From assembly GCA_037189525.1 (NCBI GenBank), contig JBBCJC010000003.1, forward strand, positions 128,001 to 192,000: a DNA stretch of 64,000 nt. Reading direction: 5' to 3'. Shown piece by piece: positions 1 to 64,000 of this stretch. Under the pieces are notes generated by a model. The model saw only the letters and a program-made list of their open reading frames with translations. It had not been told where the DNA came from and made no database searches. The DNA comes from Gemmatimonadales bacterium (lineage in GTDB: Bacteria > Gemmatimonadota > Gemmatimonadetes > Gemmatimonadales > GWC2-71-9). Within the stretch, counting starts at the first letter, position 1, and each line of letters starts with the position of its first letter. The position numbers were made by a program, and so were the translations under genes.

Positions 1-938
1 AGGATGACGGGCAGCTGCCGCCCGACTTTGCCGATCCTCGTCTCTTCCTGCCGTTCTATGCGCGGGATCGCGCCCTGCGGGACGTGGTACGCAATGCCGG
101 CGGCGCGGTGCTGCTGAGCGGGTACGGCGCCGACAACTATCTCTCAGGAACGTACGACTTCCTGGCGGATTGGGTCGCGCGCGGCCGGATCAAGGATGCG
201 TTGGGCGAGCTGGTCAATCTCGCGGTGGCGTCGCGCCGCTCGTTCTGGGGACTCGGCATCGATCACATCCTGGTGCCGCTCGGGCCGATGTGGTTCAAGC
301 GCCGGCGGGCCATTCGGGGTCGCGACCTGCCGAACTGGTTTTCGCCGGAGCTGGTGGCGGAGCAGCGTCTGGACGAGCGGATCCTGACCGGAAACGCCGA
401 TGGCGCGCCGGGCGAGATCTACGCTCGCCTGCAGGCCGAGGAAATCGGCAGCATCGACCTGGCGCTGGAGCGTGGGGTGTTCGAGGAGGGGATCGAGGTT
501 CGCTATCCGTTCCTGCATCGGCCGCTGGTGGAATTTGCGCTGCGGCTGCCCCTCAAGCTTCGCTTCCGGCCCAACCGGGCCAAGTGGATCCTCCGCGAAG
601 CCATGGGCGATGCATTGCCCGAGGTGGTGCGGAACCGCCAGGGCAAAGGGGCCATCGACGGGCGGCTCATCTGGTCCTTTCAGCAGCACTATGGAATGCT
701 CGAACGCCTGGTGGAAGGCTCTCACTTGGCGGAACTAGGGTACGTGAATCGCGAGCGCCTCAAGCAGGCATTGGATCAGGCCCGTCGCGGTGCGACGGAA
801 TCGGTTTCGAAGCTCTTCTTTACGCTCTCGCTGGAGATGTGGTTTGCTGTGCGTTCAGGGCGGTGGGTGCGACAGGTAGCCCAGGCGCCAAATATCGTTC
901 TAAATCAACCTGTATCATACCTTTTTCAGGAGTTGTAG
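1..938 (+). CDS. Lasso peptide cyclase (asparagine synthetase-like macrolactam synthetase), 5'-partial
   Basis: The frame is open from position 3 to TAG at 938. It has Asn-synthase C-terminal motifs VLLSGYGADNYL, EVRYPFLHRPLVEFAL and KWILREAM..LPEVVRNRQGKG. A lasso precursor follows immediately. Confidence 0.85.
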   Translation, partial: DDGQLPPDFADPRLFLPFYARDRALRDVVRNAGGAVLLSGYGADNYLSGTYDFLADWVARGRIKDALGELVNLAVASRRSFWGLGIDHILVPLGPMWFKRRRAIRGRDLPNWFSPELVAEQRLDERILTGNADGAPGEIYARLQAEEIGSIDLALERGVFEEGIEVRYPFLHRPLVEFALRLPLKLRFRPNRAKWILREAMGDALPEVVRNRQGKGAIDGRLIWSFQQHYGMLERLVEGSHLAELGYVNRERLKQALDQARRGATESVSKLFFTLSLEMWFAVRSGRWVRQVAQAPNIVLNQPVSYLFQEL

Positions 939-939
939 C

Positions 940-1059
940 GTGTCTAAGCTTACGTATGTCAAGCCGTCGGTGACCAAGATGGGCTCCGTGGCCGAAAAGA
1001 CCGAGGGCGGTTTCAGGGCAGAGATCTTCGAGATCTTCACGATGCGTGGGGCGCTCTGA
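940..1059 (+). CDS. Lasso peptide precursor, MSKLTYVKPSVTKMGSVAEKTE-GGFRAEIFEIFTMRGAL (39 aa)
   Basis: Hand-translated; absent from the ORF track. AGGAG RBS at 928-932, GTG start at 940, TGA at 1057-1059. The leader matches the lasso YxxPx(L/V)xxxGxxxxxTx consensus; the core starts with Gly and has Glu at position 9. Confidence 0.9.
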   Translation: MSKLTYVKPSVTKMGSVAEKTEGGFRAEIFEIFTMRGAL

Positions 1060-1091
1060 TTCTGGCTGGCTGGGAATCGATGTGAGTAAGA

Positions 1092-1121
1092 GAGCGTTCA
1101 CCACGATTGTGGTGGACGCTC
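1092..1121 (+). terminator. Stem-loop after the precursor gene (terminator or mRNA-stabilising hairpin)
   Basis: GAGCGTTCACCAC-GATT-GTGGTGGACGCTC forms a 13-bp stem with one G:U pair; the U tail is weak. Confidence 0.55.
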
Positions 1122-1201
1122 GACCCCTTTCCACTTGCCCTCCCGTTCCAAACTGCGCCCGATCCGATAGATTGATAGGGTGACCCAAATACAATATTGC
1201 G

Positions 1202-3760
1202 ATGACCCGCGTTCGCGACGCTCTAGAGCAAGGCACTAGGGCGCTCCGTACTTGGATGTCTAACGGCGGCATTGTCGCTGCCGTTGCCATCCTTGGCGGG
1301 TTGGCCTTTCAAGCCGTCGCTTGGGCGGCGCCTGGCGTGATTACGGCGCGTGCTTACCGCCTTAACATGCTCCTGTCGAATCTCCTGTTCGCGGCATTCT
1401 GGCTTCGAGCCATTCGGAGTCTGCCGCTTGGCGGACGTATTCGGCCGGCCGCGTTCGTAGTTTTTGCAGCCGTTGTTGTAGGCTTGGCCGGGAGTGTGCT
1501 TAGCTCATTCAGCGGCCTTCGAGGCGAGCTGATGCTCGTTGTCGGCGTACTTTATTGGGTCGCCGGGCCCCTCCTCGTCTGCGCGCTGTTGATTTGGCCA
1601 CGTGTATTGAATCGCCACATTCGCCACCAGTACTTGGTCATTGACGTCGGCATCATTGCAATTGCCGTAGTCCTGTTCATCTGGTATGTCCGAGTCGGTC
1701 CAGCGGCGAGTGTTCGCGGTTCGATGTCGTTTGAGGACATGGGCGTCCTTGTGACATCGAGTTTGTTGCTGGCAGGAATAAGTCTCGCTGTTCTCCGACG
1801 GCCAACGCCGGAGTACTCAGTGCCCTTCATGCTCGTCGTGCTTTGGACGGCGGTCATGTTTACCGGCAACTTCGGGCTTTCGTTGTTTGCGGTGCCGGTT
1901 CACTCGATGCAGTATTGGGCAACCCTCTTTTCGATTGGAGGTTTTCTCCTTCCGATTCTTGCTGCAGAGTCACTCCGTATCCGCTACTATCGGGCTCCTG
2001 ATGCTAAGGCCGTCGAAGGTGCCAATCCTATTCCCTGGTTTGCCGTCCTTGCGATCGGTGGCTTCGTCCTCAAAATCGGCATCGAGCAGCTGTCCACTGG
2101 GGTAGGGCTCATCGTCATCGGGGCTGTGGTCACCATGCTCCTGCTCGTGATCCGGCAGGCCATGACGATGCGCCACAACGCCGAGCTCCAGGCCGAGCGG
2201 GCCAATCTCCTGGCGGACGCCAAGATCGCCGCCATGGTGCGCCACACCTCGGACGTCATCATGGTGGTCGACGAGCAGCTCATCGTCAGGTACGCATCAC
2301 CCTCGTCCGAAGCGCTTTGGGGGCGGGCCGCCAGCGTTCTGGTGGGACAGGAGCTGACCACGCTGGTCGAGGCTTCGAGCCGGCGCGAGGTCACCCGTCT
2401 CCTGTCCGAGCGGCTGGCCCGTCCCGGCCAGACCGATCTGGCGCGGGTCCGCGTTCCCGGACCCGACGGCAGTTCGCGCCGGATCGAAGCGGTGGCGGTC
2501 AGTCTGTTGCACGAGCCGTCCGTGCACGGAATCGTGATCACGATGCGCGACCAGACCGAGCGGATCCAGCTCGAGGAACAGTTGGCGCAGGCTCAGAAAA
2601 TGGAGGCCGTCGGGCAACTGGCCGGCGGGGTCGCCCACGATTTCAACAATCTGCTGACCACCATTCTCGGCCATACCGAGGTCGGGCTCGATCTGCTGAC
2701 GGACGACCACCCGGTGCGTGAAGATCTCACCCAGATTCGCCGCGCCAGCGAACTCGCGGCCTCGCTGACCCGGCAGCTCCTGGCATTCAGCCGGAAACAG
2801 GTCGTCGAGCCGAGACTGGTCGACGTGGGCATCTCGCTGGATCAGGTGGTCCGCTTGCTGCGCCGCCTGATCAAGGAACATGTCGAGATCAAGCTGGAGG
2901 TGTCGCGCGATCTGGGGCAGGTGCGGGTCGATCCGTCGCAGCTGGAACAGGTCGTCCTCAACCTGGCCGTCAACGCTCGCGACGCGATGCCCGATGGCGG
3001 CCTGCTGACCATTCAGGCGCGTACGGTGATCGTGCCGGGTCCGCTCGCCGATGCGGTGATTCCGCCGCCGCAGGGCCGGTGTATCGTGGTCGAAGTCGTC
3101 GATACCGGAATGGGGATGGACCCTGCAACCCAGGCGCGCATCTTCGAGCCGTTCTTCACCACCAAACCGATCGGCCGGGGAACCGGGCTGGGTCTGGCCA
3201 GCGTCTATGGAATCGTGAAGCAGAGCGGCGCCGGCCTGGTGGTGCGGAGCGCGCCCGGGAAGGGCAGTACCTTCTCGGTCTACTTTGCCTGGGTCGCTCC
3301 GGAACCCGAACCGGCGACGCCAGCGGCGGTTGCCCCGAGCCGCGAGGGCGCCGCCCTGCCGCGATTTGCCGCGACGATCCTACTGGTCGAGGACGAGACC
3401 GCACTCAGGGAAATTGCGCACAAGGTGCTGGCGCGCGAGGGCTATCGCGTGCTGGTGGCCGCCGACGCCGAGGAAGGGATCACTCTGGCCGAGACCGCGC
3501 CGTTCCCGATCGACATGCTGCTGACCGATGTCGTGATGCCGGGGATGAACGGGGTCGAGCTGGCCCGGCGCCTCCGCAGCAAACGTCCCAACCTTCGCGT
3601 GTTGCTGATGTCCGGGTACCCGGGCGATGACCTGGCCGGCGAGCTCCGCGACCATCAGCGCTTCCTCCGCAAGCCGTTCACGCCGTTCGTTCTGCTGGAG
3701 CATGTCCGGGCCGCGCTGGCCGGTCTCTCGGATCCGACGGCGGTCGAACCGGACCGATAG
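1202..3760 (+). CDS. Membrane-bound hybrid sensor histidine kinase (multi-TM, PAS, HisKA, HATPase, REC)
   Basis: About 9-10 hydrophobic segments in the first 320 aa, then a PAS domain, H-box AGGVAHDFNNLLT, N-box NLAVNARDAM, G boxes DTGMGM and GTGLGL, and a receiver with LLVEDE and TDVVMPGMNG. The start may be ATG at 1256. Confidence 0.93.
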   Translation: MTRVRDALEQGTRALRTWMSNGGIVAAVAILGGLAFQAVAWAAPGVITARAYRLNMLLSNLLFAAFWLRAIRSLPLGGRIRPAAFVVFAAVVVGLAGSVLSSFSGLRGELMLVVGVLYWVAGPLLVCALLIWPRVLNRHIRHQYLVIDVGIIAIAVVLFIWYVRVGPAASVRGSMSFEDMGVLVTSSLLLAGISLAVLRRPTPEYSVPFMLVVLWTAVMFTGNFGLSLFAVPVHSMQYWATLFSIGGFLLPILAAESLRIRYYRAPDAKAVEGANPIPWFAVLAIGGFVLKIGIEQLSTGVGLIVIGAVVTMLLLVIRQAMTMRHNAELQAERANLLADAKIAAMVRHTSDVIMVVDEQLIVRYASPSSEALWGRAASVLVGQELTTLVEASSRREVTRLLSERLARPGQTDLARVRVPGPDGSSRRIEAVAVSLLHEPSVHGIVITMRDQTERIQLEEQLAQAQKMEAVGQLAGGVAHDFNNLLTTILGHTEVGLDLLTDDHPVREDLTQIRRASELAASLTRQLLAFSRKQVVEPRLVDVGISLDQVVRLLRRLIKEHVEIKLEVSRDLGQVRVDPSQLEQVVLNLAVNARDAMPDGGLLTIQARTVIVPGPLADAVIPPPQGRCIVVEVVDTGMGMDPATQARIFEPFFTTKPIGRGTGLGLASVYGIVKQSGAGLVVRSAPGKGSTFSVYFAWVAPEPEPATPAAVAPSREGAALPRFAATILLVEDETALREIAHKVLAREGYRVLVAADAEEGITLAETAPFPIDMLLTDVVMPGMNGVELARRLRSKRPNLRVLLMSGYPGDDLAGELRDHQRFLRKPFTPFVLLEHVRAALAGLSDPTAVEPDR

Positions 3761-3889
3761 TCGCAACCCGTTCGCCTCTCACGACGCGCACCAGACCATC
3801 CACCGATATCAGAATCGGCACCAAAAAGAGACACCGCCACCCGGCCGAAGCCGAGCGGCGGTGTCCGTACCGAGCGAGTAATGGAACGA

Positions 3890-4366
3890 TTACTCGCCGG
3901 TACCGCCTGCGCTCGCACGCAGGTCGCCGCAGGCGATGGCGGGGGAGCTCGTCGCACCGCTATGCACACTCACCGCATACTCACTGCCTTCGTTGAGCGG
4001 GCCGGCAATCGTCGCGGTGGACGTGGCCGCGCCCTGTCCGTCGGTGCGCAGCGCCGAATAGGCCGACGCCGAGCCGACCGTCTGGCCGCCCGCGCCACAG
4101 CGCCCCTCATGGACCTGCCAAGCCAGCGTCGCGTCGGCCGGGCCGCCGGTGACGGAGATGGTCGCCGTGTAGCTCTGCGACGCCGACGGAGTGGCCGTCG
4201 TGTCGGCCGGCATGCTCGGCCCGGCGGCGCTCTGGACCGTGGCTCGGCCCGCGATCGACGAGCCGTCGACGGCAGCGAGGGTGGCGCTCCATGATGCGGC
4301 ACCGAACGAAGCCGCGGCGAGCAATCCGGCGGCGCTGAAGACGGCAGTGACGTTACGAATACGCAT
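3890..4366 (-). CDS. Exported CHRD/Cu-Zn-SOD-fold-like small protein
   Basis: AAGGAGGA RBS before ATG at 4366, a signal peptide, and motifs WQVHEGRC, VSVH and IACGDL. Confidence 0.6.
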   Translation of the reverse strand: MRIRNVTAVFSAAGLLAAASFGAASWSATLAAVDGSSIAGRATVQSAAGPSMPADTTATPSASQSYTATISVTGGPADATLAWQVHEGRCGAGGQTVGSASAYSALRTDGQGAATSTATIAGPLNEGSEYAVSVHSGATSSPAIACGDLRASAGGTGE

Positions 4367-4623
4367 GTGATCCTCCTTGGTATTGGCGAACTTCACAACA
4401 CTATTCCCACTCGATCGAACCCAAGTTCCGAAAACAGAAAAGGCGCGACCCGGGCCCCGAAGAGCCCGATTTCGCGCCTACCATCGACGAATCCAGATGA
4501 TTCGCCAATGAGGCCAGCTCGACCTGATGCCGAGCCGCCGATTGTCCTGCCACTCACACACTACGCAGTCGCGCCCGATGCGTCAATAGCCAAAATTCGG
4601 TCGCACCGGGTTCGCGCCCATCG

Positions 4624-7600
4624 GTGCAAGATTTCCGGTCGCGAACCGTCGCCTCTTCGTCCACGGTGTGCGCGGCGTCCACCTGCGCAGCTCACGGCGG
4701 GAGGGGTGGGCCGGAATCGGTCACCGTGCATTGGCTACAATGGAGGCCGTCTCTGGCACAGGTTCGCGTGTCGCTGTCATCACGATACGATCCCCGTCGC
4801 GTTGCCGGCGTGGCGGGGCGGGTCGTCAGTGCGCTGGGCCTGCTGGGTCTGGCGGGATGGCTGATCGACTCGCCGGCGCTCGTGCGTCTTCTGGACGGTT
4901 ATCCGCCGCTGGTGCCGAACGCCGGTATCGCGCTGGTGGGGGCCGGCCTCGGTCTGACCGGCCTCGAGCGGGATCGGGGCGAGGTGGCGAGGCTCGGCGC
5001 CAGCATCGCGCTCCTGATCGGGATGCTGACCTTTGCGCAGCATGTATCGTCGCTCGATCTCCGGATCGACGGGATCTTTCTGCCCCGCGACGGCGGAGAG
5101 CTCGTCACCGGTCGCGATCCGGGGCGGATGGCTGCTGTCTCCGCGCTGTCGCTGACGTTGGCCGGCATCGGGCTCCTGGCGCTGCTGGCCGAAGCGCGCA
5201 GCAGCACACTGGCGATCCTGGCGGGCGTGGCCGGGGCTACCGTCGGAACGTTAGGCGGCACGGTGGTGGTCGGCTACGCTACGGGCGCCCTCACCGATCT
5301 TCGGCATGGCATCGTGGCCGGCATGTCGGCCTACGAATCGGTTGCGTTCCTGCTGCTCGGCTTGGGGATGGTCGGATATGCCTGGGAGCACGATCGCCCG
5401 GTTCGCTCGCTGCCGTCGTGGCTGGCGCCGGCCGTCGGGGTTGGCGGACTGACGACGGCTCTACTGGTCTGGAAGGCGCTAACCAGTCTCGAGGGCGATC
5501 GGCTCGATGACCGGCTCGGGGTCGAAGCGTCGGTGGTGCGGCAGCGGGTGGCCGTCGAGATCGACGGGCTGGTCAAGGATCTGGACCGGTTGGCGCGGCG
5601 CGCCATCCGCCTGCCGGCGTTCTGGGAAGTCGATGCGCAGGCAGCGCTGCGGGAGGGCAGTGTCTACGCGGCTGTCGGGTGGGTGGGTGCCGACGGCACC
5701 GTGCGGCGGGCGGCTCCGACGACGGCGGCGCCGATGATTGCGGAGATCGTGAAACAGGGCGTGACGCCGGTGGCCGATACTGTGCGCTTGCTGCGCTATC
5801 CGGCGCAGACGGTGTCGGCCGGGTTGCTGCAGGACGGCCGGTTCCTGGCGCTCCGGGTCGCTTCGTGCGACGAGGACAGGTGCGCAGGCGACATGGTCGG
5901 TTTTTTCGACCTGGCCGCGGTGCTCAGGTCCGGTCTCTCGGCGCCGCGCCGCGAAATCTGCCTCTCGATTACGACCGGTGGCCTCGAGCTGCTGGCTGAC
6001 GACCGGCCCGAATGTGTGTTCAGTCGGGGCGCATCGGCGTATCTGGCTGTCGGCTCGATGTCGTGGACGATCACGGCCGCGCCGACCACGGCGATGATGG
6101 CGTCGGCCGGATCGGCGTTGTCGGCGGTGGTGCTGAGTCTGGGCGTCGTGGTGAGCGCGTTGCTGACGGTGAGTCTGCGGCTGGCGCAGCGATCATGGGG
6201 ATTGGCGCGCGAGGTGGAGCGGCGGCAGGTCACCCGCGCGCTGGAGACCGCGACGGACGGGCTCTGGGAGTGGGACCTGCCGGACGGCCCGATGGCGCGC
6301 CGGGCGATGTGGCGCGGACTGGGTTATGCCTTTTCGGAAACGGACCGCGCGGGATGGGAGGCGCTGATCCATCCGGACGATATCGACGGCGTTCGACGCG
6401 GCGTCGACGAGTATCTGCGCGGCGCGGCGGAAACGCTGAGCCTCGAGTATCGGATTCGCGACGCGCGGGGCCAGTGGCACTGGATCATCGATCGGGCCCG
6501 GGTCACCGAGCGTACCGGGTGGGGCGCCCCGCGACGCATGCTCGGCATCCATGGTGACGTTACGGAGCGGCGTCGCGCGGCGGATCAGGTCCGGACCAGC
6601 GAGGAGCGGTTTCGCGCCATCTTCGACAGCGCCTTCCAGTTTCAAGCCCTGCTCGATCTCGAGGGGCGCCTGCTGCTCGCCAACCGGACCGCACTCGAGT
6701 TTGCCGGTGTGCCGCTCGACGCGGTGCGCGGCAGCCGGCTCTGGGAAACTGCCTGGTGGTCGGAGGCGGATGAGGAGGGGCGGGCCCGGCTGATCGATGC
6801 GTGCCGTCGCGCGGCCGATGGAAAGACGATCCAATATCAGGACGAAGTCACCGGCTCGGGAGGCCGCCGCGCGACGATCGAGTTTTCGGTCAAACCGATT
6901 CGTACACCCGACGGATCGGTGGGACAGCTGCTGGCCGAGGGTCGGGATGTTACCGAGCGAAAGCGGGCGGAGGATGCGCTCAAGGAGCTCGATACGTTGA
7001 GTACGATGGGGCGACTCGCGGCCCGGGTTGCGCACGAGATCAATAATCCGTTGGCCGGGATCCAGAACTCGTTCATGCTGATCAAAGACGCGGTCTCACC
7101 CGATCACCCCTACCATCGGTACGTCGGGGCCATCGGTCGCGAGATCGATCGGATCGCGAGCGTGACGCGTGAACTGTACGGTCTCTACCGCGCCGAGCAT
7201 GCGAACAAAGAGCGCACCTCGGTGGCAACCGCCATCACCGATGCGGTCGAACTGCTCAAACAGGTCAATCGGGCCGCGGACGTCGAAATCAGAGCGGACA
7301 TCGCGGGCGCGCCGGCGATCATGCCGTTTCCCGATGCGCTGATTCGGCAAGTGGTCTTCAACCTGGTCCAGAACGCCGTGGAGGCCTCGCCTCCGCGCGG
7401 CATCGTTTTCGTGACGGCGGATGTCGTCGACGAGGGCGGGAAGCGATGCTTCCGGCTGGCCGTCCGGGATCAGGGCGACGGAGTGCCGGATACGCTCAAA
7501 GAGCAGATCTTTCAGGATTTCTACAGCACCAAGAGCGGACTCAGAACCGGCGGGATGGGGCTCGGGCTCTCGATCGTCCGGAGCTCGGTGCGCGCGTTAG

Positions 7601-7686
7601 GCGGCGAAATCGACATTCGTGAACCCGATGGAGGCGGCGCCGAGTTCGTGGTGCGCCTTCCGATCAATGAGGAGGTGTCCGTATGA
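4624..7686 (+). CDS. Membrane sensor histidine kinase with multiple TM helices and two PAS domains
   Basis: TM region, PAS motifs (DGLWEWD..IHPDD..EYRIR; FRAIFD), H-box VAHEINNPL, NLVQNA, DQGDG and GMGLGL. The true start may be downstream, e.g. GTG at 4768. Confidence 0.9.
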   Translation: MQDFRSRTVASSSTVCAASTCAAHGGRGGPESVTVHWLQWRPSLAQVRVSLSSRYDPRRVAGVAGRVVSALGLLGLAGWLIDSPALVRLLDGYPPLVPNAGIALVGAGLGLTGLERDRGEVARLGASIALLIGMLTFAQHVSSLDLRIDGIFLPRDGGELVTGRDPGRMAAVSALSLTLAGIGLLALLAEARSSTLAILAGVAGATVGTLGGTVVVGYATGALTDLRHGIVAGMSAYESVAFLLLGLGMVGYAWEHDRPVRSLPSWLAPAVGVGGLTTALLVWKALTSLEGDRLDDRLGVEASVVRQRVAVEIDGLVKDLDRLARRAIRLPAFWEVDAQAALREGSVYAAVGWVGADGTVRRAAPTTAAPMIAEIVKQGVTPVADTVRLLRYPAQTVSAGLLQDGRFLALRVASCDEDRCAGDMVGFFDLAAVLRSGLSAPRREICLSITTGGLELLADDRPECVFSRGASAYLAVGSMSWTITAAPTTAMMASAGSALSAVVLSLGVVVSALLTVSLRLAQRSWGLAREVERRQVTRALETATDGLWEWDLPDGPMARRAMWRGLGYAFSETDRAGWEALIHPDDIDGVRRGVDEYLRGAAETLSLEYRIRDARGQWHWIIDRARVTERTGWGAPRRMLGIHGDVTERRRAADQVRTSEERFRAIFDSAFQFQALLDLEGRLLLANRTALEFAGVPLDAVRGSRLWETAWWSEADEEGRARLIDACRRAADGKTIQYQDEVTGSGGRRATIEFSVKPIRTPDGSVGQLLAEGRDVTERKRAEDALKELDTLSTMGRLAARVAHEINNPLAGIQNSFMLIKDAVSPDHPYHRYVGAIGREIDRIASVTRELYGLYRAEHANKERTSVATAITDAVELLKQVNRAADVEIRADIAGAPAIMPFPDALIRQVVFNLVQNAVEASPPRGIVFVTADVVDEGGKRCFRLAVRDQGDGVPDTLKEQIFQDFYSTKSGLRTGGMGLGLSIVRSSVRALGGEIDIREPDGGGAEFVVRLPINEEVSV

Positions 7687-8408
7687 GCGAGCGAGGCCAG
7701 ATTCTTCTCGCGGACGACGAGGAAGTGTTCGGCGCATCGACCGCGGATCTGTTGCGGCGGCAGGGCTACGGATGCGATGTCGTTCCGGATGGGGGTACCG
7801 CCCTGGCTGCCGTGGGGCAGGGGCAGTACGACTTGCTGATCAGCGATCTCGAAATGCCCGGGAACGAGGACCTGACCCTGGTACGGCAGGTGTCCGAACG
7901 GGTGGGCGGGTTGCCCGTCATCATCCTGACCGGGTTTCCCTCCACCCGGTCGGCGATTGCCTGTATCGAACTCCCGGTCGTGGCCTATCTCGTCAAACCG
8001 GTTGCGTTCGATCAATTGCTGAGCAAGGTCGAGGCGGCGGTGGCTCGCTTTCGGTCGTACACCGCGATGCGACGGACCGAAGAGCGGCTACGAGAGTGGA
8101 ATCGCGAAGTCGCGACCGTGGCGGCGCCGGGGGCGGGCGGGGGCCCGGAATCGATCGACGCTTTTTTGACGCTCACGCTGCGCAACGTCATGGGATCATT
8201 GACGGACCTTGGGGAAATGAGTCGCGCGCTGGCGCAAAAACAGCAGGGGCCGCATGCCTGCCAGCTGGTCAACTGTCCGAGGGGGTTGCAACTCCAGGAG
8301 GCGGTACGCGAAACGGTCCAAGTGCTGGAGGAAACCAAAGGCGCTTTTCGCTCCAAGACACTGGCCAACTTGCGACGACAGTTGGAGGTGCTGCTCGATA
8401 CCAACTGA
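7683..8408 (+). CDS. Response regulator (REC plus atypical C-terminal domain)
   Basis: ILLADDE, SDLEMPG, IILTG and YLVKP motifs; ATGA overlap with the kinase stop codon. Confidence 0.9.
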   Translation: MSERGQILLADDEEVFGASTADLLRRQGYGCDVVPDGGTALAAVGQGQYDLLISDLEMPGNEDLTLVRQVSERVGGLPVIILTGFPSTRSAIACIELPVVAYLVKPVAFDQLLSKVEAAVARFRSYTAMRRTEERLREWNREVATVAAPGAGGGPESIDAFLTLTLRNVMGSLTDLGEMSRALAQKQQGPHACQLVNCPRGLQLQEAVRETVQVLEETKGAFRSKTLANLRRQLEVLLDTN

Positions 8409-8526
8409 GCCTCGGCTGGAGTAGCCATAGTGACGATTGGTACGGTGGAGTCGTGAGGTGTGCAAGGCCGGCTTGGGTCGGCCGTCCGACTCCACAACCG
8501 TTCGGAACTCCCAACCTGGAGGCACT

Positions 8527-9132
8527 ATGATTTCACGCTCGGCCATTCTTCTCGCTGCCGTGGCGGGTATTGGTCTCGCGGCGCAGGCTGACGCACAATC
8601 CCGACCGGAAGTCGGCCTCAAGGCCGGAATGACGTTCGGCGATATTTCCAACAAGGGTGTTCTGCCCGGCTCACTCGATACCAGAAATGGAGCAGCCGTC
8701 GGGTTCTACGTTGGCGCAAACACGGGCGTGATCGGTTTCGGAGCAGAGGCCCTGTATGCGCAGCGAGGAGCAAAGTCGTCCCAGGCGCTGGCGACCGCCA
8801 AGACGCGGCTCGATTATGTCGATATTCCGGTCTACCTCAAGGTGAACTTGCCGACACCCGGGGTGCGGCCCTATCTGTTTGCCGGCCCGCAGTTCTCCTT
8901 CGAGGTCAAGTGTCAGCGGGGCAATGGCACCGAGTGCGGCTCCCGTGAGGGTGACAGCAAGACGGACTATGCCGGTGTCATCGGCGGCGGTGTTCGTCTG
9001 GGCGGTTCGTTGGGTTTGACGCTCGAAGGTCGCTACGTCTACGGCCTCAAAGATCTCAAGCTGACGACGCTGACCGACGAGCAGAGCTTCAAGAACCGGA
9101 CCTTCATGGTCCTGCTTGGTGTCGGGTTGTAG
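8527..9132 (+). CDS. Outer-membrane beta-barrel (porin/PorT-like) protein
   Basis: GGAGG RBS, a signal peptide ending ADA-Q, motifs GLKAG, LDYVDIPV and PYLFAGP, and amphipathic beta-strands. Confidence 0.8.
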   Translation: MISRSAILLAAVAGIGLAAQADAQSRPEVGLKAGMTFGDISNKGVLPGSLDTRNGAAVGFYVGANTGVIGFGAEALYAQRGAKSSQALATAKTRLDYVDIPVYLKVNLPTPGVRPYLFAGPQFSFEVKCQRGNGTECGSREGDSKTDYAGVIGGGVRLGGSLGLTLEGRYVYGLKDLKLTTLTDEQSFKNRTFMVLLGVGL

Positions 9133-9152
9133 TCGGAGGCAATACCTGAACG

Positions 9153-9188
9153 ACGAAGGCCCGCAGGGAGATCCCTGCGGGCCTTCGT
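9153..9188. terminator. Bidirectional terminator hairpin between convergent genes
   Basis: ACGAAGGCCCGCAGGGA-GA-TCCCTGCGGGCCTTCGT is a perfect inverted repeat. Confidence 0.8.
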
Positions 9189-9213
9189 GCTGTTTGGGTG
9201 TGAGTGCCCGATC

Positions 9214-9990
9214 TCACGGCGGAGTCGGATCGGGCGGAACGGCTGCCGACATCGTGCTCAACTCGTCGACCACCTGAATGGCTTCGATCCGATTGCTGGT
9301 GGGCGAAGGATGGGTCAGCACCACCGTCAGGCTCTGCCCGGGGTGCAGCTGAATGTTCGGCAGGCGGAGCAGCACCTGGCCGCCTTCTTCCCGCGTCACG
9401 ACGAGGGTTACTGAACCGGCGTCGACTTCTTTGAAGCCGGCCGCTTCCTTGAAGGAGATATCGTCGAACAACGGATTGGCCTGGGCCGTGACATTCACGT
9501 CACTGGCTCGCGGCGCGGCGTTGATGACGCGGATCCGCGCTTTGTTGGGATCCGACGGCGTCAGGTCGTCGCGCACGGCTTCGAGTTCGACCGACCCGCC
9601 GTTTTCATCCGGAACGGCCACGACGGTGTAGTGCGCGCCGTCCATGACGAGATCGGTGCTTTCGGCAAGCGGTGCTGCCGTCGGTTCCTCGGTCGGCCGC
9701 ATCCGGATGTGCGGACGGTTGTCCGCAATGGCCTGATACGGAGTGACCGCTTTGAACGCTACGGCGTTGAACACGGCGCCTTCACCGGCCTGAACGTCGA
9801 CGGTTGGTGCGCCTGGAACGGCATGGATGACCCGAACCAAGGTACGGTCGTGCTGCGCCGCGATGTCGGCCGATGGTGTGACGACCGAGTCGCCATCCAT
9901 CTGGCTGATGACGGCTCGATCATCGCCTCGCATGCAGCCGGCGGCCAATGTGCCGACTGCAAACAGCGTGGCAGTTTTCGTCAATGACAT
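9214..9990 (-). CDS. DUF4397-like lipoprotein
   Basis: AAGGAGA RBS and lipobox LAAGC; repeated VRVIHAVPGAPTVDV and IRVINAAPRASDVNV units. Confidence 0.8.
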   Translation of the reverse strand: MSLTKTATLFAVGTLAAGCMRGDDRAVISQMDGDSVVTPSADIAAQHDRTLVRVIHAVPGAPTVDVQAGEGAVFNAVAFKAVTPYQAIADNRPHIRMRPTEEPTAAPLAESTDLVMDGAHYTVVAVPDENGGSVELEAVRDDLTPSDPNKARIRVINAAPRASDVNVTAQANPLFDDISFKEAAGFKEVDAGSVTLVVTREEGGQVLLRLPNIQLHPGQSLTVVLTHPSPTSNRIEAIQVVDELSTMSAAVPPDPTPP

Positions 9991-10033
9991 GATGTCTCCT
10001 TCCGACATTGAGTGACGGGGTGCGTCGACGCGC

Positions 10034-10252
10034 TCAGAGACGCCGGGTGACCGTGTCGTCGAATTCCTCGAATTCCTTGAGCTGGCGACGGGCGTCGTCG
10101 CGCGCGAGGCCGTACTGCTCCTGCAGCAGACCGGCAAGCTGATCCCACTTGCCTTCGAGCTGGTCGAGCTGATCGTCGGTGAGCTTGCCCCATTTCTCTT
10201 TGATGCGACCCTTGACCTGGGTCCAGCGGCCTTCGATGCGATCCTTGTTCAT
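10034..10252 (-). CDS. csbD: CsbD/YjbJ family stress protein
   Basis: MNKDRIEGRWTQVKGRIKEKWGKLTDDQLD..GLLQEQYG, with a GGAGG RBS. Confidence 0.92.
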   Translation of the reverse strand: MNKDRIEGRWTQVKGRIKEKWGKLTDDQLDQLEGKWDQLAGLLQEQYGLARDDARRQLKEFEEFDDTVTRRL

Positions 10253-10397
10253 CTGATCCTCCGTAGGAAGAGTGAGACGACAAAGGCGCGAACACGCCCC
10301 CACCGGAGCGATATTCGCGCCTTCTACCTGAGGGCCCGCCTGCGGCCCCTCGATCAGGCGTGGAGTGTTTTTAGCCGGCTGCTGCTACCGTTGCCGG

Positions 10398-11276
10398 CTA
10401 TGTAAGAGTAGACGAGGAACCATTGGAGGAGTGCACACCGTCGGCGGCGTGGATGGGACTGAGGACCGGTCGCTTGGCGCGAATGCCGTCACCCGAAGAT
10501 CTGCCTCGGGCGTGTCGCCAGATCCAGGGCAGGAGATGGCGGCGCACCCAAGCGACTTCGCCCGCTACGCGTGCGCGAATCCCGGCCGGCGGCTGGTCCG
10601 GTAGTGGTGCTGCCCAGCTGCCGGAAGTGCCGGGCAGGTCGATGGCCTGGGCCAGCGCTTCCGCGATCCGGGCATGACCCAGAGCATTGGCGTGGAGTCG
10701 GTCATCGCTCCAGAGCCGCGGGTCTGAAGCAACGGGATGAATCGCCAGATCGACGAGACGGGCGCCACTCCGCGCCGACGCCGCTCGCAGCACCTGATTG
10801 AGCGTTTCGACCCGCGCGGTGATGAAGCGGGCAATCGGCATCACGGGGCTCAGGTCCGGCAACGTAAACGTCAGCACTGTCGCGCCCTGCTGGACCAGAG
10901 CCCGTTGCATGAACTCGACGTCTTCACCAACCCGGTCCGGGTCGAACCCGCGCGCGACGACATCGTTCGTCCCGGTAAACAGCGTAGCCAGGTCCGGTTG
11001 CATGGCCAGCGCCGGATCGAGTTGCTGCTCGCGAATCTGCCGGGTGCGCCGCCCGCGAACGGCCAGGTTGGCATAGAGGACGCTGCCTTGAGCTGCCGCC
11101 ACGTGCTCGGCCAGGCGATTGGCCCAGCCCCGATATCCGCCGTTGTGGTCGGGATCGTCGAGCCCCTCCGTCGAGCTGTCGCCGATGGCCACGTAGCGCG
11201 CGAACCGGCGTGGACTATCGATGCGAGACGGGGGCGGCGCGTGCGGAGACGATTGGTCGGAGGCAGGGACATGCAT
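10398..11276 (-). CDS. SGNH/GDSL hydrolase
   Basis: Block I AIGDSSTEG, block II NLAVRG, block III GTND and block V DRLHAN. Confidence 0.9.
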   Translation of the reverse strand: MHVPASDQSSPHAPPPSRIDSPRRFARYVAIGDSSTEGLDDPDHNGGYRGWANRLAEHVAAAQGSVLYANLAVRGRRTRQIREQQLDPALAMQPDLATLFTGTNDVVARGFDPDRVGEDVEFMQRALVQQGATVLTFTLPDLSPVMPIARFITARVETLNQVLRAASARSGARLVDLAIHPVASDPRLWSDDRLHANALGHARIAEALAQAIDLPGTSGSWAAPLPDQPPAGIRARVAGEVAWVRRHLLPWIWRHARGRSSGDGIRAKRPVLSPIHAADGVHSSNGSSSTLT

Positions 11277-11300
11277 GGCAGAACAAAGATAGTCGCGAGG

Positions 11301-12569
11301 TCAGCCGGCAGTAGCGAGGAACTGCGCGATGGTCTCGTACGCGTGCTCCAACTCCGCCGGGGTGACGCAGTAAGGAGGTAAGAGATAGACCACGTTGCCG
11401 AGCGGCCGGAGAAAGACACCGGCATCGAAGGCAAACGAAGCAAGCCTCGCGCCGATCGGGTCGAGATAATTCCCGCCTCCAGCCAGGTCGAAGGCCGCCG
11501 CGGTACCGAGGAGCCGCGGCCGGCTCACGCCGGGAGCGGAGGCGATTCGGGCAAGCCCGGTACGATGGGCGGTCTCGATCATGGCCCGCCGATCGTCGCA
11601 TTCGTCGTCGAGCAGCGCCAGGCTGGCTCTGGCAGCTGCGCAGGAAATCGGGTTGGCGGTGAAGGAGTGCCCATGAAAAAACGTCTTGTGCCGGTCGCTA
11701 CTCCGGAACACGTCGAAGATCTCTTCGCGCACCGCGGTGATACCGAGCGGGAGGAAGCCCCCTGTCAGTCCCTTGGAGAGACAGATGAGATCGGGCTCGA
11801 CCTCCGATGACGCGAAGAGTGGCCCGGTGCGGCCGAAGCCCGTCAACACTTCGTCGGCAATCAGCGGAATACCGTGCTCGCGGGTTGCCGCGCGTATGGC
11901 GCGTAGCGTGTCGACCGGCCAGATTCGCATTCCGCTCGCTCCCATCAGGAGCGGCTCGACGATGACGCCGGCCACGTCGCGGCCACGCTCCTCCAGCAGG
12001 CGCTCGAGCGCGCCGGCCGTGTCACCCTCGGTGGGGTCGGGCAGGCGGACGATTTCGAACAGATGGTTGGCAAAGGGCGACGTGAAGAGACCGGTGCCGC
12101 TCGCGCTCATCGCTCCGAAGGTGTCGCCGTGGTACGCGTTGTCCAGCGCGACGATCAGACGTCTCGGTTCCCCCCGGTTCCACCACAGCTGGAGGACCAT
12201 CTTGAGGGCCACTTCCACCGCGGTCGATCCGTTATCGGAGTAGAAGATCCGGGACAGCCCGTTCGGAAGGCGCGCAACGAGTTCTGCCGCCAGGCGGCTG
12301 GCCGGTTCGTGCGTGAATCCGGCAAAGATCACCTGCTCGAGCGTCCGCGCCTGCTCCGCAACGGCCTCCGCGATGACCGGATGGGCGTGACCATGCAAGG
12401 TGACCCACCACGATGAAATCGCATCGAGGTATCGCTGCCCGTTCGCGTCGTGGAGATAAGCGCCCGACGCGCTCACGATCGGGCGCACCGGCGCGGCGAG
12501 GCCATGCTGCGTGTACGGATGCCAGACGTGGGTCTGGTCGAGGGCGAGCCAGTCTGGAGACGTCGTCAT
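11301..12569 (-). CDS. bioA: Adenosylmethionine-8-amino-7-oxononanoate aminotransferase
   Basis: VWHPYTQ, DAISSWWVTLHGH, YHGDTFGAMS, IADEVLTGFGRTG and LSKGLTGG; lies in the bio operon. Confidence 0.96.
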   Translation of the reverse strand: MTTSPDWLALDQTHVWHPYTQHGLAAPVRPIVSASGAYLHDANGQRYLDAISSWWVTLHGHAHPVIAEAVAEQARTLEQVIFAGFTHEPASRLAAELVARLPNGLSRIFYSDNGSTAVEVALKMVLQLWWNRGEPRRLIVALDNAYHGDTFGAMSASGTGLFTSPFANHLFEIVRLPDPTEGDTAGALERLLEERGRDVAGVIVEPLLMGASGMRIWPVDTLRAIRAATREHGIPLIADEVLTGFGRTGPLFASSEVEPDLICLSKGLTGGFLPLGITAVREEIFDVFRSSDRHKTFFHGHSFTANPISCAAARASLALLDDECDDRRAMIETAHRTGLARIASAPGVSRPRLLGTAAAFDLAGGGNYLDPIGARLASFAFDAGVFLRPLGNVVYLLPPYCVTPAELEHAYETIAQFLATAG

Positions 12570-13750
12570 CCGGAACTCCGAAGGGCACTGTCCAGGGCGG
12601 TGAGAAGACCGTCGATGTCGCGGTCGGTGTGCGCGGCGGAGACCGTGATCCGGAGCCGCGAGCCGCCGGTCGGTACGCTGGGAGGACGAATCGCGCCGAC
12701 CAGATAACCGCGTTCCAACAGGGCATTGCCAACCGCCACCGTCCGGGCGGGGTCGCCCAGGATGATGGGAACGATATAACCCGGCCCATCCACCGCCGGA
12801 ATCAGACCAAGCCGCGCCAAACCGTTGCGCAGGTATCGTGCTGCCTGCAGCAGGCGAGTTCGCAGGTCCGGCTCCTCCGCGGCAACCATAAGCGCTGCCA
12901 GCGTTGCCGCACAGAGCGCCGGCGGTGTGCCGGTGGAGAAAATGAACGACCGCACCCGGTTGAGCAGGTGGGTCCGAAGCGTTTGCGATCCGGCCGCGAA
13001 CGCGCCCGAGGTGCCCAAGGCCTTGCCGAGCGTCCCGACCGTGATGTCGATCGATCCGGTCACACCCCAGTGCTCGGCCGAGCCGTTTCCGTTGGCGCCA
13101 AGTACTCCGGTGGCGTGGGCGTCATCGAGATAAATGGCCGCGTCGAACTGCTCGGCGAGCGGAACCAGTTCGGCGAGGGGATAGAGGTCGCCGTCCATCG
13201 AGAAAACGCCTTCGACGACGATCAGGCTGCGCCGGAAGTTGCCCCGGTCGGCCGCGAGCTGCCGTTCGAGGGCGTTCAGATCGCAGTGCGGCATGATCCG
13301 CGTCGTTGCCCGTGCCAACCGGCAGCCGTCGACGATCGAGGCGTGATTGAGCTCGTCCGAATAGATCACGTCATCGCGTTCCGCGATGGCCGGTATGATG
13401 CCGGCGTTGGCGGCGAATCCCGTGGCAAACAAGAGGGCGGATTCGGCGCCCTTGAGGCGGGCGAGTGCCGCTTCGAGTTGTTCATGCAGGACGTGGTTGC
13501 CGCCGAGACTGCGCGATGCGGTCGCGCCGAAGTGTGGCTCGGCCAGGGCGGCGCGCGCGGCGGCTGCGATTCGCGGATCGGTGGCCAGCCCGAGATAGTC
13601 GTTCGACGAGAAGTCGATCAGCGACTGGCCCGCGATCCGAATCGAGACGCCGTCGCGATGTTCGATCGTCCGGAGCTGCCGCAGCATTCCGTGTTGTCGC
13701 AGCCCATCGAGGTCGCTCTGGAGAGATCGATCGAACCGCGCGTTCGTCAT
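12566..13750 (-). CDS. bioF: 8-amino-7-oxononanoate synthase
   Basis: FSSNDYLGL, DELNHASIVDG, FSMDGD, DDAH, GTLGKALG and IRPPSVP. Confidence 0.95.
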   Translation of the reverse strand: MTNARFDRSLQSDLDGLRQHGMLRQLRTIEHRDGVSIRIAGQSLIDFSSNDYLGLATDPRIAAAARAALAEPHFGATASRSLGGNHVLHEQLEAALARLKGAESALLFATGFAANAGIIPAIAERDDVIYSDELNHASIVDGCRLARATTRIMPHCDLNALERQLAADRGNFRRSLIVVEGVFSMDGDLYPLAELVPLAEQFDAAIYLDDAHATGVLGANGNGSAEHWGVTGSIDITVGTLGKALGTSGAFAAGSQTLRTHLLNRVRSFIFSTGTPPALCAATLAALMVAAEEPDLRTRLLQAARYLRNGLARLGLIPAVDGPGYIVPIILGDPARTVAVGNALLERGYLVGAIRPPSVPTGGSRLRITVSAAHTDRDIDGLLTALDSALRSSG

Positions 13751-14418
13751 CCGGGGAACCAGGGCATCAGGGCGTCGAGCGTTGCCGTTTCGATTTCGCC
13801 GGGCGCAAAGTAACGGAGCGCAACTATCGGAGTTGCCGGCAACAGCCGCGTAAGAGCGGCCTGGTTCGATCCGGCCGATTGATCGCTGTCGTTCAGGTCG
13901 GACATCACGATGCCGGCGACGGGCACGCCGGCCGTGCCGAGCGCCGAGACGGTGAGCAGGGTGTGGCTCAGGCAGCCCAGCCGGTTGGCGGCGACCACCA
14001 GGGCGGACGCGCCTAACGCGCGGGCCAGGTCGAGATAAGTCCAGTCCCAGGCCGGGGGTGAGAGCAGGCCGCCCGCGCCTTCGAGCAGAACAATCTCGGT
14101 GTCGCGGCCGAGCTGGCGGATCTCGTCGATCAGATCGGGAAGATGGGCCGGATGGCCTTCGAGGTCGGCCGCGACGGCTGGAGTCACGGCGGCGCGGTAG
14201 CGTCGCAACGCACTGGTCGGGCGGGCTTGCCCCGTGGCGCGGGCAATCCGTACCCCATCCTCCGAGGCGTCAGGCGCCTCGGCCGGGCATCCGCTCTCGA
14301 TCGGCTTGATCGCGACGACTCGGCGTCCCGCAGCGGCGAGGCTTCGACCGAGGGCGGCCGTCACCACGGTCTTGCCGACACCGGTGTCGGTTCCCGTGAT
14401 GACGACGAAATGCGGCAT
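13747..14418 (-). CDS. bioD: Dethiobiotin synthase
   Basis: ITGTDTGVGKT P-loop, KPIESG and EGAGGLLSP. The start is ATG at 14418 inside the longer ORF. Confidence 0.95.
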   Translation of the reverse strand: MPHFVVITGTDTGVGKTVVTAALGRSLAAAGRRVVAIKPIESGCPAEAPDASEDGVRIARATGQARPTSALRRYRAAVTPAVAADLEGHPAHLPDLIDEIRQLGRDTEIVLLEGAGGLLSPPAWDWTYLDLARALGASALVVAANRLGCLSHTLLTVSALGTAGVPVAGIVMSDLNDSDQSAGSNQAALTRLLPATPIVALRYFAPGEIETATLDALMPWFPG

Positions 14419-14426
14419 TGCCGCCG

Positions 14427-15407
14427 TCAGACCACCGACAGCGCGGCTACCGTGAAGCCAGCCGCCTGGATCATCTGCAGGTCCGCTTCCCACCCGGCGC
14501 CCGGCGTGGTAAGGTAGCCGTCGATGAACATCGAGTTGGCCGGCAGCAAGGCGCGGTGTTGCTGGTCGCGCAGGTTGACCTCGCGCCCGCCGGCCACCCG
14601 GATGTCCCGCGTCGGATTGACGAAACGCATCATGGCCAGCGCACGCAGGCAATCCTCCGGCGCCAGACGATCGACGTCGGCGAGCGGGGTGCCGGGCCGC
14701 GGGTTGAGGAAGTTGACCGGGATCGACTCCACCTCGAGCGCCCGCAGTTCGAGCGCGAGGGCGACCCGGTCGTCGATCGTTTCGCCCATGCCCATGATGC
14801 CGCCGCAGCAAGCTTCCATGCCGGCCTGCCGAGCGCGCTTGACGGTGGTGACCCGGTCTTCGAAATCGTGCGTCGAGCAGATTTCCGGGTAAAACCGCCG
14901 GGACGATTCGAGATTGTGATTGAATCGGTCGACCCCGGCTGCTGCGAGCCGGTCGGCCTGATGCTGCTCGAGCAACCCGAGCGATGCGCAGACCTTGATA
15001 TTGAGTTCCGCCTTGATCTGGCGGGTCGCCTCGCAGATGACGTCCAGCTCCCGCTCGGCCGGCCCGCGGGTGCTGGTGACCATGCAGTATTTGACGGCGC
15101 CCCGACGATGCGCCTCGCGCGCGCCGGACACCAGGTCGTCGACCGTCTGCAGCTTGTATCGTTCGACCGGCGATGCGTTGGTGACGGACTGGCTGCAGAA
15201 GGCGCAATCTTCGGGACAGAGGCCGCTCTTGGCGTTGCGCAGGACGTGTACCCGCACCTCGCGTCCGTAGTAGCGTTCACGCAGGCGAAACGACGCCTGT
15301 AACAGGTCTTCGAGTTGCTCGTTGGACGAGGTCAGAATGGCCCGCGCGTCGTCGGCGCTAGCTTCGGAACCGTCGAGGATGCGGTCGGCGAGTTGGTCCC
15401 AGCTCAT
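14427..15407 (-). CDS. bioB: Biotin synthase (radical SAM)
   Basis: CPEDCAFCSQS (CxxxCxxC), FNHNLE, CCGGIMGMGE, IPVNFL and RVAGGRE. Confidence 0.96.
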   Translation of the reverse strand: MSWDQLADRILDGSEASADDARAILTSSNEQLEDLLQASFRLRERYYGREVRVHVLRNAKSGLCPEDCAFCSQSVTNASPVERYKLQTVDDLVSGAREAHRRGAVKYCMVTSTRGPAERELDVICEATRQIKAELNIKVCASLGLLEQHQADRLAAAGVDRFNHNLESSRRFYPEICSTHDFEDRVTTVKRARQAGMEACCGGIMGMGETIDDRVALALELRALEVESIPVNFLNPRPGTPLADVDRLAPEDCLRALAMMRFVNPTRDIRVAGGREVNLRDQQHRALLPANSMFIDGYLTTPGAGWEADLQMIQAAGFTVAALSVV

Positions 15408-15534
15408 GTCAGATCGAACCTTTCGAGTCCAGTGCCCGTCTCGTCGATTCCGTTCCTCGTACGCGACGGTGTCGAGGATGCCGGAGATCCGGGGCAAGAC
15501 GGGTCGGAATGTACACCGGAGTAGCGCCGAACGA

Positions 15535-16404
15535 CTACGGGCGCCGAGGATCGAACGACTGTCCCGGGAGGAGGACATGGAGGGTGACACCGCGAGCGCC
15601 CAGCCGTGCATCGGGATCGGCGGCGGTCGTGGCTCGTCTCGCGTCGTAGACCGAGATGGAACTGGCGCCACGTACCGTCCACCGGCCTTCGGGGCCGACC
15701 TCGAGCGCCGTGCCCTCGTCGATCCCGACGCCGATCAGGGTCGGCCGCTCGAGCACCGCGCTCAGGAGCCGATTGTGTCGTTCTCTCCGATGGAAATGCT
15801 GGTCGACGATGGTGCCGGGCAGGAAGCCAAGGCCGGGAACGATTTCGATCGAGCCGGCGACCACGGCGGGGTAGGTGTCGCCATAATATCCCAGACTGTC
15901 GGCGCGACGCTGGTTGCCGGTCAGCATCGAGTCGCTCATGATCGCGGCACCGGCGCTGGTCCCGCCGATGACCGCGCCAGCTTCGTAGCGGGCGGCCAGG
16001 GCATCGCGAAGCGGGGTCCCGGCGATCACGGCGGTGATCAGCACCTGGTCGCCGCCGGTAAACCAGATGCCGCTGGCCGAATCGAGTTGCCGGCCATACT
16101 CGGCCTGGCCGGCCTCCGCCCGGGTGGGGGTGAGGACCCATGCCTTGGCCCCGAACTCCCGCAGCTGTTCGGCCTTTTCGAGCCCCGACACCTCCGAGCC
16201 CGACGCCAGGGGAATCACCGCGATCCTGGCCTGGCCGGGGCCGCCCGCCAGTTCGACGAATCGGGCCACCAGCTCGTCGGGCTGTGCGCCCCCGCCTACG
16301 ATGAAGAGGTGTCCGGTCAGTGGGGTGGGATCGCCGCCTCGGGAACTGCAGGCGGCCAGGAGCCCGATGACGGTGAACAGAGTCGCCCAGCGGCCAGGTT
16401 CCAT
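15535..16404 (-). CDS. cphB: Cyanophycinase (peptidase S51) with a lipoprotein signal
   Basis: IVGGG, FTGGDQ, nucleophile motif GTSAGA, VDQHF..RER..RL and GIDEGTAL; N-terminal lipobox LLAAC. Confidence 0.85.
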   Translation of the reverse strand: MEPGRWATLFTVIGLLAACSSRGGDPTPLTGHLFIVGGGAQPDELVARFVELAGGPGQARIAVIPLASGSEVSGLEKAEQLREFGAKAWVLTPTRAEAGQAEYGRQLDSASGIWFTGGDQVLITAVIAGTPLRDALAARYEAGAVIGGTSAGAAIMSDSMLTGNQRRADSLGYYGDTYPAVVAGSIEIVPGLGFLPGTIVDQHFHRRERHNRLLSAVLERPTLIGVGIDEGTALEVGPEGRWTVRGASSISVYDARRATTAADPDARLGARGVTLHVLLPGQSFDPRRP

Positions 16405-16528
16405 GAAGATATCGTAGGGTCGGGAGGACGGGGCCGTCAAGGAGGGCCGGCGGGGATTGCCAGCGTCGAGCCCCTCGCAATACTATGCCGGAACGGTCGG
16501 CTCACGATCATCCGAGGAAACGGAAGGT

Positions 16529-17560
16529 ATGGACTACAGGCTGCTGGGCGGTTCCGGCCTCAAGGTGCCGGTCCTGAGCATGGGGACGGCGACGTTTGGT
16601 GGGCAGGGAGATTTCTTCCGCGGGTTCGGCGAGACGGAGGTCGACGAGGCCATTCGCATGGTCGATATCTGTCTCGGCGCCGGTCTCAACCTCTTCGATA
16701 CGGCCAACACCTATTCGGCCGGCCGGTCGGAGGAAATGCTCGGTCGCGCCATTGCTGGGAGGCGCAATCGGGTCCTGATCTCCACCAAGGCATCCTTCCG
16801 TCTGGGCGACGGGCCGAACGACGTGGGATCGTCCCGTTTCCATTTGATTGCTTCATGCGAAGCAAGCTTGCGCCGGCTGGGCACCGACTATATCGACATC
16901 TATCACCTCCACGGCTTCGACGCGCTGACGCCGGTCGAGGAAACGTTACGTGCTTTGGATGACCTGGTGCGCAGCGGGAAGGTGCGCTACATCGCCTGTT
17001 CGAACTTTTCGGGCTGGCACCTGATGAAATCGCTCGCGGTGTCGGACCGGTACGGGTGGGCGCGCTATGTGGCCCATCAGGTCTATTACTCGCTGGTGGG
17101 CCGAAGCTACGAGTGGGAGCTGATGCCGCTGGCGCTGGATCAGAAGGTCGGCGGGATCGTCTGGAGTCCGCTTGGATGGGCCCGGCTGACAGGCAAGCTG
17201 CGCAGAGGGCAGCCGCAGCCGGAAGTGACCCGGACCCGGTCGCGCGCCACCATGGCCGGTGCTCCCCCGGTCGACGATGAATATCTCTACGGTGTGGTCG
17301 ACGCCATTGATGAGATTGCGGCCGAAACCGGGAAAACCGTCCCGCAGATTGCCATCAACTGGCTGCTCCAGCGCCCGACCGTGGCGACCGTGATCATCGG
17401 CGCGCGCACCGAAGCGCAACTGGAGCACAATCTCGGCGCCATCGGCTGGAATCTGACCGCCGACCAGGTGGCTCGGCTCGACGCGGCGAGTGCAACGCCG
17501 CTCGCCTATCCGTACTTCCATCAGCGAGGCTATGTCGAGCGGAATCCGCCGCCGGTGTAG
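16529..17560 (+). CDS. Aldo/keto reductase
   Basis: FDTANTYS.G.SEE, STK, SLRRLGTDYIDIYHLH, GKVRYIACSN and WSPLG. Confidence 0.93.
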   Translation: MDYRLLGGSGLKVPVLSMGTATFGGQGDFFRGFGETEVDEAIRMVDICLGAGLNLFDTANTYSAGRSEEMLGRAIAGRRNRVLISTKASFRLGDGPNDVGSSRFHLIASCEASLRRLGTDYIDIYHLHGFDALTPVEETLRALDDLVRSGKVRYIACSNFSGWHLMKSLAVSDRYGWARYVAHQVYYSLVGRSYEWELMPLALDQKVGGIVWSPLGWARLTGKLRRGQPQPEVTRTRSRATMAGAPPVDDEYLYGVVDAIDEIAAETGKTVPQIAINWLLQRPTVATVIIGARTEAQLEHNLGAIGWNLTADQVARLDAASATPLAYPYFHQRGYVERNPPPV

Positions 17561-17569
17561 TCAGCGCGA

Positions 17570-17599
17570 TTGACAAGGGAAAGCCCGGGACAGTAACCT
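17570..17599 (+). promoter_or_regulatory. Sigma70-type promoter for the tRNA gene
   Basis: TTGACA (17570-17575), an 18-bp spacer and TAACCT (17594-17599), 33 bp upstream of the tRNA. Confidence 0.7.
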
Positions 17600-17632
17600 T
17601 CCCCCCGTCGGCGCCCGCAGTCTGCGCCGCGC

Positions 17633-17705
17633 GGGGCCTTAGCTCAGTTGGGAGAGCGATTGCTTTGCAAGCAATAGGTCGCCGGTTCGATCCCGGCAGG
17701 CTCCA
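17633..17705 (+). tRNA. tRNA-Ala(TGC)
   Basis: Cloverleaf with GGGGCCT/AGGCTCC acceptor stem (G3:U70), D arm GCTC..GAGC, anticodon arm ATTGC-TTTGCAA-GCAAT and T arm GCCGG-TTCGATC-CCGGC. The 3' CCA is not encoded. Confidence 0.97.
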
Positions 17706-18126
17706 TTCCATCGTTCGATTCCCGCCCTCAATTCTGTGTTCATCATCTTCCTGCTTCAGCCATCGGGCTGGGGCATTCGGCAATCCGTTCATTCGGGTGT
17801 AGATTGCGATGTTGCCCGGTTTTGGAACCTCGCTGTCGCCCTGCATTGCGACCTCGGCGTATTCCAGCAAGCTGGGCAGGTTCTTCCCAAGGTCTGATCG
17901 GCCAACGCTGCGCCCCCGCTGACCGTTCCTCGTCATGCGGGACTCCCGTCGGGTGAGCCCCAGGATCGTTCCCCGAACGGTGTGCCGGCGAAGTCAATTT
18001 TCGGTGATTGCTCGGTTTTCTCGTCGCGGCACCGCGCCCGGCGAGGCCAACATCGCGCGGGTCCGGCCCACGGTCGGGCAGCAGGGCGTGTTCACGGTCG
18101 ATCAGGACTTCACCGCGGGAGGAATC

Positions 18127-18690
18127 ATGCGAAAGTGGACGATCGGGTTGGTGCTGCTCATGAGCAGCGGTCTCATCGGCTGCGCCAAACAATCGGCCGA
18201 GAAGGCCATCGCGAAGGCAGAGCAGGATCTCGCCGCGCTCCGGCCCGAAGCGGAGAAGGTGGCGCCGACCGAACTGGCGGGCCTGGCCGATAGCATTGCG
18301 GCCATGAAGACGCGTGCTGCCTCGGGCGATTACGCGGCTGCGGCGATGGGAGCCCGCAACCTCGGGCTCTCGGTTCGGGACCTCCGCGCCAATCTCAACA
18401 CCCGCCGCCAGCAGTTGACTACCGGGTTTACGGCCACCTCGGACGAACTCCCCGGACAATTGGATGCAGTGGTCGCTCGAGTCGCCGAACTCGGGGCGAT
18501 GCGGCGCCTGCCGGAGGGAATCGACCAGGCCCGCTTCAACACGCTGAAAGCCGAGGCGCCGACCTGGAAGGACACCTGGGCGGCCGCCAAACAGGCCTTC
18601 GACAATGGCAACCTCGCCGAAGCCATGGCGTCGGCCACCCGCCTCAAGAACAAGGTGGCAGATGCCCGCCGCCTGTTGTCGATGACCTGA
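18127..18690 (+). CDS. Alpha-helical lipoprotein, unknown function
   Basis: GGAGG RBS, lipobox LIGC and an Ala/Lys-rich helical body. Confidence 0.8.
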   Translation: MRKWTIGLVLLMSSGLIGCAKQSAEKAIAKAEQDLAALRPEAEKVAPTELAGLADSIAAMKTRAASGDYAAAAMGARNLGLSVRDLRANLNTRRQQLTTGFTATSDELPGQLDAVVARVAELGAMRRLPEGIDQARFNTLKAEAPTWKDTWAAAKQAFDNGNLAEAMASATRLKNKVADARRLLSMT

Positions 18691-18824
18691 ACCCCGGACG
18701 GCGGGGACGAGGGGCGAACTACCGTCGCATAACGCGACGGTAGCCCGCTCGGGCCGGAATTGCTAAGTTATTGAAATTGCTGTGTTTGATTCCGTCGGCT
18801 CGCAGCTTGCGTAGGGTCTCGGAC

Positions 18825-19328
18825 ATGCCAAGGGACGTATCAGGTCTGGGCGCCGGTCGGCTGCCCGGTTCGCGTGCTCGTACGGGCGGGAACCGCGGCT
18901 TCACGCTGATCGAACTTCTCACCGTCGTCGTCGTCCTCGGAGCGCTCGCCTCGTTTGCCGTGGCCCGGACGCAGTACACCGTGGACCAGGCCAAGATCGC
19001 GCGCGCCATAGGGGATATCCGTGCATTGGCCATCGACGCCCAGGGGTATCAGGCGTCGTCGACCAACAACTCCCCTCCGGCGTCGCTGGCGGCGATCGAT
19101 CGGGCCGGCATCCTCGATCCCTGGGGACGGCCCTACGTGTACGTACCGCTCACGTCGGGCGGGACGCCCCGCACGGATGTCTTTGGCGTCGAACTCAACA
19201 CGCAGTACGACATCTACAGCGTGGGTAAAGACGGCGCCACCTCCACCTCGATCACGTCGGGGCCTGGCCTCGACGACATCGTTCTCGGCAACGACGGCGG
19301 CTTCATCGGCCGCGCTTCGAGGTATTGA
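18825..19328 (+). CDS. Prepilin-type / GspG-like (pseudo)pilin
   Basis: Class III signal G-FTLIELLTVVVVLGALA, plus DPWGRPYVY and YSVGKDG motifs typical of GspG. Confidence 0.85.
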   Translation: MPRDVSGLGAGRLPGSRARTGGNRGFTLIELLTVVVVLGALASFAVARTQYTVDQAKIARAIGDIRALAIDAQGYQASSTNNSPPASLAAIDRAGILDPWGRPYVYVPLTSGGTPRTDVFGVELNTQYDIYSVGKDGATSTSITSGPGLDDIVLGNDGGFIGRASRY

Positions 19329-19948
19329 TGACCAATCCCCCCGCCGGTGGTTCGCCGTCCGGAGTCGAGGACCCGGGATACGTCACCGGCATTGCCGATG
19401 GCAATCTGGCAACGCCCGTCCGCCTCCGTGACTATCTCACTGGCGTCGGCGTCGTGTTCCGGTTGCCCAAGCGCAACCGGAAGAAGGAGAAGGCCGCGGA
19501 AGCCAAGGCGGAGGCCGATCGCGAGGCTCGCCGCCTCAATCTGCCGATTGGTCTCATCGTCCGCGTCGTGGCCGCTGTCGGCGTCGGCGCCATTGCGCTG
19601 ACGGCGTATCAACGGTTTGTCCGCAGCATTCCTCTGCCCGCCGAAGTGGCCGGCACCTGGTCGACTTCCGATGGCCGGTACGCCGGCCGCAGCTTCTGGC
19701 TCAACCAGACGTCGGTGGCTTTCCAGAACGGCGCCGTGAACACCCAGTTCTCGGTGCATCCGATTTCCCGGATCCAGCGCAACGAAGTCGCCGACACCCT
19801 GTTCTTGACGATCGACTACGAGCAGGAAGGGCAGGCGGTCGTCCTGTCGGTGGCCTATCAGGCTCAGCCGGTGCCCCAGATCCGGCTGGTCAATCAGCCG
19901 GGAGTGCGCTGGTTCCGAAGCGGTAACGCGCCCGCCATCTCTCAATAG
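19328..19948 (+). CDS. Hypothetical single-TM membrane protein
   Basis: TGATG overlap with the pilin gene; one hydrophobic helix followed by a beta-rich domain. Confidence 0.65.
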   Translation: MTNPPAGGSPSGVEDPGYVTGIADGNLATPVRLRDYLTGVGVVFRLPKRNRKKEKAAEAKAEADREARRLNLPIGLIVRVVAAVGVGAIALTAYQRFVRSIPLPAEVAGTWSTSDGRYAGRSFWLNQTSVAFQNGAVNTQFSVHPISRIQRNEVADTLFLTIDYEQEGQAVVLSVAYQAQPVPQIRLVNQPGVRWFRSGNAPAISQ

Positions 19949-20069
19949 CTCGCCCGCGTCTGGTTCGGGACGCGCTTCCCCGGTTGCATCACCTGATCCG
20001 GGGCCACAAGTTGTGGATTGCCCTGCGGCCCAATGGCCGCCCGTGTTCCACGCTTGCCCCGGCTTCCCC

Positions 20070-21071
20070 ATGCCCGTACGGATCCTCACGCAGCAGCAGG
20101 TGACCGAGCTGCTTCCCATGTCCGATTGCGTTCCGCTGATGGAGCAGACGCTGCGCACCCTTACGCGGGGTGGCGCGCTGCTTCCGCTTAGGACCATCCT
20201 CCGCCTTCCCGAAGGCAAAGGCATCTTCGGCTCGATGCCATCGTATCTCGATCCGCCGAATGCCATCGGCCTCAAGGCCATTACCGTCTTCCCGGGGAAT
20301 GAAGGCACCCGGTTCGACTCGCATCAGGGCGTGGTGCTGCTGTTCGAGGCCCAGCACGGGTCGCTCGAGGCGATTCTGGATGCAGCTTCGGTTACCGCGA
20401 TCCGCACGGCCGCCGTATCGGGCGTGGCGACGGGAGCGCTGGCCCGTCCGGACGCCGGCGATCTCGCGATTCTCGGCAGCGGTGTGCAAGCGCGAACCCA
20501 TCTGGATGCCGTCGCCGCCGTTCGCAAGCTTCGCAGGGTCCGGATCTGGAGCCGGAGTGCGGCCAACGCGGCCAAGTGTGTCGCGGCCGTCGCGGGCCGT
20601 TATCCCTTTCCGATCGAGGTTGCGGCGAGCGCGGCGGAGGCGGTTCGGGGGGCCGACATTATCTGCACGGTCACCTCGGCGCGCGAACCCGTGATCGAGC
20701 GGTCCTGGGTGGCCGAGGGCGCGCACATCAATGCGGTCGGCGCCTCGGTAGCTGCGGCGCGGGAAATCGACAGCGATACGGTCGCTTCGGCGCTGGTCTT
20801 TGCTGATAAGCGAGAATCGCTCTTTGCGGAAAGCGGCGACTTCCTGATCCCGCGCGGTGAGGGGCGTTTCGGTGACGACCACCTGAAGGGCGAAGTGGGC
20901 GAAGTGCTCGAGGGCATTGTGCCGGGACGGACCGCCCCCGGTGACATCACGCTCTTCAAATCGCTCGGCCTGGCCATCGAGGACCTTGCCGCGGCGCATT
21001 TCGTCAATCGGCGCGCAGCCGAGCAGGGCGTGGGTGTGGTGCTCGAGATCGGCGGGCTCCGGCATGACTGA
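20070..21071 (+). CDS. Ornithine cyclodeaminase/mu-crystallin family protein
   Basis: TAIRTAAVSG, Rossmann motif ILGSGVQA, GAHINAVG and TLFKSLGLAIEDLAAA. Confidence 0.93.
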   Translation: MPVRILTQQQVTELLPMSDCVPLMEQTLRTLTRGGALLPLRTILRLPEGKGIFGSMPSYLDPPNAIGLKAITVFPGNEGTRFDSHQGVVLLFEAQHGSLEAILDAASVTAIRTAAVSGVATGALARPDAGDLAILGSGVQARTHLDAVAAVRKLRRVRIWSRSAANAAKCVAAVAGRYPFPIEVAASAAEAVRGADIICTVTSAREPVIERSWVAEGAHINAVGASVAAAREIDSDTVASALVFADKRESLFAESGDFLIPRGEGRFGDDHLKGEVGEVLEGIVPGRTAPGDITLFKSLGLAIEDLAAAHFVNRRAAEQGVGVVLEIGGLRHD

Positions 21072-22182
21072 TACCCGGGTTCGGGTCGTCCTCAACCGGT
21101 TCCGTCGTTCCGGTGTCATCGACGCCCCATCGCGCGCGCCGGTCCGGGCGTTTCATCGGACGCTGCCGGGATACGCGGCGACACCGCTGGTCTCACGCCC
21201 CGCGCTCGCTGCCCGGCTCGGCCAGGGCGGTCTCTATGTCAAATATGAAGCGCCGCGTTTCGGGTTGGGCGCCTTCAAGGGACTGGGCGCCTCGTGGGCA
21301 CTGCACCGGCTGCGCGCCGAGCGTAGTGCGCCGCTCGGTACGGTCTCGGCCGCCAGCGCAGGCAATCACGGGCGGGCAGTCGCCTGGGCTGCCCGGCTGG
21401 CGGGGCTTCCCTGTGTCATCTTTCTGCCCAGCGGGGCGACTCCGGCGCAGGTCGACGCCATTCGGGCCGAAGGCGCCCGAGTGGAACTGATCGACGGAAC
21501 CTACGAAGAGACCGTTCGGCACTGCGACGAAGTCAGCCGGCAGCAGGGCTGGCAAGTTATCAGCGACGTCGGCTATCCCGGGTATCTCGAGATTCCACCG
21601 TTTGTCGTCGAAGGTTACAGCACCATCTTTGCCGAAATCGACGAGCAACTGGCGGAAGCCGGGCTGCCCGAGCCCGATGCCGTGCTGATCCCGGCTGGTG
21701 TCGGCGGGATCCTGCATGCCGGTGTCGAGCACTATCGCCGCCGCGCGAAGCCGCCCGTCATCATCGGGGTCGAACCGACGGCCGGTGACTGCTTTTCCGC
21801 TTCGGTCCTGTCGGACGACGGCGCGCCGACGCTGGCATCCGGGGACGGGAAGACGTCGATGTCTTATCTCAACTGTGCCGAGGTATCGCTGTCGTCGTGG
21901 TCGGCGATTCGCGACGGCGTCGATGCCATCATCGCAATCGACGATTCGGTTGCCGAGCAGGGCATGCGCTTGCTGTACCACGCTGCGGAGGGTGAGACGC
22001 CGCTCGAAGCGGGCAGTTCGGGCGCATCGACCACCGGCGCGCTGGCGGGGCTCCTGGCCGAGGGGATCGACCCGACGGTTCGGAAGGGTTTGGGGCTCGG
22101 TCCGGACCGGGTGGTCCTGGTCGTTTGCACGCAGGGCGCGATCGATCAGGCGCACTTTCGGAGGGTCGTCGGCTCCGAATGA
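21064..22182 (+). CDS. Diaminopropionate ammonia-lyase-like PLP enzyme
   Basis: GYAATPL, YVKYEAPRFGLGAFKGLGA, ASAGNHGRAVAW, VISD and AGVGG; overlaps the upstream stop codon. Confidence 0.85.
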   Translation: MTDTRVRVVLNRFRRSGVIDAPSRAPVRAFHRTLPGYAATPLVSRPALAARLGQGGLYVKYEAPRFGLGAFKGLGASWALHRLRAERSAPLGTVSAASAGNHGRAVAWAARLAGLPCVIFLPSGATPAQVDAIRAEGARVELIDGTYEETVRHCDEVSRQQGWQVISDVGYPGYLEIPPFVVEGYSTIFAEIDEQLAEAGLPEPDAVLIPAGVGGILHAGVEHYRRRAKPPVIIGVEPTAGDCFSASVLSDDGAPTLASGDGKTSMSYLNCAEVSLSSWSAIRDGVDAIIAIDDSVAEQGMRLLYHAAEGETPLEAGSSGASTTGALAGLLAEGIDPTVRKGLGLGPDRVVLVVCTQGAIDQAHFRRVVGSE

Positions 22183-22301
22183 GCCGCTACATTCGGGGTG
22201 TCTTCGCGGGTTTTGGCGGGGCCGCTACCTCGCCGAACGGGGATGCGATATAATGGAAAACGACCATAGAATTGCACCCCGGAAACCCGACGGAGTCGAT
22301 C

Positions 22302-22826
22302 ATGCCGGTCCTGCCCCCGATCAACCTGAAGCGTTGGATTGACGAACACCGCGAATTACTGAAACCGCCTGTCGGCAACAAGATGGTATGGCAGGATGCC
22401 GAGTTCCTCGTGATGGTCGTCGGCGGCCCGAACCAGCGCAAAGATTTTCACGTCGAAGACGGCGAAGAATTTTTTTACCAGATCGAAGGCGACATCGTCG
22501 TCCGCACCATTCAGGACGGCGAGGTGCGTGACATTCCGATCCGCGAAGGCGAGATGTTCCTTCTCCCGGCCGGCATCCCGCATTCGCCGCAGCGTCCCGC
22601 CAATACCGTCGGTCTGGTGATCGAACGGAAGCGCGCGGGCGGCGAGCTCGATCACCTCCGCTGGTTCTGTGACAACTGCGGCGAGATGCTCTACGATGCC
22701 AGCTTCGAACTGGTCGATCTCGGTAAACAGCTCAAGCCCGTGATCGAGGACTTCTCGGCCGACGAAGCGAAGCGCACGTGCAAAAAGTGCGGCACGGTGA
22801 TGGCGCCGCCGATCGCCAAGAAATAG
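22302..22826 (+). CDS. nbaC: 3-hydroxyanthranilate 3,4-dioxygenase
   Basis: LLKPPVGNK, GGPNQRKDFH, EEFFYQ, PHSPQR and two CxxC (rubredoxin-like) sites. Confidence 0.96.
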   Translation: MPVLPPINLKRWIDEHRELLKPPVGNKMVWQDAEFLVMVVGGPNQRKDFHVEDGEEFFYQIEGDIVVRTIQDGEVRDIPIREGEMFLLPAGIPHSPQRPANTVGLVIERKRAGGELDHLRWFCDNCGEMLYDASFELVDLGKQLKPVIEDFSADEAKRTCKKCGTVMAPPIAKK

Positions 22827-22838
22827 TCGCGGCGCCGC

Positions 22839-23852
22839 TTGCTCAAGATCGACCTTCACACCCACATCCTTCCCGAGTCCTGGCCGAATCTGCGCGATCG
22901 GTACGGGTACGGTGGGTTTCTGGAGATGCAGCACGTTGCGCCCTGCCGTGCGCAGCTGTTCGTCGACGGGAAGATGTTTCGGGAAATCGATGACAATTGC
23001 TGGGACCCCCGTCGCCGGATCGAGGACTGCGATCGCGACGGGGTCCACGTCCAGGTGTTGTCGACCGTCCCGGTCATGTTCAGCTACTGGGCGGCGCCGG
23101 CGCATGCCGATGACCTGTCCAAGCTGCTCAACGACCACCTGGCCTGGGTGGTGGCCACCAATCCCAAGCGGTTCGTCGGTTTGGGGACGGTGCCGCTGCA
23201 GGATCCGGCGTTGGCCATCCGGGAACTCGAGCGCTGCGTCAAGGATCTGCGATTGGCCGGTGTGCAGATCGGCACCCATGTCAACGCCTGGAACTTCGAC
23301 GCGCCCGAGCTGTTCCCGTTTTTCGAAGCGGCGGCGGACCTGGGCGCGGCAGTCTTCGTGCATCCCTGGGAAATGCTGGCGCCGGAGCGGATGCGCAGGT
23401 ACTGGCTGCCGTGGCTCGTCGGGATGCCGACCGAATCGGCCCTGGCAATCGCGTCGCTCATCTTCGGCGGGGTGCTGGAGCGGTTGCCCAAGCTGCGCAT
23501 CTGTTTTGCCCACGGCGGCGGCAGCTTCGTCGGGATTCTCGGCCGTCTGACCCACGGCTTCGAAGCGCGCCCCGACCTGGTAGCCGTCGACAATCCGTAC
23601 CCGCCGACCAAGTATCTCGATCGTCTCTACGTCGACTCGCTGACGCACGACCCGGAGCTGCTGCGCTGGCTGATTCGTCTGATGGGCGCCAATCGCGTCG
23701 CCCTCGGAACCGATTATCCGTTTCCGCTCGGTGAAATCGTTCCCGGCAAGATGATCGAGTCGATGGAGGATCTCTCGCCGGAAACGCGGGCCTGGCTTTT
23801 CTATAAGACGGCGCTCGAGTTTCTCGACCGGCCGCTGGGTGCCTTTCTATGA
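22839..23852 (+). CDS. nbaD: 2-amino-3-carboxymuconate-6-semialdehyde decarboxylase (ACMSD)
   Basis: IDLHTH, LSTVPVMFSYW, FVHPW, AHGGG and GTDYPFPLGE; follows nbaC. Confidence 0.93.
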   Translation: MLKIDLHTHILPESWPNLRDRYGYGGFLEMQHVAPCRAQLFVDGKMFREIDDNCWDPRRRIEDCDRDGVHVQVLSTVPVMFSYWAAPAHADDLSKLLNDHLAWVVATNPKRFVGLGTVPLQDPALAIRELERCVKDLRLAGVQIGTHVNAWNFDAPELFPFFEAAADLGAAVFVHPWEMLAPERMRRYWLPWLVGMPTESALAIASLIFGGVLERLPKLRICFAHGGGSFVGILGRLTHGFEARPDLVAVDNPYPPTKYLDRLYVDSLTHDPELLRWLIRLMGANRVALGTDYPFPLGEIVPGKMIESMEDLSPETRAWLFYKTALEFLDRPLGAFL

Positions 23853-25129
23853 GCTATACCTTTGAGCCGACCGAAGCCTGGGCCCGGTCGCGCGATGCGG
23901 CCGATCCGCTTGCCGCGTATCGGAACGAGTTTGCGCTTCCGCCCGGGCCGGATGGCCAGTCCCTGATCTACCTCTCTGGCAATTCGCTCGGTCTGATGCC
24001 CAGGCAGGTGCCCGCCCTCATGGCCGAGGAGTTCGAAGCCTGGGCCCGTCTTGGCGTCGAAGGCCATCACGATGCGCCGCGGCCCTGGCTCAGCTATCAC
24101 GAGAACTTCCGCGAGACGGGGGCGCGTCTGGTCGGGGCTCGCTCGGGCGAGGTCGTCTTCATGAACTCGCTGACCGTCAATCTCCACCTCATGATGGTCA
24201 GCTTCTATCGGCCGGAGGGACGGCGCCGGAAGATCCTGATCGAGGCATCGGCATTTCCGTCCGATACCTACGCCGTGGCGACCCATCTGGCCACGCGTGG
24301 AATCGATCCCGCGGATGGTATGATCATCCTGGGGCCCGAAGCGGGCCAGCATCTGATTACGACCGAGGCCATCGAACAGGTCCTCCGCGAACAGGGGGAC
24401 GAGATTGCCCTGGTGCTCTGGCCGGGTGTGCAGTACTACACGGGGCAGCTGTTCGACATCGAACGGATTACCGCCGCCGCCCATCGCGCCGGGGCTGTTG
24501 CCGGATTCGATCTGGCGCACGCGGCGGGCAATGTCCCGCTGACGCTGCATGATTGGAACGTCGACTTCGCGGCCTGGTGCTCGTACAAGTATCTCAATGC
24601 CGGGCCGGGAGCGGTGGGTGCCTGTTTCGTGCACGACCGTCACGGCCAGGACATCGCGCTCCCGCGCTATGCCGGATGGTGGGGCAACGATCCGGCCACG
24701 CGATTCCGGATGCATCTCAACAGCGCCTTCGTGCCCCAGATCGGCGCCGAGGGATGGCAGATCAGTAATCCGCAGATCTTCTCGATGACGCCGCTCGTCG
24801 CCTCGCTCGGCCTGTTCGATAAGGTTGGTACGCACGTGCTCCGGGCCAAGTCGCTCGAGTTGACGGCCTATCTCGAGTATCTGGTCGATCGGATCCCGGG
24901 CGGGCGGATCGAGCAGATCACGCCGCGCGATCCGGCAGCTCGCGGCGCCCAGCTTTCGCTCCTGGTACGCGAAGGCGCCCGGGAGGCGTTCGACGGGGTG
25001 CGGGCGCGCGGCCTGCTTCCCGATTTCCGCCAGCCGGACGTGATCCGAATGGCGCCGGTCCCGTTCTACAACAGCTTCCACGACGTCTGGCGGACGGGTA
25101 CGGCATTGGGTGAGGTGCTTCGTGCCTGA
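23849..25129 (+). CDS. kynU: Kynureninase
   Basis: YLSGNSLGL, MNSLTVNLHL, FPSD.Y, FDLAHAAGN and WCSYKYLNAGPG. Confidence 0.96.
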   Translation: MSYTFEPTEAWARSRDAADPLAAYRNEFALPPGPDGQSLIYLSGNSLGLMPRQVPALMAEEFEAWARLGVEGHHDAPRPWLSYHENFRETGARLVGARSGEVVFMNSLTVNLHLMMVSFYRPEGRRRKILIEASAFPSDTYAVATHLATRGIDPADGMIILGPEAGQHLITTEAIEQVLREQGDEIALVLWPGVQYYTGQLFDIERITAAAHRAGAVAGFDLAHAAGNVPLTLHDWNVDFAAWCSYKYLNAGPGAVGACFVHDRHGQDIALPRYAGWWGNDPATRFRMHLNSAFVPQIGAEGWQISNPQIFSMTPLVASLGLFDKVGTHVLRAKSLELTAYLEYLVDRIPGGRIEQITPRDPAARGAQLSLLVREGAREAFDGVRARGLLPDFRQPDVIRMAPVPFYNSFHDVWRTGTALGEVLRA

Positions 25130-26456
25130 GGCTTCGCGCCCTCCCTTTGTCATTGTCGGCGCCGGCCTGGTCGGCGCGATGCTGGCGGCGCTGCTGGGTC
25201 GGGCCGGTTTCCGGGTGCGTGTGCTCGAACGCCGGGGCGATCCGCGAGTCGATCGGATGGAGGGTGGGCGAAGTATCAATCTCGCGATCTCGGCTCGCGG
25301 GCTCGACGCGCTCGCTCGCCTCGAGCTCGACGACGATATCCTGGCGCTCGGGGTGCCGCTCTATCGGCGGGCCATCCATTCTCCGGCCGGCGATGTCAGC
25401 TACCAGCCGTACGGGGTGGGGTCGCAGGCGATCAACTCCTTTTCCCGGGGCGAACTCAATCGCGGGCTGATCCAGGCCGCCGGCGAGGCGCCCAACGTGG
25501 AGTTGCTATTCGAGCGGCGGGTCGTCGATGTCGACATCGTGACCGGGACCGTCTCCCATGTCGATGCCGCGACCGGCGAAGATCTGCGTACCGAGCAGGG
25601 TATCGTGGTGGGGGCGGACGGGGCATTCTCCGTCGTCCGCGCGGTGCTCCAGAAGCGCGAGCATCAGGACTATTCCCAGGACTTCCTCGAGCAGGGCTAC
25701 AAAGAGCTGCATATCCCGCCGCGTCCCGATGGCTCGGCAGCGTTCGAGCGAAATGCGATGCACATCTGGCCGCGCGGGCCATTCATGATGATGGCGATGG
25801 CCAATCTGGATGCCTCGTTTACGGTGACGCTGTATCTCCCGATGACGGGGCCTAACGGTTTCGATCGTCTGAAGACACCGGAGGATGTCGAGGTCTTTTT
25901 CCGCCGTGAGTTTCCCGATGCCTTGCCCATCATGCCGACCTTGATGGAGGACTTCTTTGCCAATCGGACCGGTTCGATGGTCACGGTCCGGACATACCCG
26001 TGGCATCTTGGCGACAAGGTGGTCCTGATCGGAGACGCCGCGCACGCGATCGTGCCGTTCTACGGCCAGGGCGCCAATGCGGGGTTCGAAGACTGCCTCG
26101 AGTTCGTTGAACAGGTCAAACGGACGCCGGACGACCTGGCGGGGGCCTTTGCCCGGTATGCCGAGCGGCGGAAGCCCAACGCCGAGGCGATTGCGGACCT
26201 GGCGCTGGCCAACTTCACCGAGATGCGCGACCATGTCGCGTCGCCCCTCTTCCGGCTCAAGAAGCGGTTCGAGACGCTGCTCTACGCCTGGTTTCCCAAG
26301 TGGTTCGTCCCGCTCTATCCGATGATTGCTTTTTCCCTGGTACCCTATGCGGAGGCGCGGGCACGAGCGGAGCGCCAGGCGCGGACCATGCGCCGCCTGG
26401 GCCTCGGCCTGGCCGGTCTGGTCGTGGTCGCCGTTCTCTGGCTCTCGATCCGATGA
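25122..26456 (+). CDS. kmo: Kynurenine 3-monooxygenase
   Basis: GAGLVG, GRSINLAISARG, QGYKEL, HIWPRG and GDAAHAIVPFYGQG; C-terminal TM helix. Confidence 0.93.
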   Translation: MPEASRPPFVIVGAGLVGAMLAALLGRAGFRVRVLERRGDPRVDRMEGGRSINLAISARGLDALARLELDDDILALGVPLYRRAIHSPAGDVSYQPYGVGSQAINSFSRGELNRGLIQAAGEAPNVELLFERRVVDVDIVTGTVSHVDAATGEDLRTEQGIVVGADGAFSVVRAVLQKREHQDYSQDFLEQGYKELHIPPRPDGSAAFERNAMHIWPRGPFMMMAMANLDASFTVTLYLPMTGPNGFDRLKTPEDVEVFFRREFPDALPIMPTLMEDFFANRTGSMVTVRTYPWHLGDKVVLIGDAAHAIVPFYGQGANAGFEDCLEFVEQVKRTPDDLAGAFARYAERRKPNAEAIADLALANFTEMRDHVASPLFRLKKRFETLLYAWFPKWFVPLYPMIAFSLVPYAEARARAERQARTMRRLGLGLAGLVVVAVLWLSIR

Positions 26457-26496
26457 GAACCTCGTCATTCCCTTCGTTCCCTTGCGGGTGGTGTCT

Positions 26497-27279
26497 ATGC
26501 CGCTGACCTATGCTTCGTATCTCAAGCTCGACGAACTCCTCTCCCTGCAGGAGCCCAAGTCGAGCCCGGCCGAACACGACGAACTGCTCTTCATCGTCAT
26601 CCATCAGACGTACGAATTGTGGTTCAAGCAGATGCTGCACGAGGCGGACAAGGTCGTCCGTGATTTCGGCGCCAATGACCTCTTCGGCGCGATTGCGACG
26701 TTCAAGCGGATGCGGATGATCCTCAAGACGCTGGTCGGACAGATCGATATCCTGGAGACGATGACGCCGCTCTCGTTCTCGTCGTTTCGGAGCCGGCTCG
26801 ATACCGCGTCCGGGTTCCAGTCCTATCAGTTCCGCGAGTTCGAATTCTTCTTCGGTTATAAGCGCCCCGGCGTGACCCATCCGATCCCGAGTTCGGAAGC
26901 GGGGCGCGCCAAGGCGGAGGCGCGTCTGGATCAGCCGAGCGTGGTCGATGCCTTCATCCGGTTTCTCGCCACGCGCGGCGCAGAGCTGCCCGAGGCGTCG
27001 TTCAACCGCGACATCCGGAGCGCCACGCAGCCGGACGAGGCGGTTCAGGAGGCGATCCTCCGGATGTACACCGAGCAGCCGGAGCTGGTCATTCTGTTCG
27101 AGCTGATGACGGATTTCGACGAAGGCGTGCAGGAATGGCGCTATCGTCACGTCAAGCTGGTCGAGCGGACCATCGGGGCGAAGTCGGGGACGGGCGGGTC
27201 GGCCGGTATGGAGTTCCTCAAACAGTCACTCTTCAAGCCGATCTTCCCGGATCTGTGGGCCGTCCGGCACCGGATGTGA
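26497..27279 (+). CDS. kynA: Tryptophan 2,3-dioxygenase
   Basis: YASYLKLDELL, HDELLFIVIHQTYELWFK, ASGFQS, WRYRH..VERTIG.K.GTGGS and FPDLW.VR. Confidence 0.96.
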   Translation: MPLTYASYLKLDELLSLQEPKSSPAEHDELLFIVIHQTYELWFKQMLHEADKVVRDFGANDLFGAIATFKRMRMILKTLVGQIDILETMTPLSFSSFRSRLDTASGFQSYQFREFEFFFGYKRPGVTHPIPSSEAGRAKAEARLDQPSVVDAFIRFLATRGAELPEASFNRDIRSATQPDEAVQEAILRMYTEQPELVILFELMTDFDEGVQEWRYRHVKLVERTIGAKSGTGGSAGMEFLKQSLFKPIFPDLWAVRHRM

Positions 27280-27281
27280 CC

Positions 27282-27902
27282 ATGCTGTACGATATCACAC
27301 CCGTCGTATCTCCGCGGCTGGCGGTCTGGCCGGGCGATACCGTGCCCGAGCGGACCGTGCTCGCCGATCTCGCCGCCGGCGATTCGGTGACGCTCTCGAC
27401 GCTGCGCACCACCGTGCACGCCGGCGCCCACACCGATGCGCCCAGCCATTACGGCCTGTCGGGTCGTGACATCGCGTCACAGCCGCTCGACTACTATCTG
27501 GGCCGGTGCCAGGTCGTTCGGGCTCGGGCGGAGCCGGGGGTGCGGGTGTCGTTTGCGCAGCTGGAGGAACCGATCACCGAGGCCCGTGTCCTGATTGCGA
27601 CCGGAACCTATCCGGACCCGACGCGCTGGGTGACCGACTTTGCCGGGCTGGAACCGGAACTGGTCGATCGCCTGGCGTCGGAGGGCGTCCGGCTGCTCGG
27701 GGTGGACACGCCGAGTGTCGATAGCTTCGACTCGAAGACGCTGCCGGCCCACAATCGGTTCCTGGCCTACGATATGGCCATTCTCGAAGGGATCGTACTC
27801 GATCAGGTTCCGTCGGGGCGCTACGAACTGATCGCGCTGCCGCTCAAGCTCGAGGGTTTCGACGCGAGTCCGGTGCGCGCGGTGCTGCGGACGCTCGACT
27901 GA
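27282..27902 (+). CDS. kynB: Kynurenine formamidase (cyclase family)
   Basis: VWPGD, HAGAHTDAPSH, GVDTPSVD, ILEG and ALPLKL..DASPVRAVL. Confidence 0.92.
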   Translation: MLYDITPVVSPRLAVWPGDTVPERTVLADLAAGDSVTLSTLRTTVHAGAHTDAPSHYGLSGRDIASQPLDYYLGRCQVVRARAEPGVRVSFAQLEEPITEARVLIATGTYPDPTRWVTDFAGLEPELVDRLASEGVRLLGVDTPSVDSFDSKTLPAHNRFLAYDMAILEGIVLDQVPSGRYELIALPLKLEGFDASPVRAVLRTLD

Positions 27903-27905
27903 TCG

Positions 27906-28325
27906 TCAGTCGACCGTTGCAATCACCTTGAGCTCGACGTGGATCGGGGTCGGCAGGGCGCCGACCTCGACGGTCGTGCGGGTCGGTTGATTGGATGTGA
28001 AGTACTCGCCGTAGACCCGGTTGAACGCCGCGAAGTCTCCCGCCATATCCGTCAGAAACACCGTCACGTCGACGATCTTGTCCCAGCTCGATCCGGCATC
28101 TTCCAGGATGGTGCGGATGTTGGCGAAGCACTGCCGGGCCTGTTGCTCGATGTCGTGCTCGACCACGCGGCCGGCCTCGACGACGTTGCCGGGTACCTCG
28201 TTCGAGCCGGGGACGCGCGGGCCGGTGCCCGACACGAAGAGCAGGGAACCCACTCGGCGCGCATGCGGATACGGACCAACCGGTACGGGAGCCCGGGCAC
28301 TGGAAACGGATTGAGACGAGGTCAT
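27906..28325 (-). CDS. RidA/YjgF family protein, probable 2-aminomuconate deaminase
   Basis: PVGPYPHARRVG.LLFVSG, DVTVFL and PTRTTVEVGALPTPIHVELK; assigned from pathway context. Confidence 0.85.
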   Translation of the reverse strand: MTSSQSVSSARAPVPVGPYPHARRVGSLLFVSGTGPRVPGSNEVPGNVVEAGRVVEHDIEQQARQCFANIRTILEDAGSSWDKIVDVTVFLTDMAGDFAAFNRVYGEYFTSNQPTRTTVEVGALPTPIHVELKVIATVD

Positions 28326-28357
28326 GGCAGTCTGTCGGCCTCTGATCGGTGTCGGTC

Positions 28358-29803
28358 CTACAGTTTGATACAGACGTTCTTGGGCTCGGTAAAGAACCGG
28401 ATCGCTTCGTCGCCGCCTTCGCGCCCGACGCCGCTGTGCCGCATCCCGCCAAAGGGGACGCGCAGATCGCGCAGCAGCCAGGTGTTGACCCAAATCGTTC
28501 CGCACTGCACCTCTTCGGCCAGTCGGTGCGCACGGGAGAGGGACTCGGTCCAGACCGAGGCCGCCAGGCCGTAGCTCGACTGGTTGGCGAGCGCGATGGC
28601 TTCGTCGTCGTCCTGGAACGGCGTAATGGTTACTACCGGGCCGAAGATCTCTTCCTGATTGGTGCGGCACTCCATCCCGAGTCCGGTGATTACGGTCGGT
28701 GCGATGAAGAAGCCGTCGCGGCAGCGGTCGGGCAGATTGGCCGGAGCGCCGCCTCCGCAGACGACGGTGCCGCCTTCGTCCCGCGCCAGCGCGATGTACC
28801 CCGCGACTTTGTCGCGATGCCCCGCGCTCACCAGCGCGCCGAACTCGGTCTTGGGGTCGAGCGGGTCGCCCACCCGGAGCGCCGACGCCGCGGCGGCAAA
28901 GCGTTCGACGAACTCCGGGTAAATCGAGGTCTCCACCAGCAATCGGGAACCGCAGAGACAGATCTCGCCCTGGTTCGCGAAGGCGGAACGGACGATGCTC
29001 GGCAGGTGACGATCGAGATCGGTGTCGCCGAAGATGATGGTCGGATTCTTCCCGCCCAGTTCGAGCGTGAGCTTCTTGAACAGGGGTGCGGCGGTTCGGG
29101 CAATGGCCGCGCCGGTGGTCGTTCCGCCCGTGAAGGAGATGGTGCGGATGTCGGGATGACTCACCAGCGCAGCGCCGGTGCTGGCGCCCAGTCCGTGCAC
29201 GATGTTGAGCACGCCCGGGGGCAGGCCCGCGTCTCGGCAGATCTCGGCCAGGATCGTCGCGGTGGTCGGGGTCAGCTCCGAGGGCTTGGCCACCGCGGTG
29301 TTTCCGGTGGCAATGGCCGGGGCAATTTTCCACGACAACAGATAGAGCGGCAGGTTCCACGGCGAGATCAGCCCGGCGACACCGCGCGCGCGCCGCAACG
29401 TGTAGTTGAGGGCGCTGTAATCGGTGGCGTGACTCTCCGACGCCTGGTGCAGAATCGCGGTCGCAAAGAAGCGGAAGTTGGCGGCGGCCCGCGGAATGTC
29501 CAGTTCGCGCGCGAGGGTGATCGGCTTGCCGGTGTCGACGGATTCGGCGTGCGCCAGTTCGTCCAGGCGCGAATCGATGCCGCTCGCAATGGCGAGCAAC
29601 AGCCGGGCGCGCTCGGCGGCCGGAGTGCGAGACCACGCGGGAAATGCGGCCTTCGCCGCCGAGGCCGCCGCCGCGACGTCACTGGCGTCGCTGTCCGGCA
29701 CCTGCCCGACTGCGCGACCGACCGCGGGGTCGAGGTTGGGGAGATACCGTCCGCCGCTCGGTGCGATCAGCTCGCCGCCGATGTAGTTCTGCAGGGTCCG
29801 CAC
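28358..29803 (-). CDS. 2-aminomuconate semialdehyde dehydrogenase (ALDH8-like)
   Basis: ISPWNLPLYLLSWK, FTGGT, LELGGKN, NQGEICLCGSR and EEIFGPV; GTG start at 29803. Confidence 0.9.
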   Translation of the reverse strand: MRTLQNYIGGELIAPSGGRYLPNLDPAVGRAVGQVPDSDASDVAAAASAAKAAFPAWSRTPAAERARLLLAIASGIDSRLDELAHAESVDTGKPITLARELDIPRAAANFRFFATAILHQASESHATDYSALNYTLRRARGVAGLISPWNLPLYLLSWKIAPAIATGNTAVAKPSELTPTTATILAEICRDAGLPPGVLNIVHGLGASTGAALVSHPDIRTISFTGGTTTGAAIARTAAPLFKKLTLELGGKNPTIIFGDTDLDRHLPSIVRSAFANQGEICLCGSRLLVETSIYPEFVERFAAAASALRVGDPLDPKTEFGALVSAGHRDKVAGYIALARDEGGTVVCGGGAPANLPDRCRDGFFIAPTVITGLGMECRTNQEEIFGPVVTITPFQDDDEAIALANQSSYGLAASVWTESLSRAHRLAEEVQCGTIWVNTWLLRDLRVPFGGMRHSGVGREGGDEAIRFFTEPKNVCIKL

Positions 29804-29826
29804 GTTCGACTGCCTTTCGTGCCCGG

Positions 29827-30612
29827 CTAGAGTGCCGTGGTGCGGCCGCCGTCGACGGCCAGACTCACGCCGGTAATGTAGCTTGCGGCCGGGCTGGCTA
29901 GGAATGCGACGGCCGCGGCAATCTCCTCCGGCCGTCCCACGCGTCCCAGCGGGATTTCGTGGACCATCTCGGCTTCGATCGTTTCGGCGCTCTGTCCGGT
30001 CGCGGCTGCTTTGGCGGCGAGGATGGCGTCGAGCCGTCCGGTCCGGGTGGCGCCGGGCAACACGTTGTTGACGGTAATCCCGAACGGCCCGACTTCGCCC
30101 GCCAGCGTCTTTGCCCAGCTGGCGACTGCGCCCCGCGTCGTGTTGGATACGCCCAGCCCCTTGATCGGCTGCCGGACCGAGGTCGACACCACGTTGACGA
30201 TCCGCCCCCAACGCGCGCCCTTCATGCCGGGCAGGACCGCCTGAACCAGCCGGTGGCTCACCAGCAGGTGACTGTGAAACGCCGCGAGAAAGGCTTGCGA
30301 GGTCGCCTCGGTGATCGGCCCTGCGGGAGGACCGCCGCCGTTATTGATCAGGATGTCGATCGGTCCGTGGCGCTCGATCCAGGATGCCACTGATATATAG
30401 GTGGCCTCGGGATCGAAAAAATCGGCGACGAGCGTCGCGTGTTCCTGGCCGGGGTTCACGCGCGCCAGGGTTTGGACGGCCTGATCGAGTCGAGTCTGGT
30501 CGCGCGCGACGAGCAGCAGGTTGGCGCCGCGCGCGGCGAGCGCTTGGGCGGATGCGAGACCGATGCCCTGACTGGCGCCGGCGACCAGCGCGCGTTTCCC
30601 GGAAAGTTCCAT
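29827..30612 (-). CDS. SDR family oxidoreductase
   Basis: GASQGIG, NNGGGP, atypical SNTTR in place of YxxxK, and YITG..VDGG. Confidence 0.9.
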
Positions 30613-30723
30613 TGCGTAACAGCGCCTGATGATAAGGATCGGTTAGGACTGCACGTCAGCGGGTTTGCGGATGTGTTCGTCACGACTGGAACTTGCGGAC
30701 CCGGGGACGACCCCCTAATCTAT

Positions 30724-30750
30724 AAAATTGTATCCCAATTCTGTATCCAA
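30724..30750. promoter_or_regulatory. Putative operator, copy 1 (AAAATTGTATCC and TGTATCCAA)
   Basis: The same motif recurs upstream of all three SusC genes. This copy lies in the divergent SDR/SusC intergenic region, just downstream of TTGCGG-17-TAATCT. Confidence 0.6.
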
Positions 30751-31129
30751 GCTCGGAGTGTCCGCGGTATTCGTGCCGCGCGTGTCATCGTGTGTCGTTC
30801 AGACTGTGTGTAACTGACACGAACGGTGTCGCTTCGGATTCGGAATGTAGTGAATCTCCCTGGGACATGTGTGGAAGGCGGTTGCGGTACGTTCGTTGCT
30901 TTGAAGACGCGCCGACTTTCACAGGTACATACAGTGCATCCTCGGACGCGGCCATGTCGCGTTTACGATCGGCTGCAGTCGGCATCGGCGCTGTCGTAAC
31001 GGTTCGAGGGTTTCAGGAAGGGGCAAGGCAGCAGCGGACGGGTTGATCGCGGCGTCCTTGCCGGCAGTACGCAGTGGCCAGGCCAGGTGTTCTACGCTAA
31101 ACAGAGTCCCTCAACGTCGAGGCAAGTCT

Positions 31130-34100
31130 ATGCGCGCTCCCGTCCGTTCATGGGTTCGCACCATCTTGCTGCTGCTTGCAAGTGCCGCCGGTCCAGCCGC
31201 GGCCATGGCGCAGCAGTCTGCCGTTACCGGCACGGTCAAGGATGAGGCAACCGGACAACCGCTGTCCGGCGCCCGCATCCAGGCGACGACCCAACAGGTC
31301 TTCGCGATCACGAACCAGCAGGGGCAGTACACCCTGCGTGGATTGACGGCTGGCGCGCATACGCTGCGCATCTTCCTCGTCGGCTATGCCTCGCAGACCC
31401 GTTCGATCACGGTCGGCGCCGAATCGCAGACGCTCGACTGGGGTTTGCGGGCGGTGCCGTTCCAGCTCGAAGACATCGTCACGACGGCCACCGGCGATCA
31501 GCAGTCGCGCGAGCTCGGCAACTCCGTCTCGAAGATTCAGACGGCCCAGCTGGTCGAAACGGCGCCCACCACGAATCTGTCTCAGGTGTTGAGCGGACGG
31601 GTGGCCGGCGTCAGCGTGCTGCAGAGCAGCGGAACCAGCGGCGCGGGCGCCCGCGTCCGGGTGCGCGGTCTCAGCTCGGTCTCGCTCTCGAATGATCCGC
31701 TCTTGTATATCGACGGCATCCGCGTCGCGGCCGACGCTCCGGCCGGATCGTTCGTCGGCGGCACCTCGGTTTCGAAGCTCAACGACCTCAATCCGGAAGA
31801 GATCGAGAGCATCGAGATCGTGAAGGGGCCCTCCGCCGCGACGCTGTACGGTACCCAGGCGGCCAACGGCGTGATCCGGGTGACCACGAAGCGCGGTCGC
31901 GCCGGCGCGCCGCAGTGGAACGCCTGGCTCGAGGGCGGCGTTTTGAAGGATACGTACACCTATCCGAAGGTGTACTTCAATGCGTCGCAGGCCGACGCGG
32001 ATGACGACTGCCTGACCTGGCAGGAGAAGGCCAATCTGTGCCAGGTTGCGCAGCGCCATGAACTCGATCTGCTCAACGATCCGTCGACCTCGCCGTTCAC
32101 CACCGGGTTTCGGCAGCAGGCCGGCGTGAGTCTCTCCGGCGGTTCCGAGGCCATCCGCTACTTCGTCTCGGCGGAGCAGGAAAGCGAAACCGGCGTGCTC
32201 AAGCTTGGCAACGTCGAGGCCGACTTTGCCGTCGGTCTGCGTGGGTTGGCAAATCGGAGCGATTTGCCGACCGAGCAGGTCCGTCCGAATCACTTCGACA
32301 AGTACAATTTCCGGGTCAACCTGAACGCGAGTCCGCGGAGCAACCTGGACGTCGCGCTGTCGTCGGGGTATGTGATCAACAACATCCGTCTCCCGCAGAC
32401 GGGCGACAACTTCCAGTCGATGATCGGGTCTGCGCTCTTCGGCTCGGCCAACCCGGCCATCGTGGCTCAGACGGGCGGGTACGGGTTCTCGCGTCCCGCG
32501 TATGCGATCGGCGAAGAGAGCTACCGGAAGAACGACCACTTCATCAACTCTGTGGTGCTCAACTGGCGCCCGGTCTCGTGGCTTTCGACGCGCGGCACCT
32601 TCGGGATCGACTACCTCAACTACGTCGACGAGCAGAACGTGCTGGCCGGGCAGGGCTGCCTCACCTGCGGCACCGAGAACCAGGGCAAGCGGATGTTCAA
32701 CCGGTTCATCGATACCAAGTACACGATGGACCTGAACGCCACGGCCCAGTGGGCATTGAGCTCGCAGATCGGCTCCAAGACGTCCGTGGGTCTGCAGTTC
32801 AACCGCGACAAGCTCTTCGGGGTGCAGGCCCAGGCCGACATCCTGCCGCCAGGCATCATCTCGCTCTCGGCCGGCGCGCAGAAGACGCTGACCGAGCTCA
32901 CGGTGGACGTCATTACCCTCGGCTCGTACATCGAACAGCAGTTCGGCTTCAATGATCGGTTGTTCGTGACCGGCGCCCTCCGTATCGATGACAACAGCGC
33001 GTTCGGTCAGGCCTCCCGGTCGGCGTACTATCCCAAGGTGTCCGCGTCCTGGGTGGCGCTGGATGGCGCATCCGGATTCGTCAACAACATCCGGTTCCGG
33101 GGCGCCTACGGCGCGACCGGTCAGTCGCCGCGGCCGCTCGACGCGCTGGTCTATCAGCTGCCGGTTGCGGCCAGCATCTTCGGATCGGCCTCGCTGCCTG
33201 GCGTGACGCTGGGCGGGCTCGGTGATCCCAGCTTGAAGCCGGAACGTTCTCGCGAGATCGAGGCGGGCTTCGACATCGGCCTGCTCGACAGCCGCTTGAA
33301 CCTGGAAGTCACGCTCTACGACAAGAAGACCACCGACGCGATGGTGCTGCGGACTCAGCCCTACTCCTTGGGTGACGTCGGCCAGCGCCTCGAGAACGTC
33401 GGCATCGTGAGCAACAAGGGCATCGAGGTGTCGGTCAACACGCGTGTCATCGACTCCCGCAGCCTCACCTGGGATCTGCAGCTCGAGGCCGCTGGCAACA
33501 AGAACCGCCTGGTGGAACTGGCCGAAGGCGTGCCGCCGATCACCGGCTTCGGATTCCAGAACATTCCGGACTATCCGATGTTCGGACTCTGGTGGCCGGC
33601 GCTGGAGAGCTTCTCCGACGCCAACAACGATGGCGCGATCAGCCCGGACGAAGTCGTGGTGGGGTCGGATCTGGCCTTCCACGGATCCACGGTGCCGACG
33701 CGGACCCTGGCGGTCAATCAGAGCCTGGGCCTGTTCAATAACAAGCTTCGGATCGGTGCGCAGCTCGACTACCGGGGCGGCTTCGTGACGCACAACGTCA
33801 ACAACCTTTTCCAGTGCGCCTTCCAGGTCAATTGCCGTGAGCTGCATGACCCGAATGCGACGCTGGCGGAGCAGGCGGCGGCGGTCGCGGGTGCGCGCGC
33901 CTTCGGTGCGTATGCCCAGAACGGCGAGCACATTCGGCTCCGGGAAGCGTCGGTGACGTACACGCTCTCGAGCGCCTTCGCGCGCTCCTTCGGAGCCAAG
34001 GCGGCCAACGTCACGTTGACCGGCCGTAACCTCTGGCTCAAGAAGTACGGGTTCACGAGTTGGGATCCGGAAAACGTGACGCAATCCAACGATGCGGCGA

Positions 34101-34165
34101 ACTACAACTTCTCGGTGCAGCCTCAGCCGGTGGTTGGCATCCTGCGCGTCAACCTGACTTTCTGA
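31130..34165 (+). CDS. SusC/RagA family TonB-dependent transporter 1
   Basis: Signal peptide, carboxypeptidase-regulatory-like N-domain, plug motif PLLYIDG..LNPEEIESIEIVKGPSAATLYGTQAANGVI, LKPERS.E.E.G and a C-terminal Phe. Confidence 0.95.
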   Translation: MRAPVRSWVRTILLLLASAAGPAAAMAQQSAVTGTVKDEATGQPLSGARIQATTQQVFAITNQQGQYTLRGLTAGAHTLRIFLVGYASQTRSITVGAESQTLDWGLRAVPFQLEDIVTTATGDQQSRELGNSVSKIQTAQLVETAPTTNLSQVLSGRVAGVSVLQSSGTSGAGARVRVRGLSSVSLSNDPLLYIDGIRVAADAPAGSFVGGTSVSKLNDLNPEEIESIEIVKGPSAATLYGTQAANGVIRVTTKRGRAGAPQWNAWLEGGVLKDTYTYPKVYFNASQADADDDCLTWQEKANLCQVAQRHELDLLNDPSTSPFTTGFRQQAGVSLSGGSEAIRYFVSAEQESETGVLKLGNVEADFAVGLRGLANRSDLPTEQVRPNHFDKYNFRVNLNASPRSNLDVALSSGYVINNIRLPQTGDNFQSMIGSALFGSANPAIVAQTGGYGFSRPAYAIGEESYRKNDHFINSVVLNWRPVSWLSTRGTFGIDYLNYVDEQNVLAGQGCLTCGTENQGKRMFNRFIDTKYTMDLNATAQWALSSQIGSKTSVGLQFNRDKLFGVQAQADILPPGIISLSAGAQKTLTELTVDVITLGSYIEQQFGFNDRLFVTGALRIDDNSAFGQASRSAYYPKVSASWVALDGASGFVNNIRFRGAYGATGQSPRPLDALVYQLPVAASIFGSASLPGVTLGGLGDPSLKPERSREIEAGFDIGLLDSRLNLEVTLYDKKTTDAMVLRTQPYSLGDVGQRLENVGIVSNKGIEVSVNTRVIDSRSLTWDLQLEAAGNKNRLVELAEGVPPITGFGFQNIPDYPMFGLWWPALESFSDANNDGAISPDEVVVGSDLAFHGSTVPTRTLAVNQSLGLFNNKLRIGAQLDYRGGFVTHNVNNLFQCAFQVNCRELHDPNATLAEQAAAVAGARAFGAYAQNGEHIRLREASVTYTLSSAFARSFGAKAANVTLTGRNLWLKKYGFTSWDPENVTQSNDAANYNFSVQPQPVVGILRVNLTF

Positions 34166-34191
34166 TGACTCCGGCTCAAAAGGAAACTTCT

Positions 34192-35526
34192 ATGACGAAT
34201 TCGTCCCCGAGCTGGGCCCGTGCCGCGAGAACGTCGCTGCTCGTCGTCGGTATGCTGGCCGCGTGCTCCAAAAATGATATTCTGACCCCCGATACGCCGG
34301 ATGTGGTTCCTCCGGGGCTCTTGCCGAGCACGCCGGAGGGTCTGACCGCGCTGCACGCGGGCGCCGTTTCGGACTTGGTCGTGGCATCGACCGGTGCGAC
34401 GGGTGTGGTGATTTATTCCGGACTGTTCACCGATGAGCTGATGCACGCCAGCACGCCTCCGGCCGTGCGGGAGTGGGATCTGCGCTCGGTACTGAATACC
34501 AACACGGTGGCCACCGCCACCAACACCAACAACCCGTTGTCGCCGGGAGGTCCGTTCCTTGGTCTCCAGAGGGCGCGGGCGGCTCTCGAGGCCGCGGCCG
34601 TCCTGCTGCCCGCCACCGACCCCCGGAAGGGTGAGCTGCACGCGTTGGCCGGTTTGAGCTACATCTTCCTGGGCGAACTCTGGTGCTCGGGAACGCCGGT
34701 CTCGAATCGCGAGCCGCTGGAGTTGGGGGCGCCGCTCAGCACCACGGAGCTCTTCAACCGGAGTCTCACGCATCTCACCAGCGCGGCTGCGAGCACCGGC
34801 GGCGACGCGCGCATCACGCACCTGACCGCGGTCCTCCGGGGCCGGACCCTTCTGAATCTGGGCCAGTACGCCGCGGCGGGCACGGCTGTCGCTGGGGTGC
34901 CGACGGAATACTCGTATGAGTTCGTCCATGCGATTCCTCCGGGCCGGCAGACCAACGAGATCCAGCTCAATACGGCGAGCGACATCTACTCGGTCCCGGA
35001 CCGCGAAGGCACCAACGGTCTCAACTTCGCGAGCGCAGCCGATCCGCGGGTGCCCGTCCGGAGCACCGGTCCATCGCGCAACGATGGTGTGACGCCGATG
35101 GTCGTCGCGATGAAGTACCCGACCCGCGCCTCGGCCGTTGCGATGGTGACCGGCGTCGAAGCGCGGATGATCGAGGCGGAGGCCGCCCTTCGGGCCGGGT
35201 CTCCCGTGACCTGGCTCCAGAAGCTGAACGACGCGCGTGCCACGGTGGACGGTCTCGATCCGCTTACCGATCCCGGCAGCGAGACCGCCCGGGTCGACCT
35301 GATGTTCCGCGAGCGGGCCTTCTGGTTCTATCTGACGGCGCATCGTCTCGGCGATCTCCGCCGCCTGGTGCGCCAGTATGGCCGGGGCATCGAGTCGGTC
35401 TATCCGACCGGTGCGTACCACAAGCAGGGCCTGACGCGCGGAACGCAGGCCACGCTGATCGTGCCGCAGACGGAAGAGAACAATCCGAACTTCGACGCGG
35501 CTGCGTGCCTGGTCAATCAGGCTTGA
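34192..35526 (+). CDS. SusD/RagB family lipoprotein 1
   Basis: Lipobox LAAC, EARMIEAEA and ERAFWFYLTAHRLGDLRR; directly follows SusC. Confidence 0.9.
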   Translation: MTNSSPSWARAARTSLLVVGMLAACSKNDILTPDTPDVVPPGLLPSTPEGLTALHAGAVSDLVVASTGATGVVIYSGLFTDELMHASTPPAVREWDLRSVLNTNTVATATNTNNPLSPGGPFLGLQRARAALEAAAVLLPATDPRKGELHALAGLSYIFLGELWCSGTPVSNREPLELGAPLSTTELFNRSLTHLTSAAASTGGDARITHLTAVLRGRTLLNLGQYAAAGTAVAGVPTEYSYEFVHAIPPGRQTNEIQLNTASDIYSVPDREGTNGLNFASAADPRVPVRSTGPSRNDGVTPMVVAMKYPTRASAVAMVTGVEARMIEAEAALRAGSPVTWLQKLNDARATVDGLDPLTDPGSETARVDLMFRERAFWFYLTAHRLGDLRRLVRQYGRGIESVYPTGAYHKQGLTRGTQATLIVPQTEENNPNFDAAACLVNQA

Positions 35527-35723
35527 TGCTTTGAGATTTGGGCACGGGGGCGGCGAGGAATCCATCGCCGCTCCCGCGTCCTTTTCCGGCGGGTGTCCGA
35601 GTCGGTGTTACTCCCGGACAGAAGCTGCGCGGCAGGCGGATGCTGCCAGCGTGCGCGCTTCGGAGTCCGGATGGTGAATCTGATGGGAATGTGGAGGAAT
35701 ACGTAATGGTCAGGAGTGGGTCG

Positions 35724-36926
35724 ATGCGACGTATCCGCTGTCTGGTGGCCCTGGGATTGGCGATGCCGGTGTTGGCATCGGCGCAGACCGGTGAAACGAT
35801 TCTGGTCCGTGGGGGCACGATTCACACCGCGGCGGGCGCCCCGATTCGTAACGGCAGCGTTCTGATTCGCGACGGCAAGATCGTGGCAATCGGGACCAAC
35901 GTGTCGGCGCCGAGCGGTGCGCGGATCGTCGATGCCTCGGGCAAGGTCGTGGTGCCGGGAATGATCGACAATCATTCGCACATCGGCGCGAAGGTGTCCG
36001 ACCTGAACGACTCCCCGATGCTGATTGGTCCGCAGCATCGGTTCCTCGACGTGCTCGACTGGAACGATTCGGAGTTTGCCAATGCGGTGTCGGGCGGTGT
36101 CACCACCATCGTGACCGGACCGGGCAGCGGCGAGAACGTGAGCGGCATGGCGGTCGTCATCAAGACGTTCGGTGAGGACCTGGCCAAACGGATGCTGCTC
36201 GAGAAGGGCGGGATGAAGTTCGCGATGGGACCGAAGGGCCGGGATCGGTATCCCGGGACCGGGATGGGGGTCGCGGCCAATCTGCGGCAATATCTGATCA
36301 AGACGCAGGAGTACCTGGCGGGCCAGAAGAAGTGGGTCGACGATGGCCGCAAAGGCAATCCTCCCGCGCGCGACCTGGCCTACGAGGGGATGGGGCTGGT
36401 TCTCGATCGCACCACCTATGTCCGGTCGCATGTTCATTCAGCCACCGATGTCGCGACCATTCTCCGGCTCAAGGATGAGTTCGGGTTCGACCTGACCCTC
36501 CATCATTCGACCGAGGCGTACAAGCTCGCGCCCGAGTTGGCCAGGCGGAATGTCTCCGCCGTGGTGCTGCCGCTCGGCCCGCGGATCGGCGTGACGGACG
36601 ACGCGCTGAACGGGATCTACGAGTTGTGGAAGGCCGGCGTCAAAATCGCGATGCACACCGATGCGCCGGTGATCAATCAGAAGTGGCTCCGGCTCTGCGC
36701 AGCCATCGCGATGCGGTACGGCATCCCCGAAGACGAAGCGCTCAAGATGGTGACCCTCAATGCGGCCGAGATTGCCCGGGTGGGTGATCGGGTCGGCAGT
36801 CTGGAAGTCGGCAAGGACGGCGACCTCGTGATCATGAACGGGCCGTGGTACGAGCCGGCCTCGCGGATCGATCTGGTCGTCGGCGACGGACGGGTCATCT
36901 ACGATCGCAGCGCGGAGGGCAAGTAA
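35724..36926 (+). CDS. Exported metal-dependent amidohydrolase (metal ligands intact)
   Basis: AGGAG RBS, signal peptide, VPGMIDNHSH, RSHVH, LHH, HTDAP and GSLEVGKDGD. Confidence 0.88.
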   Translation: MRRIRCLVALGLAMPVLASAQTGETILVRGGTIHTAAGAPIRNGSVLIRDGKIVAIGTNVSAPSGARIVDASGKVVVPGMIDNHSHIGAKVSDLNDSPMLIGPQHRFLDVLDWNDSEFANAVSGGVTTIVTGPGSGENVSGMAVVIKTFGEDLAKRMLLEKGGMKFAMGPKGRDRYPGTGMGVAANLRQYLIKTQEYLAGQKKWVDDGRKGNPPARDLAYEGMGLVLDRTTYVRSHVHSATDVATILRLKDEFGFDLTLHHSTEAYKLAPELARRNVSAVVLPLGPRIGVTDDALNGIYELWKAGVKIAMHTDAPVINQKWLRLCAAIAMRYGIPEDEALKMVTLNAAEIARVGDRVGSLEVGKDGDLVIMNGPWYEPASRIDLVVGDGRVIYDRSAEGK

Positions 36927-36928
36927 CC

Positions 36929-38206
36929 GTGAAGACCATGACAGTGAAAATGCTGGGTGGCGCGGCGGTCGCGGCGGTGCTGATCGTCGGGCATGCCGGT
37001 GCGCAGGAACGGCCGGTGGCCATCCGTGGCGGCACCGTGGTACCGGTGAGCGGCCCCAATATTCCCAACGGAACGGTCGTGCTTCACCGCGGCAAGATCG
37101 TGGCGGTCGGCGCCAATGTGACCGTGCCGTCCGGTGCGCAGATCGTCGACGCCAAGGGGCAGTACGTGTTGCCGGGCCTGGTCGACGCGATGTCGAATCT
37201 CGGCTTCGACGGCGGCGATCTCAACGAGATGGGCGACCCGATGACTCCGCAGAATCGGGCCTGGGAAGGGTACAACCCGTTCGGCACGTTCGGAGCGGGG
37301 CAGCGGCAGCCGCTCCGGAACCGTGAAGCGCTGTCGGGCGGGGTGACGACGATGTACATCGCGCCGGCGGATGCGCAGCTGATCGGCGGGCAGGGCGCCG
37401 TGGTCAAGACGGCGGCAGCCATGCACGACAGCCTGCGGGTGCGCGAGCCGGCGGCCATGGACATGACGCTGGGCACGCCGCCCAAGACGGTGGCGCGGGC
37501 GCGGAATCGGGCGCCGTACACCCGGATGTCGGAAGTGGCGATGATCCGGCAGATCCTGGTCCGGGCGCAGGAGTATCAGCGCAACAAGGAGCAGAACCCG
37601 TCGTTGCCGAAGGATCTCGGTCTCGAGGCACTCGGCCGGTTGCTTCGTAAAGAGATGCCGGCACGCATCCAGGCAAACAGCCCGACGGATATTCGCGCCG
37701 CGCTCCGTTTGGCGGAGGAGTTCGGGATCGACGTGGTGATCGACGGCGGGGCGGGCGCGCTCGAGGTCAAGGCAGAGCTGGCGTCGCGCAAGGTCCCCGT
37801 GGTGCTGGGACAGGTGTCGCATCCGTACGTGAGCAACGAGGAAATTCCGGATAAGACGGACTATCCTGAGCCGGACGAAGCGCTGGCTGCCAAGCTGACC
37901 GAGGCCGGTGTCACGACGGCCTTCGGAACCTTCTCGCGCGCCTTCGGGACCCTGGCGCCGGCGGGAACGGGCAAGTGGCTGCTGATGGATGCGGGAATCG
38001 CAGTCGGGTACGGGTTGACGGAAGCGCAGGTTCTGCGCGGCGTGACGTTGACCCCGGCGGAAATTCTCGGCGTGGCGGATCGGGTCGGCTCGCTCGAGGC
38101 GGGCAAGGATGCGGACGTGATCCTGCTCGACGGGCCGCCGCTCAGTGTGAAGACCTGGGTGCGAAAGGCCTATGTCGGCGGTGAGCTCGTCTACGACAAG
38201 CCCTGA
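36929..38206 (+). CDS. Exported amidohydrolase-family protein lacking the canonical metal ligands
   Basis: Signal peptide, LPGLVDAMSN in place of HxH, and GSLEAGKDAD; starts 2 bp after its paralogue. Confidence 0.85.
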   Translation: MKTMTVKMLGGAAVAAVLIVGHAGAQERPVAIRGGTVVPVSGPNIPNGTVVLHRGKIVAVGANVTVPSGAQIVDAKGQYVLPGLVDAMSNLGFDGGDLNEMGDPMTPQNRAWEGYNPFGTFGAGQRQPLRNREALSGGVTTMYIAPADAQLIGGQGAVVKTAAAMHDSLRVREPAAMDMTLGTPPKTVARARNRAPYTRMSEVAMIRQILVRAQEYQRNKEQNPSLPKDLGLEALGRLLRKEMPARIQANSPTDIRAALRLAEEFGIDVVIDGGAGALEVKAELASRKVPVVLGQVSHPYVSNEEIPDKTDYPEPDEALAAKLTEAGVTTAFGTFSRAFGTLAPAGTGKWLLMDAGIAVGYGLTEAQVLRGVTLTPAEILGVADRVGSLEAGKDADVILLDGPPLSVKTWVRKAYVGGELVYDKP

Positions 38207-38400
38207 GTCGGGTACAGGGTTGCTTTTCGGGCGCAGGAGGGGCGCTGCGCCCGGGATGCCGGCGGTCTCTGCTCTGTCGAGGCTTCTTTGGTACGGACCA
38301 ATGAGCGCAATGGTTGCACCAATCAGGGCAGGTCGAGAGCTCATGGCAGGAAAAAGTCGACGAAAATGCCAGTTGCCTCTTGCCTCAAAACAGAATGTTC

Positions 38401-38415
38401 ACAAAATTGTATCCA
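38401..38415. promoter_or_regulatory. Putative operator, copy 2 (ACAAAATTGTATCCA)
   Basis: Lies about 345 bp upstream of SusC-2; a related inverted site TTGATACAAT is at 38501-38510. Confidence 0.6.
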
Positions 38416-38759
38416 CTTCGATGCAATCTCTCAGCATCGGTTCCTGCTCTTCGTTGCGATGGCGTATCGCTCGGGAATGCCAGGTGGCATAGTCGATCGA
38501 TTGATACAATGACCTCCGGTACCGCCGGGCATTTTCCAATGCGTGCTCAGCAGGCTGGTCATGGTTGCAGTTCTAAACATCGAGTGCCCATCTTCGTGCC
38601 TGGTCAGGTCCAGAGGCCAAGGACAAAGTGATCTGAAGTAGTCCCCATTTTCGGCTCTTGTTTCGACCCGGCAGTCCCGCGGTCGTCGTATTGAGTAGTC
38701 ACAGTCAGTACTTGAGTTCGAGTCGTTCCTGTTCGTCACAATTCGGGAGGGTGGTGCTC

Positions 38760-41700
38760 ATGCTCTTCAGTTCGTTGAGAGCATCCTGTCGCGGTATGCC
38801 GCGGCGGATGATGCTCGGTGTGGCGTTGGTTGCGCTGGCATCCTGGCAACCGGCGGCACTCACGGCGCAGGCCAATACAATTGCAGGAACAGTGACGGAT
38901 GGAAAGACGGGACGTCCGTTGGCCGAAGCACTGGTCCGCGGGGGGACTGCGTCGGCTCGTACCAACGCGGCAGGCCGCTTTACGCTGAGCGGTCTTTCCG
39001 GAGCCAGTGTCGAGCTCACGGTCACCCGAATCGGGTATCAGCCGTTGACCCAGTCTGTCCGTGTCGGCGCAATGGATGTGTCGTTGGCGCTGACCGAAAC
39101 GGCGCTTCGTCTCGATGAAGTCGTGGTGACGGGTGCGGCCGCGGAAACCCAGAAGCGGTCCCTCGGTAATGCTGTTGGACAGCTCGACCTCGCGGCGACG
39201 CAGCTGGCTGCGCCGACCCAGCGGATTCAAGAGGCGCTGTCTGTCTCGGTCCCTGGCCTTCAGATTCAGCGGGCCAGTGGCCAGGTGGGCACCGGTGCTA
39301 CGACGCGAATCCGTGGCGTCGGCTCGCTCAGCTTGAGCGCGGAACCGATCGTCTTCATCGATGGGGTCCGGGCCGACAACCGCTCGGGATCGACCAGCCT
39401 GGGTTTCTGGGGCACTGACAAGCCGAGCCGGATCAACGACATCGATCCGAACGACATCGAGTCGATCCAGGTCCTCAAGGGACCGTCGGCTGCCACGCTC
39501 TATGGCACCGAAGCCTCCAATGGTGTGATCCAGATCATCACCAAGCGGGGCGCGGCTGGTCGGGCGTCGTGGTCGGTTGATGGCCGCGCTGGCGCCAACT
39601 GGCTGCCGAGCCCCGAAAAGGTCTACGAGGGGATCTGGTATCGTGACGCGGCCGATCAGATTCAGTACGTGAACCTGATCGAGAACGACATTGCCCGGGG
39701 CTTCGGCAGCCCGTTTTCAACCGGGCAGGCCCTCGGCGGGACCATGTCCGTGTCCGGCGGTTCGGACGCCGTCCGCTATTTCTTCAGCGGGTCCTATGAT
39801 CGCAACGAGGGCATCGTCAGCTACAACTGGATGAACAAGCTCAACGGTGTCGGTAACCTGAGCTACTCTGCCGGAGAGAAGTTCAAAGCCGACCTGAATA
39901 TCGGCTTTACCCGCTCCAAGGTTCGTTCGGCGTCGGCGACGCAGCCGGTGACGACCTACCTGGTCTGGGGCTGCCCGAGCAACTCGTGCCGTGCCGGTTC
40001 GGGTCTTGCCGCCAACGAACCGGGCCGTGCCTACCTGTCGGGTGTCTTGCCGGAAGACTTCGATCCGCTCGAAGGGTACGACGAGGTCGATCGCAGCCGC
40101 TTGGGCCTGACCCTCAACCATCGCCCGTTCACCTGGCTCAACCACCGGCTCGTGCTTGGTGGTGACTTCACCAACAATCCGTCGTCGATCTACTTCCCGC
40201 GCGGCAGCGCCAAGTTCGGCCAGGCCGGTGGCATCAAGCAGGAGCGGCTCGACCGGAGCACCTTCGTGACCGCGGACTACTCGGCGAATGCCACGGCCTC
40301 GGTCGGCGCCAACCTTGTCAGTCAGACCTCGGCAGGTGTGCAGTACTACACCAAGCGGTACGAGCAAATTCAGGCCAACGGTCAAGGGTTCCCCGTCGTC
40401 GGCGTCAACACGGTCAGCGGCGGCGGCGTCCGTGAAGGGTTCGAGAACCCGAATTTCAACTTCGAGAACAAGACCCTCGGCGTTTACGTTCAGGAGCAGC
40501 TCTCCTGGAAGAACCGCCTGTTCATCACGGGCGCGGTCCGCGGCGACGACAACAGCTCCTTCGGAACCAACTTCGACTTCGTGGTCTATCCCAAGGTCAG
40601 CCTGGCGTGGGTGATCTCGGAAGAGCCGTTCTTCGCGAACTCCTCGTTCCTGTCCACCCTCAAGCTGCGCGGCGCCTGGGGTAAGGCCGGGCAGCAGCCG
40701 GACGTCTTTGCAGCGGTGCAAACCTACGGCCCGTCGGTGGGTGCCGGTGGCAATCCGACGGTCACCCCGCTCAACGTCGGTAATCCGGACCTCAAGCCGG
40801 AAGTCAGCCGTGAAATCGAGGCTGGTCTCGACGCCAGCTTGTTCAGCGATCGGATGAGCCTCGAGTTCACCTATTACAACAAGGTGACGACGGATGGTAT
40901 CCTGTCGGCGCCGGTGTCGCCTTCGGGCGGTTTCCCGGGCAACCAGTTCATCAACGTCGGCCAGTTCAGCAACAAGGGTATCGAGATCGCGGTAGACGGC
41001 TCGGTCATCAACGGCCAGGACTTCAAGCTCAACCTGCGCGGGTCGATCGCGAAGAACACCAACAAGATCGATGATCTGGGCCAAGCGGTTCCGCTAGTTC
41101 AGAACGCCCAGCTCGGGACCTATCATGTGTCCGGCTTCCCGATCGGTGGGCAGTTCTTCAAGAAGCCGGTCTCGGCCGATTTGAACGCTGCCGGTCAGGC
41201 CATCAACGTGATGTGCGAGGGCGGCACCGATTTCGGCAACGGCGACGGCTCGGTGGTTCCGTGCGCCACGGCGCCGAACTTGTACTGGGGCCCGTCGACG
41301 CCGACGCTGCTGTCGTCGATCAGCGCGGACGTTCAGTGGCGCCGGTTCCGGCTGGTCGGTGTGGCTGAGTTCCAGAGCGGTCAGATGTACCTGGACGGCA
41401 ATCTCGCCGCCTCCCACACCTTCTTCTTCAACTCGCTTGCCGGTGCGGAGCGAACGGACCCGATCCTCGTGGCCTACCAGAGCGGCGCGTTGGCATCGCA
41501 GAACTTTGCCTCGGGCATGATGAAGGGCGGTTTCGGCAAGCTCCGTAATGTGTCGCTGACGTATGACATGCCGCGGGGTGTTGCGGCGCTGGTCGGCGCC
41601 GCGGGCGGTTCGGTGACGCTGACCGGATCGAACCTGGCAACGTTGTGGCGTGCGCAGCGGGGAACCTTCGGCGGGAAGGTGGTCGATCCTGAAGTCCGCC

Positions 41701-41789
41701 GGAACACGGGTGACCTGTTTATCGCGTTCAACCAGGAGGCCTGGCCGCAGTATACCAGCTTTCTTGCCACCGTCCGGCTTTCGTTCTGA
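38760..41789 (+). CDS. SusC/RagA family TonB-dependent transporter 2
   Basis: GGAGG RBS, signal peptide, LDEVVVTG, IDPNDIESIQVLKGPSAATLYGTEASNGVI, DLKPE and a C-terminal Phe. Confidence 0.95.
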   Translation: MLFSSLRASCRGMPRRMMLGVALVALASWQPAALTAQANTIAGTVTDGKTGRPLAEALVRGGTASARTNAAGRFTLSGLSGASVELTVTRIGYQPLTQSVRVGAMDVSLALTETALRLDEVVVTGAAAETQKRSLGNAVGQLDLAATQLAAPTQRIQEALSVSVPGLQIQRASGQVGTGATTRIRGVGSLSLSAEPIVFIDGVRADNRSGSTSLGFWGTDKPSRINDIDPNDIESIQVLKGPSAATLYGTEASNGVIQIITKRGAAGRASWSVDGRAGANWLPSPEKVYEGIWYRDAADQIQYVNLIENDIARGFGSPFSTGQALGGTMSVSGGSDAVRYFFSGSYDRNEGIVSYNWMNKLNGVGNLSYSAGEKFKADLNIGFTRSKVRSASATQPVTTYLVWGCPSNSCRAGSGLAANEPGRAYLSGVLPEDFDPLEGYDEVDRSRLGLTLNHRPFTWLNHRLVLGGDFTNNPSSIYFPRGSAKFGQAGGIKQERLDRSTFVTADYSANATASVGANLVSQTSAGVQYYTKRYEQIQANGQGFPVVGVNTVSGGGVREGFENPNFNFENKTLGVYVQEQLSWKNRLFITGAVRGDDNSSFGTNFDFVVYPKVSLAWVISEEPFFANSSFLSTLKLRGAWGKAGQQPDVFAAVQTYGPSVGAGGNPTVTPLNVGNPDLKPEVSREIEAGLDASLFSDRMSLEFTYYNKVTTDGILSAPVSPSGGFPGNQFINVGQFSNKGIEIAVDGSVINGQDFKLNLRGSIAKNTNKIDDLGQAVPLVQNAQLGTYHVSGFPIGGQFFKKPVSADLNAAGQAINVMCEGGTDFGNGDGSVVPCATAPNLYWGPSTPTLLSSISADVQWRRFRLVGVAEFQSGQMYLDGNLAASHTFFFNSLAGAERTDPILVAYQSGALASQNFASGMMKGGFGKLRNVSLTYDMPRGVAALVGAAGGSVTLTGSNLATLWRAQRGTFGGKVVDPEVRRNTGDLFIAFNQEAWPQYTSFLATVRLSF

Positions 41790-41805
41790 AAAGGAAACGT
41801 GCATC

Positions 41806-43095
41806 ATGCTTAATCTGATCAGAAAATCCCGGACCCGTCGTCTGATCGCCACGGCTGGCACGATGGCGATCATGCTCGGCGCTGCGGGATGTAGCGGTCT
41901 TCTGGATGCGGAGCTGCCAGGCCGTATCCCGACGGAGTTGCTCAATGACCCCACCAACGCCGCGGTGCTTGGCACCAGCGTCGTGGCCGACTTCGAGTGT
42001 GCCTTCAGTCAATACGCGGCGACGGCTGCCATCTTTTCCGATGAATTCCTCGGCGCCTCGGGCAATGCCTCGGCCAAACTGTGGGGCACCAAGAACATTC
42101 CCGAGGGTGACCCGACCAACGAGCGGGCTGCCTGTACCACGATTTTCGGCGCGTATACGCCGCTTCAAACGGCCCGCTTCCAGTCGGAGGACGTCCTGAC
42201 CCGGTTGAATGGGTGGACGAATGAACAGGCAGGGATCGACCTGGCGCCTCACCGAGTCCGAACCATGGTGCTTGGTGCGTACAGCTACGCGTTGCTCGGG
42301 GAGGGGTTCTGCTCCATGCGTCTCGACCATGGAACCAGCATCCTGACTCCCGCACAGGTCCTCGCGATTGCGGAGACCAAGTTCAACGCAGCGCTGACGG
42401 CGGCCACCGCGTTACCGGGGACAGCTGGTGCAGAGTTGACCAATTTGGCCAGAGTTGGACGTGCCCGAGTTCGGATCAGGCTCGGAAACGCGTCAGGCGC
42501 GGCCGCTGACGCGGCGGCGGTGACCAGCGGGTTCGAGTTCAATGTTACGCGAAGTGCGGATGCGACTTCCCGGTACAACGACCCGTTCTGGGCCCTGACC
42601 GAACAGCGTCATGGCTCGGTGGACCCCGCCTATCGCAACCTGCAGGTCGGTGGTGTCAAGGATACCCGAGTCGACGTTCAGTTCGGCCCTGACATTGGTA
42701 TGCTGCCTGTGTCCTTCGACGGTGTCACCCCGCTGTACGTGGTGAACAACAAGAACCTGTCACGCGCCGCGCCGATGCGCCTCGCCAGCTATGTCGAGGC
42801 GCAGCTGATCCGGGCGGAAGCCCTCGGCGGACAGCAGGCTGTCGACATCATCAATGCCCGCCGCGCTCAGCTCTCTCTCCCGGCGTACACGGGAGGCACT
42901 GATGAAGCGTCGATCCGGGCCCTGATCATCGATGAGCGACTCCGTGAGCTGTTCATGGAGGGTGGCCATCGCTTCAACGACCTGATCCGCTTCAACATCC
43001 AGTGGAAGACCGGCAACGATCAGATCGGCGCGCCGTACGGTTCATGGCGTTGCTTCCCGCTTCCGACCAGCGAGCGGATTGCGGCGGGTGGTTGA
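41806..43095 (+). CDS. SusD/RagB family lipoprotein 2
   Basis: Lipobox AAGC, EAQLIRAEA and ERLRELFMEGGHRFNDLIR. Confidence 0.9.
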   Translation: MLNLIRKSRTRRLIATAGTMAIMLGAAGCSGLLDAELPGRIPTELLNDPTNAAVLGTSVVADFECAFSQYAATAAIFSDEFLGASGNASAKLWGTKNIPEGDPTNERAACTTIFGAYTPLQTARFQSEDVLTRLNGWTNEQAGIDLAPHRVRTMVLGAYSYALLGEGFCSMRLDHGTSILTPAQVLAIAETKFNAALTAATALPGTAGAELTNLARVGRARVRIRLGNASGAAADAAAVTSGFEFNVTRSADATSRYNDPFWALTEQRHGSVDPAYRNLQVGGVKDTRVDVQFGPDIGMLPVSFDGVTPLYVVNNKNLSRAAPMRLASYVEAQLIRAEALGGQQAVDIINARRAQLSLPAYTGGTDEASIRALIIDERLRELFMEGGHRFNDLIRFNIQWKTGNDQIGAPYGSWRCFPLPTSERIAAGG

Positions 43096-43123
43096 TCCGT
43101 AGGACTCGATAGCATGTAGGATT

Positions 43124-43159
43124 CAGGGGAGCCGGCTCTGGTCGGCTCCTCTGCGTTTT
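43124..43159 (+). terminator. Rho-independent terminator
   Basis: CAGGGGAGCCGGC-TCTG-GTCGGCTCCTCTG followed by CGTTTT. Confidence 0.75.
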
Positions 43160-43498
43160 AATCCGGCTCGGCGTGGTGGACGGGTCGGCCGGGTTGCCGA
43201 ATTGGGATTGGAGCAGCATACTCTCGGTAGAATCGAACTCGTTCCGTGCTGTTCCAGATCACGGTGCTGCAGGGTTTGCAGTATTGCTCTCTCGCTGAGC
43301 GAGCGTTAGTATATTCGCTTCACCCTCACTCATACGATGGATGCCCCAAAGCTCGACGGGGTCAGGCATTCCGACGTTCCGCTGCTGTTCGAAGGATGAT
43401 CCGTTTCGAATCGGAACGAATGTCGTCGTTTAGAGACTCATTCGTAGCTGTCATAAGAGGATGGGTCTCATACCCTCTTGTCGGAATGATGGTTGTTT

Positions 43499-43513
43499 AC
43501 AAGATTGTATCCA
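43499..43513. promoter_or_regulatory. Putative operator, copy 3 (ACAAGATTGTATCCA)
   Basis: 14 of 15 bases are identical to copy 2; lies about 360 bp upstream of SusC-3. Confidence 0.6.
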
Positions 43514-43873
43514 GGAGTGTCCTGGCAATAACGGATCGCTCTCGTTTCGAACTATAGTCTGGTCATCCAGGCCCCATTGGTCGCTCCACGTTTTCTGGAA
43601 GAGACCGTTGGGATGGAGACCGGTTTTCGTTGGGTCGATTTGCAGGTAGCAGGGGCCAGGTCCGAGCAGGCACGGATCGCAGGTCAACAATCAATCCGAG
43701 CTGGTGCGTCGTCGCGGAGTGGAACCGCCGCGCTGCGATGGCGCTCGCCGCTCGATCAACATTCATGGTGAACTAAGGGGAGTGGTAGGCGGAGGCCGAT
43801 CGAGGCCATCCGGGCTTTGCTGTTTTCTCCACGTAGCATCGCAGTGCATCATAACAATTGGAGGGTTGTCCTC

Positions 43874-46800
43874 ATGCTCCTCAGTACGATGCGAGCTTCG
43901 CGTCATGGCGTGCGCTGGGCGATGCTCGGTGTGGCCCTGGTCGCATTGGCAGCGGCCCAGCCGATGCCGCTCGCGGCGCAGTCCAACACAATCTCCGGTA
44001 CGGTCTCGGATTCCAAGACCGGCAGGCCGCTGGCCGAGGCGATCGTTCGGGCCGGAACGGGTCCGACGGTACGGACGAATGCCGCGGGACGGTTTACGCT
44101 GGCGAACCTCTCCGGAACGACGGCGGAGGTTTCGGTGACCCGGATCGGCTACCAGCCGCATACCGAGACGGTGAACGTTGGAGCGACGGACGCCCGGATT
44201 CTGTTGACGGAGACAGTCCTCAAGCTCGATGAAGTGGTGGTCACCGGATCCGCCGCCGAGACGCAGAAACGGTCGCTCGGTAACGCGGTGGGCCAGCTCG
44301 ATCTCGCGGCGACGCAGTTGGTGGCGCCGAGCGCGCGGATTCAGGAGGCCTTGTCGGTCGCGGTGCCTGGTCTGCAGATCCAGCGCGCCAGCGGCCAGGT
44401 GGGCACGGGAGCCGCCACGCGAATTCGCGGTGTGGGTTCGCTCAGCCTCAGCTCCGAGCCGATCGTATTTATCGATGGTGTTCGAGCGGACAACCGGTCC
44501 GGCTCGACCAGTATCGGTTTCTGGGGCGAAGACAAGCCTTCCCGGATCAACGACATCGACCCCAATGATATCGAATCGATCCAGGTGCTGAAGGGTCCCT
44601 CGGCGTCGACGCTGTACGGCACGGAAGCCTCGAACGGCGTGATCCAGATCATCACCAAGCGTGGCGCGGCTGGCCGTCCGACCTGGACGACGGAGTTCCG
44701 GGCCGGCGCCAACTGGCTGATGAGCCCCGAGAAAGTGTACGAGGGGATCTGGTATCGCGATGAGAACACCAACGAAGTCAAGTACTTCAACATCATCGAG
44801 AACGACAAAGCCGTAGTGGGTCGTTCGCTCTTCAGCACCGGCACGCCGCTGGGCGGCACCATGTCCGTCTCGGGCGGCTCGGATGCGATCCGGTACTTCT
44901 TCAGCGGTTCGTATGATCGCGACGAGGGAGTCGTCGACTACAACTGGCAGAACAAATTCAACGGCGTCAGCAACCTGAGCTATTCTGCCGGTGAGACGTT
45001 CAAGGCGGACCTCAACATCGGATTCACCCGGTCGAAGACCCGGACGGCATCCGCGACGCAACCCGTGACCACCTATGTGCTGTGGGCCTGTCCGAGCAGC
45101 ATCTGTCAGGCCGGCTCGGGCCAGGCGCCCAACGAGGCGGGCCGAGGCTATCTCGACGGCACCACGTTCGAAGCATTCGAGGAACTGGAAGGGTACGACG
45201 AACTCGATCGGAGCCGGGTCGGCCTCACCTTGAATCACCGCCCGATTTCGTGGTTCAACCACCGGCTCGTGCTGGGCGGCGACTTCACCGCCAACCCCTC
45301 GTCGGTGTACTTCCCCCGCGGCAGCAGCGCGAGCTTCGGTTTGCCGCAGGGCTACAAGGCTGTCCGCAACGATCGGTCCTCATTCCTCACCTTCGACTAC
45401 TCGGTCAACGGGACGGCCTCGATCGGTTCGCGGCTGGTGAGCCAGACGTCGGGTGGCGTGCAATACTACCAGCGCCGAATCGAGCAGTTCGGGAGCACGG
45501 GTGAGGGCTTCCCAATCCGCGGTGTCAACACGGTAAGCGGCGGTGGTATCCGCGGAGCTACCGAGAACCCCGATTTCAACTTCGAGAACAAGACGCTGGG
45601 CGTGTATTTCCAGCAGCAGCTCTCGTACAACAACCGGTTCTTCATCACCGGCGCCGTGCGCGGCGACGACAACAGCGCCTTCGGTACGAACTTCGACTTC
45701 GTGGTCTACCCGAAGGTCAGTGCGTCCTGGGTCATTTCCGAGGAGCCGTTCTTTGCCAGCTCCTCGTTCCTCTCGACCCTCAAACTGCGCGCGGCGTGGG
45801 GCAAGGCGGGCCAGCAGCCCAATGTCTTCGCGGCGGTGCAGACCTACGGGCCGTCGGTCGGTGCAGGCGGTACCCCGACGGTCACGCCGCTCAACGTCGG
45901 TAATCCCGATCTCAAACCCGAAGTGACGCGGGAAATCGAGGCGGGCATCGATGCGAGCTTGTTCAACGACCGGATGTCGCTCGAACTCACCTACTACAAC
46001 AAGGTGACGACGGACGGCATCCTGCAGGCGCCGATCTCGCCGTCGAGCGGCTTCCCCGGCAGCCAGTTCATCAACGTCGGCCAGTTTAGCAACAAAGGCG
46101 TCGAGATTGCGCTGGACGGCTCGGTGCTGAACGGGCAGGATCTCAAGCTCAACCTGCGCGGATCGTTGGCGCTCAACACCAACAAGATCGACGATCTGGG
46201 TCAGGACGCGCCGCTCGTCAGCAATGCGCAGCTGGGCACCTATCACGTCAACGGCCTTCCGATCGGCGGGCAGTTCTGGAAAAAGCCCGTCTCGGCCGAG
46301 TTTGGCCCGGTCGTCGACGGCAACCCGACGGTCATCAATGTGATGTGTGAGGGTGGAACGGACTTGGGCGTCGGTGACGGCTCGACGGTGCCGTGCGCTA
46401 CTGCTCCGAACCTCTTCTATGGTCAGTCGATCCCGAAGTGGCTGAGCTCGCTCAGCGCCGATGTCAGCTGGAAGCGGTTCCGTCTGGTGGGCGTTGCGGA
46501 ATTCCAGGGCGGACACTGGATCAACGACGGCAACCTGTCGGCGTCGCACACGTTCTTCCTCAACTCGAAGGCCGCCGTCGAGCAGACGGATCCGATCATG
46601 GTCGCGTACATCCGCGGCCCGCTGGCCAACCAGACGTTCGCGCCCGGGATGATGAAGGGCGGCTTCGGTAAGCTCCGGAACCTCTCGCTCACCTATGAGA
46701 TGCCGAACAGTCTGCCGCGTCTCTTCGGCGCAACGCGCGGATCACTTACCCTGACGGGCGCCAACCTGGCGACGTTGTGGCTGGAACAGAAAGGCACGTA

Positions 46801-46921
46801 CGGAGCCCGCACGGTCGATCCGGAGGTCCGCCGCAACACGGGTAACCTCCACTTGACCTACAATCAGGAGTCGTGGCCGCAGTACACCCGATTCCTCGCC
46901 ACCGTCCGGCTTTCGTTCTGA
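43874..46921 (+). CDS. SusC/RagA family TonB-dependent transporter 3 (paralogue of transporter 2)
   Basis: Same motifs as SusC-2, with long identical stretches such as ETQKRSLGNAVGQLDLAATQL. Confidence 0.95.
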   Translation: MLLSTMRASRHGVRWAMLGVALVALAAAQPMPLAAQSNTISGTVSDSKTGRPLAEAIVRAGTGPTVRTNAAGRFTLANLSGTTAEVSVTRIGYQPHTETVNVGATDARILLTETVLKLDEVVVTGSAAETQKRSLGNAVGQLDLAATQLVAPSARIQEALSVAVPGLQIQRASGQVGTGAATRIRGVGSLSLSSEPIVFIDGVRADNRSGSTSIGFWGEDKPSRINDIDPNDIESIQVLKGPSASTLYGTEASNGVIQIITKRGAAGRPTWTTEFRAGANWLMSPEKVYEGIWYRDENTNEVKYFNIIENDKAVVGRSLFSTGTPLGGTMSVSGGSDAIRYFFSGSYDRDEGVVDYNWQNKFNGVSNLSYSAGETFKADLNIGFTRSKTRTASATQPVTTYVLWACPSSICQAGSGQAPNEAGRGYLDGTTFEAFEELEGYDELDRSRVGLTLNHRPISWFNHRLVLGGDFTANPSSVYFPRGSSASFGLPQGYKAVRNDRSSFLTFDYSVNGTASIGSRLVSQTSGGVQYYQRRIEQFGSTGEGFPIRGVNTVSGGGIRGATENPDFNFENKTLGVYFQQQLSYNNRFFITGAVRGDDNSAFGTNFDFVVYPKVSASWVISEEPFFASSSFLSTLKLRAAWGKAGQQPNVFAAVQTYGPSVGAGGTPTVTPLNVGNPDLKPEVTREIEAGIDASLFNDRMSLELTYYNKVTTDGILQAPISPSSGFPGSQFINVGQFSNKGVEIALDGSVLNGQDLKLNLRGSLALNTNKIDDLGQDAPLVSNAQLGTYHVNGLPIGGQFWKKPVSAEFGPVVDGNPTVINVMCEGGTDLGVGDGSTVPCATAPNLFYGQSIPKWLSSLSADVSWKRFRLVGVAEFQGGHWINDGNLSASHTFFLNSKAAVEQTDPIMVAYIRGPLANQTFAPGMMKGGFGKLRNLSLTYEMPNSLPRLFGATRGSLTLTGANLATLWLEQKGTYGARTVDPEVRRNTGNLHLTYNQESWPQYTRFLATVRLSF

Positions 46922-46939
46922 GATAGGATATAACCGACA

Positions 46940-48235
46940 ATGAATCGATTCATCGATCGTTCAGGTGGCGGAACGCGGCGGCTCATGGCCGTCCTCGGCG
47001 CCGCTGCAGCTTTGATGGGAACTGCCGGGTGCAGTGGAATCCTCGATGCGGACCTGCCGGGACGTATTCCGACGGAGCTCCTCGACGACCCCACCGTCGC
47101 CGCCACACTGGCTACCAGCGTCGTGGCCGACTTCGAGTGTGCCTACTCGAATTATGTGGCCTCGGTGGGCATCATGTCCGACCAGTTCCTCGGCGCGTCC
47201 GGCAACGCCAACGCCAAGGACTGGGGTACCAAGAATATCGTCGAGAACAACGCGCCTAACGCGACGGCCGGCTGCGCGCAAAACTTTGGCGCCTATACGC
47301 CGCTCCAGACGGCGCGGTTCCAGTCCGAGGATATTGCCGGACGTTTGGGCGCATGGACCGATCAGGAAGCTGGAACGGCGCTTGCTCCGCTGATTGCGCG
47401 GACGAAGGTCCTCGGTGCGTATGCCTACCTCATCCTGGGTGAGGGGTATTGCGCCATGCGCTTCGACCGCGCCAACACGATCCTGACGCCGGCGCAGGTT
47501 CTGGCGATTGCCGAAACGAAGTTCAGTGAGGCGATCACCGCTGCTGGAGCTCTATCCGGAGCGACCGGTGCGGAACTGCTCAACCTGGCGCGGGTCGGTC
47601 GGGCGCGGACACGTCTCAACCTCAAGAACAATTCGGGTGCCGCGGCCGATGCTGCCCTCGTGACGGCCGGTTTCGAGTTCTTCGCGACCCGAAGCGCCGA
47701 CATCGGCACGCGGAACAATGACGCGTTCGTCGTATTGACGGAACAGGGTCATGGCTCCGTCGCACCCGAGTTCCGGAACTTCACGGTGGGCGGGACGGCC
47801 GATCCGCGCGTTGTCGTGCGGTTCGGCCCGGATGTGAATCTGTCGCCGAATGCGTTCGACGGCGTGACCCCGCTCTACGTGGTTACGAACAAGAACGAGA
47901 CGCGGGCGGCCCCGATGCGGGTGGCAAGTGCCATCGAGGCACAGCTGATTCGTGCCGAAGCGCTCGGTGGCCAGCAGGCGGTGGATATCGTCAATGCCCG
48001 CCGAACGGCGCTGTCGCTGCCGCCCTACACGGGTGGAACCGACGATGCCGCCATCCGGACGTTGATCCTCGACGAGCGGAACCGCGAGTTCTTCGCGGAG
48101 GGCGGGCAGCGGACCAATGACCTGCTCCGGCATGGGATCCAGTGGAAGATCGGCAACGACCAGATCGGCCGGCCGTATGGCCCGGCCAGCTGCCTTCCGT
48201 TGCCGATCGGTGAACGGGTCGAGGCGGGCGGCTGA
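46940..48235 (+). CDS. SusD/RagB family lipoprotein 3 (paralogue of lipoprotein 2)
   Basis: Lipobox TAGC, LPGRIPTELL, SVVADFECA and EAQLIRAEALGGQQAVDI. Confidence 0.9.
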   Translation: MNRFIDRSGGGTRRLMAVLGAAAALMGTAGCSGILDADLPGRIPTELLDDPTVAATLATSVVADFECAYSNYVASVGIMSDQFLGASGNANAKDWGTKNIVENNAPNATAGCAQNFGAYTPLQTARFQSEDIAGRLGAWTDQEAGTALAPLIARTKVLGAYAYLILGEGYCAMRFDRANTILTPAQVLAIAETKFSEAITAAGALSGATGAELLNLARVGRARTRLNLKNNSGAAADAALVTAGFEFFATRSADIGTRNNDAFVVLTEQGHGSVAPEFRNFTVGGTADPRVVVRFGPDVNLSPNAFDGVTPLYVVTNKNETRAAPMRVASAIEAQLIRAEALGGQQAVDIVNARRTALSLPPYTGGTDDAAIRTLILDERNREFFAEGGQRTNDLLRHGIQWKIGNDQIGRPYGPASCLPLPIGERVEAGG

Positions 48236-48265
48236 GGCCGTTGTTTAGGTAGTATGCACGTCTTG

Positions 48266-48297
48266 GAGGAGCCGGCCTTGGCCGGCTCCTCGTCTTT
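48266..48297 (+). terminator. Rho-independent terminator
   Basis: GAGGAGCCGGCC-TT-GGCCGGCTCCTC followed by GTCTTT. Confidence 0.75.
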
Positions 48298-48389
48298 CCA
48301 GCTGTGTTGCTGAAGTCGCGGGTGCAGTAACATTCGCTGCGCCATGCCGCCCGTCCGGCAGTCCGACCCACTTGTGACGAGGACACGTT

Positions 48390-50018
48390 ATGCAGGGCTT
48401 GATGATGGATTGGCCGCTCACGATTACGACCTTCCTCGAGCGCGCCCGGCAATTTCACGGACGGCAGGAGATCATCAGCAAGACCCCAGCCGGGCTGCAT
48501 CGCTACACCTATCGGGATTACGTCGACCGGGTCGACCGGCTTCGATCCGCGCTCGCGTCTCTCGGTGTGCGGAAGGGCGATCGGGTCGCCACCTTTGCCT
48601 GGAATTCCTTCCGTCATTTCGAGGTGTACTTCGCCGCGCCCTGTATGGGGGCCGTGATCCATACGCTGAATATCAGATTGTTTCCCGATCAGCTGATTTA
48701 CATCGCCAATCACGCCGGGGACAAAGTCGTCTGCGTCGACGCCTCGCTCCTGCCGCTCTTCGAGAAGATTCGTCCGCACCTGACCACGGTCGAACACGTC
48801 ATCGTGTTCCCGGACGATGGGCGTCCGGTCGACCCGGCGCAGGGACTCGACTACGAAGCGCTGCTCGCGGCAGCAGAGCCCGCCGTCGGCTATCCCGAGA
48901 TCCACGAGAATGATGCGCTCGGGATGTGCTACACCTCGGGTACCACCGGGAATCCGAAGGCGGTGGTGTATTCCCATCGGGCCGTCGTGCTGCATACCCT
49001 GACGCAAGTCGCGGCCGACATGATGGGGATCGCATCCGGCGACACCATCCTGGCCATCGTTCCCCTCTTTCACGCCAACGCCTGGGGGTTACCCTACGCC
49101 GGTGTGATGACCGGGACCCGGATGGTCTGGCCGGGCCCCTTCATGCAGCCCCCCGATCTTGCCGAACTGATTCAGAACGAGCGGGTCACCTTTGTCGGTG
49201 GCGTGCCCACCATCATTGCGGGGTTGTATCAGTACCTGCGGACCAACAAAGGGCAGTACGATGTCTCGAGCCTGCGCACCATCGTGGTGGGCGGCGCGGC
49301 TTGTCCGCCGTCGTTGATGGAAGGATTCCATCGGGACTTCGGCATCTGGATCACGCATGCCTGGGGGATGACCGAAACGGCCCCGCTGGGCAGTATGTGT
49401 CACCTGATGCCGCACATGAATGCATGGTCGCCGGCGGAGCAGCTGGAGGTGCGCCTCAAACAGGGCAGGCCCGCGCCCTTCGTCGAGGTGCGGATCGTCG
49501 ACGGCGACGGGAAGGTCCTGCCGCACGACGGGGAGGCGTTCGGTGAGTTGCAGGTACGCGGCCCCTGGGTCATCAGCGCGTACTACGACGATCCGCGCAA
49601 TGCGGAGTGCTTTCAGGACGGATGGTTCCGCACCGGCGACGTGGCCACCATCGACGAAGACGGGTATCTCAAGCTGGTCGATCGTACCAAGGACGTCGTC
49701 AAGAGCGGCGGCGAGTGGATCTCGAGCGTCGACCTCGAGAACGCCATCATGCAGCATCCCCAGGTGCAGGAAGCGGCCGTGATCGGTGTCGCCCACCCGA
49801 AATGGACCGAGCGGCCGCTGGCCTGCGTGGTGGTGCGGCCTGGTGCGCAAGTGACGGCCGGGGATGTCATTGCCTCGATCAAGGATCGATTTGCCACCTG
49901 GTGGCTGCCCAATGACGTCGTCTTCGTCGACGCGGTGCCCAAGACCAGCGTGGGCAAGTTCGACAAGAAGGTGCTGCGCGAACAGTTCCGCGACTATCAG
50001 TGGACGGAACTGTCATAG
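48390..50018 (+). CDS. Fatty-acid/acyl-CoA ligase (AlkK/DmdB-like ANL family)
   Basis: YTSGTTGNPK, FHANAWG, AWGMTE, GWFRTGD, DRTKDVVKSGGEWISS and PKTSVGKFDKK. Confidence 0.93.
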   Translation: MQGLMMDWPLTITTFLERARQFHGRQEIISKTPAGLHRYTYRDYVDRVDRLRSALASLGVRKGDRVATFAWNSFRHFEVYFAAPCMGAVIHTLNIRLFPDQLIYIANHAGDKVVCVDASLLPLFEKIRPHLTTVEHVIVFPDDGRPVDPAQGLDYEALLAAAEPAVGYPEIHENDALGMCYTSGTTGNPKAVVYSHRAVVLHTLTQVAADMMGIASGDTILAIVPLFHANAWGLPYAGVMTGTRMVWPGPFMQPPDLAELIQNERVTFVGGVPTIIAGLYQYLRTNKGQYDVSSLRTIVVGGAACPPSLMEGFHRDFGIWITHAWGMTETAPLGSMCHLMPHMNAWSPAEQLEVRLKQGRPAPFVEVRIVDGDGKVLPHDGEAFGELQVRGPWVISAYYDDPRNAECFQDGWFRTGDVATIDEDGYLKLVDRTKDVVKSGGEWISSVDLENAIMQHPQVQEAAVIGVAHPKWTERPLACVVVRPGAQVTAGDVIASIKDRFATWWLPNDVVFVDAVPKTSVGKFDKKVLREQFRDYQWTELS

Positions 50019-50037
50019 CCGTTCCGTCCGTAGCCGG

Positions 50038-51861
50038 CTACCGCGGTACGACCGGCAGCTCGATGGACGATCGGCCGAGGTGAATGGAGAGGGTTGCGTC
50101 GCCGGTGGCGGGGGTGCGCTGGAAGGTGTCGCGATCCGCGCCGGCAATGGCAATCCTGATCCGGTGACCGGCCCGGAACAGGACCGAGGTCGGCAGGAGC
50201 TGGAAAGTGACGGTTTCCATGCGCCCCGGCACCAGCGGAGCGCTGTCCTTGGCCGCGAAGGTCCGATACGGATAGGTGGTGCGGTAGGGAGGGCGCGCCG
50301 AGGAAAGCTTCCTGTGCAGTAAGCGGAGCTGCCCCTCGGTGATGTAGGTCGAACGCCCGTCGGGCGCGACGGTTTCGAGGTATGCGAACACGTTGCCATC
50401 GGGGGCTGTCGACGCCACCTGGAGGGTGATGACGGGATGCCCCGTGACTTCGAGGTCCGCGGCCAGCGGAGCGCTGGTGTAGGTCTGCATTCTGGCGTCC
50501 TGGTCTGATCGGTCCTCGTAGATCACATCGCCGCCGCCGTTTTGGGTATACCAGCGGTTCTTCCGTCCCGTCGTGACCTCGAAGTCCATCTGGTACCGAT
50601 CGACACCGCGTGCCGGCCGACGGTCGGCCAGCGTTCCGTCGGCTCCCAGATAGAACGTGCGCATCGACGTGCCGGGCAGGGGCCAGCGCTCGGTCCGCTT
50701 CCATCGTTCTTCGCCCAACGTGTAGTAGAGCAGGGTCTTGCCTTCGAACCGGGTGGCTCCGTCTTTCATGTGCTGATCGAAGAAGCAGGCGGCCTGCTCG
50801 GTCTGGATCGCGGAGGAGGGCGTCGTCGGCGTCGAGTCCGGCAGGAAGGGGCTGGTGTGATGACCGCCGCCGTGACTCCAGGGGCCGATGACCAGCAGTT
50901 GGGGATTCGACCAGGTCATGAAACGATTGAGCGCACCTTGCGCGGTGCCGGCGTCGAGCCAGCTGGCCCAGGCAAAGATCGGCGTTCCGGCGCGCTCGAT
51001 GGCCTGCTGATACCGGAAGCTGGCGGCGCGGTCCAGCGTCGCTCCTCCAAAGCCGGCGACCGGTTCGTCGCGAAACCGAACCGCGGTCAGCGACGAGTCG
51101 AGTCGAGGATTGCGGCGATGGTCCTCGATCGCGGCGGCGAGCAGGATGGCCGCGGAGTCGCCGTCGACGGGGCGAACGCCCTGGGGAGCTTGCGGCACGG
51201 CATTCATGTCCATCGCATGCACCGCCGAGCCCCAGTCGCGAATCATCATCTGGTTGACCACACCTCCCGGAAAGGTGAGATCGGTGTAGACGTCGAAGTC
51301 CATGAATCGCGGAATCACGGCTTTGAGGGCCGGATGATTCCCCGCGGCGGTCAGCAGGGCGGTGTTGCCCGTGTAGGAAGTGCCCACCGACCCGACCGCG
51401 CCATTCGACCACGGTTGGGCCGCAATCCATTCCACCAGACGGTTCAAATCATCGACCTCGGCCGGCGACCAGGGGTAGTACCACTGACCGAAGGATGCCC
51501 CGGTGCCCCGAACGTCGGCGTAGACGTACGCGTAACCCCGGGAAATCCAGAATCGCTCCATCGGCCCGATCGGCTGGCCCGCTGCGGCGCGCCAGTAGCG
51601 GGTGCTGACGAGCACCGCCGGCAAGGGATGCTCGACCCGCTCCGGCAGGTAGACGTCGACGGCGAGGCGGATCCCATCCGGCATCGCGACGTACCGTGAC
51701 GTTCTCGTGACGGACGCCGTCGATGTCGCGGCGGCCCGGCAGCTGGCCAGCGGCTCCGGTTGCGTCTGGGCGCCAGCCTGCGGAACCACGATCAGGATAG
51801 CAGTCAGCGCCAGGGCCATCTGGCGGGCAGCGGTGCGGTACGGGGCGATCAGGCCAAGCAT
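50038..51861 (-). CDS. Exported CocE/NonD family serine hydrolase
   Basis: MPDGIRLAVDVYLP, DVRGTGASFG, nucleophile motif QPWSNGAVGSVGTSY, IGPWSH and a PepX-like C-terminal domain. Confidence 0.92.
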   Translation of the reverse strand: MLGLIAPYRTAARQMALALTAILIVVPQAGAQTQPEPLASCRAAATSTASVTRTSRYVAMPDGIRLAVDVYLPERVEHPLPAVLVSTRYWRAAAGQPIGPMERFWISRGYAYVYADVRGTGASFGQWYYPWSPAEVDDLNRLVEWIAAQPWSNGAVGSVGTSYTGNTALLTAAGNHPALKAVIPRFMDFDVYTDLTFPGGVVNQMMIRDWGSAVHAMDMNAVPQAPQGVRPVDGDSAAILLAAAIEDHRRNPRLDSSLTAVRFRDEPVAGFGGATLDRAASFRYQQAIERAGTPIFAWASWLDAGTAQGALNRFMTWSNPQLLVIGPWSHGGGHHTSPFLPDSTPTTPSSAIQTEQAACFFDQHMKDGATRFEGKTLLYYTLGEERWKRTERWPLPGTSMRTFYLGADGTLADRRPARGVDRYQMDFEVTTGRKNRWYTQNGGGDVIYEDRSDQDARMQTYTSAPLAADLEVTGHPVITLQVASTAPDGNVFAYLETVAPDGRSTYITEGQLRLLHRKLSSARPPYRTTYPYRTFAAKDSAPLVPGRMETVTFQLLPTSVLFRAGHRIRIAIAGADRDTFQRTPATGDATLSIHLGRSSIELPVVPR

Positions 51862-52278
51862 CGGGTCGTTTCCTGGGGAGCAGGCAAGAAAATAACGTTT
51901 GTTGTGTTCCTTCCGTCAAGCCGGCCCCGGCTGCGGCGGGATTTTCGTTGGCGGTTCTGCCCGGGGTGTGGATCGACTAGAATTGAAAGTGGCCGATTCG
52001 TCATTGCCTCGGAAAGGCCGATGGCAGACCGGTCGCGCAGCAGGGCCGTGTGGCTGCAACTCCTGATCTCGTCTCCCTTTTGAATGGGGCGGGACGGCCC
52101 GAGTTGCAAGCCAATCATCTCGACGAGGCACGCTGCATCGTTCGGGATTGCACTTTACGACGGCAGGTCGATCATGCAGCGACGTCCGTTGCTTCTCTCA
52201 GTCGGGGCGGCCATTTTTGCCTCCTCGTCAAGTCTGTTCACCAAGCACAAGCTCACATCTCTCGCCGGGAGGGATCGC

Positions 52279-52884
52279 ATGCCCCACACATTGCCCCCGC
52301 TTCCTTATGCATACAACGCGCTGGAGCCGTACATCGACGAGCAGACGATGCGGATCCATCACGGGAAGCACCACGAAGCCTACGTCAACAACCTGAACGC
52401 GGCGCTCAAGGATTATCCCGATCTCGACAAGCTGCCGATCGATGCGCTGATTGGTGATCTGTCGCAGGTGCCGGAAGCGATTCGGACCGCGGTGCGCAAC
52501 AACGGCGGTGGGCACTACAATCACACGCTGTTCTGGGAGATCATGACGCCCGGCGGCGCCGGGGAGCCGGGTGGTGCGCTGGGCGGCGCGATCAATTCGG
52601 CCTTCGGCAGCTTCGCATCGTTCAAGGAGCAGTTCCAGAAGGCCGGCCTGGGGCGCTTCGGCAGCGGCTGGGCCTGGCTGGTGCAGTCCGGCTCCGGCGT
52701 CGCGATCGAGAGTTCGCCCAATCAGGATTGCCCCGTCATGGACGGGAAGAAGGTCCTGCTCGGCTGCGACGTGTGGGAGCACGCGTACTATCTCAAGTAT
52801 CAGAACCGCCGGGCCGACTATCTCGGCGCCTGGTGGAACACGGTCAACTGGACCATCGTCGGCAACCGGTTTGGAGCGGCCTGA
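52279..52884 (+). CDS. sodA: Fe/Mn superoxide dismutase (Mn-type signature)
   Basis: [34 protein letters not shown] and DVWEHAYY. Confidence 0.93.
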
Positions 52885-52887
52885 CCC

Positions 52888-53343
52888 ATGGGACTGCCCG
52901 CGGTGGGAGCACAGGCTCCCGACTTTACCCTGGCCTCGACCGGAGGCGACGTTACGCTCGCTGCGCATCGCGGCAAGCGCGTCCTGCTGGCCTTCTTTCC
53001 GCTCGCGTTCACCGGTGTCTGCACCGCCGAGATGTGTGCGTTCTCGGAAGATTTCGATCAATTCCGGGACGCCGATACGGTAGTGCTCCCGATCAGCGTC
53101 GATTCCGTCCCGACCTTGAAGGAGTTCAAAGCCAAGGAAGGGATCCAGGTCGACCTCCTGAGCGACTTCAAGCGCGAGGTCAGCCGGGCCTACGGCACTT
53201 TGCTGGAGGACAAGTTCTTCAGCAAGCGCGCCTATGTCCTGATCGACCGGGACGGGGTGGTTCGCTGGACCCATGAGGAGAAAGAGCTGGGCCACAAGCG
53301 CGATAACGCGGCCCTGCTCGAGCAGATCAAGGCGCTCAACTGA
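52888..53343 (+). CDS. Peroxiredoxin (AhpE/BCP-like)
   Basis: APDFTL, FFPLAFTGVCTAEMC (PxxxTxxC), LLSDF and RAYVLID. Confidence 0.9.
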   Translation: MGLPAVGAQAPDFTLASTGGDVTLAAHRGKRVLLAFFPLAFTGVCTAEMCAFSEDFDQFRDADTVVLPISVDSVPTLKEFKAKEGIQVDLLSDFKREVSRAYGTLLEDKFFSKRAYVLIDRDGVVRWTHEEKELGHKRDNAALLEQIKALN

Positions 53344-53435
53344 GCGGAGCGTCCCGGCACTATCCGGGGATCGAGTCCCCCGAACTGGCCCTCGACCAGG
53401 CAACCGCCTGGGCGATTGCCCAGGTCGGGGGACAC

Positions 53436-53909
53436 TTGCGTGTGGAAGCGCTGCCTCCCGATGACATCGAGTCCGGAGTCGATGGGCTGATCGACGATGT
53501 CCGGGCCTGGCACCGGGTCCGAAAGCCGGGCATGCTCGATCCCACGGCCCTGCTGGGTCGGGTGACGGGCCTGCTACTGGGCGCCGAGCAGGGCGGCGCC
53601 GGCGGGCGGCTGGAACTCTGTCCCGACCTTCCGGACGGGTGGAAGAGCCTCAAGGTCAAGCGGCTCCGGTCGCACCGGACCTTGCTGGATCTGGAGATCC
53701 GGCCCCGGGCGGAGTGGGTCACGGTGCGGATTGCGGTCCGGTTCGGGCCCGCCATTCCGGTCAGGGTCCGCCTGCCGGAGGCCTGCGGGGTGTCCCGGGT
53801 TACCGTCGACGATGTGCCCCTGGAGAGCCGGCAGGCCATCCTGACCGTCCAGGGAGAGCACGAGATCATGTTCTATCTCGGCGCGGCGGGCCGGGGGGAG
53901 GTCGGGTGA
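53436..53909 (+). CDS. Hypothetical protein (resembles the C-terminal beta-sandwich of some glycoside hydrolases)
   Basis: LELCPDLPDGWKSL.V..LR pattern and operon position. The frame is open back to about 53340, so the start is uncertain. Confidence 0.5.
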   Translation: MRVEALPPDDIESGVDGLIDDVRAWHRVRKPGMLDPTALLGRVTGLLLGAEQGGAGGRLELCPDLPDGWKSLKVKRLRSHRTLLDLEIRPRAEWVTVRIAVRFGPAIPVRVRLPEACGVSRVTVDDVPLESRQAILTVQGEHEIMFYLGAAGRGEVG

Positions 53910-53940
53910 CCCCGGTGCACTTACTTTTCGTGGCGAGACC

Positions 53941-55452
53941 ATGACGACGACCACGCTAGGCGGGACCGCCCTCGAGTTACTGGGGCGGGTAGCCCGCATT
54001 CTCAACAGCGGCCTGCCTCCCGACGATACGCTCGGTTCGGTGGCCGGGGCGGTGCAGCAGGGCCTCCGACTCGAGGCGGTCTGTATCTGGCGCCGGGATA
54101 CCGGGATGAGCCGTTGTACCGGGATTGCCAGCCCGCCGATGGCGCTTGCTGCGCCGACGCTGGAAGAGCTGCCGCCGGCAGGTCCGCACGCCGTCCGGGT
54201 TCCGCTGGTACATGCCGGTCTCCGGCTCGGTCTGCTCGAACTGACCCGGCATCCCGGCGGCCCCGACGTCATGCCGGCCGTAGTGGATGTGCTGCAGAAT
54301 CTCCTGGCGCCGTTTCTCGATGCCATGACGCTGGCCGAGGATCTGGCACTCGAGGTGGCGAGCCGGTCGCGCGAGATCTCGGAGCAGCGCCGGCTCACCG
54401 GCCTGGTGATCGATAGCCTTCCGGTCGGCCTCTACGTGATCGACCGCGCCTATCGGATTCAGTTCTGGAATCGGAAGCGGGAAACCGGCACTCAGGGCCT
54501 CAAACGTGACGACGTGGTGGGGCGGCCGGTCTTTCAGGTCCTGACCAGGCAGCCAGTCGACCTGCTCAAGGCCGAGTTCGACCGGGTCTTTGCGACGGGG
54601 GAGAGCATCCAGGCCGAAACCGTGGTCGAGCAGGGGGGCGAGCGGCGGGTCTACCTCCTCTCCCGGTTGCCGATGCGTCTCGAGGGCGATGCCATCACGC
54701 ACGTCATCACCATCGGGGAAGACGTCACCGATGCGCGCAACGGGCAGCAGCAGATCCTGCAGCACGAAAAGCTGGCGGCGGTTGGCCAGCTGGCGGCGGG
54801 GATCATGCATGAGATCAACAATCCGCTGGCCACGATCGCAGCCTGCGCAGCTGCCATCGAAGGGCGAATCGGCGCGATGGCCGAGGCGCCGGTCAAAGAG
54901 TATCTCGAGATCATCGACCAGGAAGTGCAGCGGTGCACCAAGATCGTCGATGGTCTGCTCGAGTTCAGTCGCCCGCATCACGCCGGAACGCCGAAGTGCC
55001 CGGTCAGCGCCAACGAGTTGATCGAGCGGACCCTGTTCCTGCTCAAGCACCATAAACGTTTCCGCCGGCTGGTGGTCGAGACCGACCTAGGCCCCGACGT
55101 GTCGGTGGTGGCCAACGACGAGCAGATCATCCAGGTCCTGATGGCGCTGATGCTGAACGCCGTCGATGCCATGGGCGACGGGGGCACCCTGACACTGCGC
55201 ACCAGGCGGGTTGCCGGAAAGACCGAAGCGGCGCTCGAGGTGCGCGACGACGGGGCGGGGATTCCGAGCCGCGAGCTGTCCAAGATCTTCGAGCCGTTCT
55301 ACACCACCAAGCCTCCGGGCCAGGGGACCGGGCTCGGTCTCTCGATTGCCTACGGGATCGTGCGTGAGCACGGCGGGCGGATCGATGTCGAAAGCGAACT
55401 GGGGCGCGGGAGCGCCTTTACCGTAGTGCTGCCGACGGTGATCGACCCATGA
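53941..55452 (+). CDS. Cytoplasmic GAF-like/PAS histidine kinase (NtrB-like)
   Basis: PAS motif SLPVGLYVID..FWN, EKLAAVGQLAAGIMHEINNPL, DDGAG, FEPFYTTK and GTGLGL. Confidence 0.92.
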   Translation: MTTTTLGGTALELLGRVARILNSGLPPDDTLGSVAGAVQQGLRLEAVCIWRRDTGMSRCTGIASPPMALAAPTLEELPPAGPHAVRVPLVHAGLRLGLLELTRHPGGPDVMPAVVDVLQNLLAPFLDAMTLAEDLALEVASRSREISEQRRLTGLVIDSLPVGLYVIDRAYRIQFWNRKRETGTQGLKRDDVVGRPVFQVLTRQPVDLLKAEFDRVFATGESIQAETVVEQGGERRVYLLSRLPMRLEGDAITHVITIGEDVTDARNGQQQILQHEKLAAVGQLAAGIMHEINNPLATIAACAAAIEGRIGAMAEAPVKEYLEIIDQEVQRCTKIVDGLLEFSRPHHAGTPKCPVSANELIERTLFLLKHHKRFRRLVVETDLGPDVSVVANDEQIIQVLMALMLNAVDAMGDGGTLTLRTRRVAGKTEAALEVRDDGAGIPSRELSKIFEPFYTTKPPGQGTGLGLSIAYGIVREHGGRIDVESELGRGSAFTVVLPTVIDP

Positions 55453-56117
55453 AAATTCTCGTCGTCGAAGACGATCGGATCGTCGGCCAGTATGTCCGGC
55501 GTGGCCTCGAAGAGCAGGGGTACCATTCCGATCTGGTGGGTGACGGCCTCGAGGCGCTCCGGCTGATTGCGGGCGGGCACTACGATCTCGTCATTCTCGA
55601 TCTGCGGTTGCCGGGCATGACCGGGTACGAGGTGCTGCGCACCATTCGGGATCGGGGCCTGACGCTCCCGGTGCTGGTGCTCACGGCGCAGGACGCGGTC
55701 GACAACAAAGTTCAGGCGCTCCGCTCCGGGGCGGACGACTACGTCACCAAGCCGTTTGCGTTCGAGGAACTGCTGGCGCGGGTCGAGGCCATTGCGCGCC
55801 GACCGCAGCAGCTCCGGTCGACCAAGGTGGTGGTGGGTGATCTCGAGCTCGATACCGCGACGCGGGAGGTTCGTCGCGCGGGGAAACTGATCGATCTCAC
55901 GCCCAAAGAGTATACGGTGCTCGAATACCTGATGCGCCATCCCGGGCGCGTCATGTCCCGGACACTGATTACCGAGTACGCCTGGGACTATCACTTCGAT
56001 CCGGGCACCAACATCGTCGACGTCGTCATCAACCGGCTTCGTAAGAAGCTCGACGCCGGCCACGACAAGAAGATCCTCCACACGGTGCGTGGCGTGGGTT
56101 ACGTGATCAAGGTGTGA
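55449..56117 (+). CDS. OmpR/PhoB-family response regulator (CusR/CzcR-like)
   Basis: KILVVEDD, LDLRLPG, GADDYVTKPF, LTPKEY, NIVDVVINRLRKKL and TVRGVGY. Confidence 0.95.
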   Translation: MKILVVEDDRIVGQYVRRGLEEQGYHSDLVGDGLEALRLIAGGHYDLVILDLRLPGMTGYEVLRTIRDRGLTLPVLVLTAQDAVDNKVQALRSGADDYVTKPFAFEELLARVEAIARRPQQLRSTKVVVGDLELDTATREVRRAGKLIDLTPKEYTVLEYLMRHPGRVMSRTLITEYAWDYHFDPGTNIVDVVINRLRKKLDAGHDKKILHTVRGVGYVIKV

Positions 56118-57568
56118 TGATGCGGTCGATCCGACGGCGGCTCACCATCGGATATGTCGTCGCCCTCGGGTTGACGCTGACCCTGTTCGGGGTCGTGCTG
56201 TATGTCGACCGCCGGCAGGCGGACTTCCAGTCGCTCGACGACCGGCTGGAGGTGGAAGCGCAGCTGACGCTCCGCATGCTGCGCGACCTCTCCCGCTCGC
56301 TCGGCCGCCTGCCGCCCGTCGTCGAGAGCGTCCAGCAGTATTTCCAGGGCTTTGCCCACTATCTGGTGCTGGTCGGGAGCGACCAGAACATCATCCTGGT
56401 CATCGATCCCGTGGGCAGCCTCGGTAACGAGACCGTCGGGCGGCTCCGCGAACTGACCCACCTGATCAAAGACGCCACGCCGGCCTGGACCACCACGACG
56501 ATTACCCCGGGGCAGTCGCCGGTCCGGTTCTATGTGGCGCCCGTCATCGGCGCGGACCCGGCCATCCGCTACATGCTCGTGGGCGCGAGTCTCGACGAGG
56601 TCTCCTTCGGACCGGCGGCGTTGCTCCGCTCGATGCTGCTGGTGGCGCCGGTCGTCCTGCTGGTCTCGGTGGTGATCGGGTCGTGGCTGGCCGGCACCAG
56701 TCTCTATCCGCTCGAGTCGACCATCGACGAGCTGACGGCCATCACCGACGGCCGGAGCCTGCACCGTCGGCTCCCGGTCAACCCGAGCGGCACCGACGAG
56801 TTGACCCGGCTTTCCCAGGCCGTCAACGGGATGTTCGCGCGCCTGGAGCAGAGCTTTGCGGCGCAACAGCGGTTCGTCGCCGAGGCGAGCCACGAACTCA
56901 AGACCCCGCTGATGGTGCTGCGGGTCGGGGTGGAGCGCGCGCTGACCGATCCGACCACGCCGAACGAGAATCTGGAAGCGCTCGACCAGTCGCTCGAAGA
57001 GATCAATCGGATGTCGGAACTGGTGGACAGCCTGCTGACGTTGGCGCGCGCCGACGAGGGACGGGTGCCGCTCGCGGTCGAGAGGCGCGACCTGCGGGAC
57101 CTGGTCAACGAGGCGGCGGAGACCGCGCAGATCCTGGGCGAAGCCAAGAGCCTGACCATCCGCAGCCAGGTGCCGGACCAGCCGGTGTTCTATCCGATCG
57201 ACCGGACCCGGATGCGGCAGTTGCTGCTCAATCTCGTTACCAATGCGGTCAAGTACACGCCGGACGGGGGCGGGGTGACGGTGTCGCTGGCCGGGGGAGA
57301 TGAGGTGGTCCAGATCATCGTCGCCGACACCGGAATGGGCATTGCAGCCGGCGACCTGCCGCACATTTTCGATCGCTTCTGGCGGGCCGATCCCGCGCGC
57401 GCCCGCGACACCGGGGGCACCGGCGCCGGACTGGGACTGGCCATTACCAAGTGGATTGCCGAGGCGCATGGCGGATCGATCTCCGTCCAGAGCCGCCCTG
57501 GCAAAGGCGCGACATTTACCGTATCATTGCCGCACTCCGATCGCGGGACTGAAACCGCTGGCGAGTAA
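56114..57568 (+). CDS. Membrane sensor histidine kinase with a HAMP domain
   Basis: Two TM helices, HAMP (DELTRL..AVNGM), ASHELKTPL, NLVTNAVKY, DTGMGI and GAGLGL. Confidence 0.93.
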   Translation: MMMRSIRRRLTIGYVVALGLTLTLFGVVLYVDRRQADFQSLDDRLEVEAQLTLRMLRDLSRSLGRLPPVVESVQQYFQGFAHYLVLVGSDQNIILVIDPVGSLGNETVGRLRELTHLIKDATPAWTTTTITPGQSPVRFYVAPVIGADPAIRYMLVGASLDEVSFGPAALLRSMLLVAPVVLLVSVVIGSWLAGTSLYPLESTIDELTAITDGRSLHRRLPVNPSGTDELTRLSQAVNGMFARLEQSFAAQQRFVAEASHELKTPLMVLRVGVERALTDPTTPNENLEALDQSLEEINRMSELVDSLLTLARADEGRVPLAVERRDLRDLVNEAAETAQILGEAKSLTIRSQVPDQPVFYPIDRTRMRQLLLNLVTNAVKYTPDGGGVTVSLAGGDEVVQIIVADTGMGIAAGDLPHIFDRFWRADPARARDTGGTGAGLGLAITKWIAEAHGGSISVQSRPGKGATFTVSLPHSDRGTETAGE

Positions 57569-57598
57569 TCGCACGACAAGCCGTTTTCGCTAATCGTT

Positions 57599-57616
57599 CT
57601 GTCATCCTTTTGTCAT
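57599..57616 (+). promoter_or_regulatory. Pho-box-like direct repeat (OmpR/PhoB-family site) upstream of tonB
   Basis: CTGTCAT-CCTT-TTGTCAT, with 11-bp periodicity. Confidence 0.6.
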
Positions 57617-57699
57617 CTTGTGGTGAGCCGCGTGCAATCCGCGGCTGCTTGATTAAGCGTTGAGTACTGCTGGCCCCTTTTTGGGAGGCATCATTATCC

Positions 57700-58404
57700 A
57701 TGTTCGAAAACCTGATTGAGTCGAAGCCCAAGCGGCAGCGCACCATCGGTCAGACGATCGTCTCGCTCATCATGCATATCGTGTTGATCTATGCAGCGGT
57801 GACGGCGACGACCGGCGCGGCTGAAGCGCTCAAGGAAATCATTCAGGACACCACCATGGTGTTCCTGAAGCCGCCGGAACCGCCTCCGCCTCCGCCACCC
57901 ACCACGCCGCCGCCGGACGCGATCGTCACCGCGAATCCGCCGCCGATGGGCTTCCAGACCGTGATGCCCCCGACGGAGATTCCGAGGGACATTCCGCCGG
58001 TCAACCTCAACGAGCGGTTCGACGCCAAGGACTTCAGCGGTAAGGGCGTCGAGGGCGGTATCGCCGCGGGTATCGTGGGCGGAACCGGTCCGGTCTCCAC
58101 CGAAGAGACCTTCGTGGCCGACGAGGTCGACGATCCGGTCCAGCCGATCAACCAGTTGCGTCCTCGCTACCCCCCAGTGCTCCAGCAGGCGGGTATTGCC
58201 GGCAGCGTCGACGTCCAGTACGTGGTCGGTATCAACGGGAAGGCCGAGCCGGAGTCGTTCAAGGTCCTCCGCAGCACGAACAAGGCGTTCGAGGATCCGG
58301 CCCGCGACGCCATCCTGGGGTCGACGTACAAGCCGGCGCGCATTCGCGGACAGCCGGTGCGGCAGTTGGTGCAGCAGCGAGTGTCGTTCACCATCGGCGG
58401 GTAA
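57700..58404 (+). CDS. tonB: Energy transducer TonB
   Basis: GGAGG RBS, N-terminal TM with the S..MH motif, a poly-Pro linker and a C-terminal PRYP..G.V..YKPA domain. Confidence 0.9.
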   Translation: MFENLIESKPKRQRTIGQTIVSLIMHIVLIYAAVTATTGAAEALKEIIQDTTMVFLKPPEPPPPPPPTTPPPDAIVTANPPPMGFQTVMPPTEIPRDIPPVNLNERFDAKDFSGKGVEGGIAAGIVGGTGPVSTEETFVADEVDDPVQPINQLRPRYPPVLQQAGIAGSVDVQYVVGINGKAEPESFKVLRSTNKAFEDPARDAILGSTYKPARIRGQPVRQLVQQRVSFTIGG

Positions 58405-58473
58405 ACCAAGCGAGTCAAACCAGGGGTGGGTTTCCGGCCCGCCCCGACATCGTCAACAGAGGGAGCTTTTCAA

Positions 58474-59220
58474 ATGGGTGTAGATATTCTCGCGCTGTAC
58501 GAGCATGCGAACACCTTCGCCCGCGCGATCGTGTGGATCATGATCTTCATGTCGTTCTTCTCGCTCACAGTCGCGATCGGCAAGCTGATCAAGATCTTCA
58601 AGGCGATGGCGGCGACGCGGAAGTTTGCTCCGCAGTTCTCGCGGGCCATTCAGGAAGAGCAACTCGACCAGGCCATCGCGCTGGCTGAGAAGAACCAGCA
58701 GAGCCATGTCGCTCGCGTGCTGGGCGGCGCCCTCACCGAGGTGAAGCCGTTGCTCCGCGACCGGGCCACCATCACCGCGGCCGACATCAACTCCGCCGAG
58801 CGCGCCGTCGAGCGGCAGATGCTGATCACCCTCGCCGACTTCAAGCGCGGCCTGGGCATCCTGGCCACGGTCGGTTCGACGGCTCCGTTCGTCGGTCTGC
58901 TGGGCACCACGATGGGTATCGTGACGGCTTTCAACGCCATGACCACGGGTGGCGCGTCGGGCGGTCTGGCCGGTATCGCCGGCGGTATCTCCGAGGCCCT
59001 CATCACGACGGCGCTCGGTCTGCTCGTCGCGATCCCGGCCGTCTGGTTCTACAACTACTTCACCACCAAGATCGAGAACCTCACGGTCGAGATGACCTAC
59101 AGCTCGAAGGAACTCATCGACTACCTCATCAAGAGCGTCGGGAGCGAGTTCGGCCGGTCGATCTTCACCAAGGAGTTCCAGGCCCAGAAGGCGGTGAGCG
59201 GCAGTGGCCACATCAGTTGA
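58474..59220 (+). CDS. exbB: MotA/TolQ/ExbB proton channel
   Basis: LATVGSTAPFVGLLGTTMGI and GISEALITTALGLLVAIPAV. Confidence 0.92.
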   Translation: MGVDILALYEHANTFARAIVWIMIFMSFFSLTVAIGKLIKIFKAMAATRKFAPQFSRAIQEEQLDQAIALAEKNQQSHVARVLGGALTEVKPLLRDRATITAADINSAERAVERQMLITLADFKRGLGILATVGSTAPFVGLLGTTMGIVTAFNAMTTGGASGGLAGIAGGISEALITTALGLLVAIPAVWFYNYFTTKIENLTVEMTYSSKELIDYLIKSVGSEFGRSIFTKEFQAQKAVSGSGHIS

Positions 59221-59656
59221 AACCGCAGGCCAAACCCAGGTATCGTCGGAGCCGAACGTCATTCCGATGATCGATATCATGCTGGTGCTCCTGATCATCT
59301 TCATGATCGTGACACCGCTGATCTCGAACGGATTCGTGGCGACGATGCCTCAGGGTGAGAACCTGGACAAGCGGCCGGAGGGCGAAGGTGAAGTCGTGCT
59401 GGGTATCGACCAGAACGGCTCCTACTTCCTCAACGGCATGGCGATCCCGCAGGACGTGCTGGGCGATCAGCTCAAAGCGATCTATGCGGCGCGCCCGGAA
59501 GACAAGATCCTCTACTTCCGCGCCCACAAGGATCTCAAGTTCGAAAAGATCGAGGAATCGGTCGAGATCGCTCGGCGCGCAGGGGTACGCGTGATGGCGG
59601 CCATTACCGAAGTCGAGCAGACCGGCGGTCTGTTCGGCCCGAAGAAGGGAGAATAA
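59204..59656 (+). CDS. exbD: ExbD/TolR biopolymer transporter 1
   Basis: EPNVIPMIDIMLVLLIIFMI. Confidence 0.9.
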   Translation: MATSVETAGQTQVSSEPNVIPMIDIMLVLLIIFMIVTPLISNGFVATMPQGENLDKRPEGEGEVVLGIDQNGSYFLNGMAIPQDVLGDQLKAIYAARPEDKILYFRAHKDLKFEKIEESVEIARRAGVRVMAAITEVEQTGGLFGPKKGE

Positions 59657-59662
59657 TCCCTC

Positions 59663-60064
59663 ATGGGAATGTCCGTAGGTGGGCACGGTGGAGTGAGCGC
59701 CGAGCCGAACGTCATCCCGATGATCGACATCATGCTGGTGCTGCTGATCATCTTCATGATCTCGCAGCCGCTGGCCCGAATGGCGATCGACGTTCAGGTG
59801 CCGCCGCTCGAAACGGCTGCCAGTTCGGGGCCGTCGTCCCAGATCGTTCTCAATATTCTCGACGACGGGAATTATGAGATCAACGGGCAGCCGGTTCCGC
59901 CCGGCCAGCTCGATTCGCAGATCCATGCGATCTATGACAACCGGCCGGCCAAGCTGATCTTCATCAAGGCCGCGTCCAGTCGGACCTATCAGGACTGGAT
60001 CGACGCGTCCGACATCGTTCGCGGAGCCGGCGTCCAGGTCATCGGGTTTACGCCCAAGGCCTGA
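59663..60064 (+). CDS. exbD: ExbD/TolR biopolymer transporter 2
   Basis: EPNVIPMIDIMLVLLIIFMI, with a GGGAGA RBS. Confidence 0.9.
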   Translation: MGMSVGGHGGVSAEPNVIPMIDIMLVLLIIFMISQPLARMAIDVQVPPLETAASSGPSSQIVLNILDDGNYEINGQPVPPGQLDSQIHAIYDNRPAKLIFIKAASSRTYQDWIDASDIVRGAGVQVIGFTPKA

Positions 60065-60088
60065 GCCAAAGGTTCGATGGAAGATCGG

Positions 60089-60123
60089 GAAACGGGAGCG
60101 GGCGTCATGCCTGCTCCCGTTTC
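60089..60123 (+). terminator. Terminator hairpin after the exbD genes
   Basis: GAAACGGGAGCGGGC-GTCAT-GCCTGCTCCCGTTTC. Confidence 0.75.
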
Positions 60124-60205
60124 GCCGTTATGGCGGTCCGGCTGGCGATGGGGCCCTCGATCGACCAAGTTAAAACAATAGCCATTTCTGGGACGTACGA
60201 ACGGC

Positions 60206-61006
60206 ATGGCAACAACCAGACCCTCCGTGGTAGCCCGACCGATCGGGCTCGGGGTGCCGCGAACCCGGCGGTCACCGGCCGGGGGCGTGGTCGCCTTGCT
60301 GGTTCATGTCGTTCTGGCCCTCCTGGTCATCCGGGTCGCCCCCATCCAGCTGGCCGATTTTCGTGACGCCAGCGGCCTCGTGGACCGCGGCCAATCGGGC
60401 GGTGGGGGAGGCGGTGGTGGCCAGGTCAGGATCGTCGCCCTGCCGGCGTTCGAGGCGCCCCGAGCGGCCTCCGTGGCCGTTGCGACCCCGGTTCCGCCCC
60501 CCGTTGCGCCTGTCCCGCTCCCCACGCCGATCCAACCCGAAGTTCGCGAACCGGAGCCCACGGTCGTTGCCGCAATACCGGACACAGTGCCCAGCGCGCC
60601 GGCAACCGGTCAGCCCTCGGGTTCAGGCACCGGGTCTGGGACAGGGACTGGAACCGGTACCGGTTCGGGATCGGGGTCCGGCCGCGGGGACGGCGACGGG
60701 TCGGGGGTTGGATCGGGCAAGGGCCCCGGGATTGGCGGGACCGGGTCCGCCCGGCCTCCCGAGCCCCGGCAGCTGATCCTGCCGCCGGCCGATGTGCCCA
60801 AATCCCTGCGGGGGGTGACCCTGGCCGTCACCTTCCTGGTCGATCAACTGGGCGGGGTCGAGGAAGTGATCATTACCCCGCCGCCCTCGGATCGGGGGTT
60901 CGGTAAGAAGCTCGAGGACGTGATGAAGCACTATCGGTTCAGGCCGGCAAGGGCTCCGGACGGAGTCCCCGTGGCTGGCAGGTTAACCGTGGCGCTCACG
61001 TTCTGA
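60206..61006 (+). CDS. TonB-like protein with a Pro-rich and Gly/Ser/Thr-repeat linker
   Basis: TM helix with His (LLVHVVL), a GSGTGSGTGTGTG repeat and a C-terminal V.F.VD..G.V..YRFRPA..DG.PV domain. Confidence 0.75.
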   Translation: MATTRPSVVARPIGLGVPRTRRSPAGGVVALLVHVVLALLVIRVAPIQLADFRDASGLVDRGQSGGGGGGGGQVRIVALPAFEAPRAASVAVATPVPPPVAPVPLPTPIQPEVREPEPTVVAAIPDTVPSAPATGQPSGSGTGSGTGTGTGTGSGSGSGRGDGDGSGVGSGKGPGIGGTGSARPPEPRQLILPPADVPKSLRGVTLAVTFLVDQLGGVEEVIITPPPSDRGFGKKLEDVMKHYRFRPARAPDGVPVAGRLTVALTF

Positions 61007-61071
61007 CGTTCCCTCCGGGTGGTCGAACGGGAGCGCTCGCCTAACGCTCACATCGTTCGAATGCCCACTTC

Positions 61072-62610
61072 ATGTCTCAATTGTTTCGACGGAAATCGGT
61101 CGCCGATTTCGATCAGGATATTGCTCTGCGTGGCGGACTCCGCCGCACCCTCAACCGCTGGCATCTGACGGCCATCGGTGTCGGCGCCACCATCGGCGCC
61201 GGCATCTTTGCCACCACCGGGACCGCGATCGTCGGCGATGCCGCCCGGCCCGGCGCGGGACCCGCCATCATTCTCTCGTTTCTGCTGACGGCCGTGGCCT
61301 GCGGGTTTGCCGCGCTCTGTTACGCCGAGTTTGCCGCGATGGTGCCGGTGTCGGGCTCAGCCTATACCTACGCCTACGCGTCGCTCGGTGAGCTGGTCGC
61401 GTGGATCATCGGCTGGGACCTCGTGGTCGAGTACGCGGTCGGGAACATCGGCGTCGCGATCGGCTGGTCCGGCTACTTTCGCGAGTTGCTGAGCCACTTC
61501 GGCGTCGGGTTTCCGCCCTGGCTCAGCACCGACTTCCGTTCTGCGCAGATAGCGGCGGAGGCGGTCGCGGCCGGGGCAACCGATGCGACCAATCTGTTCC
61601 TCGCCGCGGCGGCGAGCGGGGCGCCCAAGCTGTTCGGCGTCTCCCTGATCTTCAACCTGCCGGCCTTTCTGGTGGTGGGGCTCCTGACGGTGCTGCTCGT
61701 CATCGGGATTCAGGAGTCGGCCCGGTGGAACAACGCCATGGTGCTGCTCAAGCTGGGCATCATCGTGTTCTTCTGCGGCGTCGGCGCCTTTCTGATCGAG
61801 CCGATCAACTGGACCAACCCGGCGCTCGGCGGCTTCGCACCCAACGGCTTCAAGGGGATCAGCGCCGGCGCGGCGATCATCTTCTTCAGCTATATCGGTT
61901 TCGATGCCGTATCCACCTGCGCGGAGGAAACCAAGAATCCCGCCAAGGACATGCCGTTCGGGATCATCATGAGCCTGGTCGTCTGCACCGTGGTGTACAT
62001 GGTGCTCTCGACCGTGATGACCGGGATGGCGCCCTGGAATGTGCTGGGTACGCCGGAGCCGATGATCACGGCGCTCGAGCATGCCAACGGCCCGCCGGGC
62101 CTGATCAACGCCTCACGCTTCATCGTGGCGCTGGGTGCGGTCGTGGCCATGGGGACGGTGCTGCTGGTCTTCCAGCTGGGCCAGCCGCGCATCTTCTTTG
62201 CGATGGCGCGGGATGGTTTGCTCCCGCCCGCCATGGCCAAGATTCATCCGCGCTTCAAGACGCCCTATGTCGGCACCATCCTGACCGGCCTGTTCGTGGC
62301 GACCTTTGCCGGGCTGGCCAACATCGCCGAGGTGGTCGATCTGACCAATATCGGGACGCTCTTTGCGTTCGTGCTGGTCTCGGTTGGTGTGCTGGTACTG
62401 CGGTTCAAGGAGCCCGATCGTCCGCGTCCGTTTCGGGTGCCGGGTGCGCCCTGGACGCCGTTGATTTCGATCGCGGCCTGCTTCTACCTGATGTCGGCCT
62501 TGCCGCGCATCACCTGGATTCGTTTCGGCATCTGGTTGGCCATCGGCGTCGTGGTCTACTTTGCCTACGGCTATCGCCGGAGTCGGCTCCGGGGTCGCGT
62601 CGATGCGTAG
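61072..62610 (+). CDS. APC-family amino acid permease
   Basis: IGVGATIGAGIF, GPAIILSF, LCYAEFAAMVPVSGSAYTY, FFSYIGFDAVST.AEE and RPFRVP. Confidence 0.93.
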   Translation: MSQLFRRKSVADFDQDIALRGGLRRTLNRWHLTAIGVGATIGAGIFATTGTAIVGDAARPGAGPAIILSFLLTAVACGFAALCYAEFAAMVPVSGSAYTYAYASLGELVAWIIGWDLVVEYAVGNIGVAIGWSGYFRELLSHFGVGFPPWLSTDFRSAQIAAEAVAAGATDATNLFLAAAASGAPKLFGVSLIFNLPAFLVVGLLTVLLVIGIQESARWNNAMVLLKLGIIVFFCGVGAFLIEPINWTNPALGGFAPNGFKGISAGAAIIFFSYIGFDAVSTCAEETKNPAKDMPFGIIMSLVVCTVVYMVLSTVMTGMAPWNVLGTPEPMITALEHANGPPGLINASRFIVALGAVVAMGTVLLVFQLGQPRIFFAMARDGLLPPAMAKIHPRFKTPYVGTILTGLFVATFAGLANIAEVVDLTNIGTLFAFVLVSVGVLVLRFKEPDRPRPFRVPGAPWTPLISIAACFYLMSALPRITWIRFGIWLAIGVVVYFAYGYRRSRLRGRVDA

Positions 62611-62625
62611 CTAGCCTATAGTATT

Positions 62626-63510
62626 TCACCCCGCGGTGTTCGCGAGGGCGAGACCGCCGAGCAGCGGATCGATCGGCTGCTCGGCGGGCACGAAGGGCGC
62701 CAGGATCTGGGCGGTGACCGCCTGGTGGAGCGGGCCCTCGTGTCCGATCAGCCCGCCGGTCAGCCCCACGGGCACGGAGGTCTGATCGATGAACTCCGGG
62801 GCGAGAGCGTTGACCAGCCGGGCCAACTCCGACGCGGCGCGGGTCAGGATGTCGGTGGCTACGGCGTCACCGGCTTTGGCCACCGACACGACGGTCCGGG
62901 TCAGGCTGGCAACTTCTCTCGGGCTCGCGACCGTCGACCAGCCGACGGCGTCCCGGACCGTCGGCGCCCCGATCGTCGTCATGATGCCCGCCTGCAGCTC
63001 AGTAGCGGGGCCTCGTCCGTCGACTCCCAGGCCCATGGCGCGGAGCGCTTCGCGGCCGATCCAATAGCCGGCGCCCTCGTCGCCCATCTGCCATCCGAAG
63101 CCTCCCTGGCGCACCATCCGGCTGTCCGAGGTGCGGCCGAACGCGACACTGCCGGTGCCCGCCACCAGGACCGCGCCGATCTCCGCACCGAGCGCGGCAA
63201 ACGCCAGCATCACGTCGCTCACCACCACTACCTGGGCCGCGAAGCGTTCGCGCGACAGGGTGATCCGGATCTCCTCGGCGTCGGCGGCCCGTCCCGCGCC
63301 CGCAGCCCCGACCACCAGGATGTCGGCGCGGAGCAGGTTGGCCTGGGCCAGGGCCCGCCGGGCCAGATCGGCAATCATCGTGGCCGCGACCACAGCGCGT
63401 CCGGGGCGGACTGAGGTGCCCTGGCCGCGGGTTTCGATCAGGCGCTCGCCGTCGCGGGTCACGGCAATCGAGGTTTTGCTGCCACCGACATCGGCGGTAA
63501 TGATGATCAT
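62626..63510 (-). CDS. BadF/BadG/BcrA/BcrD ATPase family sugar kinase (GlcNAc/MurNAc kinase-like)
   Basis: ADVGGSKT, VAGTGS, GGFGWQMGDEGAGYWIG and LTGG. Confidence 0.88.
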   Translation of the reverse strand: MIIITADVGGSKTSIAVTRDGERLIETRGQGTSVRPGRAVVAATMIADLARRALAQANLLRADILVVGAAGAGRAADAEEIRITLSRERFAAQVVVVSDVMLAFAALGAEIGAVLVAGTGSVAFGRTSDSRMVRQGGFGWQMGDEGAGYWIGREALRAMGLGVDGRGPATELQAGIMTTIGAPTVRDAVGWSTVASPREVASLTRTVVSVAKAGDAVATDILTRAASELARLVNALAPEFIDQTSVPVGLTGGLIGHEGPLHQAVTAQILAPFVPAEQPIDPLLGGLALANTAG

Positions 63511-63666
63511 CTGGGTACCTCGAGACCGGGTGACATCGGCCGGCAGGACCGGCGGGACGAGTGTGCGAGAGAGCGGGGAAATTGGTCGGAAACGAGGCGA
63601 CCAGCAAGCGGGGACCATGTCTGGAACCGGCCGCCTCCGATCGCAAGGTGCGCTGACGGGCCGGAT

Positions 63667-63695
63667 AAACAAAACGGGGAGCCAAAGCTCCCCGT
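63667..63695 (-). terminator. Rho-independent terminator after the iscA-like gene
   Basis: On the minus strand, ACGGGGAGC-TTTG-GCTCCCCGT-TTTGTTT. Confidence 0.8.
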
Positions 63696-63720
63696 CATCC
63701 TACCTTCGACCCGACCTAAC

Positions 63721-64000
63721 TCAGGCGTTGAAGCTGCTGCCGCACCCGCAGCCGCCGCTGGCGTTCGGATTGTCGAACGTGAAGCCTGAGCCCTGCATCG
63801 ACGAGACGTAGTCTACCGTCACGCCATTCAGGTAGGGCAGGCTGAAGCCGTCGACGAAGAGCCGGATTCCGGACACTTCGAGGAGCATATCATCCTCCTG
63901 CGGCTGCTCTTCGATGTTGAGGCTGTATTTGAACCCCGAACATCCGCCCGGCAGGACACTGACGCGCAAACCGCCCACATCCGCCGCGACATTCTCGGCT
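63721..64000 (-). CDS. HesB/IscA/ErpA A-type Fe-S carrier protein, 5'-partial
   Basis: LRVSV..GGCSGFKY and FDNPNASGGCGCGSSF; the frame runs off the window end. Confidence 0.93.
   Translation of the reverse strand, partial: AENVAADVGGLRVSVLPGGCSGFKYSLNIEEQPQEDDMLLEVSGIRLFVDGFSLPYLNGVTVDYVSSMQGSGFTFDNPNASGGCGCGSSFNA

Follow-up and report, generated by a model that had tools for sequence, protein, structure and literature searches.

A lasso peptide operon directly followed by a polytopic hybrid histidine kinase in Gemmatimonadales: a candidate signalling cassette

The agr and comQXP systems combine a variable peptide with a kinase whose N-terminal membrane domain is variable and whose cytoplasmic part is conserved (PMC10482373, PMC4008528), and in ComP this variable domain has mostly 10 predicted helices (PMC4008528). 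Kinases also appear in work on lasso peptides. According to the account in PMC7168211, a kinase (HumG/MslG) and response regulators raise production in Streptomyces class I lasso clusters, and the class I resistance mutations described in PMC11872507 map to the ATPase domain of a kinase. The exporter-less lasso peptides of isopeptidase type described in PMC9266682 are mostly without antimicrobial activity, and their role for the producers is called enigmatic there. No report of a lasso peptide paired with a cognate kinase was found in a targeted literature search.

In this study, we analysed a window of 64,000 nucleotides of a Gemmatimonadales contig (JBBCJC010000003.1, positions 128,001 to 192,000). 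An earlier note on this DNA had described a maturase, a peptide and a polytopic PAS-HisKA-HATPase-REC kinase as adjacent and co-oriented, and all three ORFs were confirmed on the + strand. The reading that we favour, to which we assign a probability of about 0.55, is that the lasso peptide is the ligand of its cognate kinase.

The lasso biosynthetic operon and the elements around it

The window opens inside an operon that is complete and has the order B1-B2-cyclase-precursor (Table 1). In lasso biosynthesis, B1 and B2 take off the leader and C closes the ring. The C-terminal half of the cyclase matched Pfam Asn_synthase (E 6e-29), and the best NCBIfam model for the cyclase was NF033535 (E 2e-57; 195 bits, under the cut-off of 525); the protein is without the N-terminal Cys of AsnB, has the ATP loop and is adjoined by the B genes. 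B2 passed NF033537 (91.1 bits, cut-off 33), B1 matched lasso PqqD models below cut-off (NF033536, 36.8 bits vs 80), and the catalytic motifs of the B1-B2-C-A operon are intact. The GTG start codon of the precursor lies 1 base past the cyclase stop, with AGGAG at 928-932. The precursor scored 18.5 bits on NF033521 (cut-off 19), a model matched by 20 of the 22 precursor orthologues, and it shows the class II pattern of YxxP leader, Thr at -2, a small residue 1 and Asp/Glu at 7-9. Residues Y6, P9, T12, G15, T21, G23, E31 and R36 were invariant (22/22). All 22 precursors retain G1, E9 and R14 of the core, variation falls in the ring, and each core has at most one Cys and no disulfide pair. Judged by sequence, the B1/B2, cyclase and precursor genes make the locus a class II lasso cluster.

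Table 1. Features of the lasso-kinase locus. Positions are those of the window; positions prefixed C3 are in contig numbering.
Feature	Position	Strand	Description
Palindrome GGCAA-N4-TTGCC	C3:126260-126273		conserved; putative activator site
B1/RRE	C3:126385-126684		99 aa; upstream of window, same operon as cyclase
B2 leader peptidase	C3:126681-127070		129 aa; Cys69 and His101; upstream of window
Full cyclase gene	G000:C3:127067-128938	+	start upstream of window; SGGLDSS ATP loop at 248
Lasso cyclase in window	1..938 (ORF 3-938)	+	623 aa in total; window carries residues 313-623
Precursor	940..1059	+	39 aa; leader 1-22 with YxxP, Thr at -2
Core, 17 residues	1006-1056	+	GGFRAEIFEIFTMRGAL; predicted Gly1-Glu9 ring
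Stable hairpin 3' of precursor	1092..1121	+	putative terminator or mRNA stabiliser
Promoter-like element TTCCAA-16-TAGATT	1146..1173	+	putative own promoter of kinase
Kinase	1202-3760	+	852 aa
Kinase membrane sensor	1202..2161	+	about 10 helices; unnamed family; outer face hypervariable
PAS domain	2225..2563	+	PF00989 E 7e-11, PF08448
HisKA and HATPase_c	2612..3286	+	His479 in AHDFNN; N, G1, G2 boxes
Receiver domain, to kinase end	3377..3760	+	Asp776; PF00072 E 6e-19

A relaxed form of the palindrome was present 90-137 nt upstream of B1 in 17 of 18 loci, the pattern having been derived from these same loci. There was no genome-wide enrichment of the palindrome (6 perfect sites, vs 1-21 at other spacings). 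A palindrome regulon was rejected, since matches to the genus pattern were mostly coding in the 17 loci inspected; the same search uncovered a remnant of the locus in genome G013. The sigma-54 consensus has 10 nt between GG and GC, and a sigma-54 site was likewise rejected as the identity of the palindrome, where this distance is 9 nt.

Between precursor and kinase, the best 45-nt fold of the hairpin reached -24.5 kcal/mol (z -3.6), and all but one of the 22 loci had z below -2 despite their differing sequences; the hairpin is missing from the consensus terminator scan because it has no T run. The promoter-like element was not listed in the sigma-70 consensus scan. The motif TA[GC]ATT, derived from these same loci, was found in 20 of the 22 intergenic regions (0.6 expected by shuffling).

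Linkage across genomes and divergence of the sensor

The earlier note had made its proposal depend on synteny in relatives, and this part held. The precursor is directly followed by the kinase in 16 of the 22 genus genomes and in G023, from one neighbouring genus; among the other six genus genomes, three loci are cut by contig ends, two genomes are incomplete and without both, and G013 has only the promoter and B1. Metagenome loci with a close cyclase had the same arrangement (6/6, four of them distinct and new). No assembled locus has the precursor without the kinase. Two apparent counter-examples were rejected: in G015 the C-terminal half of the kinase sits at a contig edge, and in G019 (87% complete; kinase not found) the contig stops 340 nt after the precursor, beyond the promoter-like element. 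Kinase orthologues, in turn, were accompanied by a precursor wherever the locus was assembled, with the exception in G015 of one orphan sister kinase that has the same remodelled sensor without lasso genes, as placed by a quick tree. The sensor was absent from all 80 distant cyclase loci, a kinase match of any sort occurred in 1 of the 38 that bear B1/B2, and none of the 24 loci surrounding other sensor-family members had lasso genes. The adjacency of precursor and kinase exceeds chance. It must be noted that the genomes are kin and not independent; therefore, they represent one inherited linkage long maintained and not 17 events. Such a single linkage, together with the hairpin and the kinase's own promoter-like element between the units, would also fit a neighbourhood without function, in which kinase and lasso operon are separate, co-inherited transcription units, and G013 could have lost both in a single deletion. 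We find this very hard to credit, given that the flanking genes on both sides differ among genomes while the five-gene core stays constant across cyclases only 46-57% identical. In a second, sister lineage, a soluble PAS-only kinase lies behind the precursor, and a membrane kinase with an OmpR-type regulator lies upstream; therefore, the linkage needs no membrane receptor.

The PAS, HisKA, HATPase_c and Response_reg domains of the kinase scored above Pfam cut-offs, and its first ~330 aa gave no Pfam match. The sensor helices were derived from hydropathy (AlphaFold model, pLDDT 80.5). No significant Pfam match was found among 15 members of the sensor family, and Foldseek gave none at E<=0.001 (best E 0.035). 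Residues 41-264 aligned with GPCR-type chains at Z 8-11.6 and rmsd 3.7-7.4, short of the mark of about 13 for helical bundles. Among 50%-identity representatives the sensor has 656 relatives (E<=0.001), with GGDEF, GGDEF-EAL or kinase domains as the usual partners (50 scanned). The nearest Atlas clusters were unnamed actinobacterial proteins (0.93-0.94) and MASE4/MASE3 (0.82-0.84); MASE3 and MASE4 are, as a lead only, the nearest named families. A literature search on membrane-associated sensors yielded nothing relevant to naming the family.

In the linked kinases, the sensor diverges at a higher rate than the PAS domain, chiefly at the outer face. The PAS-minus-sensor identity gap was 0.21, 0.21, 0.15, 0.01, 0.36 and 0.11 in six linked pairs, vs 0.02, -0.06, -0.10, 0.03 and 0.07 in five unlinked GGDEF pairs (p 0.018). 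This comparison excludes pairs with a common member, the deep G215 pairs, the G311/G100 kinase pair and the G322 pairs, whose open frame stops early and whose downstream domains do not allow comparison; protein comparisons were made without G005. Conservation of the helix halves was 0.26 (outer) vs 0.40 (inner) in linked sensors and 0.62 vs 0.60 in unlinked ones. The polar residues of the family, Asp at 115, Tyr 118, Asp 223 and Asp 241, are present in 68-96% of unlinked members and lost or altered in 19 linked sensors, which argues that the pocket has been remodelled. Sensor dS was above that of both flanks in six of eight close pairs and far below in one, and in 19 of 20 cases the sensor had a lower GC3 than the cytoplasmic part, a pattern consistent with cassette exchange; the low-identity block takes in the precursor in G000/G021, not in G003/G010. 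There was no domain-level positive selection in the sensor (dN/dS 0.11-0.30), and relaxed constraint could be the source of part of the pattern. Overall, such divergence is what one would predict for the receptor of a variable ligand.

Peptide and sensor are both variable within conserved flanks. The earlier note had put forward co-variation of core and sensor as a check; the partial ring-sensor correlation (r 0.51-0.53) was inseparable from phylogeny. The B2 control gave the same strength (0.54), for which reason the partial Mantel test was rejected as proof of co-evolution, and the sensor, the kinase core and the cyclase gave largely congruent trees. There are also counter-examples: G004 and G006 have 6 of 7 ring residues in common and sensors 30% identical, while M158 and G006 have 1 of 7 in common and sensors 50% identical. 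In the pair G012 and G020, two ring residues are swapped and the sensors are unusually close. That these tests showed no co-variation beyond descent suits an alternative in which the kinase is a pathway-specific switch of lasso production that answers another variable cue, the peptide having its job elsewhere. The regulatory kinases of the Streptomyces clusters (PMC7168211), the dedicated palindrome upstream of B1 and the kinases of the sister lineage point the same way. Taken alone, this alternative leaves unexplained why outer-face diversification and loss of pocket residues occur only in the linked clade, and also the missing exporter and immunity genes; we judge it unlikely.

Export, output and a candidate mechanism

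The earlier note had seen no ABC exporter or isopeptidase behind the precursor. This was borne out: a motif scan found an ABC-ATPase ORF in 0 of 22 loci, and no isopeptidase lies downstream. The 22 loci have no immunity gene either, and the Cys pairs and tailoring genes typical of antibacterial clusters are absent at the locus. The position of the lasso genes beside a fast-changing membrane sensor kinase in nearly all related genomes suggests that the peptide is used as a private signal and not as an antibiotic. As the host, whose nearest named records belong to Gemmatimonadales/Gemmatimonadaceae, is probably diderm and no locus has an exporter, the cell-to-cell route is unexplained. The export problem would vanish if the peptide stayed inside the cell and modulated the kinase as an accessory factor, either in the cytoplasm or inside the membrane, and the class I resistance mutations in a kinase ATPase domain (PMC11872507) and the PAS-only kinases behind sister-lineage precursors could be read in that sense. 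Nevertheless, conservation is seen in the cytoplasmic domains and in the inner halves of the helices, yet the peptide ring is highly variable, and we consider this highly unlikely.

NisK senses nisin, and the peptide could similarly serve against relatives as a weapon of narrow range or as a jamming signal, with the kinase sensing own or foreign peptide as alarm or autoinducer. An arms race also fits a variable ring and a fast-changing receptor; siamycin I and sviceucin inhibit foreign FsrC and VanS (PMC11872507); and the sensor broken by an IS3 element in G005, whose lasso genes are intact, as well as the orphan sensor of G015, can be accommodated. This reading is distinctly improbable in view of the 22 loci without ABC exporter or immunity gene and of the mostly non-antimicrobial character reported for exporter-less isopeptidase-type relatives (PMC9266682).

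With respect to the output, the conserved unit has no response regulator. A gene for a receiver-fold/AraC protein adjoins only four loci (G007, G017, G023, G010) and probably two more at contig ends; it is divergent, upstream and confined to one subclade. A kinase/regulator pair downstream (4624-8408) was rejected as the cognate output, being present only in G000, G021 and G005. An upstream pair of S9 peptidases was rejected as isopeptidases: the one tested scored 210 on NF033523 (cut-off 400), and the pair is 20-29% identical to linked isopeptidases and retained in genomes without a lasso cluster. In related clusters of the order, an isopeptidase (13/13) and a TonB-type receptor (12/13) lie behind the precursor, so that this position appears to be a slot for a peptide-recognising module.

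Under the ligand-receptor reading, the cassette would yield a class II lasso peptide of 15-21 residues with a Gly1-Glu9 ring, in which residues 9-14 (E-x-[MF]-[ST]-x-R) may serve threading and processing as a fixed scaffold and ring residues 2-8 may be the variable message. The peptide would exit the cytoplasm through an unlinked route outside the locus and dock in a pocket of the 10-TM sensor that faces the periplasm; from there, the signal would run through the conserved inner half to PAS, to a His479-Asp776 relay and to a regulator encoded elsewhere. The kinase is probably transcribed from its own promoter and the lasso operon probably from an activator-dependent one, and with these separate promoters an autoinduction loop would be possible. 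Peptide/sensor pairs specific to a lineage would provide it with a private channel. The earlier suggestion of a pheromone sensed by the kinase's membrane domain thus stands as regards synteny and a receptor-like divergence of the sensor, and falls short in co-variation beyond descent and in an export route, neither of which was found. Tentatively, and with slightly less than even confidence, we extend it to the first cognate lasso-peptide receptor. In this view, an uncultivated and probably diderm lineage has a genus-wide, agr-like system whose remodelled 10-TM kinase sensor (7-TM GPCR-like core) recognises a threaded peptide of variable ring. Channels would be specific to lineages, G005 would be a signal-blind mutant and G015 would carry an orphan receptor; the system would have taken the place of the isopeptidase/TonB-receptor module of related clusters, implying that exporter-less lasso peptides are signals generally.

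The cassette offers about 20 natural candidate peptide/receptor pairs for direct tests of lasso function. If the proposal is true, lasso peptides join bacterial peptide-signalling chemistry, agr-type logic reaches a probably Gram-negative phylum, the large unnamed membrane-sensor family gains its first ligand, and protease-stable, orthogonal signal/sensor pairs become available for engineering.

Comparison with known systems

Siamycin I and sviceucin are lasso peptides that bind sensor kinases (FsrC and VanS); in the account of PMC11872507 these are foreign targets inhibited at their cytoplasmic part at micromolar levels, and not cognate receptors. The MS-271 and humidimycin clusters share a histidine kinase in the lasso cluster (MslG/HumG, with the regulators MslR/HumR); unlike the present locus, they encode disulfide-bearing class I peptides, ABC exporters and two response regulators, and no kinase ligand is named in the account cited (PMC7168211). 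The clusters of astexin, sphingopyxin and benenodin type share with it the class II peptide, the lack of an ABC exporter and the placing of a recognition module after the biosynthetic genes (PMC9266682), and this isopeptidase/TonB-receptor module also accompanies the most closely related cyclases of the order. The present locus, in contrast, has none of the isopeptidase, the TonB receptor and the sigma/anti-sigma pair, and their place is taken by an inner-membrane kinase. The sensor is the same domain as that of the unnamed ~10-TM family of GGDEF/EAL proteins and kinases, but in the lasso-linked clade the outer face has lost the polar residues conserved in the family and is hypervariable.

With agrBDCA of Staphylococcus and comQXPA of Bacillus subtilis, the locus has in common the order of processing enzyme, peptide and polytopic kinase on one strand. 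It differs in that the candidate signal is a threaded lasso peptide and homology to AgrB/AgrD or ComQ/ComX is absent; in that the kinase is a HisKA-PAS-REC hybrid with another sensor family and not of AgrC/ComP-type domains; in that the unit has no response regulator and a separate promoter-like element stands before the kinase; and in that the host is probably diderm and the peptide gene in some cases lies outside the hypervariable block. Of the analogy drawn in the earlier note, the missing response regulator, the hairpin and own promoter-like element, the HisKA hybrid kinase and the lack of an export route do not fit, while the gene order and the variable peptide and sensor do. The lasso-kinase cassette would therefore work like agr/comQXP without being a member of either.

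The lasso operon, its kinase and their conservation

The cyclase, precursor and kinase ORFs were checked in the window and lie at the positions claimed in the earlier note, and reading upstream of the window, which spans C3:128001-192000 of G000, completed the operon (see table). B1 (RRE), B2 (leader peptidase) and the cyclase share successive four-base overlaps, and one base separates the cyclase stop from the precursor start. B2 passed the NCBIfam cut-off; B1, cyclase and leader matched lasso models, all below the cut-offs. B2, cyclase, kinase and receiver all showed their catalytic motifs, and the nearest named records for the cyclase were from Gemmatimonadaceae and Gemmatimonadales. The kinase carries PAS, HisKA, HATPase_c and receiver domains C-terminal to ~330 residues, which gave no Pfam match and were modelled as about ten membrane helices. 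A second membrane kinase (two PAS domains) and a receiver protein whose C-terminal half is unannotated are also encoded in the window, a pair syntenic only in the relatives G021 and G005.

Coordinates of the features discussed (G, genome, G000 being the source; C, contig; L, fetched locus)
Feature	Length	Location
B1 (RRE), upstream of window	99 aa	C3:126385-126684
B2, upstream of window	129 aa	C3:126681-127070
Cyclase, begins upstream of window	623 aa	C3:127067-128938
Second membrane kinase and receiver protein		window 4624-8408
Orphan sister kinase		G015:C27 (L052:6197-8596)
Operon remnant		G013:C7, about 103969-104344 (L234 / L250)
IS3-family element		G005 (L033:6505-7727)
Sensor-family kinase by another lasso cluster		G344 (L198:12277-14673)
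Second lasso-like cluster		G000:C2:327045-334330 (L248)
Receiver-like/AraC regulator		L038:5306-6106 (homologues L251-L265)

Leader residues Y6, P9, T12, G15 and T21 and core residues G1, E9 and R14 were invariant in 22 precursors, with core positions 11-12 nearly constant and ring positions 2-8 freely variable. The cores have 15-21 residues without disulfide pairs, and the product is a predicted class II lasso peptide with a nine-residue ring. Gemmatimonadota is a diderm phylum; no exporter was found at the lasso-kinase loci, and a motif scan bore out the earlier statement on ABC exporters, with no ABC-motif ORF in 22/22 scanned loci. Upstream S9 peptidases were rejected as the cluster's isopeptidases.

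A close cyclase (48-90% identity) was present in 19 of 40 relatives, namely 18 of 21 within the genus (22 genomes) and G023. When 401 genomes from the order and 401 from the phylum were searched, it turned up in no others than this genus and G023 (tallies that count in the unpublished G221, which supports no claim here). In the neighbourhood survey that the earlier note proposed, the kinase proved syntenic with lasso genes: the precursor adjoins it on a single contig in 16/22 genus genomes (G000, G001, G003-G012, G016, G017, G020, G021) and in G023. Contig ends interrupt the loci of G002, G015 and G019, and neither lasso genes nor kinase were seen in G014 (84% complete) and G018 (76% complete). 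G013 (97% complete) has kept the palindrome promoter and a shortened B1, in a region 95% identical in DNA to G008, while B2, cyclase, precursor and kinase are all absent. Among metagenome loci, the six of 35 with the closest cyclases all had the same unit (four distinct and new). The five-gene core is constant while flanking genes change, and the lasso-kinase cassette is real and genus-wide. The sensor of G005 is split by an IS3-family element that has inverted repeats; its lasso genes are intact, making this genome a possible signal-blind producer.

The sensor as a candidate receptor

The family of the sensor is wide and unnamed, with 656 representatives; in 50 scanned members the fusion partners were mostly GGDEF, EAL or kinase domains. 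The sensor was found at none of 80 distant cyclase loci; B1 or B2 matched at 38 of these, one of which had a kinase match. Its profile gave 9 strong and 68 weaker places over 301 genomes of the taxonomic family (including the unpublished G270). At the 24 places read (23 of the weaker and one further) there were no adjoining lasso genes, and GGDEF proteins were encoded at 18. The kinases linked to lasso genes group as a single clade (SH-aLRT 83 in a quick tree), sister to an orphan copy in G015, which lacks a receiver domain.

Sensor identity was 1-36 points below that of the adjoining PAS domain in six independent close linked pairs (74% vs 95% in G000/G021), whereas for unlinked GGDEF homologues, compared in five pairs, this gap was -10 to +7 (p 0.018 at small n, the pairs being picked by us from 8 and 12). 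Topology was assigned from a structure model and the positive-inside rule. On that basis the outer halves of the helices were less conserved than the inner ones in 19 linked sensors (0.26 < 0.40) but not in 18 unlinked sensors (0.62 and 0.60). Structural comparison hinted that the sensor may contain a seven-helix GPCR-like arrangement. The polar residues Asp 115, Tyr 118, Asp 223 and Asp 241 are kept in 68-96% of unlinked members; the linked clade has lost or exchanged them, with Asp 223 changed to Asn in 19/19. At the sequence level, the sensor shows the marks of adaptation to what would be a variable outside ligand. Its dN/dS was 0.11-0.30. Synonymous divergence of the sensor exceeded that of both flanks in 6 of 8 pairs, was equal in one and far lower in one, and sensor GC3 was below that of the cytoplasmic part in 19/20 linked kinases (5/20 in the unlinked comparison, by at most 0.03); by these two patterns the sensor appears to behave like an exchanged cassette.

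We consider it somewhat probable (about 0.55) that the lasso peptide is the ligand and the kinase its cognate receptor. Several observations weigh against this reading. Sensor, kinase-core and cyclase trees are largely congruent, and neither an exporter nor a conserved response regulator was found. As to the core-sensor co-variation proposed for checking, ring and sensor similarity gave a partial correlation, corrected for kinase and cyclase (r 0.51, computed over kin and not independent), but in the control B2 correlated equally (0.54 vs 0.53 for the sensor; B1, 0.09). The pairs G004/G006 and M158/G006 (M158 being a metagenome locus) break a one-to-one match, and the low-identity block covers precursor and sensor in G000/G021 and the sensor only in G003/G010. 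The G015 orphan, too, has the remodelled sensor and no lasso genes in the 16 kb read around it.

Non-coding elements and a candidate output

A hairpin lies 3' of the precursor in 21/22 loci, TA[GC]ATT 5' of the kinase in 20/22 (0.6 expected), mostly with TT at -35 spacing, and the palindrome GGCAA-N4-TTGCC 5' of B1 in 17/18; the last two motifs were derived from the same loci, and their counts express conservation rather than independent tests. Together these elements suggest that the kinase may be separately transcribed and the lasso operon activator-dependent. A second palindrome-like element, TAGGGCC-N4-GGCCCTA, occurs farther 5' of B1 in G003, G007, G010, G017, G006, G008, G001 and the metagenome loci M158 and M159, and is degenerate in G000. 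A divergent gene is present in G007, G017, G023 and G010; its product, from an unannotated family without Pfam match, combines a receiver-like fold (Z about 5) with an AraC helix-turn-helix (Z about 8). Homologues occur in 20/22 genus genomes, mostly unlinked to the lasso locus, and this protein is a candidate output of the kinase.

Related clusters and known systems

Fifteen outgroup clusters were found in the order and the 13 nearest fetched (G033 had been read earlier; G221 was excluded). An S9 isopeptidase-like gene was present in 13/13 and a TonB-type receptor in 12/13, a module known from astexin-type clusters (PMC9266682, in part). In another lineage a soluble PAS-only hybrid kinase lies immediately 3' of the precursor (L165, L168, L169, L181 and genome G624), often with a membrane kinase and an OmpR-type regulator 5' of B1; the kinases of this lineage fall outside the linked clade in the tree. 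These four loci and L246, L164, L166, L173, L178 and L190 show one or both arrangements, and the lineage's cores have acidic tails. Taking both cluster types together, sensing genes recur in the slot behind the precursor in this phylum. In G344, a kinase whose sensor is from the unnamed family described above lies divergently upstream of an isopeptidase/TonB-type cluster. The source genome has a second, low-GC (0.52-0.56) lasso-like cluster with an apparently fused B1-B2, a gene resembling the cyclase and an S9 peptidase of 871 aa, in which no precursor was identified. Another, distant lasso-like cluster (L187) has three similar polar precursors in tandem.

In the portions of the sources covered, the humidimycin and MS-271 clusters contain kinases (PMC7168211), lasso peptides inhibit foreign kinases (PMC11872507), morphosins are proposed as signals with no receptor identified (PMC11371967), lasso clusters of marine Gemmatimonadota are counted and assumed antibacterial (PMC11316326), and inverted repeats behind precursors are noted, native regulation being largely unknown (PMC5974421). 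The literature covered, which takes in few subscription journals, yielded no lasso peptide paired with a sensor kinase of its own. The agr/comQXP likeness drawn in the earlier note holds in part: without homology and without a conserved response regulator the lasso-kinase unit is not a member of agr or comQXPA, but in gene order and variability it resembles both as excerpted (PMC10482373, PMC4008528).

Follow-up and report, generated by a model that had tools for sequence, protein, structure and literature searches.

In lasso peptide biosynthesis the B1 protein binds the YxxP motif of the precursor leader, the B2 peptidase cleaves two residues past a conserved Thr, and the cyclase C, using ATP, joins the core N-terminus to an acidic side chain around the threaded tail, in the present case predicted as the Gly1 amine and the Glu9 carboxyl. 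Among the class II peptides (class definition in PMC13352647), those of the fusilassin/fuscanodin type have split B1 and B2 proteins and a YxxP leader (PMC6784204; cited, like the other PMC sources in this text, in excerpt). Self-immunity via ABC transporters has been called pervasive for antimicrobial-type lasso clusters, and the function of the isopeptidase-type clusters, such as those of astexin and sphingopyxin, has been described as enigmatic (PMC9266682). Lasso clusters are also present in 29 marine Gemmatimonadota genomes, where they are assumed to be antibacterial (PMC11316326). The literature, covered at the abstract level and including few subscription papers, shows only predictions for Gemmatimonadota, with no characterized lasso peptide from the phylum, and describes no lasso peptide that acts on a kinase of its own. 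Outside the lasso peptides, the staphylococcal agr locus has a hypervariable region that spans the genes of the processing enzyme, the peptide and the sensor (PMC10482373).

The locus described here was analyzed in a window of 64,000 nucleotides, which corresponds to positions 128001-192000 of contig C3 in a 4.65 Mb Gemmatimonadota genome (window position equals C3 position minus 128000). Judged by its genes, it is a complete lasso operon in the order B1-B2-C-A with the precursor last, in which B1, B2 and C are chained by overlaps of 4 bases and the cyclase and precursor genes lie on the forward strand. The B1 and B2 genes, which the initial annotation of the window had expected near the cyclase, are located directly upstream of it and outside the window. 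The RRE protein B1 (99 aa, C3 126385-126684) matches PF05402 at 53.6 bits, above the cut-off of 23.4, and is the only such match in the genome; the leader peptidase B2 (129 aa, C3 126681-127070) matches PF13471 at 84.1 bits and NF033537 at 91.1 bits, with a cut-off of 33 for the latter. The B2 residues Cys69, His101 and Glu113, which we take to be catalytic by analogy with McjB, are invariant in all 18 homologs. The 623-aa cyclase (C3 127067-128938) enters the window with its last 311 codons at positions 1-938. It matches PF00733 at 144 bits, and its best NCBIfam model is the lasso cyclase NF033535 at 195 bits, which is nevertheless below that model's cut-off of 525. The possibility that the enzyme is a true AsnB, raised by the initial annotation, is countered by the lower scores of the AsnB models (155 and 82 bits) and by the lack of an N-terminal Cys. 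The SGGxDSS motif is found in 19 and the GxxD motif in 18 of 20 aligned homologs, the misses being truncated genes, and the ATP-binding motifs are thus retained wherever the cyclase gene is complete. The closest named relatives of the cyclase carry the label Gemmatimonadota.

The precursor is encoded by an open frame of 39 codons at positions 940-1059 of the forward strand, which begins with GTG one base after the cyclase TAG stop codon (936-938) and is preceded by the Shine-Dalgarno sequence AGGAG at 928-932, inside the last codons of the cyclase. The start one base after the cyclase and the ribosome-binding site inside its last codons had been recognized in the initial annotation, as had the division into a leader (22 aa, 940-1005) and a 17-aa core, which is followed by the stop codon (1006-1059). 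The leader contains the YxxP motif, the conserved Gly and the Thr at position -2 that were noted at the outset, and comparison with the homologs shows the leader Tyr, Pro, Thr, Gly and Thr(-2) to be invariant in all 18 precursors. Against NF033521, the NCBIfam model for lasso leaders, the precursor reaches 18.5 bits, narrowly short of the cut-off of 19. A generic leader-plus-core pattern has two matches among the 157,094 stop-to-stop segments of the genome, one of them the 940-1059 frame, a figure that is rough because the pattern was designed with this gene already known. The 17 homologous ORFs occupy the equivalent position behind a cyclase, and a Shine-Dalgarno sequence precedes the precursor at 17 of the 18 loci; 16 of the 17 homologs combine an ATG start with a Shine-Dalgarno sequence 7-10 nt upstream, and the remaining one was left unscored since its start lies inside the stretch examined. 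All four lasso genes are under purifying selection (dN/dS 0.09-0.26). The ORF is almost certainly a genuine lasso precursor, an uncharacterized one of class II and of ordinary chemistry.

The family recovered comprises 18 precursors, from 17 genomes of the genus and one of a sister genus in Gemmatimonadota, with named loci that repeat them counted once. A cyclase match at E 1e-40 or better is found in 18 of the 22 genomes of the genus, and one further genome has a fragment at a contig end. The precursor profile, run on 401 sampled genomes of the class, matches three, all of the same genus. The 18 cores are all distinct and contain 16 different ring sequences. First, Gly1, Glu9 and Arg14 are invariant in all of them, while the ring residues 2-8 are hypervariable, with an aromatic residue at position 3 in 16 cores and a Glu at position 6 in four. 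Next, positions 10 and 11 are hydrophobic throughout, position 12 is Ser or Thr in 17 of 18, and position 13 takes six different residues. Finally, five cores terminate at residue 15, where the residue after Arg14, as in the longer cores, is confined to Gly, Ala, Pro and Asn. The core in the window contains no Cys, and a single Cys occurs in two of the 18 homologs; together with the acidic residue within positions 7-9, which is Glu9 in every member, this corresponds to the disulfide-free class II.

These features support the class II lasso with a Gly1-Glu9 ring that had been predicted for the single sequence, now across 18 homologs, and the product would have a mass of 1895.97 Da after loss of water, as computed. 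LassoPred uses a minimum tail of two residues (PMC12214591), and in the five cores that end at residue 15 the ring would accordingly lie at or before residues 13/14; with only small residues beyond it, Arg14 is likely the lower plug. Of the plugs proposed initially (F11, M13 and R14), Arg14 is thus the one retained, Phe11 and Met13 not being invariant, and the "8-residue tail" is better described as a loop plus tail. With regard to a threaded topology, the invariance of Arg14 is at most suggestive. Richness in Phe, which had been taken as characteristic of the hydrophobic core, is not a trait of the family. A search of PDB sequences with the precursor profile returned nothing meaningful; the test is weak, as that data set excludes chains under 20 residues.

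The locus resembles the fusilassin/fuscanodin type in its separate RRE and peptidase, its YxxP leader with Thr at -2, the acidic residue at position 9, the lack of a disulfide and the Asn-synthetase-like cyclase. It differs from that type in the gene order B1-B2-C-A, in having no ABC transporter, in its Gemmatimonadota host, in a ring that is hypervariable within one genus and in the membrane kinase that is fixed downstream. Among the 31 rows labeled Gemmatimon- out of 4,749 in the LassoPred table (PMC12214591, supplementary file 3), rows 1095 and 1226 are unnamed members of the same precursor family, both likewise predicted to have a 9-residue ring. Row 1226 has 10 of 17 core residues in common with the window's peptide, as counted by eye, and residues 14, 13 and 15 as its upper-plug options. 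The entries give sequence only and name neither the family nor the peptide nor the neighboring genes. None of the 31 rows is the window's own peptide, and no Gemmatimon- label occurs in the readable files of the supplements to PMC12480086. The exact core, which the initial annotation did not recognize as a described lasso peptide, is likely new; two members of its family had already been predicted, and the peptide by itself adds to an already known lasso class.

Several other lasso loci were seen alongside. In a larger Gemmatimonadota lasso clade (L007, L024-L029, L035-L039, L041 and many of L249-L300) the cyclase is followed by one or two precursors, whose predicted cores have Met, Ile, Ser, Ala, Gln, Glu or Thr as first residue, carry Asp or Glu at position 8 and terminate in a conserved Gly-x-x-Gly-Phe-x-Leu-like tail. 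S9 peptidase genes in convergent orientation usually come next in this clade, and one of these peptidases has a weak match to AtxE2. In a sister clade with Glu8 cores (L020:4624-6384, L248:5839-7293 and L303:362-2485) a hybrid kinase is also the next gene, that of L020 being a soluble PAS-type enzyme that lacks a membrane domain. Six tandem lasso-like precursors with a common His-containing C-terminal motif follow one cyclase at L271:1394-2721. The window's own genome has a second pair of B2-like and Asn-synthetase-like genes (L099, C2:322400-334300), with ABC genes and an S9 peptidase nearby; there is no PF05402 match at this locus, and the leader-plus-core pattern finds no precursor there.

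Upstream of B1, a palindrome GGCAA-N4-TTGCC is located at C3 126260-126273, outside the window. It is found 86-127 bases before B1 in all 14 loci with enough upstream DNA, in 10 of them in the exact form, as against a mean of 0.007 exact occurrences in shuffled controls, and with a matrix built without the window's clade the window's palindrome is the top site in the genome. Before the kinase it is absent in all 18 loci, and no second conserved site was found in the genome scan and relatives. Another high-scoring site, at C3:210841, was rejected, as it lies inside a small conserved gene and is lost beyond the nearest genomes. Since palindrome counts across the genome are no higher than those of a control pattern, no regulon is claimed. 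The consensus of sigma-54 promoters has 10 bases between GG and GC; the palindrome has 9, and this identity was rejected as well. Scans around the cluster gave no sigma-70 site and no Rfam match. Behind the precursor, a 13-bp stem-loop at 1092-1121 of the forward strand (z -2.12 for the fold of 1056-1210) is a possible terminator or RNA stabilizer; it has no T-run and was not called by a terminator scan. Long stems follow the precursor in most of the 18 loci, as judged by eye with no shuffle control.

No ABC domain is encoded within 30 kb of the cluster, the nearest on the contig being about 31 kb away, and none of the neighbors examined is an exporter or immunity gene. Isopeptidase, TonB receptor and sigma/anti-sigma genes are likewise missing among the conserved neighbors. 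Upstream of the window, L001:6500-16029 contains two serine-hydrolase genes, two tandem S9 peptidases and an amidohydrolase, likely a peptide-catabolism block that precedes the lasso operon in much of the genus. An isopeptidase role is unsupported for the nearer S9 peptidase, the one compared, which is closer to general acyl-peptide hydrolases (251 bits with general S9 enzymes vs 76 bits with AtxE2). The S9 peptidases and the amidohydrolase are widely syntenic across the genus, and synteny is therefore not special to the kinase described below.

An 852-aa hybrid kinase begins 142 bases past the precursor stop codon. Its first part, at 1202-2191 of the forward strand, encodes a membrane input domain of about 330 aa with ten predicted helices, a candidate peptide sensor, and the remainder (2192-3760) encodes PAS, HisKA, HATPase_c and receiver domains, identified with Pfam and NCBIfam, in a CckA-like architecture. 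In 16 of the 18 loci the gene directly downstream of the precursor, and on one contig with it, is an ortholog of this kinase. In the other two (G465 and G463) the contig ends, and G463, which is 87% complete, yields only a weak kinase paralog. The genes past the kinase vary by clade, and the kinase is the sole constant downstream gene. In G048 an insertion sequence, presumably IS3-like from its transposase motif, splits the kinase near codon 198 (L097:7454-8761) and leaves the lasso genes intact. No conserved response regulator was found among the neighbors. Window positions 4624-8408 encode another membrane kinase, of 1020 aa, together with a receiver-domain protein; of the genomes compared, just the three closest were seen to have them.

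In none of the five members scanned does the membrane domain match a Pfam family. Its structural model consists of ten long helices with a mean pLDDT of 85, and Foldseek gave no match to it at E 0.001 or better. The best structural match (Z 12.3, rmsd 4.0, 212 residues aligned) is at a level that helical bundles share by arrangement, and the similarity to 7TM bundles is no higher than this common arrangement gives. The closest Atlas neighbors of the domain are unnamed actinobacterial membrane proteins at 0.93, with MASE3-containing clusters at 0.84. The domain belongs to an unnamed family, with 282 representatives at E 0.001, of which 31 were domain-scanned; distant members are fused to GGDEF/EAL or kinase outputs. 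The counts exclude a phylum-wide search with a profile that contained PAS/GGDEF columns. The family is present in 78 of 401 genomes of the order and is widespread without lasso genes. The 22 sensor-domain loci that rank next, all taken from outside the genus, have no cyclase or precursor within 1.5 kb, and the sensor alignment gave no loci in a metagenome scan. In G307 a closer homolog of the sensor lies amid unrelated genes, and the lasso contig of this genome ends within the cyclase. When the sensor domain was modeled in complex with a linear, unthreaded stretch of 30 precursor residues, the score was 0.01, which speaks neither for nor against binding.

Among 78 other Gemmatimonadota-type lasso loci, 42 of which exceed 6 kb, a near-identical pair carries a kinase of the sensor family 1.6 kb upstream of B1; the pair counts as one event and lends slight support to an association. 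A kinase with the same unnamed membrane domain family is seen at L037:78-2498 and L041:39-2486 (reverse strand), divergent from a lasso cluster of the other clade. Three genomes of the genus, G428, G466 and G469, have neither cyclase nor sensor. In G428 (L245:10064-19022) an rRNA operon and unrelated genes lie between a truncated B1 on one side and the final 38 codons of the kinase on the other, an arrangement consistent with a single event that removed B2 to most of the kinase, or with misassembly. The joint absence of cluster and kinase was rejected as proof of coupling, G428 being one event and G466 and G469 being 76% and 84% complete.

Conservation within the kinase is uneven. In a set of 14 genomes the sensor averages 33% identity and the kinase part 67%, compared with 53% in the cyclase and 86% in RpoB; left out of this set were G048 (no RpoB match), G114 (cyclase fragment) and, for want of a whole kinase, G463 and G465. 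In the comparison with the nearest genome, identity is 77% in the sensor and 93% in the kinase part, with dS nearly doubled in the sensor (1.40 vs 0.77) and dN/dS of 0.11 vs 0.06; in five other close pairs the dN/dS of the sensor is 0.15-0.31. Contigs of relatives in two of four public runs span the diverged sensor segment between conserved flanks. Other membrane regions (13 regions) are 86-98% identical. Fast change is common in kinase input regions: those of other kinases range from 64% to 95% identity, and this sensor is the fifth lowest among 22 usable pairs, after two non-orthologous or too short rows were dropped.

The sensor also appears to vary with the core peptide. With RpoB, cyclase and kinase-part distances removed, core and sensor distances correlate at r 0.43 (p 0.004, 14 genomes), a link that the leader does not show (r 0.12, p 0.21), the Mantel p-values being overstated, since kin inflate them and 8 clades underlie the co-variation. 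After additional removal of B1 and B2 distances the core-sensor r is 0.40 over 13 genomes, G467 having no B1. Given RpoB, core distance correlates with the sensor at r 0.49, with the cyclase at 0.58, B2 at 0.55, B1 at 0.25 and the kinase part at -0.05. Core similarity thus follows sensor, cyclase and B2 and stops at the sensor-kinase boundary. When each of the 8 clades is represented by one genome, the plain correlations with the core are 0.42 for the sensor, 0.56 for the cyclase, 0.49 for B2, 0.22 for B1, -0.05 for the kinase part and 0.36 for RpoB, so that the core-sensor value barely exceeds that of RpoB and is below that of the cyclase. As B2, C, A and the sensor are contiguous, linkage alone is able to produce much of this co-variation, an agr-like pattern drawn from linked genes and 8 clades.

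Since the ring varies across the genus while a fast-changing membrane sensor gene adjoins the precursor, the peptide would more probably act as a signal than as an antibiotic. More specifically, we tentatively favor, a little short of an even chance, a lasso precursor operon whose peptide is read as a signal by the adjacent membrane histidine kinase. B1 would bind the leader, B2 would cut two residues past the Thr, and C would close the Gly1-Glu9 ring with ATP, with residues 10-13 forming the loop and Arg14 placed below the ring. The variable face of the ring may then give strain specificity. The peptide would exit via a transporter encoded elsewhere, or reach the sensor through the membrane, and the adjacent kinase would read the variable ring and pass the phosphate to its receiver and on to a regulator that may bind the palindrome, thereby closing a feedback loop; nothing in the data ties the palindrome to the kinase.

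The locus could instead encode an ordinary competitive or antimicrobial lasso peptide, with a ring that diversifies against targets in other cells and a kinase that is an inherited neighbor with its own ligand, a reading we consider somewhat unlikely. Such a history would fit the vertical inheritance of the cluster, for which the cyclase and kinase trees largely match that of RpoB, as well as the equally syntenic catabolic genes, the common occurrence of the sensor family without lasso genes and the antibacterial role assumed for the marine clusters (PMC11316326). However, the lack of a nearby ABC exporter or immunity gene contrasts with the pervasive ABC self-immunity of antimicrobial-type clusters (PMC9266682), the kinase is the only downstream gene that never changes, and the correlation with the core ends at the sensor-kinase boundary. 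Less probable, and in our estimate unlikely, is a kinase that regulates the lasso operon via the palindrome in response to another cue, or that senses foreign lasso peptides, its own peptide not being the activating ligand; the fixed adjacency (16 of 18), the operator-like site that is conserved ahead of B1 and the absence of an evident export route all agree with this, yet by itself it leaves unexplained that sensor distance follows the distance of the core and not that of the leader. Finally, a precursor that is processed without giving a threaded Gly1-Glu9 lasso (a branched-cyclic product, another ring or a silent cluster) would account for the cyclase score below the curated cut-off and the leader model missed by 0.5 bit but is very improbable in view of the intact catalytic motifs in B2 and C, the purifying selection on the four genes and the invariant Glu9 and Arg14.

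Returning to a peptide read by its neighboring kinase, the locus, in which a variable membrane kinase is a conserved partner and an exporter is lacking, is a candidate for lasso-based signaling that lends itself to testing, and the 16 natural peptide-kinase pairs with different rings make the idea of a lasso peptide as a native signal directly testable by cross-activation. Even if the signal idea fails, the family provides a short scaffold in 18 natural versions, in which three residues never change, for the study of cyclase tolerance.

Among systems of known layout, the locus is similar to the astexin/sphingopyxin type in having no ABC exporter and in its linkage to signal-transduction genes; those clusters carry GntR, an isopeptidase, a TonB-dependent transporter and sigma/anti-sigma pairs, and an inner-membrane hybrid kinase is found here instead. 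Another parallel in organization is agr. It is possible, with somewhat less than an even chance for this broader proposal, that the knotted peptide is the strain-specific autoinducer of the genus, co-diversifying with a ten-helix kinase and subject to feedback through a conserved operator, and hence a convergent counterpart of agr in a diderm phylum; if so, it would be the first ligand for a widespread unnamed sensor domain. The relation is one of resemblance and membership is not claimed, as Pfam and NCBIfam scans of the locus gave no family match to AgrB, AgrC or AgrD. Unlike agr, the locus would produce a macrolactam lasso in place of a thiolactone, has a CckA-like hybrid kinase with no cognate response regulator at the locus, and resides in a diderm host. 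Like agrBDCA, it combines a maturation enzyme, a short precursor and a multi-helix membrane kinase, and, as judged from 8 clades and linked genes, it resembles agr in its variable peptide and sensor part and its conserved kinase part.
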